A stretch of 64,000 nt of DNA from Acholeplasmataceae bacterium (GTDB taxonomy: Bacteria; Bacillota_I; Bacilli_A; Acholeplasmatales; Acholeplasmataceae): positions 1,056,001 to 1,120,000 of the forward strand of contig OY775910.1 of assembly GCA_963675245.1 (NCBI GenBank), read 5' to 3'. Below the pieces are notes generated by a model. It saw only the letters and a program-made list of their open reading frames with translations. It made no database searches and was not told the DNA's origin. This document shows, piece after piece, positions 1 through 64,000 of the stretch. Numbering within the stretch: the stretch's first letter is position 1; every line of letters starts with the position of its first letter. The position numbers and the translations under genes were made by a program.

Positions 1-76
1 ATTTATGGAAGTGTAATTACGATATATTATGTCATAGTTATTAAAGAAATAAAAGTTATTGAAAAGAGGGATCATC

Positions 77-808
77 ATGAGCAAGAAGGGACATATCCAT
101 CATAAAAAACTGATAGGTTCAATTATCTTTTACGTGCTTATGGCATTTCTTTTATATTATATTGCAGTAAACTTAATTGTCCCTGATCGAACCGTGCGAT
201 TAGCGGGATTCCAATTATCAATTATACCTTCTGGTTCGATGGAACCCAATATCATGATTGGTGATATCATTATTATGACAAATATTGATAGTGAAAAAGT
301 TAAAGAAAATGATATCGTCGTTTATTATAATTATATTGATCCAAATCAAGATGGTGTTTATACATATGAACGTGTTGTTCACCGTGTTATTTCAACCGAG
401 GTCGTCGGAAATGAAACAAGAATAATTACTAAGGGTGATAATAATTCAGCAAATGACATCATCAGAAATAGTAGTGGTATGATTGAAGGTTATTTGACAA
501 CGAAAGATGTCATTGCTCAAGTTCCTCAAATTGGATCGAATCATTGGGTACTACGTATTCCACAAGTTGGATATGTGATGCTTTATGCGCAATGGTTTGT
601 AAGATTTATGATTTCAAATCCTATTCTGTTATTATTAGTGGTTGTCAATGTTGCAGTCATTGTTACATTGATTGTTGTTATTGTTAAAGGTAATAAAGCG
701 AAACATGTCGCAGGTACAAAAGAAGAAGAATCGCGCATTAAAGCGAATGATGTAACTGATGAAACTGAACATGAACGTGATGATGATGAAGAGGATGGTA
801 GTGCATGA
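77..808 (+). CDS. sipW: Signal peptidase I, SipW/ER-type (S26B)
   Basis: SGSMEP catalytic Ser box, VVHRV (His rather than Lys dyad), TKGDNN; N- and C-terminal TM helices; ATG at 77 after GAGGG. Confidence 0.75.
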   Translation: MSKKGHIHHKKLIGSIIFYVLMAFLLYYIAVNLIVPDRTVRLAGFQLSIIPSGSMEPNIMIGDIIIMTNIDSEKVKENDIVVYYNYIDPNQDGVYTYERVVHRVISTEVVGNETRIITKGDNNSANDIIRNSSGMIEGYLTTKDVIAQVPQIGSNHWVLRIPQVGYVMLYAQWFVRFMISNPILLLLVVVNVAVIVTLIVVIVKGNKAKHVAGTKEEESRIKANDVTDETEHERDDDEEDGSA

Positions 809-1455
809 CATGGGATATGTTTGTTCAAGATGAACTCAAAAAACCATATTTTCAGTCGCTTGTCTCTTTTTTAAAAGAAGAAGACAAGCATAAAGTTATT
901 CTGCCACCAAAAGATAATCGATTGGCGTGTTTTAAACTGACACCTTATGATGAAGTTAAAGTTGTTATAGTTGGTCAAGATCCTTATCATAATGTTCATC
1001 AAGCACACGGATTAGCTTTTAGTGTGGAAAGTGGTAAATTTCCACCAAGTCTTCAAAACATATATAAAGAATTAGTAAGTGATTTAGGTGTGAGTTATCC
1101 CACAACAGGCAACTTAACAGCATGGGCAAAACAAGGTGTGCTTTTATTAAATACAGTATTGACAGTTGAGATACATAAACCTTTATCACATCAACATCAA
1201 GGTTGGGAAACATTCACGTTAGAAGCGATTAAAAAAGTGAATGAAAAAGATGATTGTGTCATCTTTATATTATGGGGTGCCAAAGCGAAAGCTTATATAA
1301 AATATATTGATGTAAAAAAGCATCGTGTGATTACATCTGTTCACCCATCTCCTTTTTCAGCAAGAAATGGCTTTTTTGGATCAAAACCATTTAGTCAAAC
1401 TAATGCGTATTTAAAGGAAGCAGGAAAAAAACCAATTGATTGGTCATTATCCTAG
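805..1455 (+). CDS. ung: Uracil-DNA glycosylase
   Basis: GQDPYH, GVLLLN and HPSP motifs. Confidence 0.97.
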   Translation: MTWDMFVQDELKKPYFQSLVSFLKEEDKHKVILPPKDNRLACFKLTPYDEVKVVIVGQDPYHNVHQAHGLAFSVESGKFPPSLQNIYKELVSDLGVSYPTTGNLTAWAKQGVLLLNTVLTVEIHKPLSHQHQGWETFTLEAIKKVNEKDDCVIFILWGAKAKAYIKYIDVKKHRVITSVHPSPFSARNGFFGSKPFSQTNAYLKEAGKKPIDWSLS

Positions 1456-1498
1456 CATTTCATTACAATTTTAAGTAAAAGAGCGTATAATAAATGAT

Positions 1499-1588
1499 AC
1501 AGAGTAGCTAGAATGCGTAAAGTGTCTGACCATGGGATGTCGGGTTGGAACGAACACGAAAGTGGCGGTAATCTAGCGCGTCCGCTGT
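1499..1588 (+). promoter_or_regulatory. THF riboswitch
   Basis: CAGAGTAG...TGCGTAAAGTG...GGGA...GCGGTA...CGCGTCCGCTG consensus, closing stem ACAG/CTGT, directly upstream of a folate ECF S component. Confidence 0.85.
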
Positions 1589-1628
1589 AAAGTATTTTAT
1601 AGTGGGCCTCAAGAGGAGGTCTTTTTTC

Positions 1629-2174
1629 ATGGAAACACACAGATTGTTAAAAAAAGTTGCGTTAGCAGCAGTCTTTACGGCCGTTTCAATTGTTATTGAT
1701 ATCTTTTTCAAACAATTACTTGGATTGCCAAACTTTGGTGTGCCATTTTATGCCATACCACTTGTTTATGGGTCGATTTTATTAGGACCTGCCTATGGTG
1801 TCATCATGAGTGTCATCAGTGATGCAGTAGGTGTTATGTTATCCCCGTATGGGTATTTACCATTGTTTGTCATTGCTCCTGTTTTCTGGGGATTATTACC
1901 AGGAATTATTATGGGGAAAAAGAAGAAAAATTGGATGAGATTAGCGATTGCGATTTTCGCTACGTACTTATTCGCATCACTTGCTAATACGCTCGCGATT
2001 TTCTATTATTATGGTGAAGGTTCAGCTTTGGCAACACTTTTGAGTCGCGTGGGACTTATTCCATTTAATACGATTATCATGTTTTTCATCATTAAAGAAC
2101 TGATTAAAAAACTTGAACCGATTAGTGAACGATTCTTTGATCAACCATTAAAAGCAGATGAGTCGGAAATATAA
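1629..2174 (+). CDS. folT: Folate-family ECF transporter S component
   Basis: Hydrophobic, AxxxAxxxV start, LLGPxYG motif; THF riboswitch upstream; ATG at 1629 after GAGGAGG. Confidence 0.8.
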   Translation: METHRLLKKVALAAVFTAVSIVIDIFFKQLLGLPNFGVPFYAIPLVYGSILLGPAYGVIMSVISDAVGVMLSPYGYLPLFVIAPVFWGLLPGIIMGKKKKNWMRLAIAIFATYLFASLANTLAIFYYYGEGSALATLLSRVGLIPFNTIIMFFIIKELIKKLEPISERFFDQPLKADESEI

Positions 2175-2220
2175 GCACTTAAAGTGCTTTTATTTTTGAT
2201 ATAATGGAGGTGGTGATGAA

Positions 2221-3507
2221 ATGACGAAAATTATTGGTGCGGGATTAGCTGGTGTGGAAGCTGCATATTATCTTGCAAATCACGGCATAGATGTCACACT
2301 CTATGAAATGCGTCCACACAAAATGACACCCGCCCATCAAACAGGCAACTTTGCAGAATTAGTATGTTCAAACTCACTTAGATCTGATGACATTAAAAAT
2401 GCCGTCGGTCTTTTAAAGAAAGAAATGGAAACCATTGGATCTTTGGTCATGCAAGCTGCACGACATGCGAGTGTCCCTGCAGGATCTAGTTTAGCCGTTG
2501 ATCGTAAACTATTCTCAAGTTTTATTATGGACAAATTAGAGCATCATCCCCGTATTACAATCGTTAGAGAAGAAGTTAAAGACATAGATTTAAATACACC
2601 TACTATCGTGTGTGCAGGACCACTTGTAAGTGATGACTTATCATCATATTTACAAAAACTATTACATCAAAGTTATCTTCATTTCTATGATGCTATCGCT
2701 CCAATCATTGATGCTGATTCTATTAACTTAGATATTGCTTATTTAAAGAGTAGATATGATAAGGGTGAAGCTGCTTATATTAATTGTCCAATGACAAAAG
2801 CGGAATATGAAGCATTTTATGATGCGTTAATACACGCTGAAACAGTCAGTGTTAAAGGTTTTGAAAACAATGTTTTTGAAGGGTGTATGCCATTTGAAAC
2901 GATGGCTTCACGTGGCCATGATACACTATTATATGGCCCAATGAAACCAGTCGGATTAGAAGTTGAAGGAAGAGAAAAACCCTATGCAGTTGTGCAATTA
3001 AGACAAGATGATGCAGCTAAACAAATGTATAACATTGTTGGTTTTCAAACACATCTTACGTGGCCAGAACAAAAACGCATTATCCAAATGATCCCTGGTT
3101 TAGAGAATGCTAAGATTCTGCGTTATGGTGTGATGCATAGAAATACATATATTGAAAGTCCTAAAGTATTAAATAACGGTTATCAAGTTAAAGATCATTC
3201 TAACCTTTTTATTGCTGGACAAATCAGTGGTGTTGAAGGTTATGTAGAGAGTGCTGCATCTGGATTGAATGCAGCAATACAATTAGTTAGAGTCATTCAA
3301 GGAAAAGAAATTAATCCATTGCCAAGAGAAACGATGATGGGGGCAATGGCTCATTATATTTCCACATCCAATCAATCGTTCGTTCCTATGAATGCGAATT
3401 TAGGGTTATTTCCTGAGTTAGGATTTAAACATTATAAAAAAGAACGGAAAGAACTATATGCTGGACGTTCATTGGTGGCGTTAGATCAGTACTTGGAGGA
3501 ATTATGA
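2221..3507 (+). CDS. trmFO: FAD/folate-dependent tRNA m5U54 methyltransferase
   Basis: IIGAGLAGVEAA, ELVCSNS, YGVMHRNTY, GVEGYVESAASG. Confidence 0.96.
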   Translation: MTKIIGAGLAGVEAAYYLANHGIDVTLYEMRPHKMTPAHQTGNFAELVCSNSLRSDDIKNAVGLLKKEMETIGSLVMQAARHASVPAGSSLAVDRKLFSSFIMDKLEHHPRITIVREEVKDIDLNTPTIVCAGPLVSDDLSSYLQKLLHQSYLHFYDAIAPIIDADSINLDIAYLKSRYDKGEAAYINCPMTKAEYEAFYDALIHAETVSVKGFENNVFEGCMPFETMASRGHDTLLYGPMKPVGLEVEGREKPYAVVQLRQDDAAKQMYNIVGFQTHLTWPEQKRIIQMIPGLENAKILRYGVMHRNTYIESPKVLNNGYQVKDHSNLFIAGQISGVEGYVESAASGLNAAIQLVRVIQGKEINPLPRETMMGAMAHYISTSNQSFVPMNANLGLFPELGFKHYKKERKELYAGRSLVALDQYLEEL

Positions 3508-4418
3508 ATCCAGTTAAAGCTTTTATAGATTATTTAACAAATGAAAAGAATTACTCTGAACACACATTAATTAGCTATGAACGTGACATTCTAGATTTTG
3601 AAGCGTTTATTGAACATGAAGAATTAGCGCCAGATTTGCTAGGTGTGAAAAGAGAAAGATTGGGCAGACATTTCTTATCGCATTTAGATGAATTGGGATT
3701 AAGTAAAAAAACAATTGCTAGAAAAATATCAGCTCTCCGTACGTTTTATGGGTATTTACAAAAACAAGAGATGATTGATATCAATATTTTTAAAGATTTG
3801 GAAATTCCTAAAATTCCTAAAAAATTACCGAGTATGATTGATGATGATGAAATTGAAATGATATTTAAATCTATCGACCAGTCAACACCATTAGGTTATC
3901 GTAATTACGTCATTTTTGATTTATTATATAGCTGCGGTTTACGTGCGAGTGAACTAATTGGTATGACAACTAAAGATATTCAATTAAATGCCGAACAAAT
4001 TTTAATTCATGGGAAAGGTTCAAAAGATCGTTACGTACCTCTTCATGCTCATTTAATTGATGAACTTAAACATTATTTAACATACACGAGACCTGTTTTA
4101 TTATCTAAAGGTCATGACATAACAGTTCGTGAAGTTCTTCTGAACTATAGAGGTGGTCCATTGACCGTTAGAGGACTGCAATTGATCTTAAAAAAGATTA
4201 TTAAAGATTCTGGTGAAACATTTAAAATTCACCCACATATGTTAAGACATGCATTCGCAACCACACTTCTAAATCATGGTGCTGATTTACGTGTTGTTCA
4301 AGAATTATTAGGACATGCTCATTTAAAATCCACACAGATTTATACGCATGTTTCATCTGAAAAAATACGTGAATCATATCGTGATAAACATCCTAGGATG
4401 GTAAAAAAAAATGATTAG
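3504..4418 (+). CDS. xerC: XerC/CodV-like tyrosine recombinase
   Basis: GLRASEL, GKGSKDR, HPHMLRHAFAT, LLGH, TQIY catalytic residues; trmFO-xerC synteny as in Firmicutes. Confidence 0.85.
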   Translation: MNPVKAFIDYLTNEKNYSEHTLISYERDILDFEAFIEHEELAPDLLGVKRERLGRHFLSHLDELGLSKKTIARKISALRTFYGYLQKQEMIDINIFKDLEIPKIPKKLPSMIDDDEIEMIFKSIDQSTPLGYRNYVIFDLLYSCGLRASELIGMTTKDIQLNAEQILIHGKGSKDRYVPLHAHLIDELKHYLTYTRPVLLSKGHDITVREVLLNYRGGPLTVRGLQLILKKIIKDSGETFKIHPHMLRHAFATTLLNHGADLRVVQELLGHAHLKSTQIYTHVSSEKIRESYRDKHPRMVKKND

Positions 4419-4974
4419 TTTAGGACCACTCATTATCGAAGAAGGCCTCGTATTCGATCGAAAACCAAAGACGAGACAAACAGCAAGAGCAATTATAATC
4501 AATGAGAAATACGAACTCTTGATGGCGTATTCTAATCTCTTTAAGGATTATACATTTGCAGGTGGTGGATTAAAGTCTGGTGAAGACTTTGAAATGGCTT
4601 TAAAAAGGGAATTATCAGAAGAGTTTGGTGCATCGGATATATCCATACACAAAGCACTAGGGTATACACAAGAATTACGTTATGGCATCCGCGGTGAAGC
4701 AGATATATATATCCAAACATCCATTTACTATATGTGTAAAATCAATCAATTTAAGACACCTGATTTACATGATCGAGAAGTGAAACATGGTTTAGAACCA
4801 GAGTGGGTTTCAATTGATGATGCGTTAAAACAAAATGAATTTATCATTATTGACGAAAGGCACCAAACCAAAGGGTTGAAAACGGTGCTCGTTCGTGAAA
4901 ATATGGTCTTAAAAAAACTAAAGGAGAAAAAGGTATGCGACGATTTGAAAGAGTATCTACATTCGAACATTTAA
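4411..4974 (+). CDS. NUDIX hydrolase
   Basis: GGGLKSGEDFEMALKRELSEEFG Nudix box. Confidence 0.85.
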   Translation: MISLGPLIIEEGLVFDRKPKTRQTARAIIINEKYELLMAYSNLFKDYTFAGGGLKSGEDFEMALKRELSEEFGASDISIHKALGYTQELRYGIRGEADIYIQTSIYYMCKINQFKTPDLHDREVKHGLEPEWVSIDDALKQNEFIIIDERHQTKGLKTVLVRENMVLKKLKEKKVCDDLKEYLHSNI

Positions 4975-5381
4975 AACCCAAATTACCACAAAGACAAACG
5001 GCTCATTCAGCAGGTTATGATCTTGCGTCTCTTGAAGAAGTAATGATCAAACCTGGTGAGATTCAAATGATTCCAACGGGAATCAAAGTGAAACTCCCAA
5101 ATGATGAGGCGTTATTCATTTATCCAAGGTCATCTTTAGGCATTAAAAAGCATCTCATGATGTCCAATTCAGTAGGTGTTGTGGATGCTGATTATTATAA
5201 CAACGATCACAATGAAGGGCACATCATGATTCCGCTTTTAAATTTTGGGGTTGAACCTGTTACAATCGCAGCAGGAGAACGTGTGGCTCAAGGTGTATTC
5301 ATGCGCTTTATGAAGACCACAGACGATGAAGCAGCAAATTCAACGCGTTTAGGTGGATTTGGTAGTAGTGGAAAACACTAA
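4935..5381 (+). CDS. dut: dUTPase (trimeric)
   Basis: SAGYDL, PRSS, GVVDADY, RVAQG, RLGGFGSSG. Confidence 0.95.
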   Translation: MRRFERVSTFEHLKPKLPQRQTAHSAGYDLASLEEVMIKPGEIQMIPTGIKVKLPNDEALFIYPRSSLGIKKHLMMSNSVGVVDADYYNNDHNEGHIMIPLLNFGVEPVTIAAGERVAQGVFMRFMKTTDDEAANSTRLGGFGSSGKH

Positions 5382-5440
5382 TTTAAGCGTTACCTGTTGC
5401 AAATCCATATATAATATGATATATTTAATAAGGCTATAAG

Positions 5441-5515
5441 AAATCACATGCGCGATGCTTAATCTTTCCAGTGCCTATAAGGTGAAAGCTAAATGAGTCG
5501 TGCAGAGGAAAACAA
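5441..5515 (+). promoter_or_regulatory. Probable rpsB (S2) autoregulatory leader
   Basis: Structured 5' UTR (CACATGCGCGA...TCGTGCAGAGG) ahead of rpsB. Confidence 0.5.
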
Positions 5516-5536
5516 ACAAAAAGGAGATGTAATTTT

Positions 5537-6541
5537 ATGGCAGTTGTTTCAATGAAACAGTTATTAGAGTCAGGCGTGCACTTCGGACATGCGACTCGTA
5601 GATGGAACCCGAAGATGAAACCGTATATCTTCACAGATCGTAATGGTATTTATATCATTGATTTAAAGAAGACGGTTGTTGAGATTGAAAAATCTTATGC
5701 AGCACTTTTAGAGATTGTTCAAAACGGTGGTAAAGTATTATTCATCGGTACAAAAAAACAAGCTCAAGAAGCTGTTAAAGAAGAAGCAATTCGTACAGGT
5801 ATGTTCTATGTTGACCAACGTTGGTTAGGTGGAACACTTACAAACTTTAAAACCATCCGTCGTCGGATCAAGTATCTTCAAGACCTTTACAAGATGGAAG
5901 AAGATGGTACTTTCGAAAAACTTCCTAAGAAAGAAGTTCTAGAATTAAAGCACCAACGTGATCGTCTTGAAAAATTCTTAGGTGGTATTAAAGACATGAA
6001 GAAAGTCCCTGAGGCCATCTTCATCGTAGACCCTAGAAAAGAAATGAACGCAATTTTAGAAGCGCGTAAACTAGGTATCAAAGTTTTCGGTATCGTAGAC
6101 ACAAACTGTGATCCTGATGACGTTGATTACATTATCCCTGCAAATGACGATGCAATTCGTGCCGTTAAGTTAATCACGAACGTTATGGCAAATGCGGTTA
6201 TTGAAGCACAAGGTGGCTATGTCGAAAAAATCGATGATGCTGAAGCAATGGTCGTTCCAAAACGCGAACCACGCCCACCTCGTAAAGAAAAACCAGCTCC
6301 TGCAGTTAGAAAACCTGCAGAAAAAGCTGAAGAAAAACCTGCAGAACCTGAAGTTAAAAAGGCAGCTCCTGTTAAAGAAGAAAAGCCTGTAGAAGCAGCA
6401 CCAGCACCTGAAGTAGTCGAAACAAAAGAAGATTACTCAAAACATACGGTTGCTGAATTACGTGATCTAGCTAAAGAACGTGGATTATCAGGATACTCAA
6501 CCCTTAAAAAGGCAGAATTAATCGATTTATTAAACGCATAA
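5537..6541 (+). CDS. rpsB: 30S ribosomal protein S2 with Pro/Glu/Lys-rich linker and C-terminal Rho_N-like domain
   Basis: [20 protein letters not shown]; tail [26 protein letters not shown]. Confidence 0.97.
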
Positions 6542-6542
6542 A

Positions 6543-6570
6543 ATAAGGGGATTTATCCCCTTATATTTTT
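6543..6570 (+). terminator. Intrinsic terminator/hairpin between rpsB and tsf
   Basis: ATAAGGGGA-TTTA-TCCCCTTAT followed by T-rich tract. Confidence 0.6.
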
Positions 6571-6593
6571 ATAAATACTGGAGGAATTTAAAA

Positions 6594-7469
6594 ATGGCTG
6601 TAACAGCACAAATGGTAAAAGAATTAAGAGAAAAAACTGGCGCAGGTATGCTAGACTGCAAAAAAGCGCTTGTTGAAACTGATGGAAATATAGATGCTGC
6701 TATTGATTACCTAAGAGAAAAAGGTATCATGAAAGCACAAAAGAAATCTGACCGTATTGCTGCGGAAGGATTATGTAATGTCGTTGTTGATGGTAATCAA
6801 GCTGTCATTTACGAAATCAACTCAGAAACTGACTTTGTTGCTAGAAACGATAAGTTCTTAGCACTATTAGATAACGTTGGTCAAGCAATTGTTAAATCAG
6901 ATGCGACTGACACAGAAAGTGCATTAGCTGCTCCTGCTGAAGGTGGTAATGTTAATGATTTACTGATTAATGCAACAGCAACAATTGGTGAAAAGATTTC
7001 ATTACGTCGTGTATCACGCGTTGTTAAATCCGATGCACAAGGTTTTGGTGCATATCTTCACCAAGGTGGACGTATTGCTGTATTAACTGTTGTTGAAAAA
7101 GACGATGAAGAAGTTGCTAAAAATATTGCAATGCACATCGCTGCAAACAACCCTCAGTACTTAAACAAAGATCAAGTGGATCAAGAAACACTCGAACATG
7201 AAAAACATGTCTTAACACAACAAGCATTACAAGAAGGTAAACCAGAGAATATCGTTGATAAGATGGTTATTGGTCGTCTTAACAAATTCTTAAAAGATAT
7301 CTGCTTAGTTGATCAACCTTATGTTAAAGATCCTGATCAAACTGTTGCTAACTATTTAAAATCAAATGGTAATAATGTTTTATCATTCAATCGCTTAGCT
7401 GTAGGTGAAGGCATTGAAAGCAAAGCTTGTGATATAGCAGAAGCAGTAGCAGAATTAACAGGTAAATAA
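6594..7469 (+). CDS. tsf: Elongation factor Ts
   Basis: VKELREKTGAGMLDCKKAL, NSETDFV. Confidence 0.98.
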   Translation: MAVTAQMVKELREKTGAGMLDCKKALVETDGNIDAAIDYLREKGIMKAQKKSDRIAAEGLCNVVVDGNQAVIYEINSETDFVARNDKFLALLDNVGQAIVKSDATDTESALAAPAEGGNVNDLLINATATIGEKISLRRVSRVVKSDAQGFGAYLHQGGRIAVLTVVEKDDEEVAKNIAMHIAANNPQYLNKDQVDQETLEHEKHVLTQQALQEGKPENIVDKMVIGRLNKFLKDICLVDQPYVKDPDQTVANYLKSNGNNVLSFNRLAVGEGIESKACDIAEAVAELTGK

Positions 7470-7493
7470 AAACAAAAAAGGGAGTGTGGCAAC

Positions 7494-8207
7494 ATGTATC
7501 GTAGAGTCATCTTAAAACTCAGTGGTGAGGCTTTAAAAGGCAATGGTGCGTATGGTATTCATCCATTAACGGTTAAAGGAATTGCCACAGAAATCAAAGA
7601 GATTTACGAATTAGGCGTAGAAATTGGTATTGTCATTGGTGCTGGTAATCTATGGCGCGGAAAAACAGGTGAAGAACTTGGTATGGATCGTGCACAAGCA
7701 GATTACATGGGTATGTTAGGAACTGTGATGAACGGACTTGCCTTACAAGATGCGTTTGAGCATGTGAGTGTTCCAACACGCGTTATGACAGTTTTACCGG
7801 TCAGTGCCGTCGCAGAACCGTATATCAGAAGACGGGCATTACGTCATTTTGAAAAAGGCAGAGTACTCGTATTTTCTGGTGGTACAGGAAGCCCATTCTT
7901 CTCAACAGACACTGCAGCAGCATTACGTGCCGCTGAACTTAATTCCGACATTATTTTAATGGCGAAAAATGGTGTTGAAGGTGTTTATGATAAAGATCCT
8001 AAAAAACATGAAGATGCTATCTTGTTTGATGAAATTTCACAAAATGAATTATTAAAGAAAAATTTACAAGTAATGGATCAAACAGCTGCATCAATTTGCC
8101 GAGAAAACAAATTAAACATTCTCGTCTTCAATATGAATGAACCTGGAAATATTAAACGAGCAGTCATGAAAGAAAAGATTGGAACACTCGTTAAATGGGA
8201 GGATTAA
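7494..8207 (+). CDS. pyrH: UMP kinase
   Basis: [20 protein letters not shown]. Confidence 0.98.
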
Positions 8208-8208
8208 C

Positions 8209-8763
8209 ATGAACGAACAAGCTGATCTAATGTTAATGGAAATTGAAGAACATATGCAAAAAACAATCGAAGCACTCGAAAGAGAATTTGCTGCTGTCCG
8301 CACTGGTCGTGCAAATCCAGCACTTCTTGACCATGTGAATGTCGATTATTACGGGGCTGAAAGTCCAGTCAGACAAATTGCATCCGTTTCAGTGGTTGAA
8401 GGTAATCAACTTTATATTAAACCATATGATAAATCTATTCTAAAACAGCTTGAAACAGCAATTTACGCATCTGACTTAGGTTTAAATCCGATTAATGATG
8501 GACTTGGTTTAAGATTGATCTTACCTCAACCCAGTGAAGAAAGACGTAGAGAACTTGTGAAAGTTGTCGATAAAGAAGCTGAAGAAGCGAAAGTCGGTAT
8601 TAGAAATATTCGTCGTGATGGTAATCACCACTTAAAAAAATTGGGATTAACAGAAGATGATGAAAAAGGATATCTTGATGATGTTCAAGATTTGACGGAT
8701 GAATTTATTAAAAAGATTGATGAGTTATCAAAAGAAAAATCTCAAGAATTAATGAAAATGTAA
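8209..8763 (+). CDS. frr: Ribosome recycling factor
   Basis: RTGRANP, EERRRELVK, IRNIRRD; ATG at 8209 after GGAGG. Confidence 0.97.
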   Translation: MNEQADLMLMEIEEHMQKTIEALEREFAAVRTGRANPALLDHVNVDYYGAESPVRQIASVSVVEGNQLYIKPYDKSILKQLETAIYASDLGLNPINDGLGLRLILPQPSEERRRELVKVVDKEAEEAKVGIRNIRRDGNHHLKKLGLTEDDEKGYLDDVQDLTDEFIKKIDELSKEKSQELMKM

Positions 8764-8879
8764 AAGGCTTTGGCCTTTTTCTTTTTTCATAAATATGATT
8801 CTATGAATCATGTTATCATTCACATATAATTAAAAACATTTATTTTAACGTTGAAATCGGTTATAATAATGGAAGGTGA

Positions 8880-9560
8880 TTGAGCTTGGAAAATAAACAA
8901 ACGCCAAAACATGTCGCGATTATCATGGATGGTAATGGCAGATGGGCGAAAAAACGTGGACAACCCAGATCTTTTGGTCATTATATGGGTGGAAGAAATC
9001 TATTTAAAGTTGCTAAATTAGCTAAAGATATGGGTATTAAAAAACTATCTCTTTACGCTTTTAGTACGGAAAATTGGAAACGTCCTAAAGAAGAAATAGA
9101 TTATTTATTTAAAACACCAGTTGAATTTTATGAAAAGCGAAAAGCTGATATAGCAACCATTGGTTATCAAATAATTTTTTCTGGAAGAAGAGATCGTCTC
9201 CCTAAAGAGTTATTAAGAGTCATTATTGAAATTGAAGAAACAACATCTAAGTTTGATGGGTTTGTATTAAATATATGCCTTGACTATGGGTCATATGATG
9301 AAATTATTACTGCGTTTAATCAATTAACACCACCCATCACTAAAGAAGATTTAGAAGCTCATTTGATGGTTAAAGAACCAGTTGATTTACTCATTAGAAC
9401 GAGTGGTGAACAACGCTTATCTAATTTTATGTTGTGGCAAGCAAGTTATGCAGAATTTTATTTCACTAAAATACATTGGCCTTCTTTTGGTAAGAAGCAA
9501 CTTAAAAAAGCTGTGAATAGTTATCAAAAGAGACATCGTCGTTTTGGGGGTCTCAAATGA
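8880..9560 (+). CDS. uppS: cis-prenyltransferase (UppS family)
   Basis: HVAIIMDGNGRWA, FSTENWKR, IRTSGEQRLSNF. Confidence 0.96.
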   Translation: MSLENKQTPKHVAIIMDGNGRWAKKRGQPRSFGHYMGGRNLFKVAKLAKDMGIKKLSLYAFSTENWKRPKEEIDYLFKTPVEFYEKRKADIATIGYQIIFSGRRDRLPKELLRVIIEIEETTSKFDGFVLNICLDYGSYDEIITAFNQLTPPITKEDLEAHLMVKEPVDLLIRTSGEQRLSNFMLWQASYAEFYFTKIHWPSFGKKQLKKAVNSYQKRHRRFGGLK

Positions 9561-10495
9561 AACAACGCGTGATCACAGGTGCCATCTTAATCGCAATACT
9601 CCTACCGATATTTACCATAAGTATCTTTTTCGAAGTGTTTGAAGTCTTTATGATATTCTTTGTGATCGTAGCAGCATTTGAATTAATTAAAATGTATGAA
9701 AAAGAAAAACCATTTCACCCAATAGCTAAATTTGGCATTGTTGGTTTGACATTAGCAACGTTTATTAGTATGTCATCTGTTTTTCAACCAACAGATAACC
9801 CACTTGTTAAAGGCGATATACTGACGATCATGATTCCAATTATTACGTTGATTTTATTTGGTTTTATGGCATTATTAAAAGACTTCAATGGGGTGGATGT
9901 CGGAAAAGCATTAACGGTTGTCAATTATGTTGGGTTAGGTTCTGCAGCAATTGTCATCTTAAGAATGATTGGTGTGCGTTTTATCGTATATTTATTTTTA
10001 ATTACGATGTTAACTGATACGTTTGCGTTTTTGATTGGATCAAAATATGGCAGACATAAAATGGCACCTCATATTTCACCTAAAAAATCTTGGGAAGGTG
10101 CAGTTGGTGGTGCGTTAATCGCGACTGTATTCGCATCTTTATTCGCTATTTTTTATGGGTATGTTTTCGTCCCAGGCACGGCATTAGGTGATTTATTTAA
10201 CTCAACAGGAGAAAGAACATTATTAGAAAACTTTTCTAGTTTAGCTGATGGTGTCCCACTATGGGTACAATCACTTGTCTTGGTACCAATTACGTTGGTT
10301 GCAAGTTTCCTTGCGCAAACAGGTGATTTAGTAGCTTCACGTTTGAAAAGAACATATGATATAAAGGATTTTGGAAATATTTTACCAGGACACGGTGGCC
10401 TCATGGATCGATTTGATTCTGTATTGTTCGTCGCAATGTTCTTGGTTGCTGCGTTCTTGATTATTCAGCAAATATATCCACTCTACGCCGTATGA
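9557..10495 (+). CDS. cdsA: Phosphatidate cytidylyltransferase
   Basis: ISPKKSWEG, IKDFGNILPGHGGLMDRFDS. Confidence 0.96.
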   Translation: MKQRVITGAILIAILLPIFTISIFFEVFEVFMIFFVIVAAFELIKMYEKEKPFHPIAKFGIVGLTLATFISMSSVFQPTDNPLVKGDILTIMIPIITLILFGFMALLKDFNGVDVGKALTVVNYVGLGSAAIVILRMIGVRFIVYLFLITMLTDTFAFLIGSKYGRHKMAPHISPKKSWEGAVGGALIATVFASLFAIFYGYVFVPGTALGDLFNSTGERTLLENFSSLADGVPLWVQSLVLVPITLVASFLAQTGDLVASRLKRTYDIKDFGNILPGHGGLMDRFDSVLFVAMFLVAAFLIIQQIYPLYAV

Positions 10496-11628
10496 AAAAT
10501 ATCTACTTATTAGGAGCAACAGGCTCAATTGGAAAACAGACCATAGATGTCATTAAGGCGCATGATAAGCAATATAAATTAATTGGTGTATCTTTAGGTA
10601 GAAATGATAAAGATAATGATCAAATATTAAGTGACTTTCCGATCGAAATTGCATGCCTAAGATCAGATGAAAAATTAAAGCTATATCAAACAAAATATCC
10701 TAAAGTGACATTTGTTGTTGGTGCCGAAGGATTAATCAAAGTCGCTAAATATCCTAAACCTGGATTGGTCGTGAACGCATTATCGGGTTCTGCGGGTTTA
10801 AAACCGACGGTAACTGCTATTAAACAAAAAAAGAGTATCGCATTAGCGAATAAAGAAACACTTGTGATGGCTGGCGATTTAATTAAACGTTACATAAAAG
10901 ATTATGAGGTTGAATTATATCCTATTGATAGTGAACATAGTGCTATATGGCAAACATTGGCACATGAACGTCCATCTGATATTGAGAAAATCGTTATCAC
11001 AGCTAGTGGTGGAGCTTTTAGAGATTTAACAAGAGATGAATTAAATGACGTGACTGTAGAAGATGCCTTGAAGCATCCAAATTGGTCAATGGGACCTAAG
11101 GTGACCATTGATTCTGCAACCATGATGAATAAAGGGTTAGAAATCATTGAAGCACACCATTTATTTGATTTACCTTACGATAAGATTGAAACAGTATTGC
11201 ATGCTGAATCTGTCGTACACGGGTTAACTTATTTTAGAGATGGTAATATCAAAGCGAGCCTTGGTGTTTCAGATATGAGAATTCCTATTGCATATGCGCT
11301 TTCTTATCCAAAAAGATTCGCATATCATCAATCTTTAGAACTGACAAATCTCAGTTTTAAACCAATGGATTTTGAACGCTTTCCACTATTGGAATTAGCC
11401 TATCAAGTTGGAAAGATAGGTGGGCTATTGCCGACGGTGTTGAATGCGGCAAATGAAGCAGCAGTAAAACTCTTCTTGGAAGAAAAGATTACGTTTCTTG
11501 GCATAGAAGAAATTGTGTTCCGTACCGTTAGAAAATTTAAGAACAAACTAAATCCGACCCTTGAAGATATATTGGAAACGGATCAGAGCACACAACAAGC
11601 AATTATTGATTACTATGAGAAGAGGTAG
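10492..11628 (+). CDS. dxr: 1-deoxy-D-xylulose 5-phosphate reductoisomerase
   Basis: LGATGSIG, LANKETLV, PIDSEH, HPNWSMG, NKGLE, NAANE. Confidence 0.97.
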   Translation: MKNIYLLGATGSIGKQTIDVIKAHDKQYKLIGVSLGRNDKDNDQILSDFPIEIACLRSDEKLKLYQTKYPKVTFVVGAEGLIKVAKYPKPGLVVNALSGSAGLKPTVTAIKQKKSIALANKETLVMAGDLIKRYIKDYEVELYPIDSEHSAIWQTLAHERPSDIEKIVITASGGAFRDLTRDELNDVTVEDALKHPNWSMGPKVTIDSATMMNKGLEIIEAHHLFDLPYDKIETVLHAESVVHGLTYFRDGNIKASLGVSDMRIPIAYALSYPKRFAYHQSLELTNLSFKPMDFERFPLLELAYQVGKIGGLLPTVLNAANEAAVKLFLEEKITFLGIEEIVFRTVRKFKNKLNPTLEDILETDQSTQQAIIDYYEKR

Positions 11629-11631
11629 AGC

Positions 11632-13215
11632 ATGGTTATATTAAATATATTATTATTCTTATTTGTACTAGGTATTATTATTTTAGTACATGAAGCAGGA
11701 CATTTCTTTTTCGCGAAAAGAGCAGGCATTTTATGCCACGAATTCGCAATTGGTATGGGACCTGTTGTTTATCAAAAAAGAAAAGGCGAAACGGTTTATT
11801 CAATAAGAGGTATTCCTATTGGTGGATTTGTCTCAATGGCAGGAGAAGCTGTAAGCGACGCATTAATTAATAAAGAACAAGTGATTGGTTTGAGGATTAA
11901 TGAACAAGGTAATGTTTATGAAATTATCTTAACTGATAAACTTGAAGCAGATGTGATTGGTAAAGTCGTTGATTATGACTTATATGGCAAAGATTTTAAT
12001 GAACTCTATATAGATATAGAAAGGGAAGGTGTGGTGACACACTATCCTGTCGTTAGAGATGCTGTTTATCAATTAGGTAAAAATCGCACGATGTGGATTA
12101 CACCAGAAGAGAAGAGTTTTGAATCCAAAACGTTATGGCAAAGATTCTTGGTCGTTTTTGGTGGACCAATGATGAATTTCATCTTAGCTTTCTTGATATA
12201 TTTAATTATTGGATGGTTTGTTCTAGTTCCAACTGTTGAATCAAATGAGATTGCAGATGTGGCTGAAGGTTATTCAGCTGATATGGCTGGCATAGAAGCT
12301 GGTGATCAAATCACATCAATATCAGTTGATGGTACAGCTTATGCGATTAATAGTTGGAGTGATCTCTCGCTTGTGATGGATCAACTAGCCACGACTCAGA
12401 TTGATGTCACGGTTCTTCGTGATGACAATGAAATAACGTATAGCGATTTAAATCTATCTGTTTATATTCAATCAGCGGGACTTGCTAATTTAACTACTGA
12501 CGGTGAAATTCTTAATAACGGACCAGCTGTTTTAGGTCAAGCATATGGACGTGCTAGTTCAAATGGAAGGTTAGAAGCTGGTGATGTAATCAATAGTATT
12601 GTTGCTGGTGGCGTCACTTATGATATCACTAGTTGGGATGATATTATCGCGACATTTAAAGTGGTAACATCTGGTGATATTGTCATCAATTACACAAGAG
12701 ATGGTATCAATGATATAGCATCATATTCACTATTAAGTCAAAACGCACTAGAACAGTTAGGGCACGAAGCAATCGTCTTCCAATTAGGGGTTACAGCAAT
12801 GAGTCATTTTGATTTTAGCTATTCCTTATTATATGCGCCACGCGCGTTATGGAGTAATGTTCGTGAAGTGTTTGTTACATTAGGATTATTATTCAGCCCT
12901 GCAGAGAATTTGGGTATTGGAGATTTATCTGGTCCAGTTGGCATTTTCTCACTTGTTAGTTCAACTGCTAGTCAAGGTTTCTTATCAGTCTTAGCGTTAA
13001 TGGCATTCTTATCTGTTAACATTGGTTTATTAAACTTACTACCGATTCCTGCATTAGATGGAGGCAGACTTGTCTTCTTAGGTTATGAAGCAGTAACAAG
13101 AAGACCAATTAACAGAAAAGTTGAAAATTGGGTCAACACAGTGATGTTCTTTGCATTGATGACATTATTTGTATTTGTTACTTATAATGACATTGTTAGA
13201 CTCATATTTGGTTAA
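11632..13215 (+). CDS. rseP: RIP metalloprotease RseP (site-2 protease, PDZ domains)
   Basis: HEAGH, GGPMMN, NLLPIPALDGG. Confidence 0.95.
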   Translation: MVILNILLFLFVLGIIILVHEAGHFFFAKRAGILCHEFAIGMGPVVYQKRKGETVYSIRGIPIGGFVSMAGEAVSDALINKEQVIGLRINEQGNVYEIILTDKLEADVIGKVVDYDLYGKDFNELYIDIEREGVVTHYPVVRDAVYQLGKNRTMWITPEEKSFESKTLWQRFLVVFGGPMMNFILAFLIYLIIGWFVLVPTVESNEIADVAEGYSADMAGIEAGDQITSISVDGTAYAINSWSDLSLVMDQLATTQIDVTVLRDDNEITYSDLNLSVYIQSAGLANLTTDGEILNNGPAVLGQAYGRASSNGRLEAGDVINSIVAGGVTYDITSWDDIIATFKVVTSGDIVINYTRDGINDIASYSLLSQNALEQLGHEAIVFQLGVTAMSHFDFSYSLLYAPRALWSNVREVFVTLGLLFSPAENLGIGDLSGPVGIFSLVSSTASQGFLSVLALMAFLSVNIGLLNLLPIPALDGGRLVFLGYEAVTRRPINRKVENWVNTVMFFALMTLFVFVTYNDIVRLIFG

Positions 13216-13293
13216 TAATTAAGCATAAATCGACCACATTGTAGCGTTTATTCAAAACGTTTAAAAAATGTGGTTTTTTTATGCCTAAATCTG

Positions 13294-13322
13294 TTGACTT
13301 ATCGGCTTAAATGTAATATCAT
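13294..13322 (+). promoter_or_regulatory. rrn promoter P1
   Basis: TTGACT-17 bp-TATCAT. Confidence 0.65.
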
Positions 13323-13398
13323 AGATAAGGTCGCCCAAGTGGCGAGGTACCGATTCAGTAGGTCAAAAATTAAAGCGGAAAAAAGTATGCTTTATCTG

Positions 13399-13427
13399 TT
13401 GACAAATATCTGATGTAATGGTATTAT
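13399..13427 (+). promoter_or_regulatory. rrn promoter P2
   Basis: TTGACA-17 bp-TATTAT with TG extension; boxA-like TCTTTGAAAACT at about 13463. Confidence 0.7.
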
Positions 13428-13575
13428 TATAAAGCGCGCGAAAAGTCGTGTGCAAACGTAGGTCTTTGAAAACTGAATGATGATGAGCGTAATAGTCGCT
13501 TTATGGAGATAAAGCGACAGAGTTAAAAAGAAACTCAAAAAACAATAAAGAGCTATTAACAAACAAACTATAAAT

Positions 13576-15093
<1,518 letters not shown>

Positions 15094-15289
15094 TAAGGAG
15101 AAAGGCGAGTCGTAACAGACTCATTACAATTCTCACTTATGGGTATTCGCAAGAAGACCTGTAAACATTACACTCATCATATTCAGTTTCCAAAGACTTA
15201 CAAAAGTCTTTGAACAAGGAATTTAAAAATTCCTGATCAAAAAGATTTGATCTTTGAAAAGTAGATAAAAGCTGTCATAAAAAAGAAAA

Positions 15290-15395
15290 GTTGTTTTTTA
15301 AGGCAAAACAACGTGTTGATTAATCTAAAGATTAACAACTGGTTGATTATTTCTAGTGAAATAACAACTGGTTGATTATTCTAACGAATAACAAC
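15290..15395 (+). repeat. Four tandem GTTG...CAAC hairpins in the 16S-23S spacer
   Basis: Units at 15290-15312, 15315-15339, 15342-15368 and 15371-15395. Confidence 0.8.
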
Positions 15396-15397
15396 TA

Positions 15398-18240
<2,843 letters not shown>

Positions 18241-18387
18241 TAGTTAGTTTTGAAAAAACGAATAGCACGAGGGTTTTCCTAAGGAAAGCCAGTGCACAAG
18301 TTAACAATGAAAGCCTTATAGACAACAAACTCTTGATTTTCCTAGTGAAAAACAAGTATGACAGCATTTATCTAGTTTTGAAGGATT

Positions 18388-18497
18388 GTCTGGTGGCGAT
18401 GGCGAAGTGGACACACCTGTTCCCATCCCGAACACAGCAGTTAAGCACTTCTGCGCCGACGATAGCACTAAGGTGCGAAAATAGGACGCTGCCAGGC
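18388..18497 (+). rRNA. rrf: 5S rRNA
   Basis: GTCTGGTGGCGAT...CCCATCCCGAACAC...GCTGCCAGGC. Confidence 0.97.
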
Positions 18498-18609
18498 AAC
18501 TTTCAAATCTTTTTTTTAAAAAAATATCGAAAAATTTTGTTGATTATGTTATCATAATATCGACAAATAAAATGTTCACTTAAAAATTTAGTGACGCCTA
18601 CAATAAACT

Positions 18610-18686
18610 GCCTACATAGCTCAGTTGGTTAGAGCACCTGACTGTTAATCAGGGGGTCCTAGGTTCGAGTCCTAGTGTGGGCGCCA
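18610..18686 (+). tRNA. tRNA-Asn(GTT)
   Basis: Cloverleaf, anticodon loop CTGTTAA, GGTTCGAGTCC, encoded CCA. Confidence 0.96.
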
Positions 18687-18771
18687 TTACGATAATTAAA
18701 GTACTGATAAATCAGTGCTTTTTCTTTTTAATATAACATGTTATATTAGCAGTATATCGAGGTGCGATGCT

Positions 18772-19641
18772 ATGTCTATAAAAAGTATATTGGTTAATTA
18801 TGGTTTTAAAAAAAGTGATGATCGCCGTGATAAAGGGTTAACGACGCCTGATGATATTAAAAGAGTTGATCATCTATATTATGGTCAAAATAAGAAGTGG
18901 CAAGTCTTGGATGTCTATTATCCGAAAGATACGAATCAACCATTACCAGTCATTATTAACATCCATGGTGGTGGATGGGTTTATGGAACAAAAGAAACAT
19001 ATCAATTCTACTGTATGAGTTTAGCACAAAGACATTTTGTTGTTGTCAATATGTCGTATCGTTTAGCGCCAAAACATAAATTTCCAAAACAACTAGAGGA
19101 TATTAATTTGGTCATAGGTTGGATCCATCAACATGATAATGAATATCATATGGATTTAAATCATGTTTATTTAATCGGTGATTCAGCAGGTGCACATCTC
19201 GCAACATTATACACATCATTTTGTGTCAATAAAGCATATCAAACACAATTTAGTTTTAAACCGATTTCATCGTTTAAACCTAACGCGATCGTTTTAAATT
19301 GTGGCATTTATGATATTTATGATATAAATACAAGATTAAAAACATTATTAAAAGATTTATTGGGAAGAAAAGGATATAAAAATCATCTCAAGTTAGTACA
19401 ACCCATCGATCATATAACACATGATTTTCCACCTGTTTATGTGATGACTTCAAATGAAGATTTTTTAAGAGAGCAAGCCCCTATTTTAGTGAGTCAATTG
19501 AAAGAAAAAAAGATTGATTTTCAGTATAAAATTTATGGCGAAAAAGATAATAAGTTATCCCATGTTTTTCACTGTGATATTAGGAAACCAGAAGCGAAGA
19601 TTTGTAATGATGATGAGTGTAGATTTTTAAGAAAATATTAA
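18772..19641 (+). CDS. Alpha/beta hydrolase (HSL-family esterase)
   Basis: HGGGW oxyanion motif, GDSAG nucleophile, C-terminal His; ATG at 18772 after GAGGTG. Confidence 0.9.
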   Translation: MSIKSILVNYGFKKSDDRRDKGLTTPDDIKRVDHLYYGQNKKWQVLDVYYPKDTNQPLPVIINIHGGGWVYGTKETYQFYCMSLAQRHFVVVNMSYRLAPKHKFPKQLEDINLVIGWIHQHDNEYHMDLNHVYLIGDSAGAHLATLYTSFCVNKAYQTQFSFKPISSFKPNAIVLNCGIYDIYDINTRLKTLLKDLLGRKGYKNHLKLVQPIDHITHDFPPVYVMTSNEDFLREQAPILVSQLKEKKIDFQYKIYGEKDNKLSHVFHCDIRKPEAKICNDDECRFLRKY

Positions 19642-19943
19642 CTTAGTTTAATTATTAAATTAAATTTTAGACACATGTTTACTATTCATGGTAAATGTGT
19701 GTTTTTTTATATGTCGAAAGATTTTATAAGTATTTAATATAAATAAATATGTCTGTTTTAAAAAATGACAAAACTTTTACGATTTTGAGAAAAAAATTCA
19801 GTGAAAACATTTTCATAGTTGCATTTTAAGTAAAATTCATGTAAATGATTGACATTCTTTTCGAATAGTTTCATAATAAACGTTATATTATAAAAATTGA
19901 GGAATAAAGAGATCCTTTATTTTTATAAAATAATACTCAAAGG

Positions 19944-20882
19944 ATGATGACTAAATTGGATAGTAAATTGATGGTTTATATTTCTAAACGATTATTGCTT
20001 ACAATCGTTACAATTTTCATAATCATTACTGTTACCTTTTTTGTCATGCATGCCATTCCTGGTGGCCCGTTTCTAAGTGAAAAAGCAGTGACGCCAGAAG
20101 TTGAAGCAGCTTTAAACGAAAAATACGGATTAGACGTTCCTGTTGGAGAGCAATTTGTTAATTATTTGAATGGTATTATTCATTTTGATTTTGGACCATC
20201 TATTAAGAGTCGTGGACGTACAGTGACCGATATTATTTTGACAGGATTTGCAACATCTGCGAAGTTAGGTGCTTTAGCGGCATCAATAGCCATTTTATTT
20301 GGTGTTTCATTTGGGTCTCTTGCTGCAATTAAAAGAAATAAAGCTTCCGATCGAGTCATTATGGTATCAACGACAGCTTTCGTTGCTATGCCATCGTTTG
20401 TTTTAGGGTCTTTTTTCTTAATTTTATTTTGTGTGATTTGGCCTATTTTTCCAGTGAATGGTGCATTACCAGGAGGAATGGTTCTGCCTACAATCACTTT
20501 GGCATTATACCCTACTGCTTATATTACACGATTAACACGTTCTAGTATGCTGGATGTTTTGCAACAAGATTACATTAGAACAGCAGAAGCTAAAGGTGTA
20601 TCTAGAGTATTAATTATTTACAAACATGCATTAAAAAATGCGTTAATCCCTGTCATCACATATGTTGGTCCAATGATTGCATATATTTTAACAGGTAGCT
20701 TAGTTGTAGAGAGAATTTTCTCAGTACCCGGTTTAGGTAGACAGTTTATCAATAGTATTACAAATAGAGATTATCCAGTAATTATGGGAACAACTATCTT
20801 TTTAGCAACACTAGTTGTCCTCATGAATTTGGTATCTGATATCATGTATAAAGCAGTTGATCCAAGGATTGACTTTAGTTAA
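19944..20882 (+). CDS. oppB: Oligopeptide ABC permease
   Basis: PGGPF, DYIRTAEAKG EAA loop, RDYPVIMG. Confidence 0.93.
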   Translation: MMTKLDSKLMVYISKRLLLTIVTIFIIITVTFFVMHAIPGGPFLSEKAVTPEVEAALNEKYGLDVPVGEQFVNYLNGIIHFDFGPSIKSRGRTVTDIILTGFATSAKLGALAASIAILFGVSFGSLAAIKRNKASDRVIMVSTTAFVAMPSFVLGSFFLILFCVIWPIFPVNGALPGGMVLPTITLALYPTAYITRLTRSSMLDVLQQDYIRTAEAKGVSRVLIIYKHALKNALIPVITYVGPMIAYILTGSLVVERIFSVPGLGRQFINSITNRDYPVIMGTTIFLATLVVLMNLVSDIMYKAVDPRIDFS

Positions 20883-20891
20883 GGATAAGAG

Positions 20892-21983
20892 ATGAAAGTA
20901 AACAAATTGAGTAAAAAAACACAATTGTATACGAAACCATTTTCTTTTCATGCCAATATTGAAAGTTTTATTCCTGCTACTGAAGAGGAAAAAGGACAGC
21001 AAATATTATTTCGAGAAAGTTCAACTTTCTGGAAAGACGGACTAAAAAGACTATGGAAAAACAAAGTTGCAATGACTTGTATTTTCATCATGGCAATTAT
21101 TATCCTTGCCGTTATATTTGTACCGATGTTCTGGCCTTATAGTTATGAACAACAACTAGGTATCATAGCTGGACAACCTGTTGATGGTTCATTTGGTAAT
21201 TTAAGACCATTTGAATATGGTGAATCGGAATTATTAAGAATTGAAAACGGTGAGTTTGTATTTCCACATTTGTTTGGTACAGATTCAGCAGGTAGAGATT
21301 ACTTTATTCGTGTGATTTACGGTGCAAGGGTATCTCTTGCAGTAGGTTTGTTTGCGAGTATTATCGTTTTAATCATTGGTACATTATATGGCTCAATCGC
21401 TGGTTATATTGGTGGCAGAGTTGATTTATTTATGATGAGAATCGTTGATATCATATATTCATTACCAGAAATGTTGATTATTATTTTATTATCAGTGGTA
21501 TTGAATCAGATATTTAAAACTGTATTGACCGGTGGTGTCATCGCAGCCTTAGGGCCTAATATGATTAGTATTTTCTTAGTATTTGGGCTGTTATATTGGG
21601 TTGGCATGGCGCGCTTAATTCGTGGTCAAATATTATCATTAAAAGAACAAGATTACGTATTAGCGGCCAAATCGATTGGTGCATCACATAGTAGAATTAT
21701 TAGAAAGCATTTATTGCCAAATTCAATTAGTGTTATTATCATTTCTACAGCATTACAAATTCCAAGTGCTATTTTTACAGAAAGTTTTTTGAGTTTCTTA
21801 GGTTTAGGTGTTTCTGCACCAATGCCTTCACTTGGATCGTTAGCTAGCAATGCTTTAAGTGGTGTTTTTAGTTATACGTATAGATTAATCATTCCAGCTG
21901 TATTTATATTCCTAATTGTTTTATCACTTAATTTATTGGGTGATGGGTTAAGAGATGCTTTTGATCCGAAGTTGAAAGGATGA
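20892..21983 (+). CDS. oppC: Oligopeptide ABC permease
   Basis: FGTDSAGRD, YVLAAKSIGA, LGDGLRDAFDP. Confidence 0.93.
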   Translation: MKVNKLSKKTQLYTKPFSFHANIESFIPATEEEKGQQILFRESSTFWKDGLKRLWKNKVAMTCIFIMAIIILAVIFVPMFWPYSYEQQLGIIAGQPVDGSFGNLRPFEYGESELLRIENGEFVFPHLFGTDSAGRDYFIRVIYGARVSLAVGLFASIIVLIIGTLYGSIAGYIGGRVDLFMMRIVDIIYSLPEMLIIILLSVVLNQIFKTVLTGGVIAALGPNMISIFLVFGLLYWVGMARLIRGQILSLKEQDYVLAAKSIGASHSRIIRKHLLPNSISVIIISTALQIPSAIFTESFLSFLGLGVSAPMPSLGSLASNALSGVFSYTYRLIIPAVFIFLIVLSLNLLGDGLRDAFDPKLKG

Positions 21984-21986
21984 TGA

Positions 21987-23018
21987 ATGATGAGTTTATT
22001 AGAAGTTCGTAACCTGCAAACATCATTTTTCACAGATGCTGGCGAAGTTAAAGCAGTCAATGGTGTTTCATTTAAAGTTGAAAAAGGAAAAGTTTTAGGT
22101 ATTGTTGGTGAATCCGGTAGTGGAAAAAGTGTCACCGCCTATTCTATTATGCAAATACTTGCAGATTCAGGACAGATTGTTGGCGGTAGTATAAAATATA
22201 AAGATACAGAGTTAGTAGGTGCCGATAGACAAACGTTGAAGGATGTTAGAGGAAATAAAATAAGCATCATTTTCCAAGACCCTATGACTAGTTTAAATCC
22301 AGTATTTACGATTGGAAATCAATTGATTGAAGCTATTTTACTTCATACCAATCGCAATAAAAAAGAAGCGATTGATCGCGCACTACAAATGATTGAGCTC
22401 GTAGGTATTAATGATCCTAAGAAACGGCTAAAACAATATCCACATGAATTATCAGGTGGTATGAGACAAAGAATTATGATTGCCATGGCGTTAGCTTGTG
22501 AACCTGATATTTTGATAGCAGATGAACCGACAACAGCCCTTGATGTGACCATACAAGCACAAATTCTTGAACTTATGATTAAGTTAAAAGAAGAACTTGG
22601 TATGGCGATTATTATGGTGACACATGATTTAGGTGTTATCGTACAAATGTGCGATGAAGTCATCGTCATGTATGCAGGAAAAGTATGTGAAAGAGGTACA
22701 GTTGATCAAATTTTTTACAATCCTAAACATGAATATACAAAGGGATTGTTGAAATCAATTCCATATGGATCTAAAGCACAAGGACAACTTATTCCAATTA
22801 CAGGATCACCTGTGGATGTGATGAATTTACCAAAAGGGTGCGCATTCTCGCCAAGGTGTTCAAAAGCGATGAAAATTTGTTTATCTGAACAATGTGGTGA
22901 AGTACCAATTGAAGGGTCTCATACTGCTGCTTGCTGGTTGAACATAAAAGAAGCAATAGAAAATGACTTACTAGTAGCAGAAAGTAATGATGCATCTCAA
23001 GAAGTTGGTGATGTTTGA
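21987..23018 (+). CDS. oppD: Oligopeptide ABC ATPase
   Basis: [25 protein letters not shown]-terminal Cys cluster. Confidence 0.94.
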
Positions 23019-23998
23019 TGGCTGAAAAATCTGATAAAAAAGTATTGGTTGAAATCAAAGACTTAAAACAATATTTCGATATACCGACTGGATTTTTTAA
23101 ATCCAAGCAATTAAAAGCAGTTGATGGTATTTCATTTAAAATAAATGAAGGTGAAACCCTAGGTTTGGTAGGTGAATCTGGTTGTGGTAAAACAACAGCT
23201 GGCAGAACCATATTAAATTTATATAAACCAACTGATGGTGAGATTTATTTCGAAGGCAAAAAGATTGAGACAAAAGAAGATCTACAGTTTTTTAGAATGA
23301 ATGCTGCAATGGTGTTCCAAGATCCTTATGCGTCTTTAAATCCGAGAATGACCGTTGGCGATATTATTGGTGAACCCTTAGATGTTCATCACTTGTATCA
23401 CACAAAAGAAGAACGGGCAAAAAGAATTGAAGAATTAATGGAATTAGTTGGTTTATCTCATGAACATGCCACCCGTTATGCCCATGAATTCTCTGGTGGT
23501 CAAAGACAAAGAGTAGGTATCGCTAGGTCACTTGCAGTTAATCCAAAGTTTATTGTTTGTGATGAACCTGTATCAGCATTAGATGTATCTATTCAGGCAC
23601 AAGTCATCAACATGTTTGAAGATTTACAAAAGAGACTAAACCTGACATATTTGTTTATTGCACACGACTTATTAATTGTAAGACATATTAGTGATCGTAT
23701 CGCTGTGATGTATTTAGGAAAAATTGTAGAAATAGCAGACACAGAAGAATTATTCAAAAATCCCTTACATCCATATACTGAATCATTAATGTCTGCAGTA
23801 CCATCACCTGACCCTAAAACGGCACGGAAGGCTAAACGAATTGTCCTAACAGGTGATGTACCTAGTCCACTTGATATTCCGAGTGGATGTCCGTTTAGGA
23901 CGAGATGTCCAAAAGCATTTGGCCGTTGTAAAACTGAAGTGCCTACATTAAAGAAAAAACAAGATGGACATTTAGTCAGTTGTCATTTACATGATTGA
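23015..23998 (+). CDS. oppF: Oligopeptide ABC ATPase
   Basis: [24 protein letters not shown]. Confidence 0.94.
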
Positions 23999-24055
23999 TT
24001 TTAATATATATTTTTATATATTGAAAATATTAAAAAAGAAAGAGAGAGAGAAAAA

Positions 24056-25828
24056 ATGAAGAAAATTAGTTTTATCGTTTTACTTTTAGTTTTTGCTGTT
24101 AGTCTCGCTGCATGTACTAGCGCAGAAGCTGTTAAGGACGTAGACTTCTCTGCCGTAGAAGCATATTCTATGGATTTATCTGGTATAGAAGGCTATGATG
24201 ATGTTGTTGAAAATGGTACTTGGGCAGAAACATATGACCAAATCATTGAATACGCAAGACTTGAAACAGATGAAGCCGTAAGAAATGAATTATATCATGC
24301 TGCTGAAGATCTATTAATGTCAACTGGTACAATTGTGCCACTTTACTATTATACTGACATTTTTATGGCTTCAACTGATATTACAGGTTTCTACTCTACA
24401 CCATCTGGTTCTAAGTATTTTAAGAATACAGCTGTTGATGGTGCGACTGATAACATTAATGTTTTATTAGCATCAGAACCTGCTACAATCGACCCAGCAT
24501 TAAACAGCTCAGTTGATGGTGCAACAATGATTCTACATGCATTTGCTGGACTAGTTCGTTATGACGATACTGGTGCAGCTTTAGAACCTGATTTAGCAGT
24601 TGCATTCCCAGAACCTGTTGAAAACAATGATGGTACAGTCACATATACATTTGAACTACGTTCTGGTCTAAAATGGTCAGATGGCTCAGCACTTACTGCT
24701 TCAGATTTCGTTTACTCATGGAATCGTGCCGTTGATCCTGAAACTGCTGCTGACTATGGTTACATGTTCTCAGTCATTGATGGATTTGCTGATAATGATT
24801 TAAACGTTGTAGCTGTTGATGATACACACCTAGCTGTTACGTTAACTGTTGACGTACCTTACTTCTTTGAATTATTAGCATTCCCAACTTATATGCCAGT
24901 TCAACAAGCTGCTGTTGAAGCTGACTCTGAAGCATGGGCTACAAGTCCTGCATCTTACGTTTCAAATGGTGCTTATGTACTAGATTCATGGGATCATGAT
25001 TCTAATTTAGTCTTTGTTAAGAATGATAATTATTGGGATGCTGCTAATGTTTCTATGGAACAAATCACATTCTATCTATCAGATGATGATACAGCAATCT
25101 TAGCAGGATTCGAATCTGGAGCGTATGACTTTATTGATTCAGTTCCAAATGATGAAATTGAACGCTTAAGTAGTACACCTGAATTCCATATTCAAGGTCA
25201 ATTAGGTACTTATTACATTATCTTTAATAACAACAAAGATTTCTTACCATCAAGCGTATCTAAAGATATGTCACCTGTTGAAGTATTAAGAGCTAATGAA
25301 GAAATTCGTAAAGCATTATCACTATTACTTGACAGAAACTACATTGTTGAGGAAATTGGACAAGCTGGTCAATTACCTGCATCATCATTCGTTTCTATGG
25401 GTATCCAAGATTCACAAGGTAACGAATTCTATCAAGCAGCTGGAAGTAGTTCATTATACGTTGGTTATTACAATACTGCAGCTAGTGCATACACAGCTAA
25501 TACAGAAGCTGCTGTTGAAACATTGAAACAGTATTTTGATTACAATGAAGGTCAAGAAAAATTCACAAACTTCCCATCATTCGAATATTTATATAACACA
25601 TCATCTGGTCACCAAGCAATCGGTGAATATATCCAATCAGCATTTGCTGCATTTGGAATTGATGTTACGTTAGCAAATCAAGAATGGGGCACATTCTTAG
25701 ACACAAGAAAGAATGGCGACTATGTACTTGCTCGTAATGGTTGGTTAGCAGACTTTAATGATCCAATCAACATGCTTGATATGTGGACAACTGATTCTGG
25801 TAATAACGACGCTCAATTAGGTAAATAA
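24056..25828 (+). CDS. oppA: Oligopeptide-binding lipoprotein (family 5 SBP), apparently circularly permuted
   Basis: Lipobox LAAC; YTFELRSGLKWSDGSALTASDF, SNGAY, GWLADFNDP; the usual C-terminal segment sits at the N-terminus. Confidence 0.9.
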   Translation: MKKISFIVLLLVFAVSLAACTSAEAVKDVDFSAVEAYSMDLSGIEGYDDVVENGTWAETYDQIIEYARLETDEAVRNELYHAAEDLLMSTGTIVPLYYYTDIFMASTDITGFYSTPSGSKYFKNTAVDGATDNINVLLASEPATIDPALNSSVDGATMILHAFAGLVRYDDTGAALEPDLAVAFPEPVENNDGTVTYTFELRSGLKWSDGSALTASDFVYSWNRAVDPETAADYGYMFSVIDGFADNDLNVVAVDDTHLAVTLTVDVPYFFELLAFPTYMPVQQAAVEADSEAWATSPASYVSNGAYVLDSWDHDSNLVFVKNDNYWDAANVSMEQITFYLSDDDTAILAGFESGAYDFIDSVPNDEIERLSSTPEFHIQGQLGTYYIIFNNNKDFLPSSVSKDMSPVEVLRANEEIRKALSLLLDRNYIVEEIGQAGQLPASSFVSMGIQDSQGNEFYQAAGSSSLYVGYYNTAASAYTANTEAAVETLKQYFDYNEGQEKFTNFPSFEYLYNTSSGHQAIGEYIQSAFAAFGIDVTLANQEWGTFLDTRKNGDYVLARNGWLADFNDPINMLDMWTTDSGNNDAQLGK

Positions 25829-25846
25829 ATTTATTTAAGCAATATG

Positions 25847-25878
25847 AAAAGAACTTACTTTGTGTAAGTTCTTTTTTT
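25847..25878 (+). terminator. Intrinsic terminator after oppA
   Basis: AAAAGAACTTAC-loop-GTAAGTTCTTTTTTT. Confidence 0.8.
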
Positions 25879-25997
25879 ATTAAGTCATTTAATCTTTCAA
25901 TTTCATAGGGCTATTTAATATATTAAACATAAAAAAAGATGTTAGTGGTTTTATAGCACTAACATCTTATCATGTCATATCAAGTTGCTTGTTATAT

Positions 25998-28169
25998 TTA
26001 TCTACTAAATAAGAAATTAAGTAATGGTTCTATTTCAACTAAGATAGGTACAAGAATCAAACTCACAATACTCATTAACTTAATTAAGATATCCATAGAA
26101 GGACCAGCTGTATCTTTAAATGGATCACCAACAGTATCACCAGTAACGGTTGCTTTATGAACCTCACTACCTTTACCACCTTCTTGACCTTCTTCAACGA
26201 GTTTCTTAGCGTTATCCCATGCACCACCAGAGTTAGCCATAAAGACGGCTAACATGATGGCAGAGACTAAACCGCCCATGAGCATACCGCCTAAGCCTTG
26301 AACACCGATTAAGATACCAGCAATGATAGGTGACAAGATCGCGATTAATGCAGGTAGTACCATTTCTCTTAACGCTGCTTTTGTTGAGATATCAACGCAT
26401 TTCGCATAATTAGGAATAGATTCACCTTTCATGATACCTGGATCATTTTTATATTGATCTCTCACTTCTTCAATCATTGCATTCGCTGCTTTACCAACAG
26501 ATTTAATGACAAGTGATGTAAATAAGAAAGGTAACATAGCACCAATGAATATACCAATCACTGTACCAGGTTGTAAAATATCGATTTCAGTAATACCGGA
26601 CGCTTTTTCAAAAGCAAAGAATAAACCAATCGACGTTAATGCTGCTGAACCAATACAGAATCCTTTACCAATAGCAGCAGTCGTATTACCCACTGCATCC
26701 AAATGATCGGTAATGTTTCTTACACTGCTATCTAATTTGCTCATTTCGGCAATACCACCGGCATTATCAGCAATAGGACCATAGGCATCTACAGCAATCG
26801 TAATACCTGCCGTAGATAACATACCTACAGAAGCTAAAGCTATCCCGTACATATCACCAACAAATAAATAAGATAAGACAATACCTAATGATAAGAGTAA
26901 TACGGTTAATAATGTGGATTGCATCCCCACTGAGAATCCCGCAATAATATTAGTGGCAGAACCAGTTCTTGATTGAACAACAATTTCTTTGACATGTTTA
27001 TGAGCACCAGATGTATAGTATTCAGCGATTAAGCCTAAACCAATACCAACAAGTAAACCAATCACAATCGCTAACCAAATGCCAATCCAACTCGCTTCTG
27101 CATGACCTTTAAAGAATAAAAGACTTAATACGAAGCTACCGATTAGCATAAAACCAACAGCGAAATATGTTGATAAATTTAATGCCCATTGGGGATGTCC
27201 CCAATGTTTCGCTCTAACTAAGAAAACAGCGAAAACAGCGGATAAAGCACCTAATCCAGAAATGACTAATGGAAAGATGACGGTTCCGATAACGGCATTA
27301 AAATCAGCAGCAGTAGGAACAGCAACAACAAATGCATATAACCCTAATGTTAAAGCAGAAATAATTGATCCGACATAACTTTCAGTAAGATCTGATCCCA
27401 TCCCTGCGATATCACCTACATTATCACCAACATTATCAGCGATAACAGCTGGATTTCTTGGATCATCTTCTGGGATACCTGCTTCAACTTTACCGACTAA
27501 ATCAGCACCGACATCAGCAGCTTTGGTATAAATACCACCACCAACACGTCCGAATAAGGCAATCATTGACGCACCAAGACCATACCCAGTGACAATGTGA
27601 ATCGCGTGACTTAACGCTTGAAATTGTTGGGCAGGATCATTATTGTTCCATCCACCATAAACCACATAAAAAGTATAGAATAACGCGATCAATCCGAATA
27701 GTCCAAGACCAACAACAGTTAGTCCTAAAACTGAGCCACCTGTGAAGGCAACACGTAATGCTTCTGGCATACCGTGTTTTCTAGCGTTATCGGTTGTTCT
27801 GGCATTTGATTTAGTAGCTGCAAGCATACCAATAAATCCTGCAAGACCAGAAAAAGATGCACCAACTATAAACGTGATTGAAGATCGCCAACCAACGCCT
27901 TCTGCACCTTGAAGTGATGGTATGAGTCCAATAAGTGCAAGAATCGCACCAACACCGATAGCAAAGATGGCGATAATCCGATACTGACGCTTCATATAAG
28001 CCATCGCGCCTTCGCGAATATATGAAGAAATCTCGTTAATACGTTCATGCTCTACGGTCATTTTATTTATTTTTCTTCTTAAAACTTGCGCATATAATAG
28101 CGCAATTAATGCTGAAAAAGCAGCAACTCCTAATAATATAGTCGTTACGTGAAACTGTTCAATTGGCAT
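25998..28169 (-). CDS. hppA: Membrane-bound pyrophosphatase, K+-dependent type (probably Na+-pumping)
   Basis: GGIYTKAADVGADLVGKVE, DNVGDNVGD, GNTTAA (Ala = K+-dependent), GDTVGDPFKD. Confidence 0.93.
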   Translation of the reverse strand: MPIEQFHVTTILLGVAAFSALIALLYAQVLRRKINKMTVEHERINEISSYIREGAMAYMKRQYRIIAIFAIGVGAILALIGLIPSLQGAEGVGWRSSITFIVGASFSGLAGFIGMLAATKSNARTTDNARKHGMPEALRVAFTGGSVLGLTVVGLGLFGLIALFYTFYVVYGGWNNNDPAQQFQALSHAIHIVTGYGLGASMIALFGRVGGGIYTKAADVGADLVGKVEAGIPEDDPRNPAVIADNVGDNVGDIAGMGSDLTESYVGSIISALTLGLYAFVVAVPTAADFNAVIGTVIFPLVISGLGALSAVFAVFLVRAKHWGHPQWALNLSTYFAVGFMLIGSFVLSLLFFKGHAEASWIGIWLAIVIGLLVGIGLGLIAEYYTSGAHKHVKEIVVQSRTGSATNIIAGFSVGMQSTLLTVLLLSLGIVLSYLFVGDMYGIALASVGMLSTAGITIAVDAYGPIADNAGGIAEMSKLDSSVRNITDHLDAVGNTTAAIGKGFCIGSAALTSIGLFFAFEKASGITEIDILQPGTVIGIFIGAMLPFLFTSLVIKSVGKAANAMIEEVRDQYKNDPGIMKGESIPNYAKCVDISTKAALREMVLPALIAILSPIIAGILIGVQGLGGMLMGGLVSAIMLAVFMANSGGAWDNAKKLVEEGQEGGKGSEVHKATVTGDTVGDPFKDTAGPSMDILIKLMSIVSLILVPILVEIEPLLNFLFSR

Positions 28170-28322
28170 TGTTCTGACCTCCCTTAAAGTAAGTGTATGC
28201 CTTTCATGTATTTAATTTGCGAAAAAAACGCCTTTGTTGACATTTTAACACAAAAAAAGCGGATTGAAACCGCTTTTTTTACATTTATATAAATATGTCT
28301 AATATATCAGTTTATCATCTCG

Positions 28323-30170
28323 TTATTTAAACAAAAGACGCAAACTATTCAAGATAACTAAGATGGTTGATCCTTCATGAGCGATCACCCCTTCAGGTAA
28401 CCTGATAATACCGAAGACATTACTTGTTAATAAGAAGAGAATAACAGTCACTGCGAAAATAATATTTTGTAATGTAATCACGCGCATTCTTTTTGATAGT
28501 TTAATGAGCTTTGGTAAGTTTTCAATACGGTTATTCATGAAAACAATATCTGCGGTTTCAAGAGAAACGTCAGTACCTGCACCCATCGCGACACTGACAT
28601 CAGCGGTTGCTAATGCAGGTGCATCATTAATACCATCACCAACCATCATCACTTTTCTACCTTCAGCCTTAAGTTTCTTTAATTCTGCAACTTTATCTTC
28701 AGGAAAACAATTGGCACGATATTGATCAATACCCGCTTCTTCAGCGATATATTTCGCTGTATTTTCATTATCACCAGTAACAAGGATGGTTTCAATACCA
28801 GCGGCTTTTAATTCAGCAATCGCTTCTTTCGCCTGATCTCTTAATGTATCCATTAAGGCTACATAACCAACGATATGATCATCTTTAATAATATTGACAA
28901 TAGAGTGTCCTAAAGATTGGCAACGTGTATAAGGCGCTTCTAATGATTGATCTAGGGTTGCATCAAATCTTCCGATCCGCCACACAGCGTTTTCAAAGTG
29001 AGCTTCCATCCCACGACCAGAGATTTCTTTTGAATTTAAGTCAAACGAATTGACATCACCATCCAAATAATCAACAATGGCTTTTGCGAGTGGGTGATTA
29101 GATTGTTTTTCTAGCGTCATTAATAAGGATAAAATATCATCTTTATTCACACGATCAATCATGTCAATACGGGCCACTTTAGGTTCCCCTGTAGTGAGTG
29201 TACCCGTTTTATCAACGATAATGGTGTCAACACCAATGAGTGATTCAAAATGTTGACCACTCTTTACTAATATTCTCTTACGGGCACCATTGGAAAGACT
29301 TGCTAGCATAGCTGGTGTGATGGACGCGACAAGCGCACAAGGTGAACCAACCACAAGCACGACTGTACCACGATAGAATGCTTCCGATGGCGTTAACCAA
29401 CCAGCAATAGAAGGGATAGTCATAAAACCAATAGCCATTAAAATAACGATATAGACATAATATTTTTCAATTTTGTCGATCAGTGATTGGCCATGAGTCT
29501 TATTTTCTTGTGCTTCTTGCACGAGATTAATAATTTTTTGAACAACTGATTCACTGGGATCTTTTTTGGTTTCAACGATGATGGTTGATTCAATATTGAT
29601 TGAACCAGCAAACACATCCTCATTTAGACCTTTAGAAACGGGCACATATTCACCTGTAATAGCTGCTTGGTCAATAGAAGAAGCACCATCAACAATCATA
29701 CCGTCAACTGGTATTTGTTGACCAACCTTAACGATCACGCGATCGCCAACTTTTAGTTCTTCAACAGGCACTTCAACTTCTCTACCGGCTTTAACGACAA
29801 TCGCTGTTTTTGGTGCTAATTTTAATAAACTAGTTAGATCTTTGTTACTTCTAGAGGTGGCATATGATTCTAGTACACCTGTGACAGCAAAGATGATAAT
29901 TAAGATGGCACCTTCTGCATAATTTTGAACGATAAATGCACCAAACGCAGCTAATATCATTAAAATTTCGACGTTGAGTGACTTTCTTTCAATTGTCTCA
30001 TGAATACCTTCTTTGGCTTTAGCAAATCCACCAATCGCAAAAGCAAGCGCATATAGTGTCACAACATACCATGTGGAAGCCACATTCTGTTCTAGTATAT
30101 ATGCCACTATAATCAATATAATTGACATAATGACGCTAATTGTTTCAATAATTAATTGTCTTTTATTCAT
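28323..30170 (-). CDS. Heavy-metal P-type ATPase, P1B-4 subgroup
   Basis: SPC motif, DKTGT, GDGINDAP, HEGST; no N-terminal metal-binding domain. Confidence 0.92.
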   Translation of the reverse strand: MNKRQLIIETISVIMSIILIIVAYILEQNVASTWYVVTLYALAFAIGGFAKAKEGIHETIERKSLNVEILMILAAFGAFIVQNYAEGAILIIIFAVTGVLESYATSRSNKDLTSLLKLAPKTAIVVKAGREVEVPVEELKVGDRVIVKVGQQIPVDGMIVDGASSIDQAAITGEYVPVSKGLNEDVFAGSINIESTIIVETKKDPSESVVQKIINLVQEAQENKTHGQSLIDKIEKYYVYIVILMAIGFMTIPSIAGWLTPSEAFYRGTVVLVVGSPCALVASITPAMLASLSNGARKRILVKSGQHFESLIGVDTIIVDKTGTLTTGEPKVARIDMIDRVNKDDILSLLMTLEKQSNHPLAKAIVDYLDGDVNSFDLNSKEISGRGMEAHFENAVWRIGRFDATLDQSLEAPYTRCQSLGHSIVNIIKDDHIVGYVALMDTLRDQAKEAIAELKAAGIETILVTGDNENTAKYIAEEAGIDQYRANCFPEDKVAELKKLKAEGRKVMMVGDGINDAPALATADVSVAMGAGTDVSLETADIVFMNNRIENLPKLIKLSKRMRVITLQNIIFAVTVILFLLTSNVFGIIRLPEGVIAHEGSTILVILNSLRLLFK

Positions 30171-30388
30171 TCATTAAGTCCTCCTGTTAATTTGATTACA
30201 GGTATATTATATCAAATGAAAACCACTAAATCTATAAATAAGAACCATATTTATTATAAATAAGAAGTTATTTAGAAAAGAAATAATTATATCTCTAGTC
30301 TTATATACATATTGTATCATTATTCAATTTTTTTAAGAACGTAAGGAAAGCCTAAATATGATATACTTTTTACGAGAGGTGAAAACAT

Positions 30389-30700
30389 ATGAATTTTAAC
30401 TATGAAAAAAACCGTATATTCGTCAATGATGAACAGGGAAAGATGATCGTAGAAGCGACATTCCCATTATATAAAGAAGGCGTCGTAGTCGTCGACCACA
30501 CGTATGTTGATCCAAGTTTACGTGGTCAAGGTGTAGCAAGTGATCTCATGAAAGCCGTATGTAAATATGTTGAAGAACAAGGCTTAAAAATAGTCGCGAC
30601 ATGCCCTTACGCAGTAGTTTGGTTTAAACGACATAAAGACTATGGTTATTTACGAGATGAAGATGCACAAGCAACTTTGTCACCAGAATGTCAAATATAG
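30389..30700 (+). CDS. Small GNAT (YjdJ-like) acetyltransferase
   Basis: DHTYVDPSLRGQGVA, ATCPY. Confidence 0.88.
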   Translation: MNFNYEKNRIFVNDEQGKMIVEATFPLYKEGVVVVDHTYVDPSLRGQGVASDLMKAVCKYVEEQGLKIVATCPYAVVWFKRHKDYGYLRDEDAQATLSPECQI

Positions 30701-30710
30701 GATGTAAGAT

Positions 30711-31337
30711 ATGAATAAACCGTTATTGATTTTAGTTGGTGGTGGATCCGCATCAGGAAAAAGCAGTATTGTTCAAGAAGTGTTAGAAGCTGCAGGTTTG
30801 AATGATGTCATCATTATTAAGCATGATGATTACTATTTGGACCAAACCAACCTGCCACTCGAAAAACGTTATCAAATGAATTATGACCATCCAAGTTCAC
30901 TTGACAATGAACTGCTTTTTGAAGACCTTGAAAAACTACTTGATTACAAACCTATTGAAAAACCTGTTTATGATTTTGAGGCGTTTACAAGAAGTGCTGA
31001 TATTGAACATATTGACCCTAAACCAATTATTATCATTGAGGGTATTCTTATTTTAGAAAATGCGAAAATTAGAAGTTTAGCAGATATTAAGTTATTTGTT
31101 ACCGCAGATGAAGATACACGGTTTATCAGACGTCTTTTAAGAGATATGAATGAACGTGGTCGATCAATTGATAGTGTGATCGCACAATATCAAAAGACGG
31201 TTAAACCAATGTTCCATAAGTATATAAAACCAACGAAACGCTACGCAGATATTATTATTCCAAATGATCAAAAACACGACATCGCTGTTGATTTAATTGT
31301 TGCTAAAATAAAACAGATTTTAGGTAAGCGATCATGA
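30711..31337 (+). CDS. udk: Uridine kinase
   Basis: GGSASGKS, NYDHP, RRLLRD, PTKRYADIIIP. Confidence 0.95.
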   Translation: MNKPLLILVGGGSASGKSSIVQEVLEAAGLNDVIIIKHDDYYLDQTNLPLEKRYQMNYDHPSSLDNELLFEDLEKLLDYKPIEKPVYDFEAFTRSADIEHIDPKPIIIIEGILILENAKIRSLADIKLFVTADEDTRFIRRLLRDMNERGRSIDSVIAQYQKTVKPMFHKYIKPTKRYADIIIPNDQKHDIAVDLIVAKIKQILGKRS

Positions 31338-31909
31338 AAATCATTGTTGCTGCCATGCCTGAAGAAGTCAAAAACATTAAAAATCACAATGTGATAGTTA
31401 CGGGTATTGGTAAAGTGAATGCAGCGTATAAACTCACAGAAAGATTAATGATTGATGATGTCAAAGCCATCTATAATGTGGGTTTTGCAGGTGCGAGTCA
31501 TCATTATGAAATTGGTGATATTATTATCGTTAAAGAAGCGAGATATCACGATTTTGATTTAACATTTTTCGGCTATGAAAAAGGTCAAGTACCACAATGT
31601 CCTGTCGCTTTTACATCTGATGATAAACTGCTTAATCAGGCTATTTCCCTTTTTCCAAATGCGAAGTTAAGTGAACTATTCACAGGAGATTACTTCATGA
31701 CAGAACATACTGATATTCCGTATGTTGTTGATATGGAAGGCGCAGCTTTATATCAGGTTGCTTATTTAAAGAAAATACCTATTATATCTATAAAAATTGT
31801 TTCTGATATTGTTGGTATGGATGACCATTATAAAAACTATAAAGCATTTGAGTCTGATCAAGGTGCGAAGGTTATCTCAGAGATTGTAGATCGTTTAGTA
31901 AAGGAGTGA
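31334..31909 (+). CDS. mtnN: 5'-methylthioadenosine/SAH nucleosidase
   Basis: AAMPEE, GIGKVNAA, DMEGAA, IVSD. Confidence 0.9.
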   Translation: MKIIVAAMPEEVKNIKNHNVIVTGIGKVNAAYKLTERLMIDDVKAIYNVGFAGASHHYEIGDIIIVKEARYHDFDLTFFGYEKGQVPQCPVAFTSDDKLLNQAISLFPNAKLSELFTGDYFMTEHTDIPYVVDMEGAALYQVAYLKKIPIISIKIVSDIVGMDDHYKNYKAFESDQGAKVISEIVDRLVKE

Positions 31910-31913
31910 TTTG

Positions 31914-32459
31914 ATGAAAGGGCTTATTGTGTTTAGTGATCGCATGGAAGATGTCGAAGCTTTGGCAACACGTGCTCTACTCGTACGTGCTGGTATTGAA
32001 GTTGATTCAGCAACCATTAATCCTTCACTTGAAGTGATGACAGCTTTTGGTTTAAACGTTAACGTTGATAAACCATTAAAAGATGTAAAGTCATCTGATT
32101 ATGATTTTCTAGTTATTCCTGGTGGTGCATATGTCTCACAAGTCGTTGATAAAGACAAAATAATCAAAAAACTAGCAACATCGTTTTTTGATCAGGATAA
32201 ATTAATATGTGCGATTTGTGCTGGTCCGAGGTTCTTAGGACAAGCTGATTTGTTAGATGGTAAAAAGTTCACGTGTTTTCCTGGTAGTGAAATCGATATG
32301 CCAAAGGGTAAATATCTACCTAAAAAGAAGGTCGTGAAAGATGGCAATATCATCACAGCACGTGGTGCTGGTGTCGTTTATGATTTCGCTTATGAAATCA
32401 CGAAGACACTCAAAGGAGAGCCAGCAGCAAAAGAATTATTGAAACGAATTCAGTATTAA
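31914..32459 (+). CDS. DJ-1/PfpI (ThiJ/YajL) family protein
   Basis: EDVEA, IPGG, AICAGP, DGNIITARG. Confidence 0.9.
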   Translation: MKGLIVFSDRMEDVEALATRALLVRAGIEVDSATINPSLEVMTAFGLNVNVDKPLKDVKSSDYDFLVIPGGAYVSQVVDKDKIIKKLATSFFDQDKLICAICAGPRFLGQADLLDGKKFTCFPGSEIDMPKGKYLPKKKVVKDGNIITARGAGVVYDFAYEITKTLKGEPAAKELLKRIQY

Positions 32460-32486
32460 AAAAATGATTTGAATAAACAAATCATT

Positions 32487-33053
32487 TTAGCTTGCTAGAG
32501 ATGCTAAAGCAATAACAAAGCTAATAATCGTAATAATCACTAAAAATATAACAAAACCATAGATGAAATTAACTTGTGAGGACATCTTATCAATCGCGAG
32601 CGTATTTTTGATTGTAATCTGTTCAATGATCTCATTATCACTTAATGGCGTTATTATTGTAAAAGTAAATGTATCTTTATAATAACCAAATTGATTATCA
32701 TAATAATACGAACTCACCCAAACACCATCAACACCATTCCTTTTTTCATAAACATGATCTGGTAGATTAGCGTAATTAGCTTTATAATAGGCTTCGATGT
32801 CATCAATGATAAGTGGATCTGTGATTTGTAAAGGTTCCTTTTTAACAAAAGGTGGTAATGTTTCTAGATGAGCATATTGCTCCTGATTATCTTCAAGAAT
32901 GTGTCCTTTTATTTGGAAATGAATATCACTAGGTAAATCTAATCCCTGGTAAAGCATCTCAGCATATGATGATATAAGTTTTTCATCAACAATGTCGCTC
33001 TTATGCTCAGTTAAAATACCTAATTCATTTAACGCTTTAGATTGATACATCAT
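32487..33053 (-). CDS. Hypothetical protein with C-terminal TM helix
   Basis: 188-aa ORF with GGGGAGGA RBS and hydrophobic C-terminus. Confidence 0.7.
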   Translation of the reverse strand: MMYQSKALNELGILTEHKSDIVDEKLISSYAEMLYQGLDLPSDIHFQIKGHILEDNQEQYAHLETLPPFVKKEPLQITDPLIIDDIEAYYKANYANLPDHVYEKRNGVDGVWVSSYYYDNQFGYYKDTFTFTIITPLSDNEIIEQITIKNTLAIDKMSSQVNFIYGFVIFLVIITIISFVIALASLAS

Positions 33054-33198
33054 AATTCCTCCCCGTTGTATACATTCATTTCATTCTATCATGAATGAAA
33101 AAAAGGGTCAATAAGCAGTAAAAAACAAGGATTTGACGATATCAAATACATTGATAAAACGTATTCATTATCTATTGATAAAATATTAATTGATTGTC

Positions 33199-33226
33199 TT
33201 GACATTTTATAATTTGTTGGTATAAT
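33199..33226 (+). promoter_or_regulatory. Promoter of the tRNA cluster
   Basis: TTGACA-16 bp-TATAAT with TG extension. Confidence 0.7.
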
Positions 33227-33247
33227 TATATGTGCTGCTAGTTTGTT

Positions 33248-33323
33248 GGCCCGTTGGAGAAACGGTTAACTCACATGCCTTTCACGCATGCATTCACGGG
33301 TTCGAATCCCGTACGGGTCACCA
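33248..33323 (+). tRNA. tRNA-Glu(TTC)
   Basis: Anticodon arm CATGC-CTTTCAC-GCATG; CCA end. Confidence 0.96.
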
Positions 33324-33377
33324 TCTTACCAACAACGCAGTAAGCGTTATACATATGAGTTATTTAACTCAGTTTAA

Positions 33378-33454
33378 GTACCCATAGCTCAATTGGATAG
33401 AGCGCTTGACTACGGATCAAGAGGTTGGGGGTTCAAGTCCTCTTGGGTACGCCA
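33378..33454 (+). tRNA. tRNA-Arg(ACG)
   Basis: Anticodon loop CTACGGA; CCA end. Confidence 0.96.
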
Positions 33455-33459
33455 TTTAT

Positions 33460-33536
33460 CGGGAAGTAGCTTAGCTTGGTAGAGCGCCTGGTTTGGGACC
33501 AGGAGGTCGCAGGTTCAAATCCTGTCTTCCCGACCA
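33460..33536 (+). tRNA. tRNA-Pro(TGG)
   Basis: Anticodon arm CCTGG-TTTGGGA-CCAGG; CCA end. Confidence 0.96.
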
Positions 33537-33543
33537 TTCAATT

Positions 33544-33617
33544 GCGGGCGTAGTTCATCGGTAGAACCTCAGCCTTCCAAGCTGATGAGGTGGGTTCGAT
33601 TCCCATCGCCCGCTCCA
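33544..33617 (+). tRNA. tRNA-Gly(TCC)
   Basis: Anticodon arm TCAGC-CTTCCAA-GCTGA; CCA end; anchors the downstream cassette array. Confidence 0.96.
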
Positions 33618-33662
33618 TAAGAGTAGAATAGGTCTGATACATTCGGTATCATACCTTTTTTT
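33615..33662 (+). repeat. Junction J1: CCA + TAAGAGTAGAATAGG + terminator hairpin
   Basis: CCATAAGAGTAGAATAGGT identical to 35371-35389; GGTCTGATAC/GTATCATACC stem + T run. Confidence 0.85.
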
Positions 33663-33695
33663 ATGCCTTTATTTAGCCGTTTCTATATTTTGACA

Positions 33696-33747
33696 TTGTA
33701 CTAAAATAGATAATTCCATAGATGTGAAATACCCTGTTTTGATACAA
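33696..33747. repeat. 52-bp imperfect palindrome (att-like), copy 1
   Basis: TTGTACTAAAATAGATAATTC...GAAATACCCTGTTTTGATACAA; same-length homologue at 37509-37560. Confidence 0.75.
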
Positions 33748-33770
33748 TTTTAGTAGAAATTAAGAATCCT

Positions 33771-33820
33771 TTACACGATTATATTTCAAAATACACGATT
33801 TAAATTGGATTTACACGATT
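33771..33820 (+). repeat. 3 x TACACGATT at exact 20-bp period
   Basis: Units start at 33771, 33791 and 33811; homologous triplets at 35511 and 37584. Confidence 0.85.
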
Positions 33821-33978
33821 TCAAAATTTTTAGGTTATAAGAGTTCTTTTAGTGTATAATATAACGTAGTATTTGGCCGTATTCGGCATATGCAACTTTC
33901 CGTTGCTAATATGTAAGTACATCTATTCTTGAGTAGGAATGTTCTTTTATGTAGTATTGAATCAAAGGAGGAATCAAC

Positions 33979-34308
33979 ATGGAATATTTTGGATTAAAAT
34001 TACAAACTTTAAGAAAAAAAGCATCTATGTCACAAGACGATTTAGCTTCATTAATAGGTGTTAGTAGACAAGCTATTAGTAAATGGGAAAGATCAGATGG
34101 ACTACCAGATTTATACAATGTCAAAAAAATTGCAGAGGTCTTCAATATCACTATTGATGAATTAATGGATATTGAGATAAAACCAATTGATATGGACAAA
34201 GTTAAAACAAATAAATTAGCACTTGCATTTTTAACTGTACCAGGAGCAATTTTAGCGTTTTTATCAATTATTGCTTTAATCGAATTTTTAGGAGGTATAG
34301 TGTTATGA
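33979..34308 (+). CDS. XRE-family HTH protein with TM helix
   Basis: LRKKASMSQDDLASLIGVSRQAISKWE. Confidence 0.88.
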   Translation: MEYFGLKLQTLRKKASMSQDDLASLIGVSRQAISKWERSDGLPDLYNVKKIAEVFNITIDELMDIEIKPIDMDKVKTNKLALAFLTVPGAILAFLSIIALIEFLGGIVL

Positions 34309-35171
34309 TTTTTCAAGGCGGATTTACAATCTCAACATTGTTTGCTTTAGTAGTACCAGTTATAGGTGTAACATATTTATTCTCGCTATATAATCTTTAC
34401 ATAGGTAGAAATGTTTTAAAACATAAGTACATTATTCTAGGAATGAACTTTACATTCTTGTTTGGGTATATTATTATTTTGTTCAATATACCTGAATACA
34501 ATCACATTCCACTTATAGTATTATTGATTTTGATTTTAGCTATAATAGTTTTAGGTATTATTGGTGGGTTTTTGTATGAACAAGAACGAAGTCGTAATTA
34601 TATTGATAAGTATGCTCATTTAACAAAAAGATTACTTTTTGCTGTAAAATCGACATATGGATTTGTTGGTCTAGTTTTTATTGCATTCTTTTCTTATACT
34701 TTGTTGACACATGAAATTGAAGTCGTAAACAGAATTTCATATTATTTTGAACAGCCAGATAATGTTGATACTCCATTGTATGGTTATGTCGAGGTGTCTA
34801 CTGATGATGAAGTTACTATTGTTGTTGAAGGTATACATTTGGATTACTCTATTGAGGAGATTAAACAAGTTGAAGTTTACATAAACGATACCTTAGTCCA
34901 CACAAGTGTTAATATTGAAGGGTTCTTGACTAATGAAAATTACAATAGTGAGTATATCGTAATAATTGAAGAACAACCTTCTCAAGGATTTATGTTGAAT
35001 TATGTTTTCGATTATGACTTTGATTCTATGGAAGATTTTGGATCAACTGTTAATGTTAGTATAGTGCTAAGTACTCAGGATAATGTATTCACTTATGATT
35101 ATTCTAGTGTGGATTATAGTTGTGGTTATCAAAACAAGATAGTACCAATTTGGATAAAAGAAGAAAATTAG
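34305..35171 (+). CDS. Membrane protein (about 4 TM + acidic extracellular domain)
   Basis: Hydrophobic N-terminal half; ATGA overlap with the HTH gene. Confidence 0.7.
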   Translation: MIFQGGFTISTLFALVVPVIGVTYLFSLYNLYIGRNVLKHKYIILGMNFTFLFGYIIILFNIPEYNHIPLIVLLILILAIIVLGIIGGFLYEQERSRNYIDKYAHLTKRLLFAVKSTYGFVGLVFIAFFSYTLLTHEIEVVNRISYYFEQPDNVDTPLYGYVEVSTDDEVTIVVEGIHLDYSIEEIKQVEVYINDTLVHTSVNIEGFLTNENYNSEYIVIIEEQPSQGFMLNYVFDYDFDSMEDFGSTVNVSIVLSTQDNVFTYDYSSVDYSCGYQNKIVPIWIKEEN

Positions 35172-35183
35172 ATGTTAGATTTA

Positions 35184-35418
35184 GGGTTTGATGCCCAGTA
35201 TTTAATAGATAGTTGAATAACCTATTTTGATACAAAGAAATTACTACCTGAAAAATATCCGAAAATAAAAAGCCTAAACTAAGCCATAATTTAGGGGTGT
35301 AATTTTTTCGGGTGGGGGTGTAAAAATTTTGGCTAGGGGTGTAAAATTGTAGCAAAATAGGTCATACAACCCATAAGAGTAGAATAGGTTTGATACAATT
35401 GTATCAGGCTTTTTTTTA
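35184..35418. repeat. Right-end module 1 + junction J2 (T-arm mimic, inverted 24-mers enclosing 3 x GGGGTGTAA, CCA, terminator)
   Basis: Near-identical to 37265-37432; GTTGAATAACCTATTTTGATACAA (35212-35235) / TTGTAGCAAAATAGGTCATACAAC (35347-35370). Confidence 0.9.
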
Positions 35419-35510
35419 CGCTATATAGCGCCGTTTCTCCATTCGCCAATATTTTTCGAAACTAAAAAACATACTAGTTTTAAGGGGTTTTTGACATTTC
35501 GATAGAATTT

Positions 35511-35560
35511 CTACACGAGTACATTTTAAAAAATACGATTTAAAATGGTTTTACACGATT
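35511..35560 (+). repeat. 3 x TACACGATT-like at 20-bp period, copy 2
   Basis: CTACACGAGT, AAATACGATT, TTACACGATT at 35511, 35531 and 35551. Confidence 0.8.
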
Positions 35561-35649
35561 TATTATACAAAGATATCATTGCACTTATTTTAATTCTATT
35601 GTATAATTATATTAGTAAGAAAGTAGGAAAGTGAGAAAAAGGTGATATT

Positions 35650-35949
35650 ATGATTATAGAATTAAGAAAGAAATCGCAGATTACGATACCTAAAGAAATT
35701 GTTGATCAATTACATCTCCAAGAAGGAGATCATCTTGAGATATCAGTTAAGGATGGTGCAGTCCTACTAGAACCGGTGGCAATATATTCTAAATCGTATA
35801 TTCAAAAATTAGAAGATACTGTTATGAGAATCAGTGAAGAACCAACCAAGTATAATGTTGGTCCTTTTAAATCTGTGGAAGATGCTATTAAATATTTAGA
35901 AGAATCTGATGAAGAAACTGAAGCTGCAGATAAAGTTAATAAACAATGA
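35650..35949 (+). CDS. AbrB/MazE/SpoVT-family antitoxin
   Basis: KSQITIPKEIVDQLHLQEGDHLEI; acidic tail; ATGA overlap with the toxin gene. Confidence 0.85.
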   Translation: MIIELRKKSQITIPKEIVDQLHLQEGDHLEISVKDGAVLLEPVAIYSKSYIQKLEDTVMRISEEPTKYNVGPFKSVEDAIKYLEESDEETEAADKVNKQ

Positions 35950-36212
35950 GATACGAAATACTGTTTTCAAATAAATTTAAGAAATCTTTTTCTAAACTTG
36001 AACTTTATGAAAAGAAATTATTCTATAAAAAGCTATCTTTATTTGTTGAAAATCATCAGCATCCCAGCTTGAGAACAAAAAAGATTCAAGGTAGCGAGAT
36101 ATTGTTTGAATCTAGCATAAATATGTCAATTAGAGTTATTTGGACATTTAAGGATGAATCCCTAATATTGATGTTAGATATTGGTCACCATGATATATTG
36201 AAAAGATTATAA
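35946..36212 (+). CDS. RelE/ParE-superfamily toxin
   Basis: FSNKFKKSFSKL, HPSLRTKKIQG, IRVIW, DIGHHDIL. Confidence 0.82.
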   Translation: MRYEILFSNKFKKSFSKLELYEKKLFYKKLSLFVENHQHPSLRTKKIQGSEILFESSINMSIRVIWTFKDESLILMLDIGHHDILKRL

Positions 36213-36368
36213 TGTTAAACTTTGGTTTTTTGAAAAAACCAGAGTTTTTTTGTAGTGAATTATTTTTTGTAAAATGTTATAATGTAAGAAAAATCTTACA
36301 AAAATTGTTGTATGTACTTGGTGGATGGATTATAAGATATATAATAAAATGGAAGCATCAGAGGAGGA

Positions 36369-37247
36369 ATGAAAATGAAATTCGAAAAAAATCTAGAGTT
36401 ATTAAGAAAAAGAAAAGGATTATCTCAAGAAGATCTAGCTTTAACTATTGGTGTTTCTAGGCAAACTATTTATACATGGGAAGGCGGATTAAACTATCCC
36501 AATATTCTTATGTTAAAAAAAATTGCGAATGTACTAGATGTATCAACAGATGACTTGCTTAATGGGTATGATGTTAGTAAACTACCAAAAAGATTTAAAT
36601 CTGTTGAGCTAAACTACATATCGAAACGACAAGGTGCGATTAAGTATAAAGAAGTTCCAAATTGGTTTATACCATTAAAAGAGGAAGAAGAAGTATGTAC
36701 TGCGTTATACGATGATGGTATAAAAAGTTATTCATATCACTTAACCGTTTTGAATAAGATTCTTTTACATGATAATGAGGGATATGAAGTAATGGTAGAA
36801 GAATATGACCCCCAGTTAAACAAGACAAAAACCTATTCATTAATTATTAATGAAGTTAATGATGAACTATTCTTTTTGGGGAGAATTCACTTCGAAGATG
36901 GTATTAAATGCATTGAAACATTTAAAGATAAAAAGTTTTTGAATCACTGGGGAATTGGGAAACAGTTTTTAGGACAATCAATGATTTATGATAATGCAGA
37001 AAACTATGAACTAACCATTGATGGTAAAAAGCAAAAAGCTATTAAAATTAGCTATTTCGATCCGGATGGTACAGATGATCCAAAAAATTCATATTTTGAA
37101 GTATTTTTAAATCAAGAACTACAGTCTATATTCTGGCAAAGATATACCACAGGGGTGAAATCGAAGATTCAAATCAATATTGATGGAAAGCAATATGGTT
37201 TAGGTTACCAATCATTAACAGATAGAATAAATTTGCATGAGAATTGA
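36369..37247 (+). CDS. XRE-family HTH protein with large C-terminal domain
   Basis: LRKRKGLSQEDLALTIGVSRQTIYTWEGG; RBS GAGGAGG. Confidence 0.85.
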   Translation: MKMKFEKNLELLRKRKGLSQEDLALTIGVSRQTIYTWEGGLNYPNILMLKKIANVLDVSTDDLLNGYDVSKLPKRFKSVELNYISKRQGAIKYKEVPNWFIPLKEEEEVCTALYDDGIKSYSYHLTVLNKILLHDNEGYEVMVEEYDPQLNKTKTYSLIINEVNDELFFLGRIHFEDGIKCIETFKDKKFLNHWGIGKQFLGQSMIYDNAENYELTIDGKKQKAIKISYFDPDGTDDPKNSYFEVFLNQELQSIFWQRYTTGVKSKIQINIDGKQYGLGYQSLTDRINLHEN

Positions 37248-37264
37248 TTTCTGGATAAATAGAA

Positions 37265-37476
37265 GGGTTGGATACCCTACAATAAGTTGATTAGTTGAAT
37301 AACCTATTTTGACACAAGAGAATGACTACTAAAAAAATTGAAAAACAAAACCTCTAAACTAAGCCATAATTTAGGGGTGTAATTTTTTAGGATGGGGGTG
37401 TAAAATTGTAGCAAAATAGGTCACACAACCCATATTGAAAGCATTAGTCAGATACGATTAAGTATCAGACCTTTTT
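37265..37476. repeat. Right-end module 2 + junction J3
   Basis: GGGTTGGATACCC; inverted 24-mers at 37294-37317 and 37406-37429; 2 x GGGGTGTAA; CCA at 37430; GTCAGATAC/GTATCAGAC hairpin. Confidence 0.9.
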
Positions 37477-37508
37477 GGTCTTAATTAAACTATTTCTTGT
37501 TTATAGTG

Positions 37509-37633
37509 TTGTGTTAAAATAGGTAGTTTTACAGGTAGAGAATAATCTATTTTAATACATTCTTAGTAGAAAATTTGAATCTTCAACACGATTACATTTT
37601 AAAATTCATGTTTGAAATCGATTTTACTCGATT
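37509..37633. repeat. 52-bp palindrome copy 2 + degenerate 20-bp-period triplet
   Basis: TTGTGTTAAAATAGGTAG...GAATAATCTATTTTAATACAT; units at 37584, 37604 and 37624; same offset (24 nt from palindrome end to first unit) as copy 1. Confidence 0.75.
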
Positions 37634-37757
37634 AAAGTAAAATAACTCTTTGACTAGTATGACTTGACAAAATAACCTTTAAATCCAACAAAGAAAAAGC
37701 TATAATAGAAATAGTAATAATAAATTTTTAACATAGTATTTATAGGAGGTATTTGTA

Positions 37758-38231
37758 GTGAAATATGTATTTAAAGATTATGATATAAGATATTTTGCAG
37801 GAATTAAATTGCCAAATGGAATTGCAGTTGAAGATACCGATAATGAAGCAGTCCCCACATTATGGAATAGATTAGTTAGTGAAGTTTTACATCATATTCC
37901 GAACATGATCCATCCTAATAAATTCATAGGCTTAGAATGTTTTAGCCCTGACTTTAAGGAGACTAGAAGATTTGATTATTATGCTTTAGTTCAAACGGAA
38001 TCATTTGTAGATAATGAAGAACATTTTGTTGCAAAGAAACTACCAAAAGGGAAATATATTTGTTTCGAAATACTGTTTAATAATTTAGATGAAGAAATAA
38101 GGAAGTGTCATAATTATATACAATCTAATAACATTAAAGTTAATACTGAATTTGACTATACCGAGTATTTAGATGGAGAAGACTATAGTAATGAAAAAGC
38201 TAAAGTACATTTTAGTTTTTTATTGATTTAG
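37758..38231 (+). CDS. GyrI-like/effector-binding domain protein
   Basis: VPTLWNRL, FDYYA, KLPKGKY; GTG start after AGGAGG. Confidence 0.8.
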   Translation: MKYVFKDYDIRYFAGIKLPNGIAVEDTDNEAVPTLWNRLVSEVLHHIPNMIHPNKFIGLECFSPDFKETRRFDYYALVQTESFVDNEEHFVAKKLPKGKYICFEILFNNLDEEIRKCHNYIQSNNIKVNTEFDYTEYLDGEDYSNEKAKVHFSFLLI

Positions 38232-38244
38232 AAGTATATGATTC

Positions 38245-38303
38245 AAACAAGTCATACAACGCATAAGGAAATCATATGACCGATACATTATATCGGTCTT
38301 TTT
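38245..38303 (+). repeat. Degenerate junction J4
   Basis: AAACAAGTCATACAAC-GCATA then GACCGATA/TATCGGTC hairpin + T run. Confidence 0.7.
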
Positions 38304-38750
38304 GATATATTTATAAAGCATGACTTTTTTTATGAAGATTGAAGTAATAAAGTTGTTATTACTAGAGGGTTTATAAAGTTTCTTGATAAATTACGTTATC
38401 TTATACTTTTCTAAAATGAGATTAGATGATAGAATGATTCAAAAGGAAATAGTAATTTTTAAGATAATTAATACAAAAACAAGTGTTACTTATCGGCTAG
38501 AAGAGGTCATGACATAATAAAATACTGAACCTTGGACAAGTGTTGGCTTTTTATTTCACATATAAGATTACTTTTTAGATGTCAATAGATAGAATTTTCA
38601 TATATGTAGGTATGTCATTTGAACATATCATATCTAATCTAAAGAAAATAGAATATCAAGTATTAATGATAATTGAAATAACAAAATGTTATAGAATGGA
38701 TACTAAATTAATTAAAATACAATCAACTATTAAATAGGAGAAAGAAGTTA

Positions 38751-39398
38751 ATGAAAATAGAATGGAGAAAACAGTATAAGAATCTTTATTTACCAAAAAC
38801 GAAACCGGAAATTATTGAAACAGATGAAATGGCTTACATTGTTATTGAAGGTGAAGGTAGTCCAGATAGCTTACAATTTTCACAAGCAGTTGAAGCGTTA
38901 TATGCATTATCATATAGTCTTAAAATGGCTCCAAAAAAAGGGTATAACATCGATGGGTATCAAGCATATACTGTATTCCCTTTAGAAGGTGTCTGGTGTC
39001 TGAATAAAGAAGGGATAAAGATGAATGCTAAAGGTATTTCAGCAAATGATTTAAGAGACTATTATATGTTCAAAATGATGATTAGACAACCAGAATTTAC
39101 GACTAAATCACTATTTGAAGATATCAAAAAAAATGCGTATAAAAAGAAAAAGAATGAAAGCATTCTTAAAGCTGAATATAAACGTATTAAAGAACCCATG
39201 AGTTGTCAAATGATGCATATTGGTCCATATAAGACAGAGCCCAAAACATTTAAAATAATGGAAGATTTTGTCATCAAAGAAGGATATTCTAGAAAAGAGA
39301 AATATCATAAAGAAATCTATATTTCAGATCCTAGAAAAGTTGCTCCTGATAAAATGAAAACAGTACTTAGATTTGAACTTAAAAAAGAGGTTTTATAG
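38751..39398 (+). CDS. GyrI-like small-molecule-binding protein
   Basis: LYLPKTKPEII, VFPLEGVW, QMMHIGPY, HKEIYISDPRK. Confidence 0.85.
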   Translation: MKIEWRKQYKNLYLPKTKPEIIETDEMAYIVIEGEGSPDSLQFSQAVEALYALSYSLKMAPKKGYNIDGYQAYTVFPLEGVWCLNKEGIKMNAKGISANDLRDYYMFKMMIRQPEFTTKSLFEDIKKNAYKKKKNESILKAEYKRIKEPMSCQMMHIGPYKTEPKTFKIMEDFVIKEGYSRKEKYHKEIYISDPRKVAPDKMKTVLRFELKKEVL

Positions 39399-39455
39399 TA
39401 GGGTATTCAACCCTTAATAAAGGCTTTTCTGATGAGGTTTTATCAGACTTCTTTG
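39395..39455 (+). repeat. Degenerate junction J5 (probable distal end of the array)
   Basis: ATAGTAGGGTATTCAAC-CCT-TAA then TCTGAT/ATCAGA hairpin + T-rich tract. Confidence 0.5.
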
Positions 39456-39621
39456 TCACTTTTTTAATCCTTATCTTTTGTGAATAAAACACTTGATTTC
39501 TACGCTAATGAAATGATTAAAATCGACAAATTATTGTTGTAACAATGCATATTTGATAGAGGATGACCGTAGACTGGATTAATTATTGACTTTTTATACA
39601 ATTTATGATAAACTTTTTTAA

Positions 39622-39714
39622 AGATAAAGGCAAAACTAGAGAAATCTAGTGACGCAAAGCTAAAGGGTCTTGAATAAAGATAGCCAGTTACCAACATTTT
39701 TTTGTTGGTTTTTT
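39622..39714 (+). promoter_or_regulatory. c-di-GMP-I (GEMM) riboswitch with overlapping terminator
   Basis: GGCAAAACTAGA-GAAA-TCTAGTGACGCAAAGCTAAAGGGTCT...AGATAGCCAGTTACC; ACCAACA/TGTTGGT + T run. Confidence 0.9.
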
Positions 39715-39727
39715 GTTTGGTGCAGAA

Positions 39728-42700
39728 ATGAAAAGAAAATTGGTTAGTAAAAAATTAATCATAATTACATTATTACTCATCCTAGTGATTAGTAATTTTG
39801 GTCTTTCATTCGCATACTGGTCAGGACATATTGAAAGTAGTGAAGTCAATGCAAACCCTTCAATTCCAATTGGTTCTTGGAATTATGAAGATGTTGCATT
39901 AACTGTCGCAACCTTCCTCAGTGATCATTCAGACGTTTTAGCACTGACAACAGAGACAGTAACCGTGAATGATAAAGCAGCGGTTGAAGCAGCACTTGGC
40001 GCATATGGTTTATTAAGTGAAGAAGCGAAAGCAGCATTAACCAGTGAAGAAGCGTTACTGATTGAGTTATTCAATGAAATCACAGCGTATGAGCATAGTG
40101 TGTTCCTAGACTTTGAAGGATATGCCTATGATTCAGGGCTGACAGGCACCGTCGAAATTGATGGTAGAACATGGTATGGAAATGGTGTCTACATATCTAA
40201 TGATCCAAGTTATGATGTATGGATGGATACGCGTTCCTTAGCATTAAAAACAGGAGCTTATTTCCAATCACAAGACTACTTCATAAATGGTATTGAAAAG
40301 ATTAGCATATACAGTGGCGCATTACACTTTGATAATGGCACAAGTTTCGCCTATAAGATAGAATATGAACTACAGTCAAATCCAGGGGTTTGGCTAACGG
40401 TACAAGAAGGTGGTTCTGATAAGATTATCAGCGTTATTTCAGGCACCCCATTAGCACATGCAGAAGTAAACGTGAATATTACTGAGGCAGTAAATATTAG
40501 ATTCACACCAGTAATTGGAAATACATCTGATTATATTAACTTAGACAATATTCGTATTTATGAACACGTGGTGACAAGCGCACTGGAAGCAGCGACTTTC
40601 AGAACAGTTTATGCAGGACCACTAGCATTGACAACAAGCACCGTACAAATCAGTGATAAAGCAGCAATTGAAGCAGCATTATCAGCCTATGATTTATTGA
40701 GTATCGATGCTCAAACAGCGTTAATAGCTGAAAAAGCATTACTTGATAGTATCATGGCAGCAATTGAAACACAAGAAGCATATGAAAGTGCAACAGAAGC
40801 AGTCGTAATCGCAGAAGGAAGTCTCTTACAAACAGATGTTGATAGCGCACAAACATTAGTTACTAGCTTACCAAATGGTACAGCGAAGACAGCGCTTCAA
40901 GACCGCTTAAATGACGTGCAAGATATCATAAACGACATAGCAACCTTCATCGGTGATCACACCAGTGTATTATCGTTAAGTGTAGGAACTGTCACAACAG
41001 GTGATAAAGCAGCGGTTGAAGCAGCTTTAGCAGACTATGCATTACTGAGTGAAAGTGTAAAGGCAGAACTCACAAATGAGAAAGCCTTACTTGATAGTTT
41101 ATTAGCAGAAATTAATAATCAAATACCGACGGCGACGTTGGTCCAAGCATTCAGAACGACTTACGCAGATACTTTAGCCTTAACCATAGGTACGGTACAA
41201 ATGAGTGATCAAGCAGCGATTGAATTAGCGTTAGAGGCATATGACGTATTAACTGCTGAAGCGAAAGCTGAACTCACAGCTGAAAAAGCATTATTGGATA
41301 GTTTAATCGTAGAAGTGATGATACTCAAAGCAACAGAAGCAGTCGTGATCGCAGAAGGAAGTCTTTTACAAGCAGATGTTGATAGCGCACAAACATTAGT
41401 TATTAGCTTACCAAATGGTACAGCGAAGATAGCGCTTCAAGATCGACTTGATGATGTCCAAAATATGATTGATCATTTAATAACAATTGCTGAAGAGGTC
41501 GCAACCTTCCTCAGTGATCATTCAGACGTTTTAGCACTGACAACAGAGACAGTAACCGTGAATGATAAAGCAGCGGTTGAAGCAGCACTTGGCGCATATG
41601 GTTTATTAAGTGAAGAAGCGAAAGCAGCATTAACCAGTGAAGAAGCGTTACTGATTGAGTTATTCAATGAAATCACAGCGTATGAGCATAGTGTGTTCCT
41701 AGACTTTGAAGGATATGCCTATGATTCAGGGCTGACAGGCACCGTCGAAATTGATGGTAGAACATGGTATGGAAATGGTGTCTACATATCTAATGATCCA
41801 AGTTATGATGTATGGATGGATACGCGTTCCTTAGCATTAAAAACAGGAGCTTATTTCCAATCACAAGACTACTTCATAAATGGTATTGAAAAGATTAGCA
41901 TATACAGTGGCGCATTACACTTTGATAATGGCACAAGTTTCGCCTATAAGATAGAATATGAACTACAGTCAAATCCAGGGGTTTGGCTAACGGTACAAGA
42001 AGGTGGTTCTGATAAGATTATCAGCGTTATTTCAGGCACCCCATTAGCACATGCAGAAGTAAACGTGAATATTACTGAGGCAGTAAATATTAGATTCACA
42101 CCAGTAATTGGAAATACATCTGATTATATTAACTTAGACAATATTCGTATTTATGAACACGTGGTGACAAGCGCACTGGAAGCAGCGACTTTCAGAACAG
42201 TTTATGCAGGACCACTAGCATTGACAACAAGCACCGTACAAATCAGTGATAAAGCAGCAATTGAAGCAGCATTATCAGCCTATGATTTATTGAGTATCGA
42301 TGCTCAAACAGCGTTAATAGCTGAAAAAGCATTACTTGATAGTATCATGGCAGCAATTGAAACACAAGAAGCATATGAAAGTGCAACAGAAGCAGTCGTA
42401 ATCGCAGAAGGAAGTCTCTTACAAACAGATGTTGATAGCGCACAAACATTAGTTACTAGCTTACCAAATGGTACAGCGAAGACAGCGCTTCAAGACCGCT
42501 TAAATGACGTGCAAGATATCATAAACGACATAGCAACCTTCATCGGTGATCACACCAGTGTATTATCGTTAAGTGTAGGAACTGTCACAACAGGTGATAA
42601 AGCAGCGGTTGAAGCAGCTTTAGCAGACTATGCATTACTGAGTGAAAGTGTAAAGGCAGAACTCACAAATGAGAAAGCCTTACTTGATAGTTTATTAGCA

Positions 42701-43654
42701 GAAATTAATAATCAAATACCGACGGCGACGTTGGTCCAAGCATTCAGAACGACTTACGCAGATACTTTAGCCTTAACCATAGGTACGGTACAAATGAGTG
42801 ATCAAGCAGCGATTGAATTAGCGTTAGAGGCATATGACGTATTAACTGCTGAAGCGAAAGCTGAACTCACAGCTGAAAAAGCATTATTGGATAGTTTAAT
42901 CGTAGAAGTGATGATACTCAAAGCAACAGAAGCAGTCGTGATCGCAGAAGGAAGTCTTTTACAAGCAGATGTTGATAGCGCACAAACATTAGTTATTAGC
43001 TTACCAAATGGTACAGCGAAGATAGCGCTTCAAGATCGACTTGATGATGTCCAAAATATGATTAACGTGCTAGCTGCTGCTAATGTTGATGATTTGATCA
43101 CGGCTATACCTAGTGTGGGAGAAATCTCACTTAGCGATGAATCGCAAATTGTCGCAGCAAGAGTTGCATATGATATTTTAACGATAGCACAACAATCATT
43201 AGTCACAAATGAAGCAATATTATCATCAGCAGAAACGCAACTGACCTCATTACAAACTGCTACTGCTGCAGTTGTGAAAGCAGAAGAAAGTCTCTTACAA
43301 GTAGATGTCAATAGCGCACAAACATTAGTTACTAACCTACCAAATGGCACATCAAGAATAGCACTTCAAAATAGGTTAAATGCTGTTCAAGATGTGATTG
43401 ATGTTGAATCGGCAAGAACAATCATCATTAATTATTTTGCTGCAAACTCAGTTGTAGTATCAAGACTCAATAGCAATGCTATAAAAGAAAATGCAGTCTT
43501 GACAAAATCAAATGAAATCGTCAATGGGCTTGGTGTTAACATTACGATCACAAATTCTGTTTATAACAGTCGAACTAGTTCAACTTACACCATACAAGTT
43601 GTGAAGAATGGTGCAAACACATCGTTTGTTGTAGTTGTTACATTTACAAGATAA
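39728..43654 (+). CDS. Large repetitive surface protein with SipW-type signal peptide
   Basis: KRK + hydrophobic + SFAYW...IPIGSW; Ala-rich helical repeats and beta-rich domains; 531-aa-period duplication. Confidence 0.8.
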   Translation: MKRKLVSKKLIIITLLLILVISNFGLSFAYWSGHIESSEVNANPSIPIGSWNYEDVALTVATFLSDHSDVLALTTETVTVNDKAAVEAALGAYGLLSEEAKAALTSEEALLIELFNEITAYEHSVFLDFEGYAYDSGLTGTVEIDGRTWYGNGVYISNDPSYDVWMDTRSLALKTGAYFQSQDYFINGIEKISIYSGALHFDNGTSFAYKIEYELQSNPGVWLTVQEGGSDKIISVISGTPLAHAEVNVNITEAVNIRFTPVIGNTSDYINLDNIRIYEHVVTSALEAATFRTVYAGPLALTTSTVQISDKAAIEAALSAYDLLSIDAQTALIAEKALLDSIMAAIETQEAYESATEAVVIAEGSLLQTDVDSAQTLVTSLPNGTAKTALQDRLNDVQDIINDIATFIGDHTSVLSLSVGTVTTGDKAAVEAALADYALLSESVKAELTNEKALLDSLLAEINNQIPTATLVQAFRTTYADTLALTIGTVQMSDQAAIELALEAYDVLTAEAKAELTAEKALLDSLIVEVMILKATEAVVIAEGSLLQADVDSAQTLVISLPNGTAKIALQDRLDDVQNMIDHLITIAEEVATFLSDHSDVLALTTETVTVNDKAAVEAALGAYGLLSEEAKAALTSEEALLIELFNEITAYEHSVFLDFEGYAYDSGLTGTVEIDGRTWYGNGVYISNDPSYDVWMDTRSLALKTGAYFQSQDYFINGIEKISIYSGALHFDNGTSFAYKIEYELQSNPGVWLTVQEGGSDKIISVISGTPLAHAEVNVNITEAVNIRFTPVIGNTSDYINLDNIRIYEHVVTSALEAATFRTVYAGPLALTTSTVQISDKAAIEAALSAYDLLSIDAQTALIAEKALLDSIMAAIETQEAYESATEAVVIAEGSLLQTDVDSAQTLVTSLPNGTAKTALQDRLNDVQDIINDIATFIGDHTSVLSLSVGTVTTGDKAAVEAALADYALLSESVKAELTNEKALLDSLLAEINNQIPTATLVQAFRTTYADTLALTIGTVQMSDQAAIELALEAYDVLTAEAKAELTAEKALLDSLIVEVMILKATEAVVIAEGSLLQADVDSAQTLVISLPNGTAKIALQDRLDDVQNMINVLAAANVDDLITAIPSVGEISLSDESQIVAARVAYDILTIAQQSLVTNEAILSSAETQLTSLQTATAAVVKAEESLLQVDVNSAQTLVTNLPNGTSRIALQNRLNAVQDVIDVESARTIIINYFAANSVVVSRLNSNAIKENAVLTKSNEIVNGLGVNITITNSVYNSRTSSTYTIQVVKNGANTSFVVVVTFTR
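39905..43063 (+). repeat. Intragenic direct repeat, 2 x 1566 bp (39905-41470 and 41498-43063)
   Basis: Identical translated segments; nucleotide identity at all spots checked; 27-bp unique linker. Confidence 0.92.
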
Positions 43655-43690
43655 TTGTTATTAGCTTTGTTTGTTATTTAATATAACATT

Positions 43691-43726
43691 AAAAAAGTAG
43701 ACATTTATTCGGAGGTCTACTTTTTT
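43691..43726 (+). terminator. Intrinsic terminator
   Basis: AAAAAAGTAGAC...GTCTACTTTTTT. Confidence 0.8.
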
Positions 43727-43822
43727 ATATAAATAATGAAATTTAAAAGTATTTAGACATGTTATACTTATTGTATAAACTATGTGAACATGTAGATATA
43801 GTCATCATTTTTGGAGAAAGAC

Positions 43823-44464
43823 ATGAAAAAATCAAAAACAATAATCAATATATTCGTTTATGCATTAGGTATATTTATGACAGGATTAGCGATAAATTTA
43901 TTAATTCGTAGTTCATTTGGTGCAGGGGCTTGGGATGCGGTTGCTGAAAATTTCAGCCAATTGGTTCATATAGAACTTGCATATGCATCAGCATTTTTTA
44001 GTCTTATCATTTTAACGTTTGTTATCATCTATAATAAGAATATTAAATTCTTAATTACTTTAATCCCCATCGTAGGTATTTTCTTATCGATTTATTTTTG
44101 GGATATTATTGTTTTAAACACTTATTTTCCACCTAACTTTTTACTTAAGTCTTTGTTCTTTGTTGTAGGTTTAGTCAGTTTGACGTTTGGATTAGCTGCC
44201 ATTGTCTCATCTACTTATCCTGCCATGGTGTATGATGAACTCACCATCGCGATGATGAAGATCTTAAAGATTAATAGTTTTTTTAAAACAAGAATTATCA
44301 TCGAAATGACAGCGGTCATCATTGGTACGATCATTGGATTTATTGCGGGTATTGGATTTGGTGTGGTTGGTTTAGGCACATTGTTGATGGCATTTGTCAT
44401 TGGACCGATGATCTCATTCCATATGATGTGGTTATCAAAAGTCCTAAAACAAAAGCGTGTTTAA
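43823..44464 (+). CDS. YczE/YitT-like membrane protein
   Basis: GAGAWD motif, two hydrophobic repeats, GLGTLLMAFVIGP. Confidence 0.75.
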   Translation: MKKSKTIINIFVYALGIFMTGLAINLLIRSSFGAGAWDAVAENFSQLVHIELAYASAFFSLIILTFVIIYNKNIKFLITLIPIVGIFLSIYFWDIIVLNTYFPPNFLLKSLFFVVGLVSLTFGLAAIVSSTYPAMVYDELTIAMMKILKINSFFKTRIIIEMTAVIIGTIIGFIAGIGFGVVGLGTLLMAFVIGPMISFHMMWLSKVLKQKRV

Positions 44465-44577
44465 TCATTTATATAAGGCCGATAAGGTCTTTTTTTATAT
44501 AAAAATGAGAATGATTTATATGTATATAAATGATACAATAGATATATAATTAGCAACAAGTCATAAAGGGGAAATGT

Positions 44578-45561
44578 ATGAAAGTTTTAGTGACAGGTGC
44601 GAATGGCTTTTTAGGCAGTCATATTATTAAAGTATTGAACAACAAAGGTTATGACGTTAAAGCATTCATTTTAACAGGGACAAGTGAACTAAGTTTAAAA
44701 GGACTTAAATGTGATGTGTTTGAAGGGAATCTTTTGAATTCCTTAGATATTGAACATGCATTAGATGGTTGTGATGCTGTGATCCATACAGCTGCTATTA
44801 CAGATGTATGGCCAAGTAGAAGTAAACTTTCATGGACACTAAATTTTGAACTTGTTAAAATTTTGGTGGATGCAGTAAAGAAAAAAGGCATTAAAAAATA
44901 TGTCCATGTAGGTACTGCTAATTCATTTGGTTTTGGTACGATTGAAAACCCTGGTACTGAAGAAAGTCCTTTTAATGGTGATATGTATGGCCTTGACTAT
45001 ATGGATTCAAAGAAAGCCGCTCAAGACCTTTTATTAGAAGAAGCGAAAAATGGCTTACCAGTAACGATTATTAATCCAACGTTTATGATTGGTGATAATG
45101 ATACGAAACCAGGATCTGGAGAAATGATTTTAAAAGTTATTGAAGAGAAAGTTCCGGGTTATGCGAAGGGTGGTAGATGCTTCGCCGCTGTTAAGGATGT
45201 TGCGGTTGCTGCAGTTAACGCGATTGAAAAGGGTAAGATTGGTGAATGCTATATTACTGGTGGCACCAATATGTGCTATAAAGATTTCTTTGAATTAGTC
45301 GCGCATATCGCCCATGTTAAACCGCCTAAGAAAATGATACCAACATGGCTTGCTGTGATGTTTGGTGGATTATTAGAATTTATTGCAAAGCTTAGAAGAA
45401 AGAAACCCATGTTAACAAGAACAATGGCTAAGATATCAGGAGATGGACATTATTATTCATCCAAGAAAGCGATAAAAGCACTTAATATGCCACAAACCAA
45501 ATTAGAAGACGCTGTCACAGAAGCGATTACGTGGTTTATGGTCAATGGGTATATCAAATAG
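44578..45561 (+). CDS. NAD-dependent epimerase/dehydratase (extended SDR, DFR/HpnA-like)
   Basis: VTGANGFLGS, HTAA, YMDSK. Confidence 0.9.
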   Translation: MKVLVTGANGFLGSHIIKVLNNKGYDVKAFILTGTSELSLKGLKCDVFEGNLLNSLDIEHALDGCDAVIHTAAITDVWPSRSKLSWTLNFELVKILVDAVKKKGIKKYVHVGTANSFGFGTIENPGTEESPFNGDMYGLDYMDSKKAAQDLLLEEAKNGLPVTIINPTFMIGDNDTKPGSGEMILKVIEEKVPGYAKGGRCFAAVKDVAVAAVNAIEKGKIGECYITGGTNMCYKDFFELVAHIAHVKPPKKMIPTWLAVMFGGLLEFIAKLRRKKPMLTRTMAKISGDGHYYSSKKAIKALNMPQTKLEDAVTEAITWFMVNGYIK

Positions 45562-45569
45562 GAGGGACT

Positions 45570-46373
45570 ATGAAAAACCTTAAAGATAAAGTAGTGGTTA
45601 TTACAGGTGGATCAAAAGGGATTGGTCGTGAAACGGCGAAGTTATATGCTCAAGAAGGCGCGAAGGTCATCATTACAGGTAGACGTTTAGAGCCACTTCA
45701 AACCACCTCAAGATTAATCAATCAAACAGGAACATGTGATTATGTCCAAGGGGATGTGACAAGTATTGATGATTGTATGCATGTCGTTAATACAGTGGTT
45801 GATAAATATGGTCAAATTGATGTGTTAATTAATAATGCCGGCATGAGTATGCGTGGTTTATTTGAAAACACTACACTTGAACTATTTCATAAGATTATGG
45901 CTATTAATTTTAACGGGGCTGTCAATATGACAAAACTTGCCTTACCTCATTTAATAAAGAGTAAGGGTAATATCGTCTTTATTTCCAGTTTATCAGGTTT
46001 AAAAGGGATTCCTGGCATTGCCCCTTATGGCACAGCAAAAATGGCTTTAACGGGCTTTAGTGAGTCTTTGAGCGCTGAATTACATCATCATGGTGTTCGT
46101 GTTGGGATTGTATATGTTGGATTTACTGAAAATGACCCAGATAAGACGATATATTCAGCAACAGGTGAAAGCATGCCTATTCATAGACCGGTTAATAACG
46201 ATACCCAATTAGGGGTTGCCAAAAGCATATTAAAAGCAGTTAAAAAAAATAAAGCTGTGATGTATTTAACGGCTGCAGGTAAATTTGCACAATGCTTTTA
46301 TCGATTTTTTCCAAGGTTATCTGGTTATATATTAAGAAAATTCGCGATGAAAAGTGAGATGATGAAATCATGA
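45570..46373 (+). CDS. Classical SDR oxidoreductase
   Basis: TGGSKGIG, NNAG, YGTAK; ATG at 45570 after GGAGGG. Confidence 0.92.
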   Translation: MKNLKDKVVVITGGSKGIGRETAKLYAQEGAKVIITGRRLEPLQTTSRLINQTGTCDYVQGDVTSIDDCMHVVNTVVDKYGQIDVLINNAGMSMRGLFENTTLELFHKIMAINFNGAVNMTKLALPHLIKSKGNIVFISSLSGLKGIPGIAPYGTAKMALTGFSESLSAELHHHGVRVGIVYVGFTENDPDKTIYSATGESMPIHRPVNNDTQLGVAKSILKAVKKNKAVMYLTAAGKFAQCFYRFFPRLSGYILRKFAMKSEMMKS

Positions 46374-47095
46374 TATTATCACTGGATTTAGCACCGCTAT
46401 TAAATGATGAAATGATCGCGTTAATCGCGTATGTCTTTTTATATTTAACCTATTATTTTGGTAGTGATTTTCCATTTGTTAAGAAGTTTAGATTAAGATT
46501 TAATGAAACTGATGATCATATTGAACAATCTGTTTATTTTAGAAGAACTTTAGGATTTGTATTATTAGGCTTAGTGCCATTATTAATCGCGATTTTCGCA
46601 TTTGATAGACCTATCTTAGATTATGGTGTTGGTCTACCTTCAGGCGAGTTTGCTTGGTTATGGTTTTTAGCACCAGTCCTAGCCGTGATTGTCATTAGTA
46701 TCTTTAGACCAAGCAAAGGGATAGATACCACTTATTATCCAGAGGTCAGAAAAACTGATTGGACGAAAAAAAGAACATACTTAAATGCATTCTTCTGGAG
46801 TCTTTATTTATTAGGTTATGAATTCGCGATTCGTGGCTTTTTATTCTTCTCAACACTATACGCATTTGGATTGTGGCCAGCGATTATGATCAATAGTGTG
46901 ATGTATAGTTTTATCCATATATTTAAAGGTAGAGGAGAAGCGTATGGTGCATTCTTCCTTGGTGTACTCTTTTGTTTAATTACATATTATACGCATTCAA
47001 TTTGGATCGCATTTATTATTCATGTCATCTTAGCAGTGGCTAATGACATTAAGGCAGTAAAAGCGTCAGATGAGATGCACTATCAATTTAAATAA
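46370..47095 (+). CDS. CPBP/Abi-family intramembrane protease-like protein
   Basis: YEFAIRG, YSFIH, HVILAVAND motifs in TM context. Confidence 0.8.
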   Translation: MILSLDLAPLLNDEMIALIAYVFLYLTYYFGSDFPFVKKFRLRFNETDDHIEQSVYFRRTLGFVLLGLVPLLIAIFAFDRPILDYGVGLPSGEFAWLWFLAPVLAVIVISIFRPSKGIDTTYYPEVRKTDWTKKRTYLNAFFWSLYLLGYEFAIRGFLFFSTLYAFGLWPAIMINSVMYSFIHIFKGRGEAYGAFFLGVLFCLITYYTHSIWIAFIIHVILAVANDIKAVKASDEMHYQFK

Positions 47096-47233
47096 GATTG
47101 AGTTATTGACATATTTACGATAATATATAAAATAGCAATTTAAATTTACAATCATGTAACTTATATGGATATGATTGATGATTCATCTGAAGCATGATAC
47201 TTTATAACTGTAAAAGGTAACTTGGGAGGATAT

Positions 47234-48337
47234 ATGAAAAAGTTAATAATGATCATACTCATTTTAATATCTTTCTTATGCGTAGGATGCCAACAAAAAG
47301 TAGCGTATCATGTCGAGATGCTTTATTCAGGGTCTATTGGAAGTTCACCATCACTTGTAGAAGTAGTTCAGATAATTGAAACATTTGAGGATTATGAAAC
47401 ATCTGGTTATGCACTTGATTTAGAAGCTTCGTTTTTCGATGAACAAATGCTCTATACTTATCAGTTTATAGCTGGTAGCACAGGGCAAAATCTATATAAA
47501 ATGGATCACTTTGTCTTTGAACATGATCGTTTAACGATATTTTATGAAATCAATCAAGTTCTTACAATTGATGTACTTAGTGCTTACGCGATGGTTTTTT
47601 CAGTTGATAAAGCGTTGTATGAAAAAACCAATCAAGTGACGGTTAAAAATGTATATGATTTTGATGACGTGAATCTCATTTATTCAGGTGATACTAGCAG
47701 TTATGGTGTCGTTACAAGTGCAGTTGAAATGATTGATTCGTATCGATCATATCAAACATCAAATTATGAATTAGGTCTTGAAGCGTCATTCTTTGAGAAT
47801 TATATATTATATACGTATGGTTTTTTAAATATGAATATTGGTCAAGATATATTTCTATATCATGATTATGACATATTTTCTAATATGCTCATTTTAAATT
47901 GTTATGAAAATGAAGATATTATCGTATCACCAGCATTTGGTGGCTATGTATTGGTATTTGCGATATCTAAAGATATTTATGAGCAAGTAAATAATATAAA
48001 AATAGATTTATTTAATCAACATACGGTTGATACATCAGAATATGATAACTTGTTACCATTAGTCAATCGCATATTCTATTTTGATTTTGAAGAATCATAT
48101 CGATTAAACATGTTTTTTGATAGTTATGACAGAGATCAATTGGAGGGCAATATTTCTAGTCATCTATACGATTTAAATACTGAATTAGAAGTCGATGTTG
48201 ATGAGCTTGACGGTTCATTTGGATTCTTTGTTGTCTTAGATCCTGGACAATATGTCTTAATGATTGATGTGGATGATCCGTTTTATGAGACTAGATATTT
48301 TGTTGATTATATTCTTACTTTGTTGCCAAATAATTAA
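47234..48337 (+). CDS. Lipoprotein with two internal repeats
   Basis: Lipobox LCVGC; LEASFF..LYTY repeated twice. Confidence 0.7.
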   Translation: MKKLIMIILILISFLCVGCQQKVAYHVEMLYSGSIGSSPSLVEVVQIIETFEDYETSGYALDLEASFFDEQMLYTYQFIAGSTGQNLYKMDHFVFEHDRLTIFYEINQVLTIDVLSAYAMVFSVDKALYEKTNQVTVKNVYDFDDVNLIYSGDTSSYGVVTSAVEMIDSYRSYQTSNYELGLEASFFENYILYTYGFLNMNIGQDIFLYHDYDIFSNMLILNCYENEDIIVSPAFGGYVLVFAISKDIYEQVNNIKIDLFNQHTVDTSEYDNLLPLVNRIFYFDFEESYRLNMFFDSYDRDQLEGNISSHLYDLNTELEVDVDELDGSFGFFVVLDPGQYVLMIDVDDPFYETRYFVDYILTLLPNN

Positions 48338-48360
48338 TGATTAAAATGGAAGGTGATTTA

Positions 48361-49122
48361 ATGAAGACTGTTAAAAACATAAATACATATCAACATTATT
48401 TTAAAGACTACCCAGTGTTTGATCTTTTTGTCAAGCATAGTTTTACACATGGCAATCCCAAGTTATTTGTCGATCAAGAAGAAGACCCACAAACGATTGT
48501 ATTATATGAGAAGCCTGCTTACATGTTATTTGGGAAACCAACGAAGGATATCGAGGTGATCATTGAACCAAGTAGTTGGTTTATTTCACCTAATCAGTCT
48601 TGGGATGCATTATTAGAAGAATTGTATAAAGAGCATATCGATGGCTATCCACGTGTGTTACTTGATGAACAAACGATTGATGTCAACCAATTAAAAGCAT
48701 ATCAAAAAACATTGCCACCTGAATTGAAGATTGTACCTATTGAAGAAAAACATTTAAGAGAAGGTATGATTAAAGAAGATGTGCTTGATCGGTTTTTTCA
48801 AGGCAATGATTTCATGAAAACAGGATTTGGATTCGCGTTGGTGAATGAGAAAGAAGTGATTCATGGGTTCGCATTAACAAACTACCCCATACTGAGTAAA
48901 GACATAGAAGTTTATTATCGTGTGGGTTATGACAATTTTCAAACATATCGTCATCAAGGTATTGGAACCACATTGGCCGCTATGTTTGTAGAAGAAGCGA
49001 CGAAAAGAGGCTATCATCCGATTTGGGATGCCGCCACACCATTATCATTACATATTGCTAAAAAGCTAGGATATACTGAAAAGTATCATTGGAAGATGTA
49101 TCACTTAAAGAGTAATATATAG
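48361..49122 (+). CDS. GNAT-family acetyltransferase
   Basis: YRHQGIGT, PIWDAA, SLHIAKKLGY. Confidence 0.82.
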   Translation: MKTVKNINTYQHYFKDYPVFDLFVKHSFTHGNPKLFVDQEEDPQTIVLYEKPAYMLFGKPTKDIEVIIEPSSWFISPNQSWDALLEELYKEHIDGYPRVLLDEQTIDVNQLKAYQKTLPPELKIVPIEEKHLREGMIKEDVLDRFFQGNDFMKTGFGFALVNEKEVIHGFALTNYPILSKDIEVYYRVGYDNFQTYRHQGIGTTLAAMFVEEATKRGYHPIWDAATPLSLHIAKKLGYTEKYHWKMYHLKSNI

Positions 49123-49180
49123 ATTTGATTGTTTAATACAGATATATTGATATTATATTATTGAATAAAAAGTTTAGTTG

Positions 49181-49207
49181 AAAAACCGAATTGATTCGGT
49201 TTTTTTT
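49181..49207 (+). terminator. Intrinsic terminator
   Basis: AAAAACCGAAT-TG-ATTCGGTTTTTTT. Confidence 0.75.
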
Positions 49208-49223
49208 CTATTTCGAAAATAAT

Positions 49224-49274
49224 CCGTAAAAAAATTACGGTTCAGTTGACAAAAAATTACGGAAGATGTAAAAT
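49224..49274 (+). promoter_or_regulatory. Promoter with operator-like repeats
   Basis: TTGACA(49246)-17 bp-TAAAAT; CCGTAA-N5-TTACGG palindrome and a second AAAAAATTACGG inside the spacer. Confidence 0.6.
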
Positions 49275-49299
49275 ACATATGAATGAGAGGTAATCTAAT

Positions 49300-50403
49300 A
49301 TGTTAAAATATTTTAGTGTTAGAAATTACAAGGGATTTAAGGATGAAATTAAATTCGATTTTTCAGACTATAAAGACTATCAGTTTAATACTTATGCGAT
49401 TAGAAACAAATTAATTAATAAAGCAGTCATATACGGAAAGAATGGTAGTGGTAAATCAAATTTTGGTTTAGCTATTTTTGATATTACACTTCATTTAGTT
49501 GACAGACAACAACATGCAGAGCAACTCACAAATTATTTAAATGCTGATAGCATAGAATCGAATGCAGTTTTTAAGTATGAATTTATTTTTAATGAGAAGA
49601 GTGTTGTTTATGAATATACAAAAGATGAATATGCTCAATTAACCAGCGAATCTTTTTCGATTAACAATGAAAAAATATTCGCTTATAATTTTTCAAGTAA
49701 GAAAGGTGATTTTTCTGGGTTAAAGATATTAAATTTAGGAAACTCTATAGTCAACACAACACAGATGAATATTTCAGTATTAAGATTTTTAGCAAAAAAC
49801 ACTAATATAGAAGCAACTTCGGAAATCTCTTTACTAATGGATTTTGTCGATCATATGTTATGGTTCAGATCAGCAGATGGTAACCAATTTATTGGTTTTA
49901 AAAATGGAGGAGATGATCTTTTAGCAACAATTATTAAAGATGGTCAAGTTGAAAAATTTGAAAAATATCTTAATGAAGCGGATATTAATTTAAAATTAAA
50001 ACAAATAGCAGATCCTTTAGGAAAATCCTCTATTTATGCGGAATTCTCAAATCGTCCATTATTGTTTTGGCAAATTGCTTCAAATGGTACAAAAACTTTA
50101 ACGCTATATTATTATTGGTTACAAAAGTTTAAAAAAGCTTCGTTTATATTCATTGACGAATTTGATGCGTTTTTTCACACTATATTAGCAGAAACATTGT
50201 TAATTGATATGAGAGATAAGATTAAAACACAGTTGATTATAACGACACACAATACAGATTTGATGTCTAATGCCATATTGAGACCTGATTGCTATTTTAT
50301 ATTGACTTCAGGGAAGTTATTATCTCTTCCTCATTGTACAGAAAGAGAATTACGAGAAGGTCATAATCTAGAAAAGATGTTTAAAAATGGCGAATTTAAC
50401 TGA
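49300..50403 (+). CDS. AAA_21/ABC-type ATPase (AbiEii/RloA-like)
   Basis: SVRNYKGF, YGKNGSGKSN, ASNGTK, FIDEFDAFFH, ITTHN. Confidence 0.85.
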   Translation: MLKYFSVRNYKGFKDEIKFDFSDYKDYQFNTYAIRNKLINKAVIYGKNGSGKSNFGLAIFDITLHLVDRQQHAEQLTNYLNADSIESNAVFKYEFIFNEKSVVYEYTKDEYAQLTSESFSINNEKIFAYNFSSKKGDFSGLKILNLGNSIVNTTQMNISVLRFLAKNTNIEATSEISLLMDFVDHMLWFRSADGNQFIGFKNGGDDLLATIIKDGQVEKFEKYLNEADINLKLKQIADPLGKSSIYAEFSNRPLLFWQIASNGTKTLTLYYYWLQKFKKASFIFIDEFDAFFHTILAETLLIDMRDKIKTQLIITTHNTDLMSNAILRPDCYFILTSGKLLSLPHCTERELREGHNLEKMFKNGEFN

Positions 50404-51145
50404 GAAAAATATATTATTTATCGTTGAGGGAGAGAGTGCCGAACCAAAGCTAATAAGAATGATAAACAAGAATTTTGGTTTAGGAGATGAACATAATATA
50501 TATCCATATAAAACTACTATTCACACGTTATATGATGATCTAGTTCTAGATGAGTACTTGCAAGTCAATCTTCTATTAAGTGAAAAAACGACCCATAAAG
50601 GTGATAAAAAAATGCTATCAATGCATTTTATGGCAATATACCTTGTATTCGATTTTGATCCACACCATCCCAAATACAATTTGGAACATTTATTAGAAAT
50701 GGTTTCTTTTTTCAACGATCCACTTGATAAAGGGTTATTATTAATTAATTATCCAATGATTGAAGCGCATAGACATCATAAAATTATGCCTGATTTATCT
50801 TTCCTTGATAGAACTATTACTAAAGATGAGGTTTTAAGATATAAAGAACTTGTTGGTTGCGAATCAGATTATACAGCAATAAATAGATATCATAGGCGAA
50901 TTATAATTGAACAATTAGTGCATCATTTAGTTAAACTTAATTATTTAGTAACAAATGAAAAATCCATACCTGAAATTAAGGAAATGTATAAATTGATTTC
51001 AAATTTAGACTTCATCATAAAACAAGATGAAAACTATTATAATAATAGATTATACGTTTTGAGTACTGTATTTTTTTATTTGATAGATTTGAAACCGAAA
51101 ACCTTTTATGATGAAGTAAAGTCATATGAAACTATATTAATATGA
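50387..51145 (+). CDS. TOPRIM-like (RloB-like) protein
   Basis: ILFIVEGESAEP and YLVFDFD acidic motifs, INYPMIE; overlaps the ATPase stop. Confidence 0.6.
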   Translation: MANLTEKNILFIVEGESAEPKLIRMINKNFGLGDEHNIYPYKTTIHTLYDDLVLDEYLQVNLLLSEKTTHKGDKKMLSMHFMAIYLVFDFDPHHPKYNLEHLLEMVSFFNDPLDKGLLLINYPMIEAHRHHKIMPDLSFLDRTITKDEVLRYKELVGCESDYTAINRYHRRIIIEQLVHHLVKLNYLVTNEKSIPEIKEMYKLISNLDFIIKQDENYYNNRLYVLSTVFFYLIDLKPKTFYDEVKSYETILI

Positions 51146-51158
51146 TTAGGAGAAGAAT

Positions 51159-51593
51159 ATGAAAAATAGAGCATTTCAAAAAACCACACAATATGATTTA
51201 TGCTATGGCAAGCGTAGTTATATTATCCCCGAAGAAGTAAAAAAAATAATTGATGAATTTGAAGAAGGTGTACAAATTTTATACCAACAATGGTGGCCTA
51301 AAAGAAAGTATAATTATATTAAAAATAAATTATTTGTATTAAATACAGAATTAGATAATCATGATACAGATCTTCAAAATGTTGAAGACAGAGAAAAATA
51401 TGACAGCTTAAGTGATTTTGAACAAACCATTTTTCTAATTAATGATATATTTGACAAATATAGACCTGCCAATTATGTTCAAATATATTTTCCAGATGAA
51501 AACCAAAAAATTAAGCATACACTTGAAGTGATTAAAACGCTTGTTAATATGAAGTGGTTAGATAGCCTTTTTTGCACATTCGATACTTTATGA
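51159..51593 (+). CDS. Hypothetical protein
   Basis: 144-aa ORF with AGGAG RBS. Confidence 0.65.
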   Translation: MKNRAFQKTTQYDLCYGKRSYIIPEEVKKIIDEFEEGVQILYQQWWPKRKYNYIKNKLFVLNTELDNHDTDLQNVEDREKYDSLSDFEQTIFLINDIFDKYRPANYVQIYFPDENQKIKHTLEVIKTLVNMKWLDSLFCTFDTL

Positions 51594-52081
51594 GTGAACT
51601 AATTAATAAAATAAAGACATTTATTATAAATAAGAAAGAAACAATAATAATAGCCATTTTAATAATAGTATTATTTTTTTCTGTTACGATTATTTATAAT
51701 TTATTAACGAGTTATGACATCTATTCAACATTATATTTTAATGATAGACTAGATGAGAATGATTTAATTATATTTAGAGTTCTAGTTATTTTTTATAGGA
51801 TCATAATATATCTTTTATTGCCTATTATTGCCTATTATTTAAATAAAGTCATTTGCAGAACTTTTCAAACTATGAAGAGTTCTCCGATTTCAAATTTTTA
51901 CTCAATAGAGTATATAATAATACCAATAACAAGAATTTTATACATATTTTTTGCATTTGATATTGTAAGACAACATATGATTTTTGCATCAGTAGATGTA
52001 TATGCACCGCTAGCAGCTTTTATTGTTATTAAAATTTTTAAACAAAAATTTAAAGATCAAAAAAACATTCCTAAATTATAG
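51590..52081 (+). CDS. Hypothetical membrane protein
   Basis: About 4 hydrophobic segments; ATGA overlap with the upstream ORF. Confidence 0.6.
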   Translation: MSELINKIKTFIINKKETIIIAILIIVLFFSVTIIYNLLTSYDIYSTLYFNDRLDENDLIIFRVLVIFYRIIIYLLLPIIAYYLNKVICRTFQTMKSSPISNFYSIEYIIIPITRILYIFFAFDIVRQHMIFASVDVYAPLAAFIVIKIFKQKFKDQKNIPKL

Positions 52082-52087
52082 GAATGT

Positions 52088-53518
52088 TTAAAACCTATTT
52101 AATAATCTAATATAAAACTTTACACTGTTGATGACATTTTCATTTGACATACGTTCATCATCAGCGTGCATCCTTGATAAATCATCACTTGAGACATCCA
52201 TTGGAGAGAACTTATAGACCCGATCACTAATCTCATGATAATATCTTGAGTCGGTTGTCGCGACCATCAAATAAGGCGCGACAATCGTGTTTTGAAAGGT
52301 CTCATTAATCGCCTTTTCAACAGCATCATACCCTTCATCCATAAAGGAGACAGGAGAAGGTTCTGAAACTAAAATAGGCGTTACTGTAATATCATCATTG
52401 TTGATGATTTTTTTAATGCGGTTAATGATCACTTCAGATGGTTCATCTGGTCTTAAGCGAATATTAATACCAATCTTCGCTTCATTCGGTAAAACGTTAT
52501 ACGCTTTACTACCTTCAGAAATGGTAAATGCGAGGGTTGTTTTAAACATCGCTTTTAATTGACCACCTGAGAGTTTAGCAATCACATTGACAAGTGGTTT
52601 AAATAACCACATATTCGCGAAAATCATTCGGATAATGAAATTTTTAGAATGTGGTGTGATGTGATCAAACATAGCTCTAACAGGATAAGTCATTTTCATT
52701 TTAAACAGTTTTGATCGATTGAGCTTATTCACTGCATCTGCAAGTACGGTTACAGCCGTTTCTTTAGGTGGTGTGGACGCATGTCCACCTTTCGATCCCG
52801 CTTTAAGTTCTAAGTTTAAGAATCCTTTTTCAGCAATACCAACAGCCGCGACTTTTTCTTTCACACCAGGAAACATATTTGAGACAATCGCGCCACCTTC
52901 ATCTAAGACAAGATAAGGTCTGATGTGTTTTTCTTTAAAGTAGGAGGTGATGGCGATTTGTGATTTACCACCAATTTCTTCATCGCCTCCAAAAGATAAG
53001 TAAATATCTTGTTTGAATATTTTACCTTGAGTGAGCAAATATTCAACTGATTCCATAGCTGCGTTAATCGTTAATTTAGTATCGAGTGTGCCGCGACCAT
53101 ATACGTATGTCTCATCCATTTCAGCACCAAAGGGATCTTTAGTCCAATTGTTGGATACAGGTACGACATCAAAGTGAGACATTAAAACGATTGGGTTATC
53201 TGATGACTCTCCTTTAATCCTAAATAATACACCTGTACCAATTTCTTGATACTCAGCGACTTTATTAATTTCGGGATAATCATTTCTTAAGTGGGCTTTG
53301 AAATCTTTGAAAGCTTGTTGATTGATTTTTGACGAATCATCATATGAAATCGTTGGATATTTGATTTTTTTCACAAAACGTGCCAACACTTTTTTCTCAT
53401 CAATCTTAATATCTTGAATCGCTTCATTTTTAAAGTCGAGTTTAAACATCAAAGTTCTTATGACCAATACAATGATTAAAACAACCAATACCCCAAGAAC
53501 ACCATATAGATAATACAT
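52088..53518 (-). CDS. M20-family peptidase (carboxypeptidase S-like) with N-terminal anchor
   Basis: SHFDVVP, GRGTLDTK, GDEE, GGHAS, TDSR, HADDE. Confidence 0.9.
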   Translation of the reverse strand: MYYLYGVLGVLVVLIIVLVIRTLMFKLDFKNEAIQDIKIDEKKVLARFVKKIKYPTISYDDSSKINQQAFKDFKAHLRNDYPEINKVAEYQEIGTGVLFRIKGESSDNPIVLMSHFDVVPVSNNWTKDPFGAEMDETYVYGRGTLDTKLTINAAMESVEYLLTQGKIFKQDIYLSFGGDEEIGGKSQIAITSYFKEKHIRPYLVLDEGGAIVSNMFPGVKEKVAAVGIAEKGFLNLELKAGSKGGHASTPPKETAVTVLADAVNKLNRSKLFKMKMTYPVRAMFDHITPHSKNFIIRMIFANMWLFKPLVNVIAKLSGGQLKAMFKTTLAFTISEGSKAYNVLPNEAKIGINIRLRPDEPSEVIINRIKKIINNDDITVTPILVSEPSPVSFMDEGYDAVEKAINETFQNTIVAPYLMVATTDSRYYHEISDRVYKFSPMDVSSDDLSRMHADDERMSNENVINSVKFYIRLLNRF

Positions 53519-54171
53519 TACATCCACCCCTTCTTATGGAAGAAGTAAGCTGTTGTAACAGTTATCGCGACACCTACAGGTACCATAATACCAACAAGAC
53601 TACCAGAATCGGGTATAAACGCGAAGAAGACTAGCATAAAGATAAGTGGTATAATCGCGATCTTCCAACGCTTAGAAATAAAGACAACCCCTAACGCACC
53701 AAAGAGTGCGGGTAAGATATTATCAAATGCAGGTTGCAATACAGGTGCCTCTAATACAGGTGTTAAAGGAATGAGTAAGAAGATACCAACTAATATAATT
53801 AAGGTTGTTGTGATTGAAGAGGATGCGACAGCAATCATGGAAATAACTTCAGCTTCTTCAGATCCCTTTTCAATACCTAAAGCTTCTTGTGCATTAATCG
53901 CTGCTGGTACTTTCATACCGGTTAAGTTACCGGTGACAAATGCTAAATATGACGCACTACCGAGCATTGGTGAGAATGTGAAGACTTCAATCGTCGTGAC
54001 TGGCCAGAAGATTAATGCAGTTGCGAGAAAGCCAGTGATAAAATAATTGAATGGTGGCCATACACCTGTAACAATACTAATGGTTAAAGGAAGAGATAAG
54101 AATAAGAAAAGCGCACCTAACATCCAAAGACGACCTTCAATGTGAATTTGATCTTGATATGTTCTATTCAT
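53518..54171 (-). CDS. Membrane protein, partner of the DUF5058-like protein
   Basis: YLAFVTGNLTGMKVPAA, ILPALFG; hydrophobic. Confidence 0.7.
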   Translation of the reverse strand: MNRTYQDQIHIEGRLWMLGALFLFLSLPLTISIVTGVWPPFNYFITGFLATALIFWPVTTIEVFTFSPMLGSASYLAFVTGNLTGMKVPAAINAQEALGIEKGSEEAEVISMIAVASSSITTTLIILVGIFLLIPLTPVLEAPVLQPAFDNILPALFGALGVVFISKRWKIAIIPLIFMLVFFAFIPDSGSLVGIMVPVGVAITVTTAYFFHKKGWM

Positions 54172-54903
54172 TTATCTCACCCCCCAGGTTGCGAAAACAA
54201 TCGCTAAAGCCATGGATAAGACCATGGATAATGGTAAGGCATAACTCTTCAGCCAGCCTAATTTTTCTTTATTTGATAATAAACCTAAAACTGTCACTAA
54301 TAGAGCAGAAGTAATTAAAACAAGTATCGCTAAGATAGATATATATGAAGCACCACCATCTTCAGGTGTGATTGGTGCAATCACATATCCAACAAATGCC
54401 GAAATCATCCCGAGGAATAACGCATCCATTAAGATATCTTTCCACGCTGAATTCCTTTTTTTGATTTGATCAAATCGCGTGCTAATCTTTTTATAGAAAA
54501 AAGGCACTAACAGAAGAGGTGGAATACAACCTAAAGTCATGACCCATATAGCAGTAACACCCATTTCTAATGTGATGACACCATTAATATCAGCACCAAA
54601 TGCACCTTCAATCACATTGATTGCTGCAGGTAGTTCATATGTGACAGCACCTAATGTACCCAAACGCATACCAGCTATCCAAGGACCAAAGACCTGTGAT
54701 AAAACAACAAGACTAATGAGTATCGCGATAGAAGGAGCAATACTTAACACAGCAGATGACGTTATCGTTTTATTAATATTAGCATTCGAGAAACCTAGTA
54801 CTTTAGCCTGCTTCATCGCTTTTAATAAAGCCACTAAAGATTGTAATAAAACATATAAAAAAATGATTCCTACTAAAGCATAAATCCACCAATAGTCAAA
54901 CAT
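54172..54903 (-). CDS. DUF5058-like membrane protein
   Basis: PSIAILI, MRLGTLGAVTYEL, ALPLSMVLSM. Confidence 0.7.
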   Translation of the reverse strand: MFDYWWIYALVGIIFLYVLLQSLVALLKAMKQAKVLGFSNANINKTITSSAVLSIAPSIAILISLVVLSQVFGPWIAGMRLGTLGAVTYELPAAINVIEGAFGADINGVITLEMGVTAIWVMTLGCIPPLLLVPFFYKKISTRFDQIKKRNSAWKDILMDALFLGMISAFVGYVIAPITPEDGGASYISILAILVLITSALLVTVLGLLSNKEKLGWLKSYALPLSMVLSMALAIVFATWGVR

Positions 54904-55050
54904 ATCATCACTCCTTGACTCGTTTTCTTATTATTATACATGAAAGCACACATAATGTGATGATAATCAAGGTTTCATCAATTGTATTAGATGATTAATA
55001 TATATTAAACACCACCATATTTAGATACTTTACAAATAAGAAAACTTACA

Positions 55051-55154
55051 TTGAAATTAAAATCCTTTTATAGTAAAATGTCTATATGGGAAAAAAGCAG
55101 CTATCAAAGACACAACCATGGATTAGGGACATTGAGGTTCTTAATCCATTTTTT
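55051..55154 (+). promoter_or_regulatory. Promoter followed by a leader terminator (attenuator)
   Basis: TTGAAA-17 bp-TAAAAT; 13-bp stem ATGGATTAGGGAC/GTTCTTAATCCAT + T run upstream of the RBS. Confidence 0.6.
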
Positions 55155-55198
55155 ATTTCATAAACTTGAAGAAAATTTGACAATTTTGGAGGATTAAT

Positions 55199-58100
55199 AT
55201 GAGAAAAATTAAGTGGTTAATCGTAGTGATGGTGACACTACTCATGGTGAGTTGTGGGGAAACTCCCTTGATTATTCGTATTCATTTTGAAACAAACAAT
55301 GGTACGTCAATTCAAACGATGTATTATCAAGAAAAACAAGAAATTGATTTGCCTGATTATTTGACAAAAGAAGGTTATATTTTTTCAGGTTGGTTTATCG
55401 ATGATGACACTTTTCAAACTGAGTTAACGCAGACAAATATTTTAACGTATCAAAAAGATAGAAACATAACCGTATATGCAAAATGGGAAGAACTTGAATA
55501 TACAATTAATTATCATTTAGAGGATGGAATTGAAAATCCAAATCTTACGACTTTCTATTCTGATACATTAGTTGTTGAACTAGAAAATCCTGAAAAAGAA
55601 GGATACTCTTTTTATGGTTGGTATGATAATCCTGAATGTGATGGATATATCACGACACAAATCGTTTTAGGTGAAGAAACAGTCATTGACCTATATCCAA
55701 AATGGGAGATTAATTTTTATTCAATTAATCTTAATACCAATGGTGGAGAAGGTGTACAAAAAATTAGACAAGCCTATCTGTTAGTGGTCAATAGACCAAC
55801 TGATCCAATAAGAGAAGGCTATACCTTTGATACATGGTATGAAGATGAAGCACTTACGGTACCATATATATTTGATGTGATGCAGGCAGAAAGTACAACC
55901 ATATATGCAGGATGGATTGTCAATCAATATACGATATTATTTGAAACCAATGGTTCAACAGAAATAGAAGCTTATGAATGTGAGTATGACCATACGATTG
56001 ATTTACCTGAAGAGCCATTAAGGGAAGGTTATTCGTTTGCTGGGTGGTTTCTTGATCGATCATTTTCAAGACCATTCACATATCAAACAATGCCAGCAAG
56101 AAATTTGATGTTGTATGCGAAATGGGTTATCAATCAATACACGATAAACTTCATTAGTAATGAAGGATCTGAGGTATTGGATATCATCGGAAACTATCAT
56201 AGTTATATCGTAGCACCAACTGATCCTGAAAGAGTAGGTTACACATTTGATGGCTGGTATAGTGATGAATCACTTCTAAATCCATATATCTTTGATGTGA
56301 TGCCAGCTAATGATTTAACACTTTATGCAAAGTGGACGGCTAATTCATATACAATAACATTTGATACTGAAGGCGGAACTCCTATCGTATCAATTACTCA
56401 AGATGTTGATACAACCATTAATGAACCTGATCAACCAACAAAATCCGGTTATACATTTAACGGTTGGTATCTTGATTTAAACGATATAAATGTTTTCACA
56501 TTTGATAAAATGCCAGCAGAAAATCTAACACTATATGCGAAATGGGTAGTAGCACAATATACGGTTTCATATGTAAATGAAAATAATGAAATACGAATAC
56601 TTATAACAGCTGATTATGGTAGTACCATTAACACACCAGACGATCCGGAAAGATTGGGTTATTCATTCGTTGGATGGTGGACTGATGAGACGTTATCCAA
56701 TCCATATACATTTGATATCATGCCAGCTGAAGATGTCATGATATATGCTAGTTGGCAAGTTAAACAGTATACAGTAACTTTCATGGATGGGTATGAAGTC
56801 ATAGCAACCATCACTCAAGATTATGGATCAACTATTAATCAACCTATTCATCCGGTTAAGCCAGGATATCAATTTGAAGGATGGGTGGACAAAGATAATC
56901 AATTATTTGTATTTGGTGTCTTAGAACAAGATGAAACAGTATATACAACGTGGTCATACGAAACATATCATCTTACATATGATTTAGATGGTGGATCGAA
57001 CAATTTAAATCCAACCAGTTACACAATTCTCGATGAAGATATCACATTGTTAGACCCTGTTAAAGATGGTTATCTTTTCGATGGATGGTATTTTGATGAA
57101 TCATTTAATGGTATGCCGATAACTACCATTTCAGTACATACATTATCAGATCTTCAACTGTACGCAAAATGGCGTGGTGGTGCATTTGAATTAACCTATT
57201 ATATCGTAAATGATGATACAGAAGCAGTCAATGATATCTTCTTATATCCTAATGAGCAAATCATTAATGTCTCTCACGGTTTTATGCATACGATTGTACT
57301 AACAAGCAAAGGTCGTATTTTCTCTTTTGGTACCAATGATTATGGACAACTTGGCGATGGTACATATGACTATCATGAGATTCCAATTGATATAACAAAT
57401 CAGTTTTCACTATTAGAAAATGAGTATATTAGTCGAGTAACATCAGGTTTAAATTTCTCGATGGTTTTAACAAATCTAGGACGTGTCTTTTCATGGGGTG
57501 AAAACAGTAATGGCCAATTAGGTACTGGTGATATGGTGAATGTCTTATCGCCATTGGATATCACATCTGCTTTCAATTTAGATGATGGTGATTATATTAC
57601 AGATATAACACTTGGTGCTTTTCATGGGATGGTCATCACCAATCATCATCATGTACTCACGTGGGGTATGAATTTCTATGGTCAATTAGGCAATGGTACC
57701 ATGAATGATCAATTAACACCACTGGATATCACTTCTCATTTCGCATTGAATGAAAATGAGACCATTGATCAAGTGTCTGTTGGATACTTACATTCAGCAG
57801 CGATTACAAGTGACAATAGATTATTTATATGGGGAGATAATGAATTTGGTCAACTAGGCAACAATACTTTAGATAATCAGGTAATACCACTTGATATTTC
57901 AACTGCTTTCACACTACAAGCTAGTGAATCAATTCTCGATATCATATTAGGTGGTGGTAATTCATCTGTTCTTACAAGCTTAGGAACCGTGTATATGTGG
58001 GGATTAAATGAAAATGGCCAATTAGGTACGAATGATACGATGAATCAACTCGCACCTATTAATATCACGTCAACTTTTGGTCTCAATGAAAATGAAATAA

Positions 58101-58597
58101 TTACACACGTTTCCTTAGGTTATGCACATTCATCCGCTTTATCAAGTGAAGGTAGATTATTCATGTGGGGTGATAATAGTTTTGGTCAATTAGGTAATGG
58201 TGACTTTTCACAAAGTTTAGTACCAATAGATATTACGACACAGTTTGTACTATCAGAGAATGATGTCATTGAACAAACAATATCACAATTCTATTTCTCG
58301 ACTGTCATCACGAGTTCTGAACAAATATATGCATGGGGATTAAACCAGTTTGGTTTCACCGGAACAGTTTCTAATGACATGATTGTGATCGTTCCATCAC
58401 CATTTAATAGTCAAGCACTTATTCGATCATTAGTTCGTTACTACGACAGCGGTGAAACAATTAATAACTATATACCTACCTTAGAAGGTTACACTTTCAT
58501 CGGTTGGTATTTAGATAATCAATTAACGATACCTTTTGACATAACGATTATGCCAGATCATGATGTCGTTGCTTATGGTGGTTATATCCCGAATTAA
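55199..58597 (+). CDS. Surface lipoprotein with InlB B-repeats (Listeria-Bacteroides repeats) and RCC1 repeats
   Basis: Lipobox VSC; about 9 GYxFxGWY...LYAKW units; WGxNxxGQLG repeats. Confidence 0.9.
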   Translation: MRKIKWLIVVMVTLLMVSCGETPLIIRIHFETNNGTSIQTMYYQEKQEIDLPDYLTKEGYIFSGWFIDDDTFQTELTQTNILTYQKDRNITVYAKWEELEYTINYHLEDGIENPNLTTFYSDTLVVELENPEKEGYSFYGWYDNPECDGYITTQIVLGEETVIDLYPKWEINFYSINLNTNGGEGVQKIRQAYLLVVNRPTDPIREGYTFDTWYEDEALTVPYIFDVMQAESTTIYAGWIVNQYTILFETNGSTEIEAYECEYDHTIDLPEEPLREGYSFAGWFLDRSFSRPFTYQTMPARNLMLYAKWVINQYTINFISNEGSEVLDIIGNYHSYIVAPTDPERVGYTFDGWYSDESLLNPYIFDVMPANDLTLYAKWTANSYTITFDTEGGTPIVSITQDVDTTINEPDQPTKSGYTFNGWYLDLNDINVFTFDKMPAENLTLYAKWVVAQYTVSYVNENNEIRILITADYGSTINTPDDPERLGYSFVGWWTDETLSNPYTFDIMPAEDVMIYASWQVKQYTVTFMDGYEVIATITQDYGSTINQPIHPVKPGYQFEGWVDKDNQLFVFGVLEQDETVYTTWSYETYHLTYDLDGGSNNLNPTSYTILDEDITLLDPVKDGYLFDGWYFDESFNGMPITTISVHTLSDLQLYAKWRGGAFELTYYIVNDDTEAVNDIFLYPNEQIINVSHGFMHTIVLTSKGRIFSFGTNDYGQLGDGTYDYHEIPIDITNQFSLLENEYISRVTSGLNFSMVLTNLGRVFSWGENSNGQLGTGDMVNVLSPLDITSAFNLDDGDYITDITLGAFHGMVITNHHHVLTWGMNFYGQLGNGTMNDQLTPLDITSHFALNENETIDQVSVGYLHSAAITSDNRLFIWGDNEFGQLGNNTLDNQVIPLDISTAFTLQASESILDIILGGGNSSVLTSLGTVYMWGLNENGQLGTNDTMNQLAPINITSTFGLNENEIITHVSLGYAHSSALSSEGRLFMWGDNSFGQLGNGDFSQSLVPIDITTQFVLSENDVIEQTISQFYFSTVITSSEQIYAWGLNQFGFTGTVSNDMIVIVPSPFNSQALIRSLVRYYDSGETINNYIPTLEGYTFIGWYLDNQLTIPFDITIMPDHDVVAYGGYIPN

Positions 58598-58616
58598 TTA
58601 ACAAATCATTTATTGA

Positions 58617-58655
58617 AAGATGTTGGTCTTATGTTTGATAAGCCAACATCTTTTT
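58617..58655 (+). terminator. Intrinsic terminator
   Basis: AAGATGTTGG...CCAACATCTTTTT. Confidence 0.75.
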
Positions 58656-58744
58656 ATTTGTCACTAATTATCACTATAGAAACACGCGACTCATGATAGA
58701 ATGATGGTAACTAGATTTAATCAACATGTGTAAGGAGATCAATC

Positions 58745-60883
58745 ATGAAATCACGTTATGTTAAAATATGTTTTCTTTTCATTATGATATCGATAATAAC
58801 TACCATGTTATATGCGTGTACTCGTCCTATCACTTTTCAAGTCGATGGTATTTCTTCAATCGCTGTCTCTCATCAAGGATCTTTTTATGTAAATGTCAAT
58901 GATGAGCCACAAGAAACATTTTTAAAGGGTGTTAATTTAGGCGCGACTATTCCTGGATATTTTCCGGGTCATTTAGCCATTTCAAAAGAGACATACCTTC
59001 GTTGGTTTGATCAAATTTATGATATGAACGCGAATGTTATTCGCGTTTATACCACCATGAGACCTATCTTTTATGAAGCACTTCATGAATTTAATGAAGG
59101 AAAGGAACAACCCCTATATGTCTTACAAGGTGTTTGGATTAATGAAGACTATATCAAAAATCTAAATGATGCATACGCAGAAGATGGACAAATTATCGAA
59201 GCGTTTATCTCAGACACGAAAGATTTAATTGATATTTTTCATGGAGATAAAATATTACCTGTAAGACCAGGATTCGCATCTGGTACCTATACAGCAGATA
59301 TTAGTGACTATGTTATCGGTTGGATCTTAGGCTTAGAATGGGGTCCTGATTTTGTCATAGGTACAAACGAAAACAACGCAGGTATGGCACAATTTTCTGG
59401 TGACTATTTATATACAAAAAGAGCAACACCATTTGAAATTTTCTTAGCAGAAGTAGGTGACACTATTCTTCAATATGAAGCCGAAACCTATCAAATGACA
59501 AGACCATTAAGTCTCACCAATTGGTTAACGACTGATATGTTAACACATTCGAATGAACCAGATGAAGATGAAGATAAAGTATCAGTCAACACAGAACACA
59601 TCAAAACGAAGAACACTGCATTTGCTGGCATGTTTGCAAGCTATCATGTGTACCCATATTATCCAGAGTTCATGAACTATGAACCAGAATACTTAGATTG
59701 GATTGATCCTAAAACAGGATCACCCAATCCCTACAAAGCGTATATCAATGATTTAATTGATGCGCATGATATGCCTGTGCTTATTGCTGAATTTGGATTA
59801 CCTTCTTCTAGAGGCGTGACCCACTTAAATCCAGATGGATACAATCAAGGTGGTTTTACAGAAGAAGAACAGGCAGATAGACTCATGTCTTTATTAACAT
59901 CAATTCATGAAACAGACGCGATGGGTGCACTGATCTTCTCATGGCAAGATGAATGGTTTAAACGTACGTGGAATACGATGGACTTTGATCTAGCGTGGCG
60001 AAGACCATACTGGTCTAATGTTGAGACGAATGAACAGTTCTTTGGCTTACTCGCGATGGATCCTGATGCACCAGAAAACATGCATCATGTGGATGGTAAT
60101 TTATCTGATTGGGAAAATATTGATCCCATTAGCGAGACTGATCAACAACAATTATATGTTGATAGTGATGAGAGATATCTTTATATCACATTAAAAGATG
60201 ATGCAATCGATTGGTCCAATCAAACTGTTTATATTCCAATTGACACGATTCCTAATCAAGGAAACAACCATGCCACATCAGAACAACTCACTTATACGAT
60301 CAATGCTGATTTCATGATTATAATCGATGGTGTACATGATAGTCGTATCATGGTTGATGCGTATTATGACGCCACCAACTACTTATATGCAAATGTCTTA
60401 GATATGATCACTGATGCGTTTCATAACATAGCGATCAATTCTGGTATTTACACACCAATTCATCATGTGTTAAATGCTGAATTTACACTACCAGAAACAC
60501 AGAACATCATTCCTTTTAATCAGTATGAAGCTGGTTTGTTAACATATGGTAATTCTCATCCATTAAGTCATGATTATGATTCACTAGCAGACTTTTATTT
60601 TGGTGATTCATTTGTTGAGATTAGAATCCCATGGTTATTACTCAATGTCATGGATCCAAGTACCAAACAAATCATATCTGATTTTCACACATTAAATGAA
60701 GATGTGTTCGTGCCAATGACAGCGACCGGTTTTTATTTTGAAGCACTGATTAAAACCAATCAAGAAACCATCACAATGCCAGTTGGTATGTATGATTGGG
60801 ATGAATGGCATGAAGTCATGTATTATGAAAGATTAAAACAAGCTTATTATGACGTTCAAGAAGCATTCTTATATATGAATTAA
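58745..60883 (+). CDS. Secreted/lipoprotein glycoside hydrolase-like TIM-barrel protein (clan GH-A-like)
   Basis: KGVNLG, NVIRVYT, YHVYPYYP, IAEFGLPSSRG, FSWQDEWFKRTWN; lipobox LYAC. Confidence 0.75.
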   Translation: MKSRYVKICFLFIMISIITTMLYACTRPITFQVDGISSIAVSHQGSFYVNVNDEPQETFLKGVNLGATIPGYFPGHLAISKETYLRWFDQIYDMNANVIRVYTTMRPIFYEALHEFNEGKEQPLYVLQGVWINEDYIKNLNDAYAEDGQIIEAFISDTKDLIDIFHGDKILPVRPGFASGTYTADISDYVIGWILGLEWGPDFVIGTNENNAGMAQFSGDYLYTKRATPFEIFLAEVGDTILQYEAETYQMTRPLSLTNWLTTDMLTHSNEPDEDEDKVSVNTEHIKTKNTAFAGMFASYHVYPYYPEFMNYEPEYLDWIDPKTGSPNPYKAYINDLIDAHDMPVLIAEFGLPSSRGVTHLNPDGYNQGGFTEEEQADRLMSLLTSIHETDAMGALIFSWQDEWFKRTWNTMDFDLAWRRPYWSNVETNEQFFGLLAMDPDAPENMHHVDGNLSDWENIDPISETDQQQLYVDSDERYLYITLKDDAIDWSNQTVYIPIDTIPNQGNNHATSEQLTYTINADFMIIIDGVHDSRIMVDAYYDATNYLYANVLDMITDAFHNIAINSGIYTPIHHVLNAEFTLPETQNIIPFNQYEAGLLTYGNSHPLSHDYDSLADFYFGDSFVEIRIPWLLLNVMDPSTKQIISDFHTLNEDVFVPMTATGFYFEALIKTNQETITMPVGMYDWDEWHEVMYYERLKQAYYDVQEAFLYMN

Positions 60884-61000
60884 CACACTAAAAACATCAC
60901 AAATCAACTTGTGGTGTTTTCTTTTAAGTATTCTACACAAACATATATCTATGATATAATGACAGTAAGAAATGTCTTTGTAATAGGGAAGAGGTGTTTC

Positions 61001-62971
61001 ATGACGATTAAGTCAATTCTCATTGAACCAGAAGTAAAACGCCATGCCTTTCTTCTCATCAATGGGAAAGATTCAGTTTTGATTGATCCAGGTGCGAAGT
61101 ATCATGCAGAAATACTCATACCTGAAATTGAAAAAAATATTGAGATTAAAAATCTCAAATATATCATTTTACAATCAAACGACTATTTAAATATTACATC
61201 TATAGAGTTACTGGTGAAAGCGGGATTTGACGGTAGCATTATTTGTAATGAGACCTCTTTTAGATTTATAGAAGACGCACTTAAACATAAAGTCACTTGT
61301 ATTAGTGATTTAGATAATGAATTACATATTGAAGGTATTAATTTGGCGTTTATAACTGCGCCATTTTTGCCATATCATGAAGGTTTTGTTACCTATGATT
61401 TGGATCATTATGTCATCTTTTCTGGTCATCTTTTCTCTCAAGATAAAGAGATAGATGGTGATACACTTGAGATGATGGTGAATCGGTTCCACGAGCATAC
61501 ATTGCCAAGTATAGAATTCGTAAGATCAGCCATTAAAAAATTAAGAAAATATCGTATTAAAGCGATATACCCAAGACTAGGTCGCAAGATAGAACTTGCT
61601 GAGATCAATGATTTAGTCATTGATGTCATGAAATATGATTTTTATAACACCACGCAAGTCGTTGAACGCGTGAATGCGAAAAATGTGACATACAATTATG
61701 AAATGATTTGTAATCACATGCTTAAAAAATTGACGTCAGTTTATCACAGAAGTGATGTCTTAAATGTGTTTGCTGATTCTAAGATAATGCTCACTTTAGC
61801 ACCTGATATTGAAATAGATGCATCAGAGCTTTCTAGTTATAAACTATATAATTATTTCTTTGAACACATCTTTGAGAAAAAAGGTGTCACGTGGCTTGTT
61901 ATCTTAGAACCAATCGTTAAAAAATATAAACAACTCTATAAAATTAAACGTCCTGTTATATACACAACAGATGCTTATAAACAGCAATCTAAAATTGTAA
62001 AACTCAATGAAACCACTTCTGAATTAACAGAACAGGTTAAAGCGCTACAATTAGAGATTAATGAAACCACCGATAAAATGTTAAGAGATGAGACGACCGA
62101 ATTATATAATGAACGTTTCATGAAAGAATATCTTTATCAAGAGCTTGAAAAAGACATCTCGCCAGCACATGTTCATGTGCTAGCCCTTTTCCATATCGAT
62201 AATTTATTAAGCATTAATAAAAAATATGGCACACCACAAGGTGATGAAACCTTAAGAAGTCTCGCCTATGATTTAAACAACCACAAGTTTGAACGAAGTA
62301 TGCTTTTTAAGCAAAGTGGACCTGGCATATTCGCGTTTATTCCTAATATCAAATTAGATGATGTTCAACAAAACTTATTAACATGCAGAAATAGCATTCA
62401 AGAATCAGATATTTTTGTTGAACCTGTTACCGTTTCTTTAAGTGTCGCTTTATCTAATGAAATTGATTCACGTTTTGATACACGTACTCGCGTATCATCA
62501 CTCATTGAATTAACTTTAAAACGGATGGAACTCGCAAAATCATTAGGTAAGAGCCAAATCATTGATTATACATCAAGTGAGAGAGACTATATTGATGGGA
62601 CAGTTTTGTTAGTAGATGAAGATGAAACATATCAAAACATGATGGTTAAGATTTTTGAACGCATTAATTATAAAGTTATGATCACAAGTGATATCTATGA
62701 AGCCTATGAGAAACTAAAAAATGAACCGATTGATATGATTATTTCGGAAATCAATTTAAGCAAGCTTGATGGTTTCCAATTTAAACATATGATTAATCAG
62801 ACAAAAGATTATAAAGATATACCATTTATTATTGTCAGTCATCATAAAAATTTAGAGGTGGTCACACGCGCTAACTTATTGGATATCGATATGATCCTCC
62901 AAAAACCAATCATTCCTGAAGAATTACTGGGACTCATTAACCGCATGCGTCAATGGAAGAATCGCCTATGA
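61001..62971 (+). CDS. MBL-fold (ODP-like)-coiled coil-GGDEF-like-REC fusion protein
   Basis: VLIDPG; RDETTELYN, INKKYGTPQGDETL; VLLVDED...KP; ATG at 61001 after GAGGTG. Confidence 0.8.
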   Translation: MTIKSILIEPEVKRHAFLLINGKDSVLIDPGAKYHAEILIPEIEKNIEIKNLKYIILQSNDYLNITSIELLVKAGFDGSIICNETSFRFIEDALKHKVTCISDLDNELHIEGINLAFITAPFLPYHEGFVTYDLDHYVIFSGHLFSQDKEIDGDTLEMMVNRFHEHTLPSIEFVRSAIKKLRKYRIKAIYPRLGRKIELAEINDLVIDVMKYDFYNTTQVVERVNAKNVTYNYEMICNHMLKKLTSVYHRSDVLNVFADSKIMLTLAPDIEIDASELSSYKLYNYFFEHIFEKKGVTWLVILEPIVKKYKQLYKIKRPVIYTTDAYKQQSKIVKLNETTSELTEQVKALQLEINETTDKMLRDETTELYNERFMKEYLYQELEKDISPAHVHVLALFHIDNLLSINKKYGTPQGDETLRSLAYDLNNHKFERSMLFKQSGPGIFAFIPNIKLDDVQQNLLTCRNSIQESDIFVEPVTVSLSVALSNEIDSRFDTRTRVSSLIELTLKRMELAKSLGKSQIIDYTSSERDYIDGTVLLVDEDETYQNMMVKIFERINYKVMITSDIYEAYEKLKNEPIDMIISEINLSKLDGFQFKHMINQTKDYKDIPFIIVSHHKNLEVVTRANLLDIDMILQKPIIPEELLGLINRMRQWKNRL

Positions 62972-64000
62972 TTTATGATATTGTAATAGGCATCGCGATA
63001 TCGCTAATTATTATATCTTTGGTTTTAGTGTGTGCCATACTCATTCAAAAAAAGAGACATGATCGACATATCAAAAATGTCGATAAAGCGAGAACCTACT
63101 TAATCAAAAGGTATCTCGATAAAGAAGCTATACCATTAAACGTTTCTAAGCGTTTCTTTTTTAATGCGTTAATTGACGTGGATGAACAAATTCACCTAGA
63201 ACCTGACATCAGAGAAGCGATTGTTAGAGACTTTGAAAACGTTCATTTCATGAGAAAGATGAAACGTCAGATCAATTCAAAGATTGCTTTTAAACGAAAG
63301 ATCGCATTATATTACGTTTCTAAGTTAAGAACAAAAGACGCCTACCAAAGACTCATGAAACGGTTTAGTGTCGAAAAGAATGAAGCCGTTAAATTAAGAA
63401 TTATATATAACATGCGTTATGGGATGAATGAGACGTATTTGATGCAAATCATGGAAAGCTTTGTCGGTGCATCTAACATGTATCAACGAAGACTCGCAAC
63501 GGTGTTAGGATCTAACATTAAACGCATTTATGATATATTTCCTAAATATGCTAAGGATGATCGGTCGGAGATTAGACATGCGCTCATCCGCATGAGTTCC
63601 TTTTTTGCTGATAGTTTCATGACGGCTTATATGTTAGAACACATGAATAATTTATTAAACCAAACATATTTAGACCAGGAACAACAAGACACCTTAGAAA
63701 CGATTCTAAAAAATCTTTTAAAATTCACTCCAGAGTTTTTGAATCATAAAGATTATATTGTTCATCAAAATCCACTCCTTAGAAAATACGCGATCAAAGC
63801 CTATGAGTATAAAACGACGAAAGAAGCGATTGATGAACTGATGGCTAGTTTTGATGTCAGCGAATTAGATGATGTTCGAATTGAAACATTATCACAAATG
63901 GTCTTTAAGGAACAACAACTCTTTGATGATTTACTCAATAAATTTCCAAGATATAATTTATATCAAAAACAACGAACGGCTGTTATTTTCAATGAACGTT
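62968..64000 (+). CDS. N-terminally anchored helical (HEAT-repeat-like) protein, partial at window edge
   Basis: Frame open from ATG 62968 (ATGA overlap) to the window end: MIYDIVIGIAISLIIISLVLVCAILIQKKR...; absent from the ORF track because it is truncated. Confidence 0.7.
   Translation, partial: MIYDIVIGIAISLIIISLVLVCAILIQKKRHDRHIKNVDKARTYLIKRYLDKEAIPLNVSKRFFFNALIDVDEQIHLEPDIREAIVRDFENVHFMRKMKRQINSKIAFKRKIALYYVSKLRTKDAYQRLMKRFSVEKNEAVKLRIIYNMRYGMNETYLMQIMESFVGASNMYQRRLATVLGSNIKRIYDIFPKYAKDDRSEIRHALIRMSSFFADSFMTAYMLEHMNNLLNQTYLDQEQQDTLETILKNLLKFTPEFLNHKDYIVHQNPLLRKYAIKAYEYKTTKEAIDELMASFDVSELDDVRIETLSQMVFKEQQLFDDLLNKFPRYNLYQKQRTAVIFNER

Follow-up and report, generated by a model that had tools for sequence, protein, structure and literature searches.

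Tandem cassettes downstream of a tRNA-Gly gene in an Acholeplasmataceae bacterium share their ends with prophages carrying paired serine recombinases

Downstream of the tRNA-Gly(TCC) gene of Acholeplasmataceae bacterium GCA_963675245.1 lie four co-oriented units, two complete and two decayed, that we take on balance to be tandem non-autonomous integrative cassettes ('hitchers'), served in trans by a pair of phage serine recombinases. The window, that is, the whole stretch of DNA analysed, is 64,000 nt long (OY775910.1:1056001-1120000) and belongs to a genome of 1,626,300 bp (G000). The cassettes share their ends with a family of viruses resident in related bacteria, and thus probably move by borrowing the recombination enzymes of these viruses. 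The original prediction had proposed that a recombinase supplied in trans repeatedly adds small non-autonomous cassettes to the 3′ end of the tRNA and regenerates the tRNA terminator each time. Sequence comparisons support this core, each cassette bringing a terminator hairpin of its own, and bear out the overall interpretation in part: the term 'integron-like' holds as a functional analogy only.

Anatomy of the array

The tRNA-Glu, -Arg, -Pro and -Gly cluster (33248..33617, + strand; ARAGORN, Rfam) is kept in 167 of 172 genomes of the family, and the majority of the matches end at CCA. The anchor tRNA-Gly(TCC) (33544-33617, +), found by the same two programs, supplies with its terminal CCA the left boundary of the array. 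The right limit is the distal flank (39414..39712, +), which has a degenerate hairpin (39436-39455), chromosomal DNA conserved from ~39583, and a c-di-GMP-I riboswitch (39619-39695, +; Rfam) 5′ of a 1313-aa gene. The same flank is found in G169, 16.2 kb past tRNA-Gly. The division into about four co-oriented units stands, with limits at 33618-35373, 35374-37432, 37433-38263 and 38264-39413, all on the + strand.

Every unit opens at CCA(TA), bears a terminator hairpin there and closes with ...AAAATAGGTCATACAAC. In a complete unit, the left end (~200 bp) consists of the hairpin and three copies of TACACGATT, and the right end (~150 bp) of three copies of GGGGTGTAA and the terminal motif. Unit 1 (33618..35373) has both ends and is matched at ~80% identity on the MO-XQ plasmid. 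Its left end (33618-33830; hairpin/terminator ~33633-33658, TACACGATT repeats 33772-33821) is followed by genes for an XRE-HTH protein (33979-34308; Pfam) and a 288-aa membrane protein (34305-35171). The right end (~35205-35373) holds an inverted S site (35210-35235), a conserved 20-mer (35280-35299), GGGGTGTAA at 35292, 35313 and 35334, and the terminal AAAATAGGTCATACAAC (35354-35370). Unit 2 (35374..37432), also with both ends, has a 94% identical copy in G064. From its left end (35374-35570; terminator-like hairpin 35386-35411, TACACGATT block 35512-35561, the last repeat overlapping a promoter-like -35 at 35550) it runs through a MazE/AbrB-type antitoxin (35650-35949) with an 88-aa partner ORF (35946-36212), an internal terminator (36217-36247) and a 290-aa XRE-type protein (36375-37247) to a right end (~37287-37432) with GGGGTGTAA at 37372 and 37393 and the terminal GGTCACACAAC. 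The toxin-antitoxin pair by itself has 75-81% matches in many genomes.

The remaining units are reduced. Unit 3 (37433..38263) has a full left end (37433-37640; hairpin and degenerate repeats at 37585-37634), a single GyrI-like/Cass2 gene (37758-38231; Pfam) and, at the right (38245-38260), the terminal motif AAGTCATACAAC alone, with no GGGGTG repeats. Unit 4 (38264..39413) keeps a terminator-like hairpin (38278-38298), no TACACGATT repeats, a GyrI-like gene (38751-39398) and a terminal motif shrunk to the vestige GTATTCAAC (39402-39410), with CCTTA after it; its ends matched no end profile in a search of the genome. The left hairpins resemble intrinsic terminators, with six terminator-like sites found vs. 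1.9 expected in shuffles. No recombinase or transposase domain was found by Pfam in the unit genes. The statement that the window has no integrase is true of these genes and not of the whole, as the window holds a 304-aa Xer-like tyrosine recombinase (~3500-4400), 30 kb from the array and with no visible link to it.

The repeats that define the junctions were largely as predicted. The sequence after the CCA recurs exactly at 35371: the 19-mer CCATAAGAGTAGAATAGGT occurs at 33615 and 35371, the sole matches, with up to 3 mismatches, across the 1,626,300-bp genome. Degenerate recurrences had been placed at 37430, 38261 and 39411; the first two are in register (37414-37456, 38245-38287), and the third (39400-39455) is weak, reading GTATTCAAC followed by CCTTAAT and a hairpin. 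The motif said to precede each recurrence is AAAATAGGTCATACAAC at 35355, GGTCACACAAC at 37414 and AAGTCATACAAC at 38245. Units 1-3 do have left-end motifs in common, in the form of the triple TACACGATT block at 33772, 35512 and 37585, and units 1 and 2 have right-end motifs in common, in blocks of 75-86 nt. When end profiles were run genome-wide, they gave 6 left and 5 right ends, all at the array loci described here. The ends are therefore not scattered REP/MITE copies; scattering of that kind would have spoken against the original prediction.

Distribution and variation of the cassettes

In G000, the ends are confined to arrays at tRNA-Gly, tRNA-Leu(GAG) (position 1254700) and tRNA-Ser(GGA) (1344321-1352345), plus one odd locus. 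Of 307 genomes of the order, 51 contain the right-end 20-mer, and they fall in 12 of 43 genera; its copies cluster in arrays, and a control with the 20-mer reversed gave 1 match. Named genome records contributed 31 stretches that have it, a 93-kb plasmid among them, and metagenomes 78 loci. The ends are 80-90% conserved between genera while the cargo varies. Among 133 distinct right terminals, CCA comes next in 103 and ACA in 19, and their junction consensus is ...GGTCATACAAC followed by CCATA. The metagenomes hold 29 small complete units with both ends intact and 32 precise right-end/left-end junctions. Among the small complete units (1.2-9.8 kb), one in 29 has a serine-recombinase fragment; arrays annotated with Pfam have no recombinases. 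The anchors vary widely (Gly-TCC, Leu-GAG/CAA/AAG/TAG, Ser-GGA/CGA), a range that is broad for a single integrase and counts against the serine-pair reading.

Cassette content at tRNA-Gly, a comparison that had been proposed as a check, differs between species, and the same cassettes turn up in other positions and hosts. Two same-genus genomes (G164 and G171) have arrays of 18.5 kb and 14 kb with other cargo at tRNA-Gly; in G073 and G144 the site is empty. A Fic cassette is the first after tRNA-Leu in G000 and the fourth in G059 (93% identity); the identity spans CCATA to ...CAACCCAA and then ends. More generally, blocks of 93-100% identity recur at differing positions, tRNAs and genera, and blocks of 99-100% identity are common to different genera. 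The cargo includes heavy-metal pumps, toxin-antitoxin pairs, restriction and abortive-infection systems, and acetyltransferases.

Recombinase-bearing prophages and the putative integration site

A further suggested check was for full-length, recombinase-encoding elements with matching ends, and relatives have them. In G167 and G060, elements of 30-44 kb bounded by both type-1 ends are located at tRNA-Leu. The G167 element (44.4 kb) starts at tRNA-Leu(GAG) with a left end and runs through the recombinase pair to a right end, where the next left end begins. It is a complete-looking prophage, with terminase, portal, protease, capsid, tail and replication genes, and has no further ends and no tyrosine recombinase inside. 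The G060 element has the same layout in 29.9 kb. The pair consists of tandem large serine recombinases of ~437 and ~529 aa (Resolvase, Recombinase and Zn_ribbon_recom domains), with a conserved HTH/zinc-ribbon ORF upstream. At 8 of 9 loci examined it shares the orientation of a type-1 right end that follows 2-13 kb downstream, and in G103 and G048 a left end at tRNA-Leu is found 40-42 kb upstream of the pair. Accessory and defence genes resembling cassette cargo adjoin both ends of the prophages. L158 and a second copy in G048 are deletion derivatives; no intact example was found of a small element with a left end, the complete pair and a right end.

Large serine recombinases occur in 140 of the 307 genomes of the order, and G000 has no serine recombinase; its three arrays would thus be orphaned at present, and the two distal units of the tRNA-Gly array appear to be decaying. 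The co-occurrence of large serine recombinases with the 20-mer (36/50 vs. 104/256) is weak, given that such enzymes are widespread in the order and missing from 14 of the 50 other 20-mer genomes, and it is confounded by relatedness.

From this anatomy we infer the following scheme. The element family would be one of Acholeplasmataceae/Izemoplasma-like bacteria, with temperate phages as its autonomous members. An integrated member starts at the CCA of a tRNA, or at the CCA-like end of the previous member, with its own terminator hairpin and TACACGATT block, and finishes with GGGGTG-type repeats and the terminal ...ATTGTAnCAAAATAGGTCATACAAC. The two adjacent recombinases of the full-length element would insert it at the 3′ end of the tRNA. 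Small cassettes, which keep both ends and no recombinase, would depend for their excision, insertion and re-sorting on the presence of such a phage or of its plasmid-borne copy, and each insertion would add a new terminator after the tRNA operon.

Serine-integrase attP sites are imperfect dyads of ~50 bp around a central crossover dinucleotide. At the junctions studied here, the best dyad centre falls between the C and the A of CCA; complementarity is 0.6-1.0 at 17-28 nt, and the inner arms show little of it. Joined by circularization, a right and a left end would make an attP-like site of ~56 bp, with inverted repeats for outer arms and the CA of CCA at their centre. As the 16-nt spacer after CCA tracks the anchor tRNA (TATAAGAAGCATAGG at Leu, TATTGAAAGCATAGG at Gly) and the junction at 35371 is hybrid-looking, the crossover may lie to the right of CCA. 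Serine integrases require only ~50-bp sites, and attP normally recombines only with attB. These rules do not explain repeat-bearing ends of ~200 and ~150 bp or the growth of arrays at hybrid sites, which counts against the serine-pair reading.

A bolder proposal, possible though on the doubtful side, is that the cassettes are dedicated minimal phage hitchers rather than debris, and that phages, plasmids and tRNA-CCA arrays together form a serine-recombinase cassette exchange system. The cassettes would keep the whole att-flanking arms of the phage (the TACACGATT and GGGGTGTAA triple repeats) because these are read by helper-encoded factors besides the integrase, perhaps a directionality or architectural protein (e.g., the HTH/zinc-ribbon ORF) or the packaging machinery.

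Rival readings, known systems and significance

The units might instead be inert debris: stubs next to att sites, left when phages that had integrated at tRNAs lost their core, and passed on by vertical inheritance or homologous recombination only. The lack of a serine recombinase in G000, the degeneracy of units 3 and 4, the cargo-like genes at both ends of the prophages and the deletion derivatives with recombinase fragments all agree with this, and the assembled contigs of one strain showed neither excision nor circles nor an empty-site polymorphism, the metagenome joints being ambiguous. Yet debris would hardly keep both ends intact in 29 small units with 32 precise junctions, or conserve ends among genera at 80-90% while the cargo changes; nor does it accord with one cassette at different array positions, tRNAs and a plasmid at 93-99.8% identity, sharp at CCA. 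We consider it unlikely. Less likely still is mobilization by the small (~290-aa) Xer-like tyrosine integrases of 'XRE - cargo - integrase' islands, which also insert exactly at tRNA CCA ends. Such islands are found at the tRNA-Gly CCA in G168, G169 and G170, and in G000 at tRNA-Lys(CTT) and tRNA-Gln(TTG), with ~7 nt common to the two ends, so that G000 has these enzymes and no serine recombinases; its six PF00589 genes are two Xer-like, two small island integrases and one tandem pair, none adjoining an array. The islands, however, are without any type-1 left or right arms. A tyrosine-recombinase profile matched 1 of 78 metagenome loci, outside any unit, and none of 31 genome loci nor the inside of the G167 and G060 elements; In G060, which does have arrays, the Xer-like genes number no more than two, plus one weak fragment. 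Within 15 bp of the junction, no inverted core-type sites occur.

Very improbable is the notion of ordinary intergenic repeats or regulatory modules (terminator plus promoter/operator) with no link to mobility: the excess of intrinsic-terminator-like left hairpins and the overlap of the last TACACGATT repeat with the -35 at 35550 are in its favour, but the ends in G000 are limited to tRNA-anchored arrays, travel with cargo and bound prophages. A true integron or CALIN, with attC-bounded cassettes moved by IntI, has the smallest chance of all. The attC conserved core is GTTRRRY and its inverse. Such a core is absent from the junction consensus of the 133 terminals, which reads ...CAAC, then CCATA and a terminator, with long asymmetric ends; the Rfam scan (E<=1) found only tRNAs and the riboswitch. 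No IntI-type tyrosine recombinase is in or adjoins any annotated array, the anchors are tRNA genes, and the full-length members sharing the ends are serine-recombinase prophages. This contradicts the integron reading, to which one cargo gene matching the Pfam 'integron-associated effector binding protein' (Cass2) and a functional likeness, recombinase-less cassettes stacked promoter-proximally, had lent some colour.

The likeness is to arrays that hold recombinase-less cassettes dependent on an integrase elsewhere (PMC11389934). Integrons differ in enzyme class and site type, in a single attI adjoining intI, and in having no phage link. SCC composite islands have paired large serine recombinases on autonomous members, and ccr-less pseudo-SCC elements stacked in tandem at one site. 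Our case matches this in its recombinase-less elements with matching boundaries, in resistance genes among the cargo, and in the large serine recombinases of the autonomous members in G167 and G060. It differs in that the carriers are prophages, the ends are long with triple direct repeats, and the cassettes target the CCA of several tRNA genes, not rlmH; the pair are not CcrA/CcrB/CcrC orthologues (73-140 bits with NCBIfam Ccr models vs. cut-offs of 700-900). CIMEs are bounded by the att sites of an autonomous element, lack recombination genes and accumulate in tandem beside it. Likewise, units 1 and 2 have both ends and no recombinase domains, and such ends also bound the G167 prophage. The helpers of streptococcal CIMEs, which also accrete at tRNAs, are ICEs with tyrosine integrases, and their repeats are tRNA/gene 3′ segments, whereas the helper here would be a serine-recombinase phage and no more than CCA(TA) is common with the tRNA. 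Known phage satellites (PICI-type), also small and helper-dependent, have an integrase of their own together with packaging or regulatory genes; by Pfam annotation, the cassettes have no PICI-like integrase, helper-responsive regulator or packaging functions. Tycheposons of Prochlorococcus resemble our array in serial tRNA integration that pushes older elements outward and in adaptive cargo (bioRxiv 10.1101/2020.12.28.424599). They differ in encoding their own tyrosine recombinase and being flanked by partial tRNA copies. The closest mechanistic analogues thus appear to be SCC composite islands and CIMEs, not integrons. Non-autonomous elements are known to accumulate in tandem; novelty lies in enzyme class, carrier, target and elaborate ends.

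In closing, we prefer the view of cassettes served by phage enzymes. It gives a recombinase-less array a concrete helper, namely temperate phages whose tandem serine-recombinase pair would target the very end of a tRNA gene, and it opens the stockpiling and exchange of accessory genes in small-genome Acholeplasma/Izemoplasma-like bacteria to direct tests. The ~56-bp site and the pair may be of interest for serine integrases as tools. If the hitcher proposal is true, the system would be functionally equivalent to integrons, shuttling metal-resistance, toxin-antitoxin and defence cassettes among genera of wall-less Bacillota.

Anatomy of the tRNA-Gly array

The tRNA genes for Glu, Arg, Pro and Gly(TCC) stand at 33248-33617 (ARAGORN), and four co-oriented units follow (units 1-4: 33618-35373, 35374-37432, 37433-38263, and 38264-39413). 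The CCA of tRNA-Gly is adjoined by CCATAAGAGTAGAATAGGT; a GATAC/GTATC hairpin comes next, followed by a run of T. The 19-mer at this point (33615) has a second exact copy at 35371, and no further copies exist in the 1.63-Mb host genome (G+C content 33.9%) at up to three mismatches. Degenerate copies of the region lie in register at 37414-37456 and 38245-38287, with a vestigial copy around 39400, and AAAATAGGTCATACAAC or a variant stands before each junction copy. The recurrence of the post-tRNA sequence behind this motif or its variants, as originally noted, is borne out, exactly at 35371 and in degenerate form beyond. The sharing of ends, also noted originally, was likewise recovered as repeat blocks: units 1-3 have in common, on the left, three TACACGATT repeats at 20-nt spacing, and units 1-2, on the right, some 150 nt that include GGGGTGTAA repeats at 21-nt spacing. 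We call these type-1 ends; the left one includes the hairpin and the right one a terminal motif. The inner borders of the right ends carry tRNA T-arm-like hairpins, at 35184-35196 (GGGTTTGATGCCC) and 37262-37276 (GGGTTGGATACCC). Behind each of them the 24-nt terminal motif recurs in inverse orientation, so that inverted repeats bracket the right end as well.

By Pfam and NCBIfam, the two products of unit 1 are a membrane protein and a regulator of XRE type. Unit 2 encodes a MazE/AbrB-type antitoxin, its 88-aa partner and, beyond an internal terminator, a 290-aa protein of XRE type; units 3 and 4 encode a single GyrI-like protein apiece. The same searches found no recombinase domain in the genes of the four units. 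The window as a whole had been thought free of integrases, which proved incorrect: a 304-aa Xer-like tyrosine recombinase is encoded at about 3500-4450, with no visible link to the array. Its catalytic-domain match lies at 1059837-1060358 of the host genome, and the recombinase has 37.5% identity to the other Xer-like gene, at 1490 kb. A simple terminator scan accepts two of the four left hairpins and gives six terminator-like sites in the region vs. 1.9 +/- 1.5 in shuffles. The array ends somewhere in 39413-39583. The sequence from 39583 on is kept in a relative (G169), there 16.2 kb after tRNA-Gly. It comprises a c-di-GMP-I riboswitch (39619-39695; 67.8 bits) 5′ of a gene for a 1313-aa protein (39713-43654) with weak repeat-domain matches to Endotoxin_C2 and SbsC_C.

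Distribution and variation of the cassettes

If the end motifs were ordinary MITE or REP copies, they should be scattered over the genome. Profiles of the ends matched six left ends and five right ends in the host genome and nothing besides, all in tRNA arrays and at one odd locus; the array ends are no genome-wide repeat. The other arrays follow tRNA-Leu(GAG) (at 1254700; XRE-Fic-GNAT unit followed by a GntR unit) and tRNA-Ser(GGA) (8 kb, ending at 1352345), and the odd locus is at the 3′ end of a P-type ATPase gene. One block with ArsR, lspA and a CadA-type P-type ATPase (1597732-1602473) is 98.6-100% identical to DNA of ‘Tenericutes bacterium MO-XQ’ (G059). In it, the ATPase 3′ end has a displaced duplicate (about 1598930), and GGGGTGCTAA and TACACGATT repeats interleave in a block directly after the ATPase stop codon. 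A second end family, two or three GAGTAAAACTCCGT repeats and then TAATGACAAGACA, occurs at 1349990-1350110 and 1599348-1599430 (minus strand) and in a further sequence stretch (L171:3190-3305). It adjoins a type-1 left hairpin in the tRNA-Ser array and, in a metagenome contig, a reverse-oriented gene for a 562-aa serine recombinase. There is also a hairpin-less cassette head (..AATGAAATGACTCCAAAAAGTTGGAGAGAAGGTATAAT..), found after CCA(TA) at both tRNA-Gly and internal junctions; its occurrences are in one relative (G165; L228:1-130) and after right terminals in four other stretches (L034, L049, L214, and L215).

A conserved 20-mer of the right end (up to two mismatches) is present in 51 of the 307 genomes of the order, in 12 of 43 genera, mostly clustered; the reversed 20-mer, used as a control, gave one match. 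Named records place the hosts in Acholeplasmataceae, Izemoplasmatales and Mycoplasmatota, and the carriers include a plasmid, the 93-kb one of MO-XQ. The tRNA cluster is kept in 167 of 172 family genomes, the majority of matches ending at CCA. What follows CCA is variable rather than fixed, as the prediction required. Two genomes of the host's genus (G164, 18.5 kb; G171, 14 kb) have tRNA-Gly arrays with other cargo (among it ABC transporter and GntR, CadA-type pump and ArsR, nucleoside phosphorylase, methyltransferase/GNAT proteins, AAA ATPase), and in G073 and G144 the site is empty and has a native terminator. An island of another kind, with a small tyrosine integrase, occupies the same CCA in G168, G169, and G170.

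Blocks of 99-100% identity are common to different genera and the MO-XQ plasmid. A Fic cassette occupies position 1 behind tRNA-Leu in the host genome and position 4 in G059. The two copies are 93% identical from CCATA and the hairpin, through arms and cargo, as far as ...CAACCCAA, where the match stops; with these bounds, the travelling unit is left end, cargo and right end. In the 78 metagenome loci, full right terminals number 93 and precise right-end/left-end junctions 32, and left ends lie directly 3′ of tRNA-Gly(TCC) (four), tRNA-Leu (GAG, AAG, and TAG, one each) and tRNA-Ser(GGA) (one). Complete metagenomic units (n = 29) measure 1.2-9.8 kb; a recombinase ORF is found in one, a 131-aa serine-recombinase fragment. 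A scan of viral contigs gave one element (two near-identical contigs) with cassettes and without recombinase; the pattern of paired TACACGATT gave nine matches, all unrelated. Among Logan contigs, three source-sample runs and one low-depth run of the same organism match the window, the contigs breaking at repeats. In one mangrove metagenome the cassette joints are ambiguous (‘between: not known’).

Candidate enzymes and full-length elements

The original prediction looked to full-length, recombinase-encoding elements with the array's ends, and such elements were found, in G167 and G060. They carry two large serine recombinases in a conserved tandem (A and B; about 437-441 aa and 522-547 aa), with an HTH/zinc-ribbon ORF upstream of the pair. 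At eight of nine loci the pair lies upstream of, and co-oriented with, a type-1 right end, at distances of 2 kb (G304), 2.4 kb (G102), 3 kb (G167), 7 kb (G103), 9 kb (G060), 10.5 kb (MO-XQ plasmid), and 12.6 kb (G048); at the ninth (G166), no right end is seen in 6 kb of sequence. The flank downstream of the pair differs between genomes. A second copy of the pair in G048 is degenerate and lies within a hairpin-to-right-end unit. Four of the assemblies are contiguous, and in these a left end of type 1 is found 18-42 kb upstream of the pair, directly 3′ of tRNA-Leu (GAG in G167, G103, and G060; CAA in G048). The whole left-to-right intervals of G167 and G060 hold no further ends and no tyrosine recombinase, hence they are single elements of 44.4 and 29.9 kb. 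The former is a prophage of siphovirus type that looks complete, with genes for large terminase, portal, prohead protease, capsid, tail, and replication. Accessory restriction and defence genes occupy its left end, and four unknown genes separate the recombinases from the right end. The closest solved domain to the recombinases is from a clostridial conjugative-transposon recombinase, and 63 genomes have a close homologue of B. The MO-XQ plasmid (CP017949.1; L071-L074, L041-L042) carries tRNA-Cys, a prophage and two separate tandem serine-recombinase pairs, with a cassette array bearing metal-resistance genes downstream, and may be a phage-plasmid vehicle for cassettes.

Could a resident enzyme move the cassettes instead? 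The tyrosine recombinases of the host genome are six in all (two Xer-like ones, the small integrases of two islands, and one tandem pair); searches of it found no serine recombinase, Y1/IS200 transposase or TnpB. The tandem tyrosine pair (1131524-1133448) has no type-1 motifs near it and is absent from G060. Its members are 49.5% identical to each other and adjoin an AAA ATPase and a DUF4276-like pair; a similar tandem pair occurs in G164. The small islands (121929-129300 and 993300-995226; XRE gene, cargo, and an integrase gene, about 290 aa, in reverse orientation) sit exactly behind the CCA of tRNA-Lys(CTT) and tRNA-Gln(TTG), and their ends share only about 7 nt; their relatives occupy tRNA-Gly in G168-G170. 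For Xer/dif, a weak search with a degenerate dif-type pattern gave one candidate near the skew maximum (1465066), unlike the cassette hairpin. The hairpin centre is itself an unlikely recombination core, since the loops range from 3 to about 27 nt and include a nested hairpin.

Insertion sequences were also rejected as movers, the ends and targets of both the IS110-family and the IS30-like element being unrelated to the cassettes. The former has four identical copies (155561, 634980, 846038, and 1356174), each directly behind ..CATAnAnT, which resembles start-codon regions of the opposite strand. The latter has three identical copies, beside terminators (302536, 1252547, and 1449525), one about 1 kb upstream of tRNA-Leu(GAG). 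The arrays of annotated relatives contain ordinary IS transposases and no other such enzyme. Among the 78 metagenome loci, a serine-recombinase profile matches in eight and a tyrosine-recombinase profile in one.

Junction geometry and a possible helper phage

At a junction, the right end finishes with ..ATTGTAnCAAAATAGGTCATACAAC, and CCATA.. and the left arm of the hairpin follow. The three bases after 133 distinct right terminals are CCA in 103 and ACA in 19, and CCATA follows in 65. In a dyad scan of 75 junctions, symmetry was best when centred between C and A in CCA. At 17-28 nt the arms are complementary (0.6-1.0), the left one being ATTGTAnCAAAA and the right one TTTGATACAAT, which belongs to the hairpin as its left arm; the inner arms are asymmetric. 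A serine-integrase attP has a central dinucleotide, and the geometry may fit a putative attP of about 56 bp built in this way. The 16-nt spacer 3′ of CCA tracks the anchor tRNA. The junction at 35371 joins one spacer type to a different hairpin type, so the crossover could sit further to the right of CCA.

Ccr recombinases are permissive for insertion into hybrid sites extending an array. The present recombinases are not Ccr orthologues. In process, the array is akin to SCC composite islands and to CIME accretion, and in function to CALINs (PMC11389934). Tycheposons differ in having their own tyrosine recombinases and partial-tRNA flanks (bioRxiv 10.1101/2020.12.28.424599). A literature search outside subscription journals found no description of such arrays for Acholeplasmataceae or Izemoplasma.

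In sum, we favor, with moderate confidence, the view that the array is a stack of non-autonomous cassettes belonging to a phage-centred mobile family. The phage serine-recombinase pair would service the cassettes in trans; this putative helper is absent from the host genome, and the distal units are decaying.

Follow-up and report, generated by a model that had tools for sequence, protein, structure and literature searches.

The DNA directly behind the tRNA-Gly(TCC) gene of this Acholeplasmataceae genome carries a 24-bp sequence, M, that recurs in front of CCA at the ends of small gene cassettes, which raises the question of what built the row. The initial annotation of the window (the whole 64,000-nucleotide stretch analysed) proposed that M is a half-site of a large serine recombinase (LSR) that crosses over in or near the CCA. 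Sequence comparisons largely support the LSR interpretation of these sites: boundaries at CCA, M+CCA at far ends, prophage-like elements with LSR pairs and LSRs in viral contigs point to it, but the associated claims about stand-alone palindromes, B-P' products and a single recombinase found less support. We consider it probable that the window holds a tandem array of small integrative cassettes without recombinases, placed at the 3' end of tRNA-Gly(TCC) and bearing the same ends as a family of LSR-inserted elements found at the CCA of tRNA genes.

The array extends from 33618 to ~38263, directly 3' of the tRNA-Gly CCA, and comprises at least three cassettes, ordered as terminator, three TACACGATT boxes, promoter, cargo, GGGGTGTAA repeats and M+CCA. 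All features given here are on the forward strand, apart from the strandless palindromes. The tRNA-Gly(TCC) gene (33544..33617; ARAGORN, Rfam) is the last of a Glu-Arg-Pro-Gly cluster, and its CCA (33615-33617), a putative attB-type half-site, is the proximal boundary of the array. Cassette 1 begins with a P'-type arm and terminator hairpin (33618..33665; repeat family D6) that is homologous to the joints of other genomes and, together with the tRNA-Gly end, reads as an attL-like joint. There follow a 52-bp palindrome with M-like outer arms and centre GA (33696..33747; repeat I1), three TACACGATT boxes spaced 20 bp apart 5' of the cassette promoter (33772..33820; repeat family D7), and a cargo (33979..35171) of an XRE-type HTH protein (33979-34308) and a 288-aa membrane protein; a copy of this cargo, 80% identical, is found on the plasmid of a relative. 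Behind the cargo lie a T-arm-like stretch (35183-35209) with an inverted half-site M' (together 35183..35235), three GGGGTGTAA boxes at 21-bp spacing, the last adjoining M (35293..35346), and the right end, M+CCA (35347..35373).

Cassette 2 opens with a P' arm and terminator (35374..35420, terminator at 35386-35411), and M plus this arm make a 52-bp attP-like joint at 35347-35398. Three TACACGATT-type boxes, two with mismatches (35512..35560; D7), precede the cargo (35650..37247), in which a MazE/AbrB-type antitoxin (35650-35949) with an 88-aa partner (35946-36212) is followed by a 292-aa XRE-domain protein (36369-37247). This cargo probably represents two fused cassettes; the toxin-antitoxin pair is also present at four further loci, followed there by a decayed M of its own. 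A T-arm-like stretch and inverted M' (37264..37317), two GGGGTGTAA boxes (37373..37405) and M+CCA (37406..37432) complete the cassette. Cassette 3 starts with a P' arm and terminator-like hairpin (37433..37480; D6, D8), followed by a second 52-bp palindrome, with centre GG (37509..37560), decayed TACACGATT-type boxes (37585..37634; D7) and the gene for a GyrI-like protein (37758..38231) that matches Pfam Cass2, "integron-associated effector binding protein". The last recognisable joint (38251..38305; D6) consists of a decayed M remnant (GTCATACAAC), GCA and a terminator (38278-38298).

The boundary with the tRNA is exact. Among five genomes of the same genus the sequence changes directly behind the tRNA-Gly CCA, and the same holds for tRNA-Leu(GAG). 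One relative has an unoccupied tRNA-Leu site; the hairpin downstream of it is found again behind M+CCA in another genome, with 36 identical bases, an arrangement that reads as an attR with its native flank. The target tRNAs were Gly-TCC (7), Leu-CAG (2), Leu-GAG, Pro-CGG and Ser-GGA (1 each). The window's genome has three arrays: the one in the window, one at tRNA-Leu(GAG) and one 8 kb beyond tRNA-Ser(GGA).

M was correctly placed by the initial annotation: it is exact at 35347-35370 and has one mismatch at 37406-37429, CCA follows both copies, and the DNA from 35371 repeats the DNA behind the tRNA-Gly CCA (D6). For these two copies and the inverted one at 35212-35235, shuffles give an expectation of 0 such matches. 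Together with the 25 bp that follow, M and CCA make up an imperfect 52-bp palindrome whose centre lies between the C and the A of CCA. Symmetry in the consensus joint is 9/10 over the outer 10 bp and 13/26 overall; with about 50 bp and an imperfect dyad round a central dinucleotide, this joint has the form of an attP site. The window joints at 35347-35398 and 37406-37457 match the consensus at 45 and 43 of 52 positions. Of 15 diverged M copies that are preceded by G-boxes and were chosen without reference to CCA, 14 retain CA (8 are followed by ACA, 5 by CCA, and one each by GCA and CTA). The tRNA ends and the M ends are identical over CCA only. The 27-bp M+CCA is near-invariant across two families, while its flanks drift. 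In a genome-wide motif scan, the degenerate core TTGTRNNAAAATAG had 11 matches in 1.63 Mb. Nine of these fall within the three arrays, six of them in the window and three at genome positions 1256726, 1352226 and 1352317.

Other parts of the earlier reading stood less firmly. The stand-alone palindromes are indeed both 52 bp long and lie 79 and 77 bp after the CCA, but their arms match M at only 15-17 of 24 positions. Their self-complementarity (34/52) is among the seven best of the ~64,000 52-mers in the window, and about six further loci have palindromes at a matching place, +67 to +128 after CCA. They had been taken for P-P' sites; under the usual LSR rule, however, centres of GA and GG would not cross with a CA site, and the M-CCA-terminator joint, with its CA centre, is the better attP-like unit and likely the actual one. 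The inverted copies of M are present (35212-35235 with three mismatches and 37294-37317 with four), but the tRNA likeness of the T-arm-like stretch beside them is weak: 14/27 positions agree with the tRNA-Gly 3' end in a single register and at most 8 in others. The B-P' reading of these copies, built on that likeness, is at best tentative. The stretch recurs as GGGTTCGATACCC in many other genomes, and may derive from a terminator half-stem.

M+CCA was found in 108 genome stretches. They come from Acholeplasmataceae, Izemoplasmatales and further Mycoplasmatota, and from one plasmid, and in every case M+CCA closes the distal end of variable cargo. In the window's family 24 of 121 genomes have it, and in its class 19 of 301; a reversed-pattern control gave 0 matches, and the distribution is patchy inside genera. 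What genomes have in common is confined to the ~390-bp joints (72-88% identity), and the cargo differs. Single cassettes reappear in other arrays beside different neighbours. The cargo includes toxin-antitoxin pairs, GNATs, a Cass2 protein and many unknowns, the largest ORF cluster being of XRE type (17 loci). Assembled contigs of public runs, the only form of these data searched, gave no excision signal.

Serine recombinase genes, to be sought near M according to the initial annotation, were located in relatives and viral contigs but not in the window's genome. That genome (99.96% complete) gave 0 matches to the Resolvase (PF00239) and 0 to the Recombinase (PF07508) domain; nothing of this kind is there to act on the sites, and its three arrays are thus at present stranded. 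In two relatives, G302 and G352, prophage-like elements of 30 and 44 kb that sit at tRNA-Leu(GAG) are surrounded by array-type ends, and the array of the window's genome at the same tRNA, a 2-kb XRE-Fic and GNAT cassette, has ends like theirs. The G302 element (~30 kb) runs from tRNA-Leu(GAG) through a terminator arm, four TACACGATT boxes and phage portal, capsid and tail genes to an LSR pair (437 + 529 aa), cargo, G-boxes and M+CCA; the G352 element has this layout over ~44 kb and ends in an M variant plus ACA. The tandem LSR pair provides the sole site-specific recombinases of both elements, within which there were no tyrosine recombinase matches. In viral contigs, a 449-aa LSR ends ~85 bp before M (L139), a 544-aa LSR ends ~100 bp after CCA (L141) and an LSR pair lies 3.7 kb upstream of M (L133), so that the association holds in three of eight such contigs. 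Within 3 kb of the 108 genome M sites, LSR fragments occur at three loci and a full-length gene at none. Co-occurrence is weak, since 9 of the 24 family genomes with M lack an LSR match and 33 of the 97 without M have LSRs, counts drawn from related and hence non-independent genomes. The LSRs adjoining M fall into at least three lineages that are ~25% identical; no single lineage is therefore tied to the site, and the proposal of one recombinase gains no support from them.

We infer a scheme in which LSRs act on these sites, cross over at CA and mobilise cassettes in trans. The site of the circular element would be a ~52-bp imperfect palindrome made of M (24 bp), C, the central CA and a 25-bp arm that doubles as the 5' half of a terminator. 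The recombinase would bring this site together with the 3' end of a tRNA and swap strands within the encoded CCA, at its CA, leaving tRNA-CCA-terminator arm on one side and M-CCA-downstream DNA on the other, so that the tRNA would stay whole and gain a new terminator. Repeated insertion on the tRNA side would stack cassettes with M-CCA-terminator joints between them. For cassettes without a recombinase, mobility would depend on the presence in the cell of an LSR-bearing relative, for instance a prophage, and the row in the window looks like stranded passengers of a prophage LSR system. Since by the usual LSR rule a new attP should not recombine with attL or attR, array growth requires an extra assumption. 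Flanking repeats are not needed by LSR attP sites; unlike such minimal sites, the joints carry 21-bp-phased boxes at both sides, which look more like the arm-type sites of tyrosine integrases, or iterons.

A tyrosine recombinase system, with an integron-like or lambda-like integrase in trans or with Xer, would make M the core and the GGGGTG.. and TACACGATT boxes the arm-type sites. The 3' ends of tRNA genes, the insertion points here, are classic tyrosine integrase targets, the ~300-390-bp joints have boxes phased 20-21 bp on both sides of the core, and the window's genome encodes six tyrosine recombinases, including a tandem Xer-like pair with close homologues in 10 of the 24 genomes with M versus 3 of the 97 without. 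We nonetheless regard it as distinctly unlikely, because tyrosine recombinases were missing within 3 kb of 106 sites (tblastn), from the ORF-cluster representatives scanned with Pfam (150 of 222), from 61 viral-contig ORFs and from the 30- and 44-kb elements with array-type ends, and because the tyrosine recombinases of G302, which has six M sites, are limited to XerC, XerD and a 220-aa fragment. All candidates are Xer-like proteins of ~290-325 aa, too short for an arm-binding domain, and the 3-bp identity of tRNA and element ends falls short of the 6-8-bp overlap usual for these enzymes. A conventional tRNA-targeting tyrosine-integrase island was rejected: there is no integrase inside, and the only tRNA sequence repeated at the far end is CCA.

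Many hosts have no LSR at all, and the joints might instead be transcription punctuation (terminator, operator boxes, promoter), with no dedicated recombination in the hosts and cassettes swapped by homologous recombination after DNA uptake. Every joint has a terminator-like hairpin (6 found versus 1.9 expected), TACACGATT boxes lie directly 5' of cassette promoters, often before XRE-type regulators, the ~390-bp joints at 72-88% identity offer sufficient homology, and shared joints with other cargo also occur in metagenome contigs. This account seems unlikely to us, as it leaves unexplained the exact CCA boundary in several different tRNA genes, the near-invariance of M+CCA between drifting flanks, the 52-bp dyad and the LSR-carrying prophage-like elements with array-type ends. 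Very improbable are non-autonomous transposons served by a DDE transposase, with the terminator arm and M as imperfect terminal inverted repeats and CCA as a 3-bp duplication. The two ends are inverted repeats (13/26; outer 9/10) with CCA at both, and the sub-terminal boxes resemble Tn7-like ends, which have multiple transposase-binding sites; yet no transposase is associated, only unrelated rve-type IS copies being seen, and the "duplication" is always CCA, ACA or GCA, which fits a fixed crossover better than a copied target.

For an LSR-built array the closest analogue is the composite islands of SCC and its Ccr recombinases. For SCC, passages of one report (PMC13739063) describe both tandem "composite" islands and elements that have att pairs but no recombinase. 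The systems are alike in their tandem short and long LSR genes (437 + 529 aa in G302; CcrA and CcrB profile lengths 442 and 542), in insertion at the extreme 3' end of a conserved housekeeping gene that is kept intact, in att sites made of degenerate inverted half-sites round a central dinucleotide, three of them element-like and one in the target gene, and in tandem arrays with recombinase-less att-bounded units (the window, G002, G004 and G302, in which 4-5 cassettes come after a prophage). They differ in target (the CCA end of several tRNA genes here, the rlmH 3' end in SCC), central dinucleotide (CA versus GA) and hosts (Mycoplasmatota versus staphylococci), and the units here are mostly cassettes of one to three genes with their own promoter, terminator and phased repeat boxes. 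Ccr models are the best NCBIfam matches of the LSRs, but scores of 75-272 bits against cut-offs of 700-900 bits mean that they are not Ccr equivalogs.

Phage LSR attP sites (phiC31, Bxb1, A118 type) are ~50 bp long, with an imperfect dyad strongest in the outer arms; attP and attB share almost no identity past the central dinucleotide, and the integrase gene adjoins attP. The ~50-bp dyad, the minimal identity with the putative attB and, in relatives, an LSR gene near the site recur here, whereas the phage systems use minimal sites without flanking repeats and are not known to build cassette arrays. Phage LSR integrases are described as targeting ORFs rather than tRNA genes; LSRs in general are usually described at protein-coding genes, and tRNA genes are regarded as the domain of tyrosine integrases. 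That division would no longer hold if a serine system does cross over within the CCA of several tRNAs. The CIMEs of Streptococcus thermophilus are likewise tandem recombinase-less att-bounded units, presumed mobilised in trans, which may or may not share their site with an autonomous element, but they use tyrosine integrases and duplicate a 3' stretch of the target, where here only CCA is shared.

The one-directional row of small accessory-gene cassettes between conserved recombination sites, and its cargo, also recall integrons. An integron proper was rejected: no IntI with attI adjoins the array, and no recombinase flanks any array (the nearest tyrosine recombinase to the window array is XerC-like and ~30 kb away). 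The array differs further in having no folded attC-type site and in cassettes with their own promoters, and the family proposed is of the serine type, that of integrons tyrosine. We raise, tentatively, the possibility that Acholeplasmataceae and Izemoplasmatales possess an SCC-like and integron-like gene capture system, a serine counterpart of the integron, in which prophage LSR pairs cut the tRNA CCA at CA, recognise a generic T-arm/acceptor end and hence several landing tRNAs, and trans-mobilise a large pool of cassettes of one to three genes, each with a promoter, terminator and 52-bp site. If so, SCC- and integron-type cassette arrays would have arisen in wall-less bacteria and their relatives; the system would offer a handle on how small genomes acquire defence, toxin-antitoxin and transport genes, and an LSR reading a generic tRNA end could serve genome engineers as a multi-site landing system. 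No description of this M+CCA system was found in open-access texts, and the 27-bp M+CCA provides a sharp annotation marker for accessory-gene islands in these lineages.

The arrangements of M, the 24-bp half-site reported in the initial annotation, are real, structured and widely conserved. Allowing up to three mismatches, M matches the window three times, versus no match in 100 shuffles, and both 52-bp palindromes are among the seven most self-complementary 52-mers of the window. In a genome scan with the 14-base core of M, nine of eleven matches fall within three arrays. The two further arrays of this genome (a single contig of 1.63 Mb, 34% G+C) lie directly after tRNA-Leu(GAG) at genome positions 1254612-1254700 and near tRNA-Ser(GGA), with M+CCA at 1352317, 8 kb past that gene. 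M+CCA was found in 108 stretches of the species-level genome collection, distributed over Acholeplasmataceae, Izemoplasmatales and other Mycoplasmatota, and at least four copies are carried by one 93-kb plasmid. In samples of the window's lineage the pattern occurs in 24 of 121 family genomes and 19 of 301 class genomes, and a reversed-pattern control gave no match in the same samples. The distribution is mostly limited to two families and is patchy inside genera.

Among 106-119 distinct copies, the 27 bases of M+CCA are almost invariant and the flanks drift. Boxes 5' of M lie at -9, -30, -51 and -71 and form several subtypes, with GCGTAA, GTAAAA, GCTAAA and GCCAAA named as M/G-box subtypes; 50 of 119 copies share one terminator arm after the CCA, TACACGATT boxes are found at +138, +158 and +178 in about 20, and M', the inverted copy of M, is confined to one subtype among the copies compared. 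The joint, the ~390-bp module between cassettes, had no match in the phage collection INPHARED and a sole match in the plasmid collection, CP017949, which has no annotation at its sites. Metagenome contigs contain joints with different cargo, contigs from the source organism's public runs end at repeated joints, and coverage of the stretch in a second sample of this organism was too sparse for reading; these data speak neither for nor against excision. At six loci (L006, L018, L022, L028, L040 and L065) we also observed a gene that abuts M without the phased boxes, the G-boxes, that precede it elsewhere. Its product of about 155 aa has a SWIM-like Cys/His motif by our own reading and no match in a Pfam scan, and the final codons of the gene together with the stop supply bases 1-9 of M.

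The array in the window begins at tRNA-Gly(TCC) (33544-33617), the last gene of a Glu-Arg-Pro-Gly tRNA cluster, and the sequence past its CCA is a succession of modules with one common layout. Each starts with a terminator-like hairpin immediately 3' of the CCA, followed in two of the three modules by a 52-bp palindrome 77-79 bp past the CCA, and then by three TACACGATT boxes with 20-bp spacing, a promoter-like stretch and a cargo of one to three plus-strand genes. After the cargo come a short T-arm-like hairpin and M', and the module closes with GGGGTGTAA boxes, two or three in number and spaced by 21 bp, then M and CCA. Cassette 1 encodes an XRE regulator followed by a membrane protein. In cassette 2, a MazE/AbrB-type antitoxin and its small partner precede another XRE-domain protein, and cassette 3 carries a GyrI-like protein (37758-38231) that matches Cass2, the Pfam family "integron-associated effector binding protein", named from its occurrence in integron cassettes. 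The last recognizable joint, at 38251-38305, is decayed. An Rfam scan of 33000-39800 returned just four tRNAs and a c-di-GMP riboswitch, and M+CCA is therefore not part of a known RNA.

Several comparisons identify the units between joints as cassettes. When the window was aligned with the arrays of two other genomes, of which one also sits at tRNA-Gly(TCC) but belongs to another genus, alignment was confined to the ~390-bp joints (72-88% identity), and the intervening genes were unrelated. A copy of cassette 1 resides on the plasmid noted above, which is a relative's (80% identity). The cassette 2 toxin-antitoxin pair is present at four other loci (76-77% identity) with different neighbors each time, and at one of them a decayed M and a terminator of its own follow closely. 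The open reading frames up to 3 kb from M make up a typical pool of accessory genes, in which XRE regulators form the largest cluster (17 loci), alongside toxin-antitoxin and abortive-infection genes, a SIR2-STALD protein, GNATs, DUF4143 ATPases and transporters.

Comparisons at the tRNA genes place the boundaries of the inserts. Among five congeneric genomes, the sequence 3' of tRNA-Gly is unrelated in three, starting with the base next to the CCA, and belongs to the conserved terminator and box type in two; the flanks of tRNA-Leu(GAG) present the same picture. In one relative, tRNA-Leu is followed by a plain hairpin, and this hairpin recurs, with 36 identical bases, after M+CCA in another genome, which is how the far joint of an occupied site should look. 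The divergence of the flanks and the hairpin after M+CCA thus indicate that an insert starts with the terminator arm after the tRNA CCA and ends with M+CCA, its two ends sharing just the CCA. Such inserts are found at five different tRNA genes. At locus L005, M+CCA (3001-3027, minus strand) is directly followed by a tRNA-Glu gene, placing that insert inside a tRNA cluster, with a gene on either side, and not at its end.

M, the CCA and the next 25 bases form a 52-bp unit whose outer ten bases are inverted repeats at 9 of 10 positions and whose center lies at the boundary of the second C and the A of CCA. Among diverged copies, A or G at times replaces the first C, and CA is kept in 14 of 15, a constancy that a putative 2-bp crossover at CA would predict. 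The stand-alone palindromes equal this unit in length and in their outer arms, but have GA and GG as centers. The original assignment of the arrangements to attP, attL and attR needs revision. The M' copies resemble the terminator arm, and the T-arm-like stretch noted before them does match the tRNA 3' end (14 of 27 positions), but in one register only. The M'...M module was considered as a possible 159-bp miniature element in a pseudo-tRNA end. In the plasmid copy of cassette 1 the whole module is absent and the sequence runs straight into the terminator, which fits either excision or deletion between short repeats. A Xer/dif-like reading of the box-plus-M sequence was set aside without a supporting likeness.

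The serine recombinases named in the initial annotation are probably the right enzyme family. The link comes from relatives and viral contigs; the window's own genome has no Resolvase or Recombinase-domain match, and its array is an orphan. Around the genome copies of M, the only recombinases at distances of up to 3 kb are fragments of large serine recombinases (LSRs) at 3 of 108 loci, whereas three of eight M-bearing IMG/VR contigs have LSRs beside M: one ends about 85 bp 5' of M, another about 100 bp past the CCA, and a tandem pair lies 3.7 kb 5' of M. Two complete relatives have, 3' of tRNA-Leu(GAG) and in this order, the terminator arm, four TACACGATT boxes, genes for phage portal, protease, capsid and tail, two LSR genes in tandem (436-437 and 529 aa), cargo, G-boxes, and M with CCA or ACA. 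These prophage-like elements span 30 and 44 kb. At this tRNA-Leu(GAG), the window's genome has a cassette of two genes and 2 kb that shares these ends, and the cassettes are for this reason best read as miniature, recombinase-less relatives of the LSR-bearing elements. The right end of the 44-kb element (L158, about 3400-3720, in genome G352) bears eight G-boxes and, in tandem, three M-variant copies, as though by a duplication of the end module.

LSRs adjoining M belong to at least three lineages. Across genomes LSRs and M co-occur loosely, with LSR matches in 15 of 24 genomes with M versus 33 of 97 without. LSR sites do not usually come with long joints and phased boxes, and growth of the arrays would need a relaxed partner rule. 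On the sequence evidence we nonetheless consider LSR cassettes the probable reading. The rival explanations are a transposon, homologous recombination exchanging the joints as punctuation modules, and a tyrosine recombinase system. Of the six Xer-like tyrosine recombinases that the window's genome encodes, none lies near an array or had a tblastn match at any M locus, and no tyrosine recombinase was matched in the 30-kb and 44-kb elements. A tandem Xer-like pair outside the window (genome 1131554-1133439; L117 5555-7446), its members 50% identical to each other, is enriched in genomes with M. The pair is absent from G302, G246 and G087, relatives with 3-6 M sites each, and its homologues in many relatives lie within about 3 kb of two LSR genes of ~545-580 aa, a different pair. 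It was therefore rejected as the M enzyme and treated as a separate element; with those LSRs, which the window's genome is missing, it looks like a recurrent three-recombinase module. A profile search with the 290-aa recombinase at genome 993355 matched homologues in 83 of 121 genomes, unrelated to the presence of M. In the window itself, a XerC-like tyrosine recombinase at 3501-4415 scores just under the XerC model cut-off (309.5 versus 335 bits) and is probably the chromosome dimer resolvase, unrelated to the array.

The nearest known system is SCC/SCCmec. There, a short and a long LSR insert the element at the extreme 3' end of one conserved gene; the att sites have degenerate inverted half-sites around a central dinucleotide, three half-sites being element-like and one lying in the target gene; and tandem composites and ccr-less units between att sites occur (PMC13739063). 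The LSR pair, 3'-end insertion, half-site structure, tandem composites and recombinase-less units are alike here, whereas target, hosts and cassette style differ. Since the relatives' LSRs also match Ccr models best with scores far under the cut-offs, the likeness is one of mechanism and not of SCC membership. Integrons are similar in array logic and cargo style but differ in enzyme and site.

Further along the window, a second GyrI-like gene (38751-39398) follows the Cass2-matching gene (37758-38231). A c-di-GMP-I riboswitch (39619-39695, 67.8 bits) lies just 5' of a gene at 39713-43654 for a 1313-aa repeat-rich, probably surface protein, which carries an exact internal duplication of 1593 bp in its gene (39905-40204 = 41498-41797).
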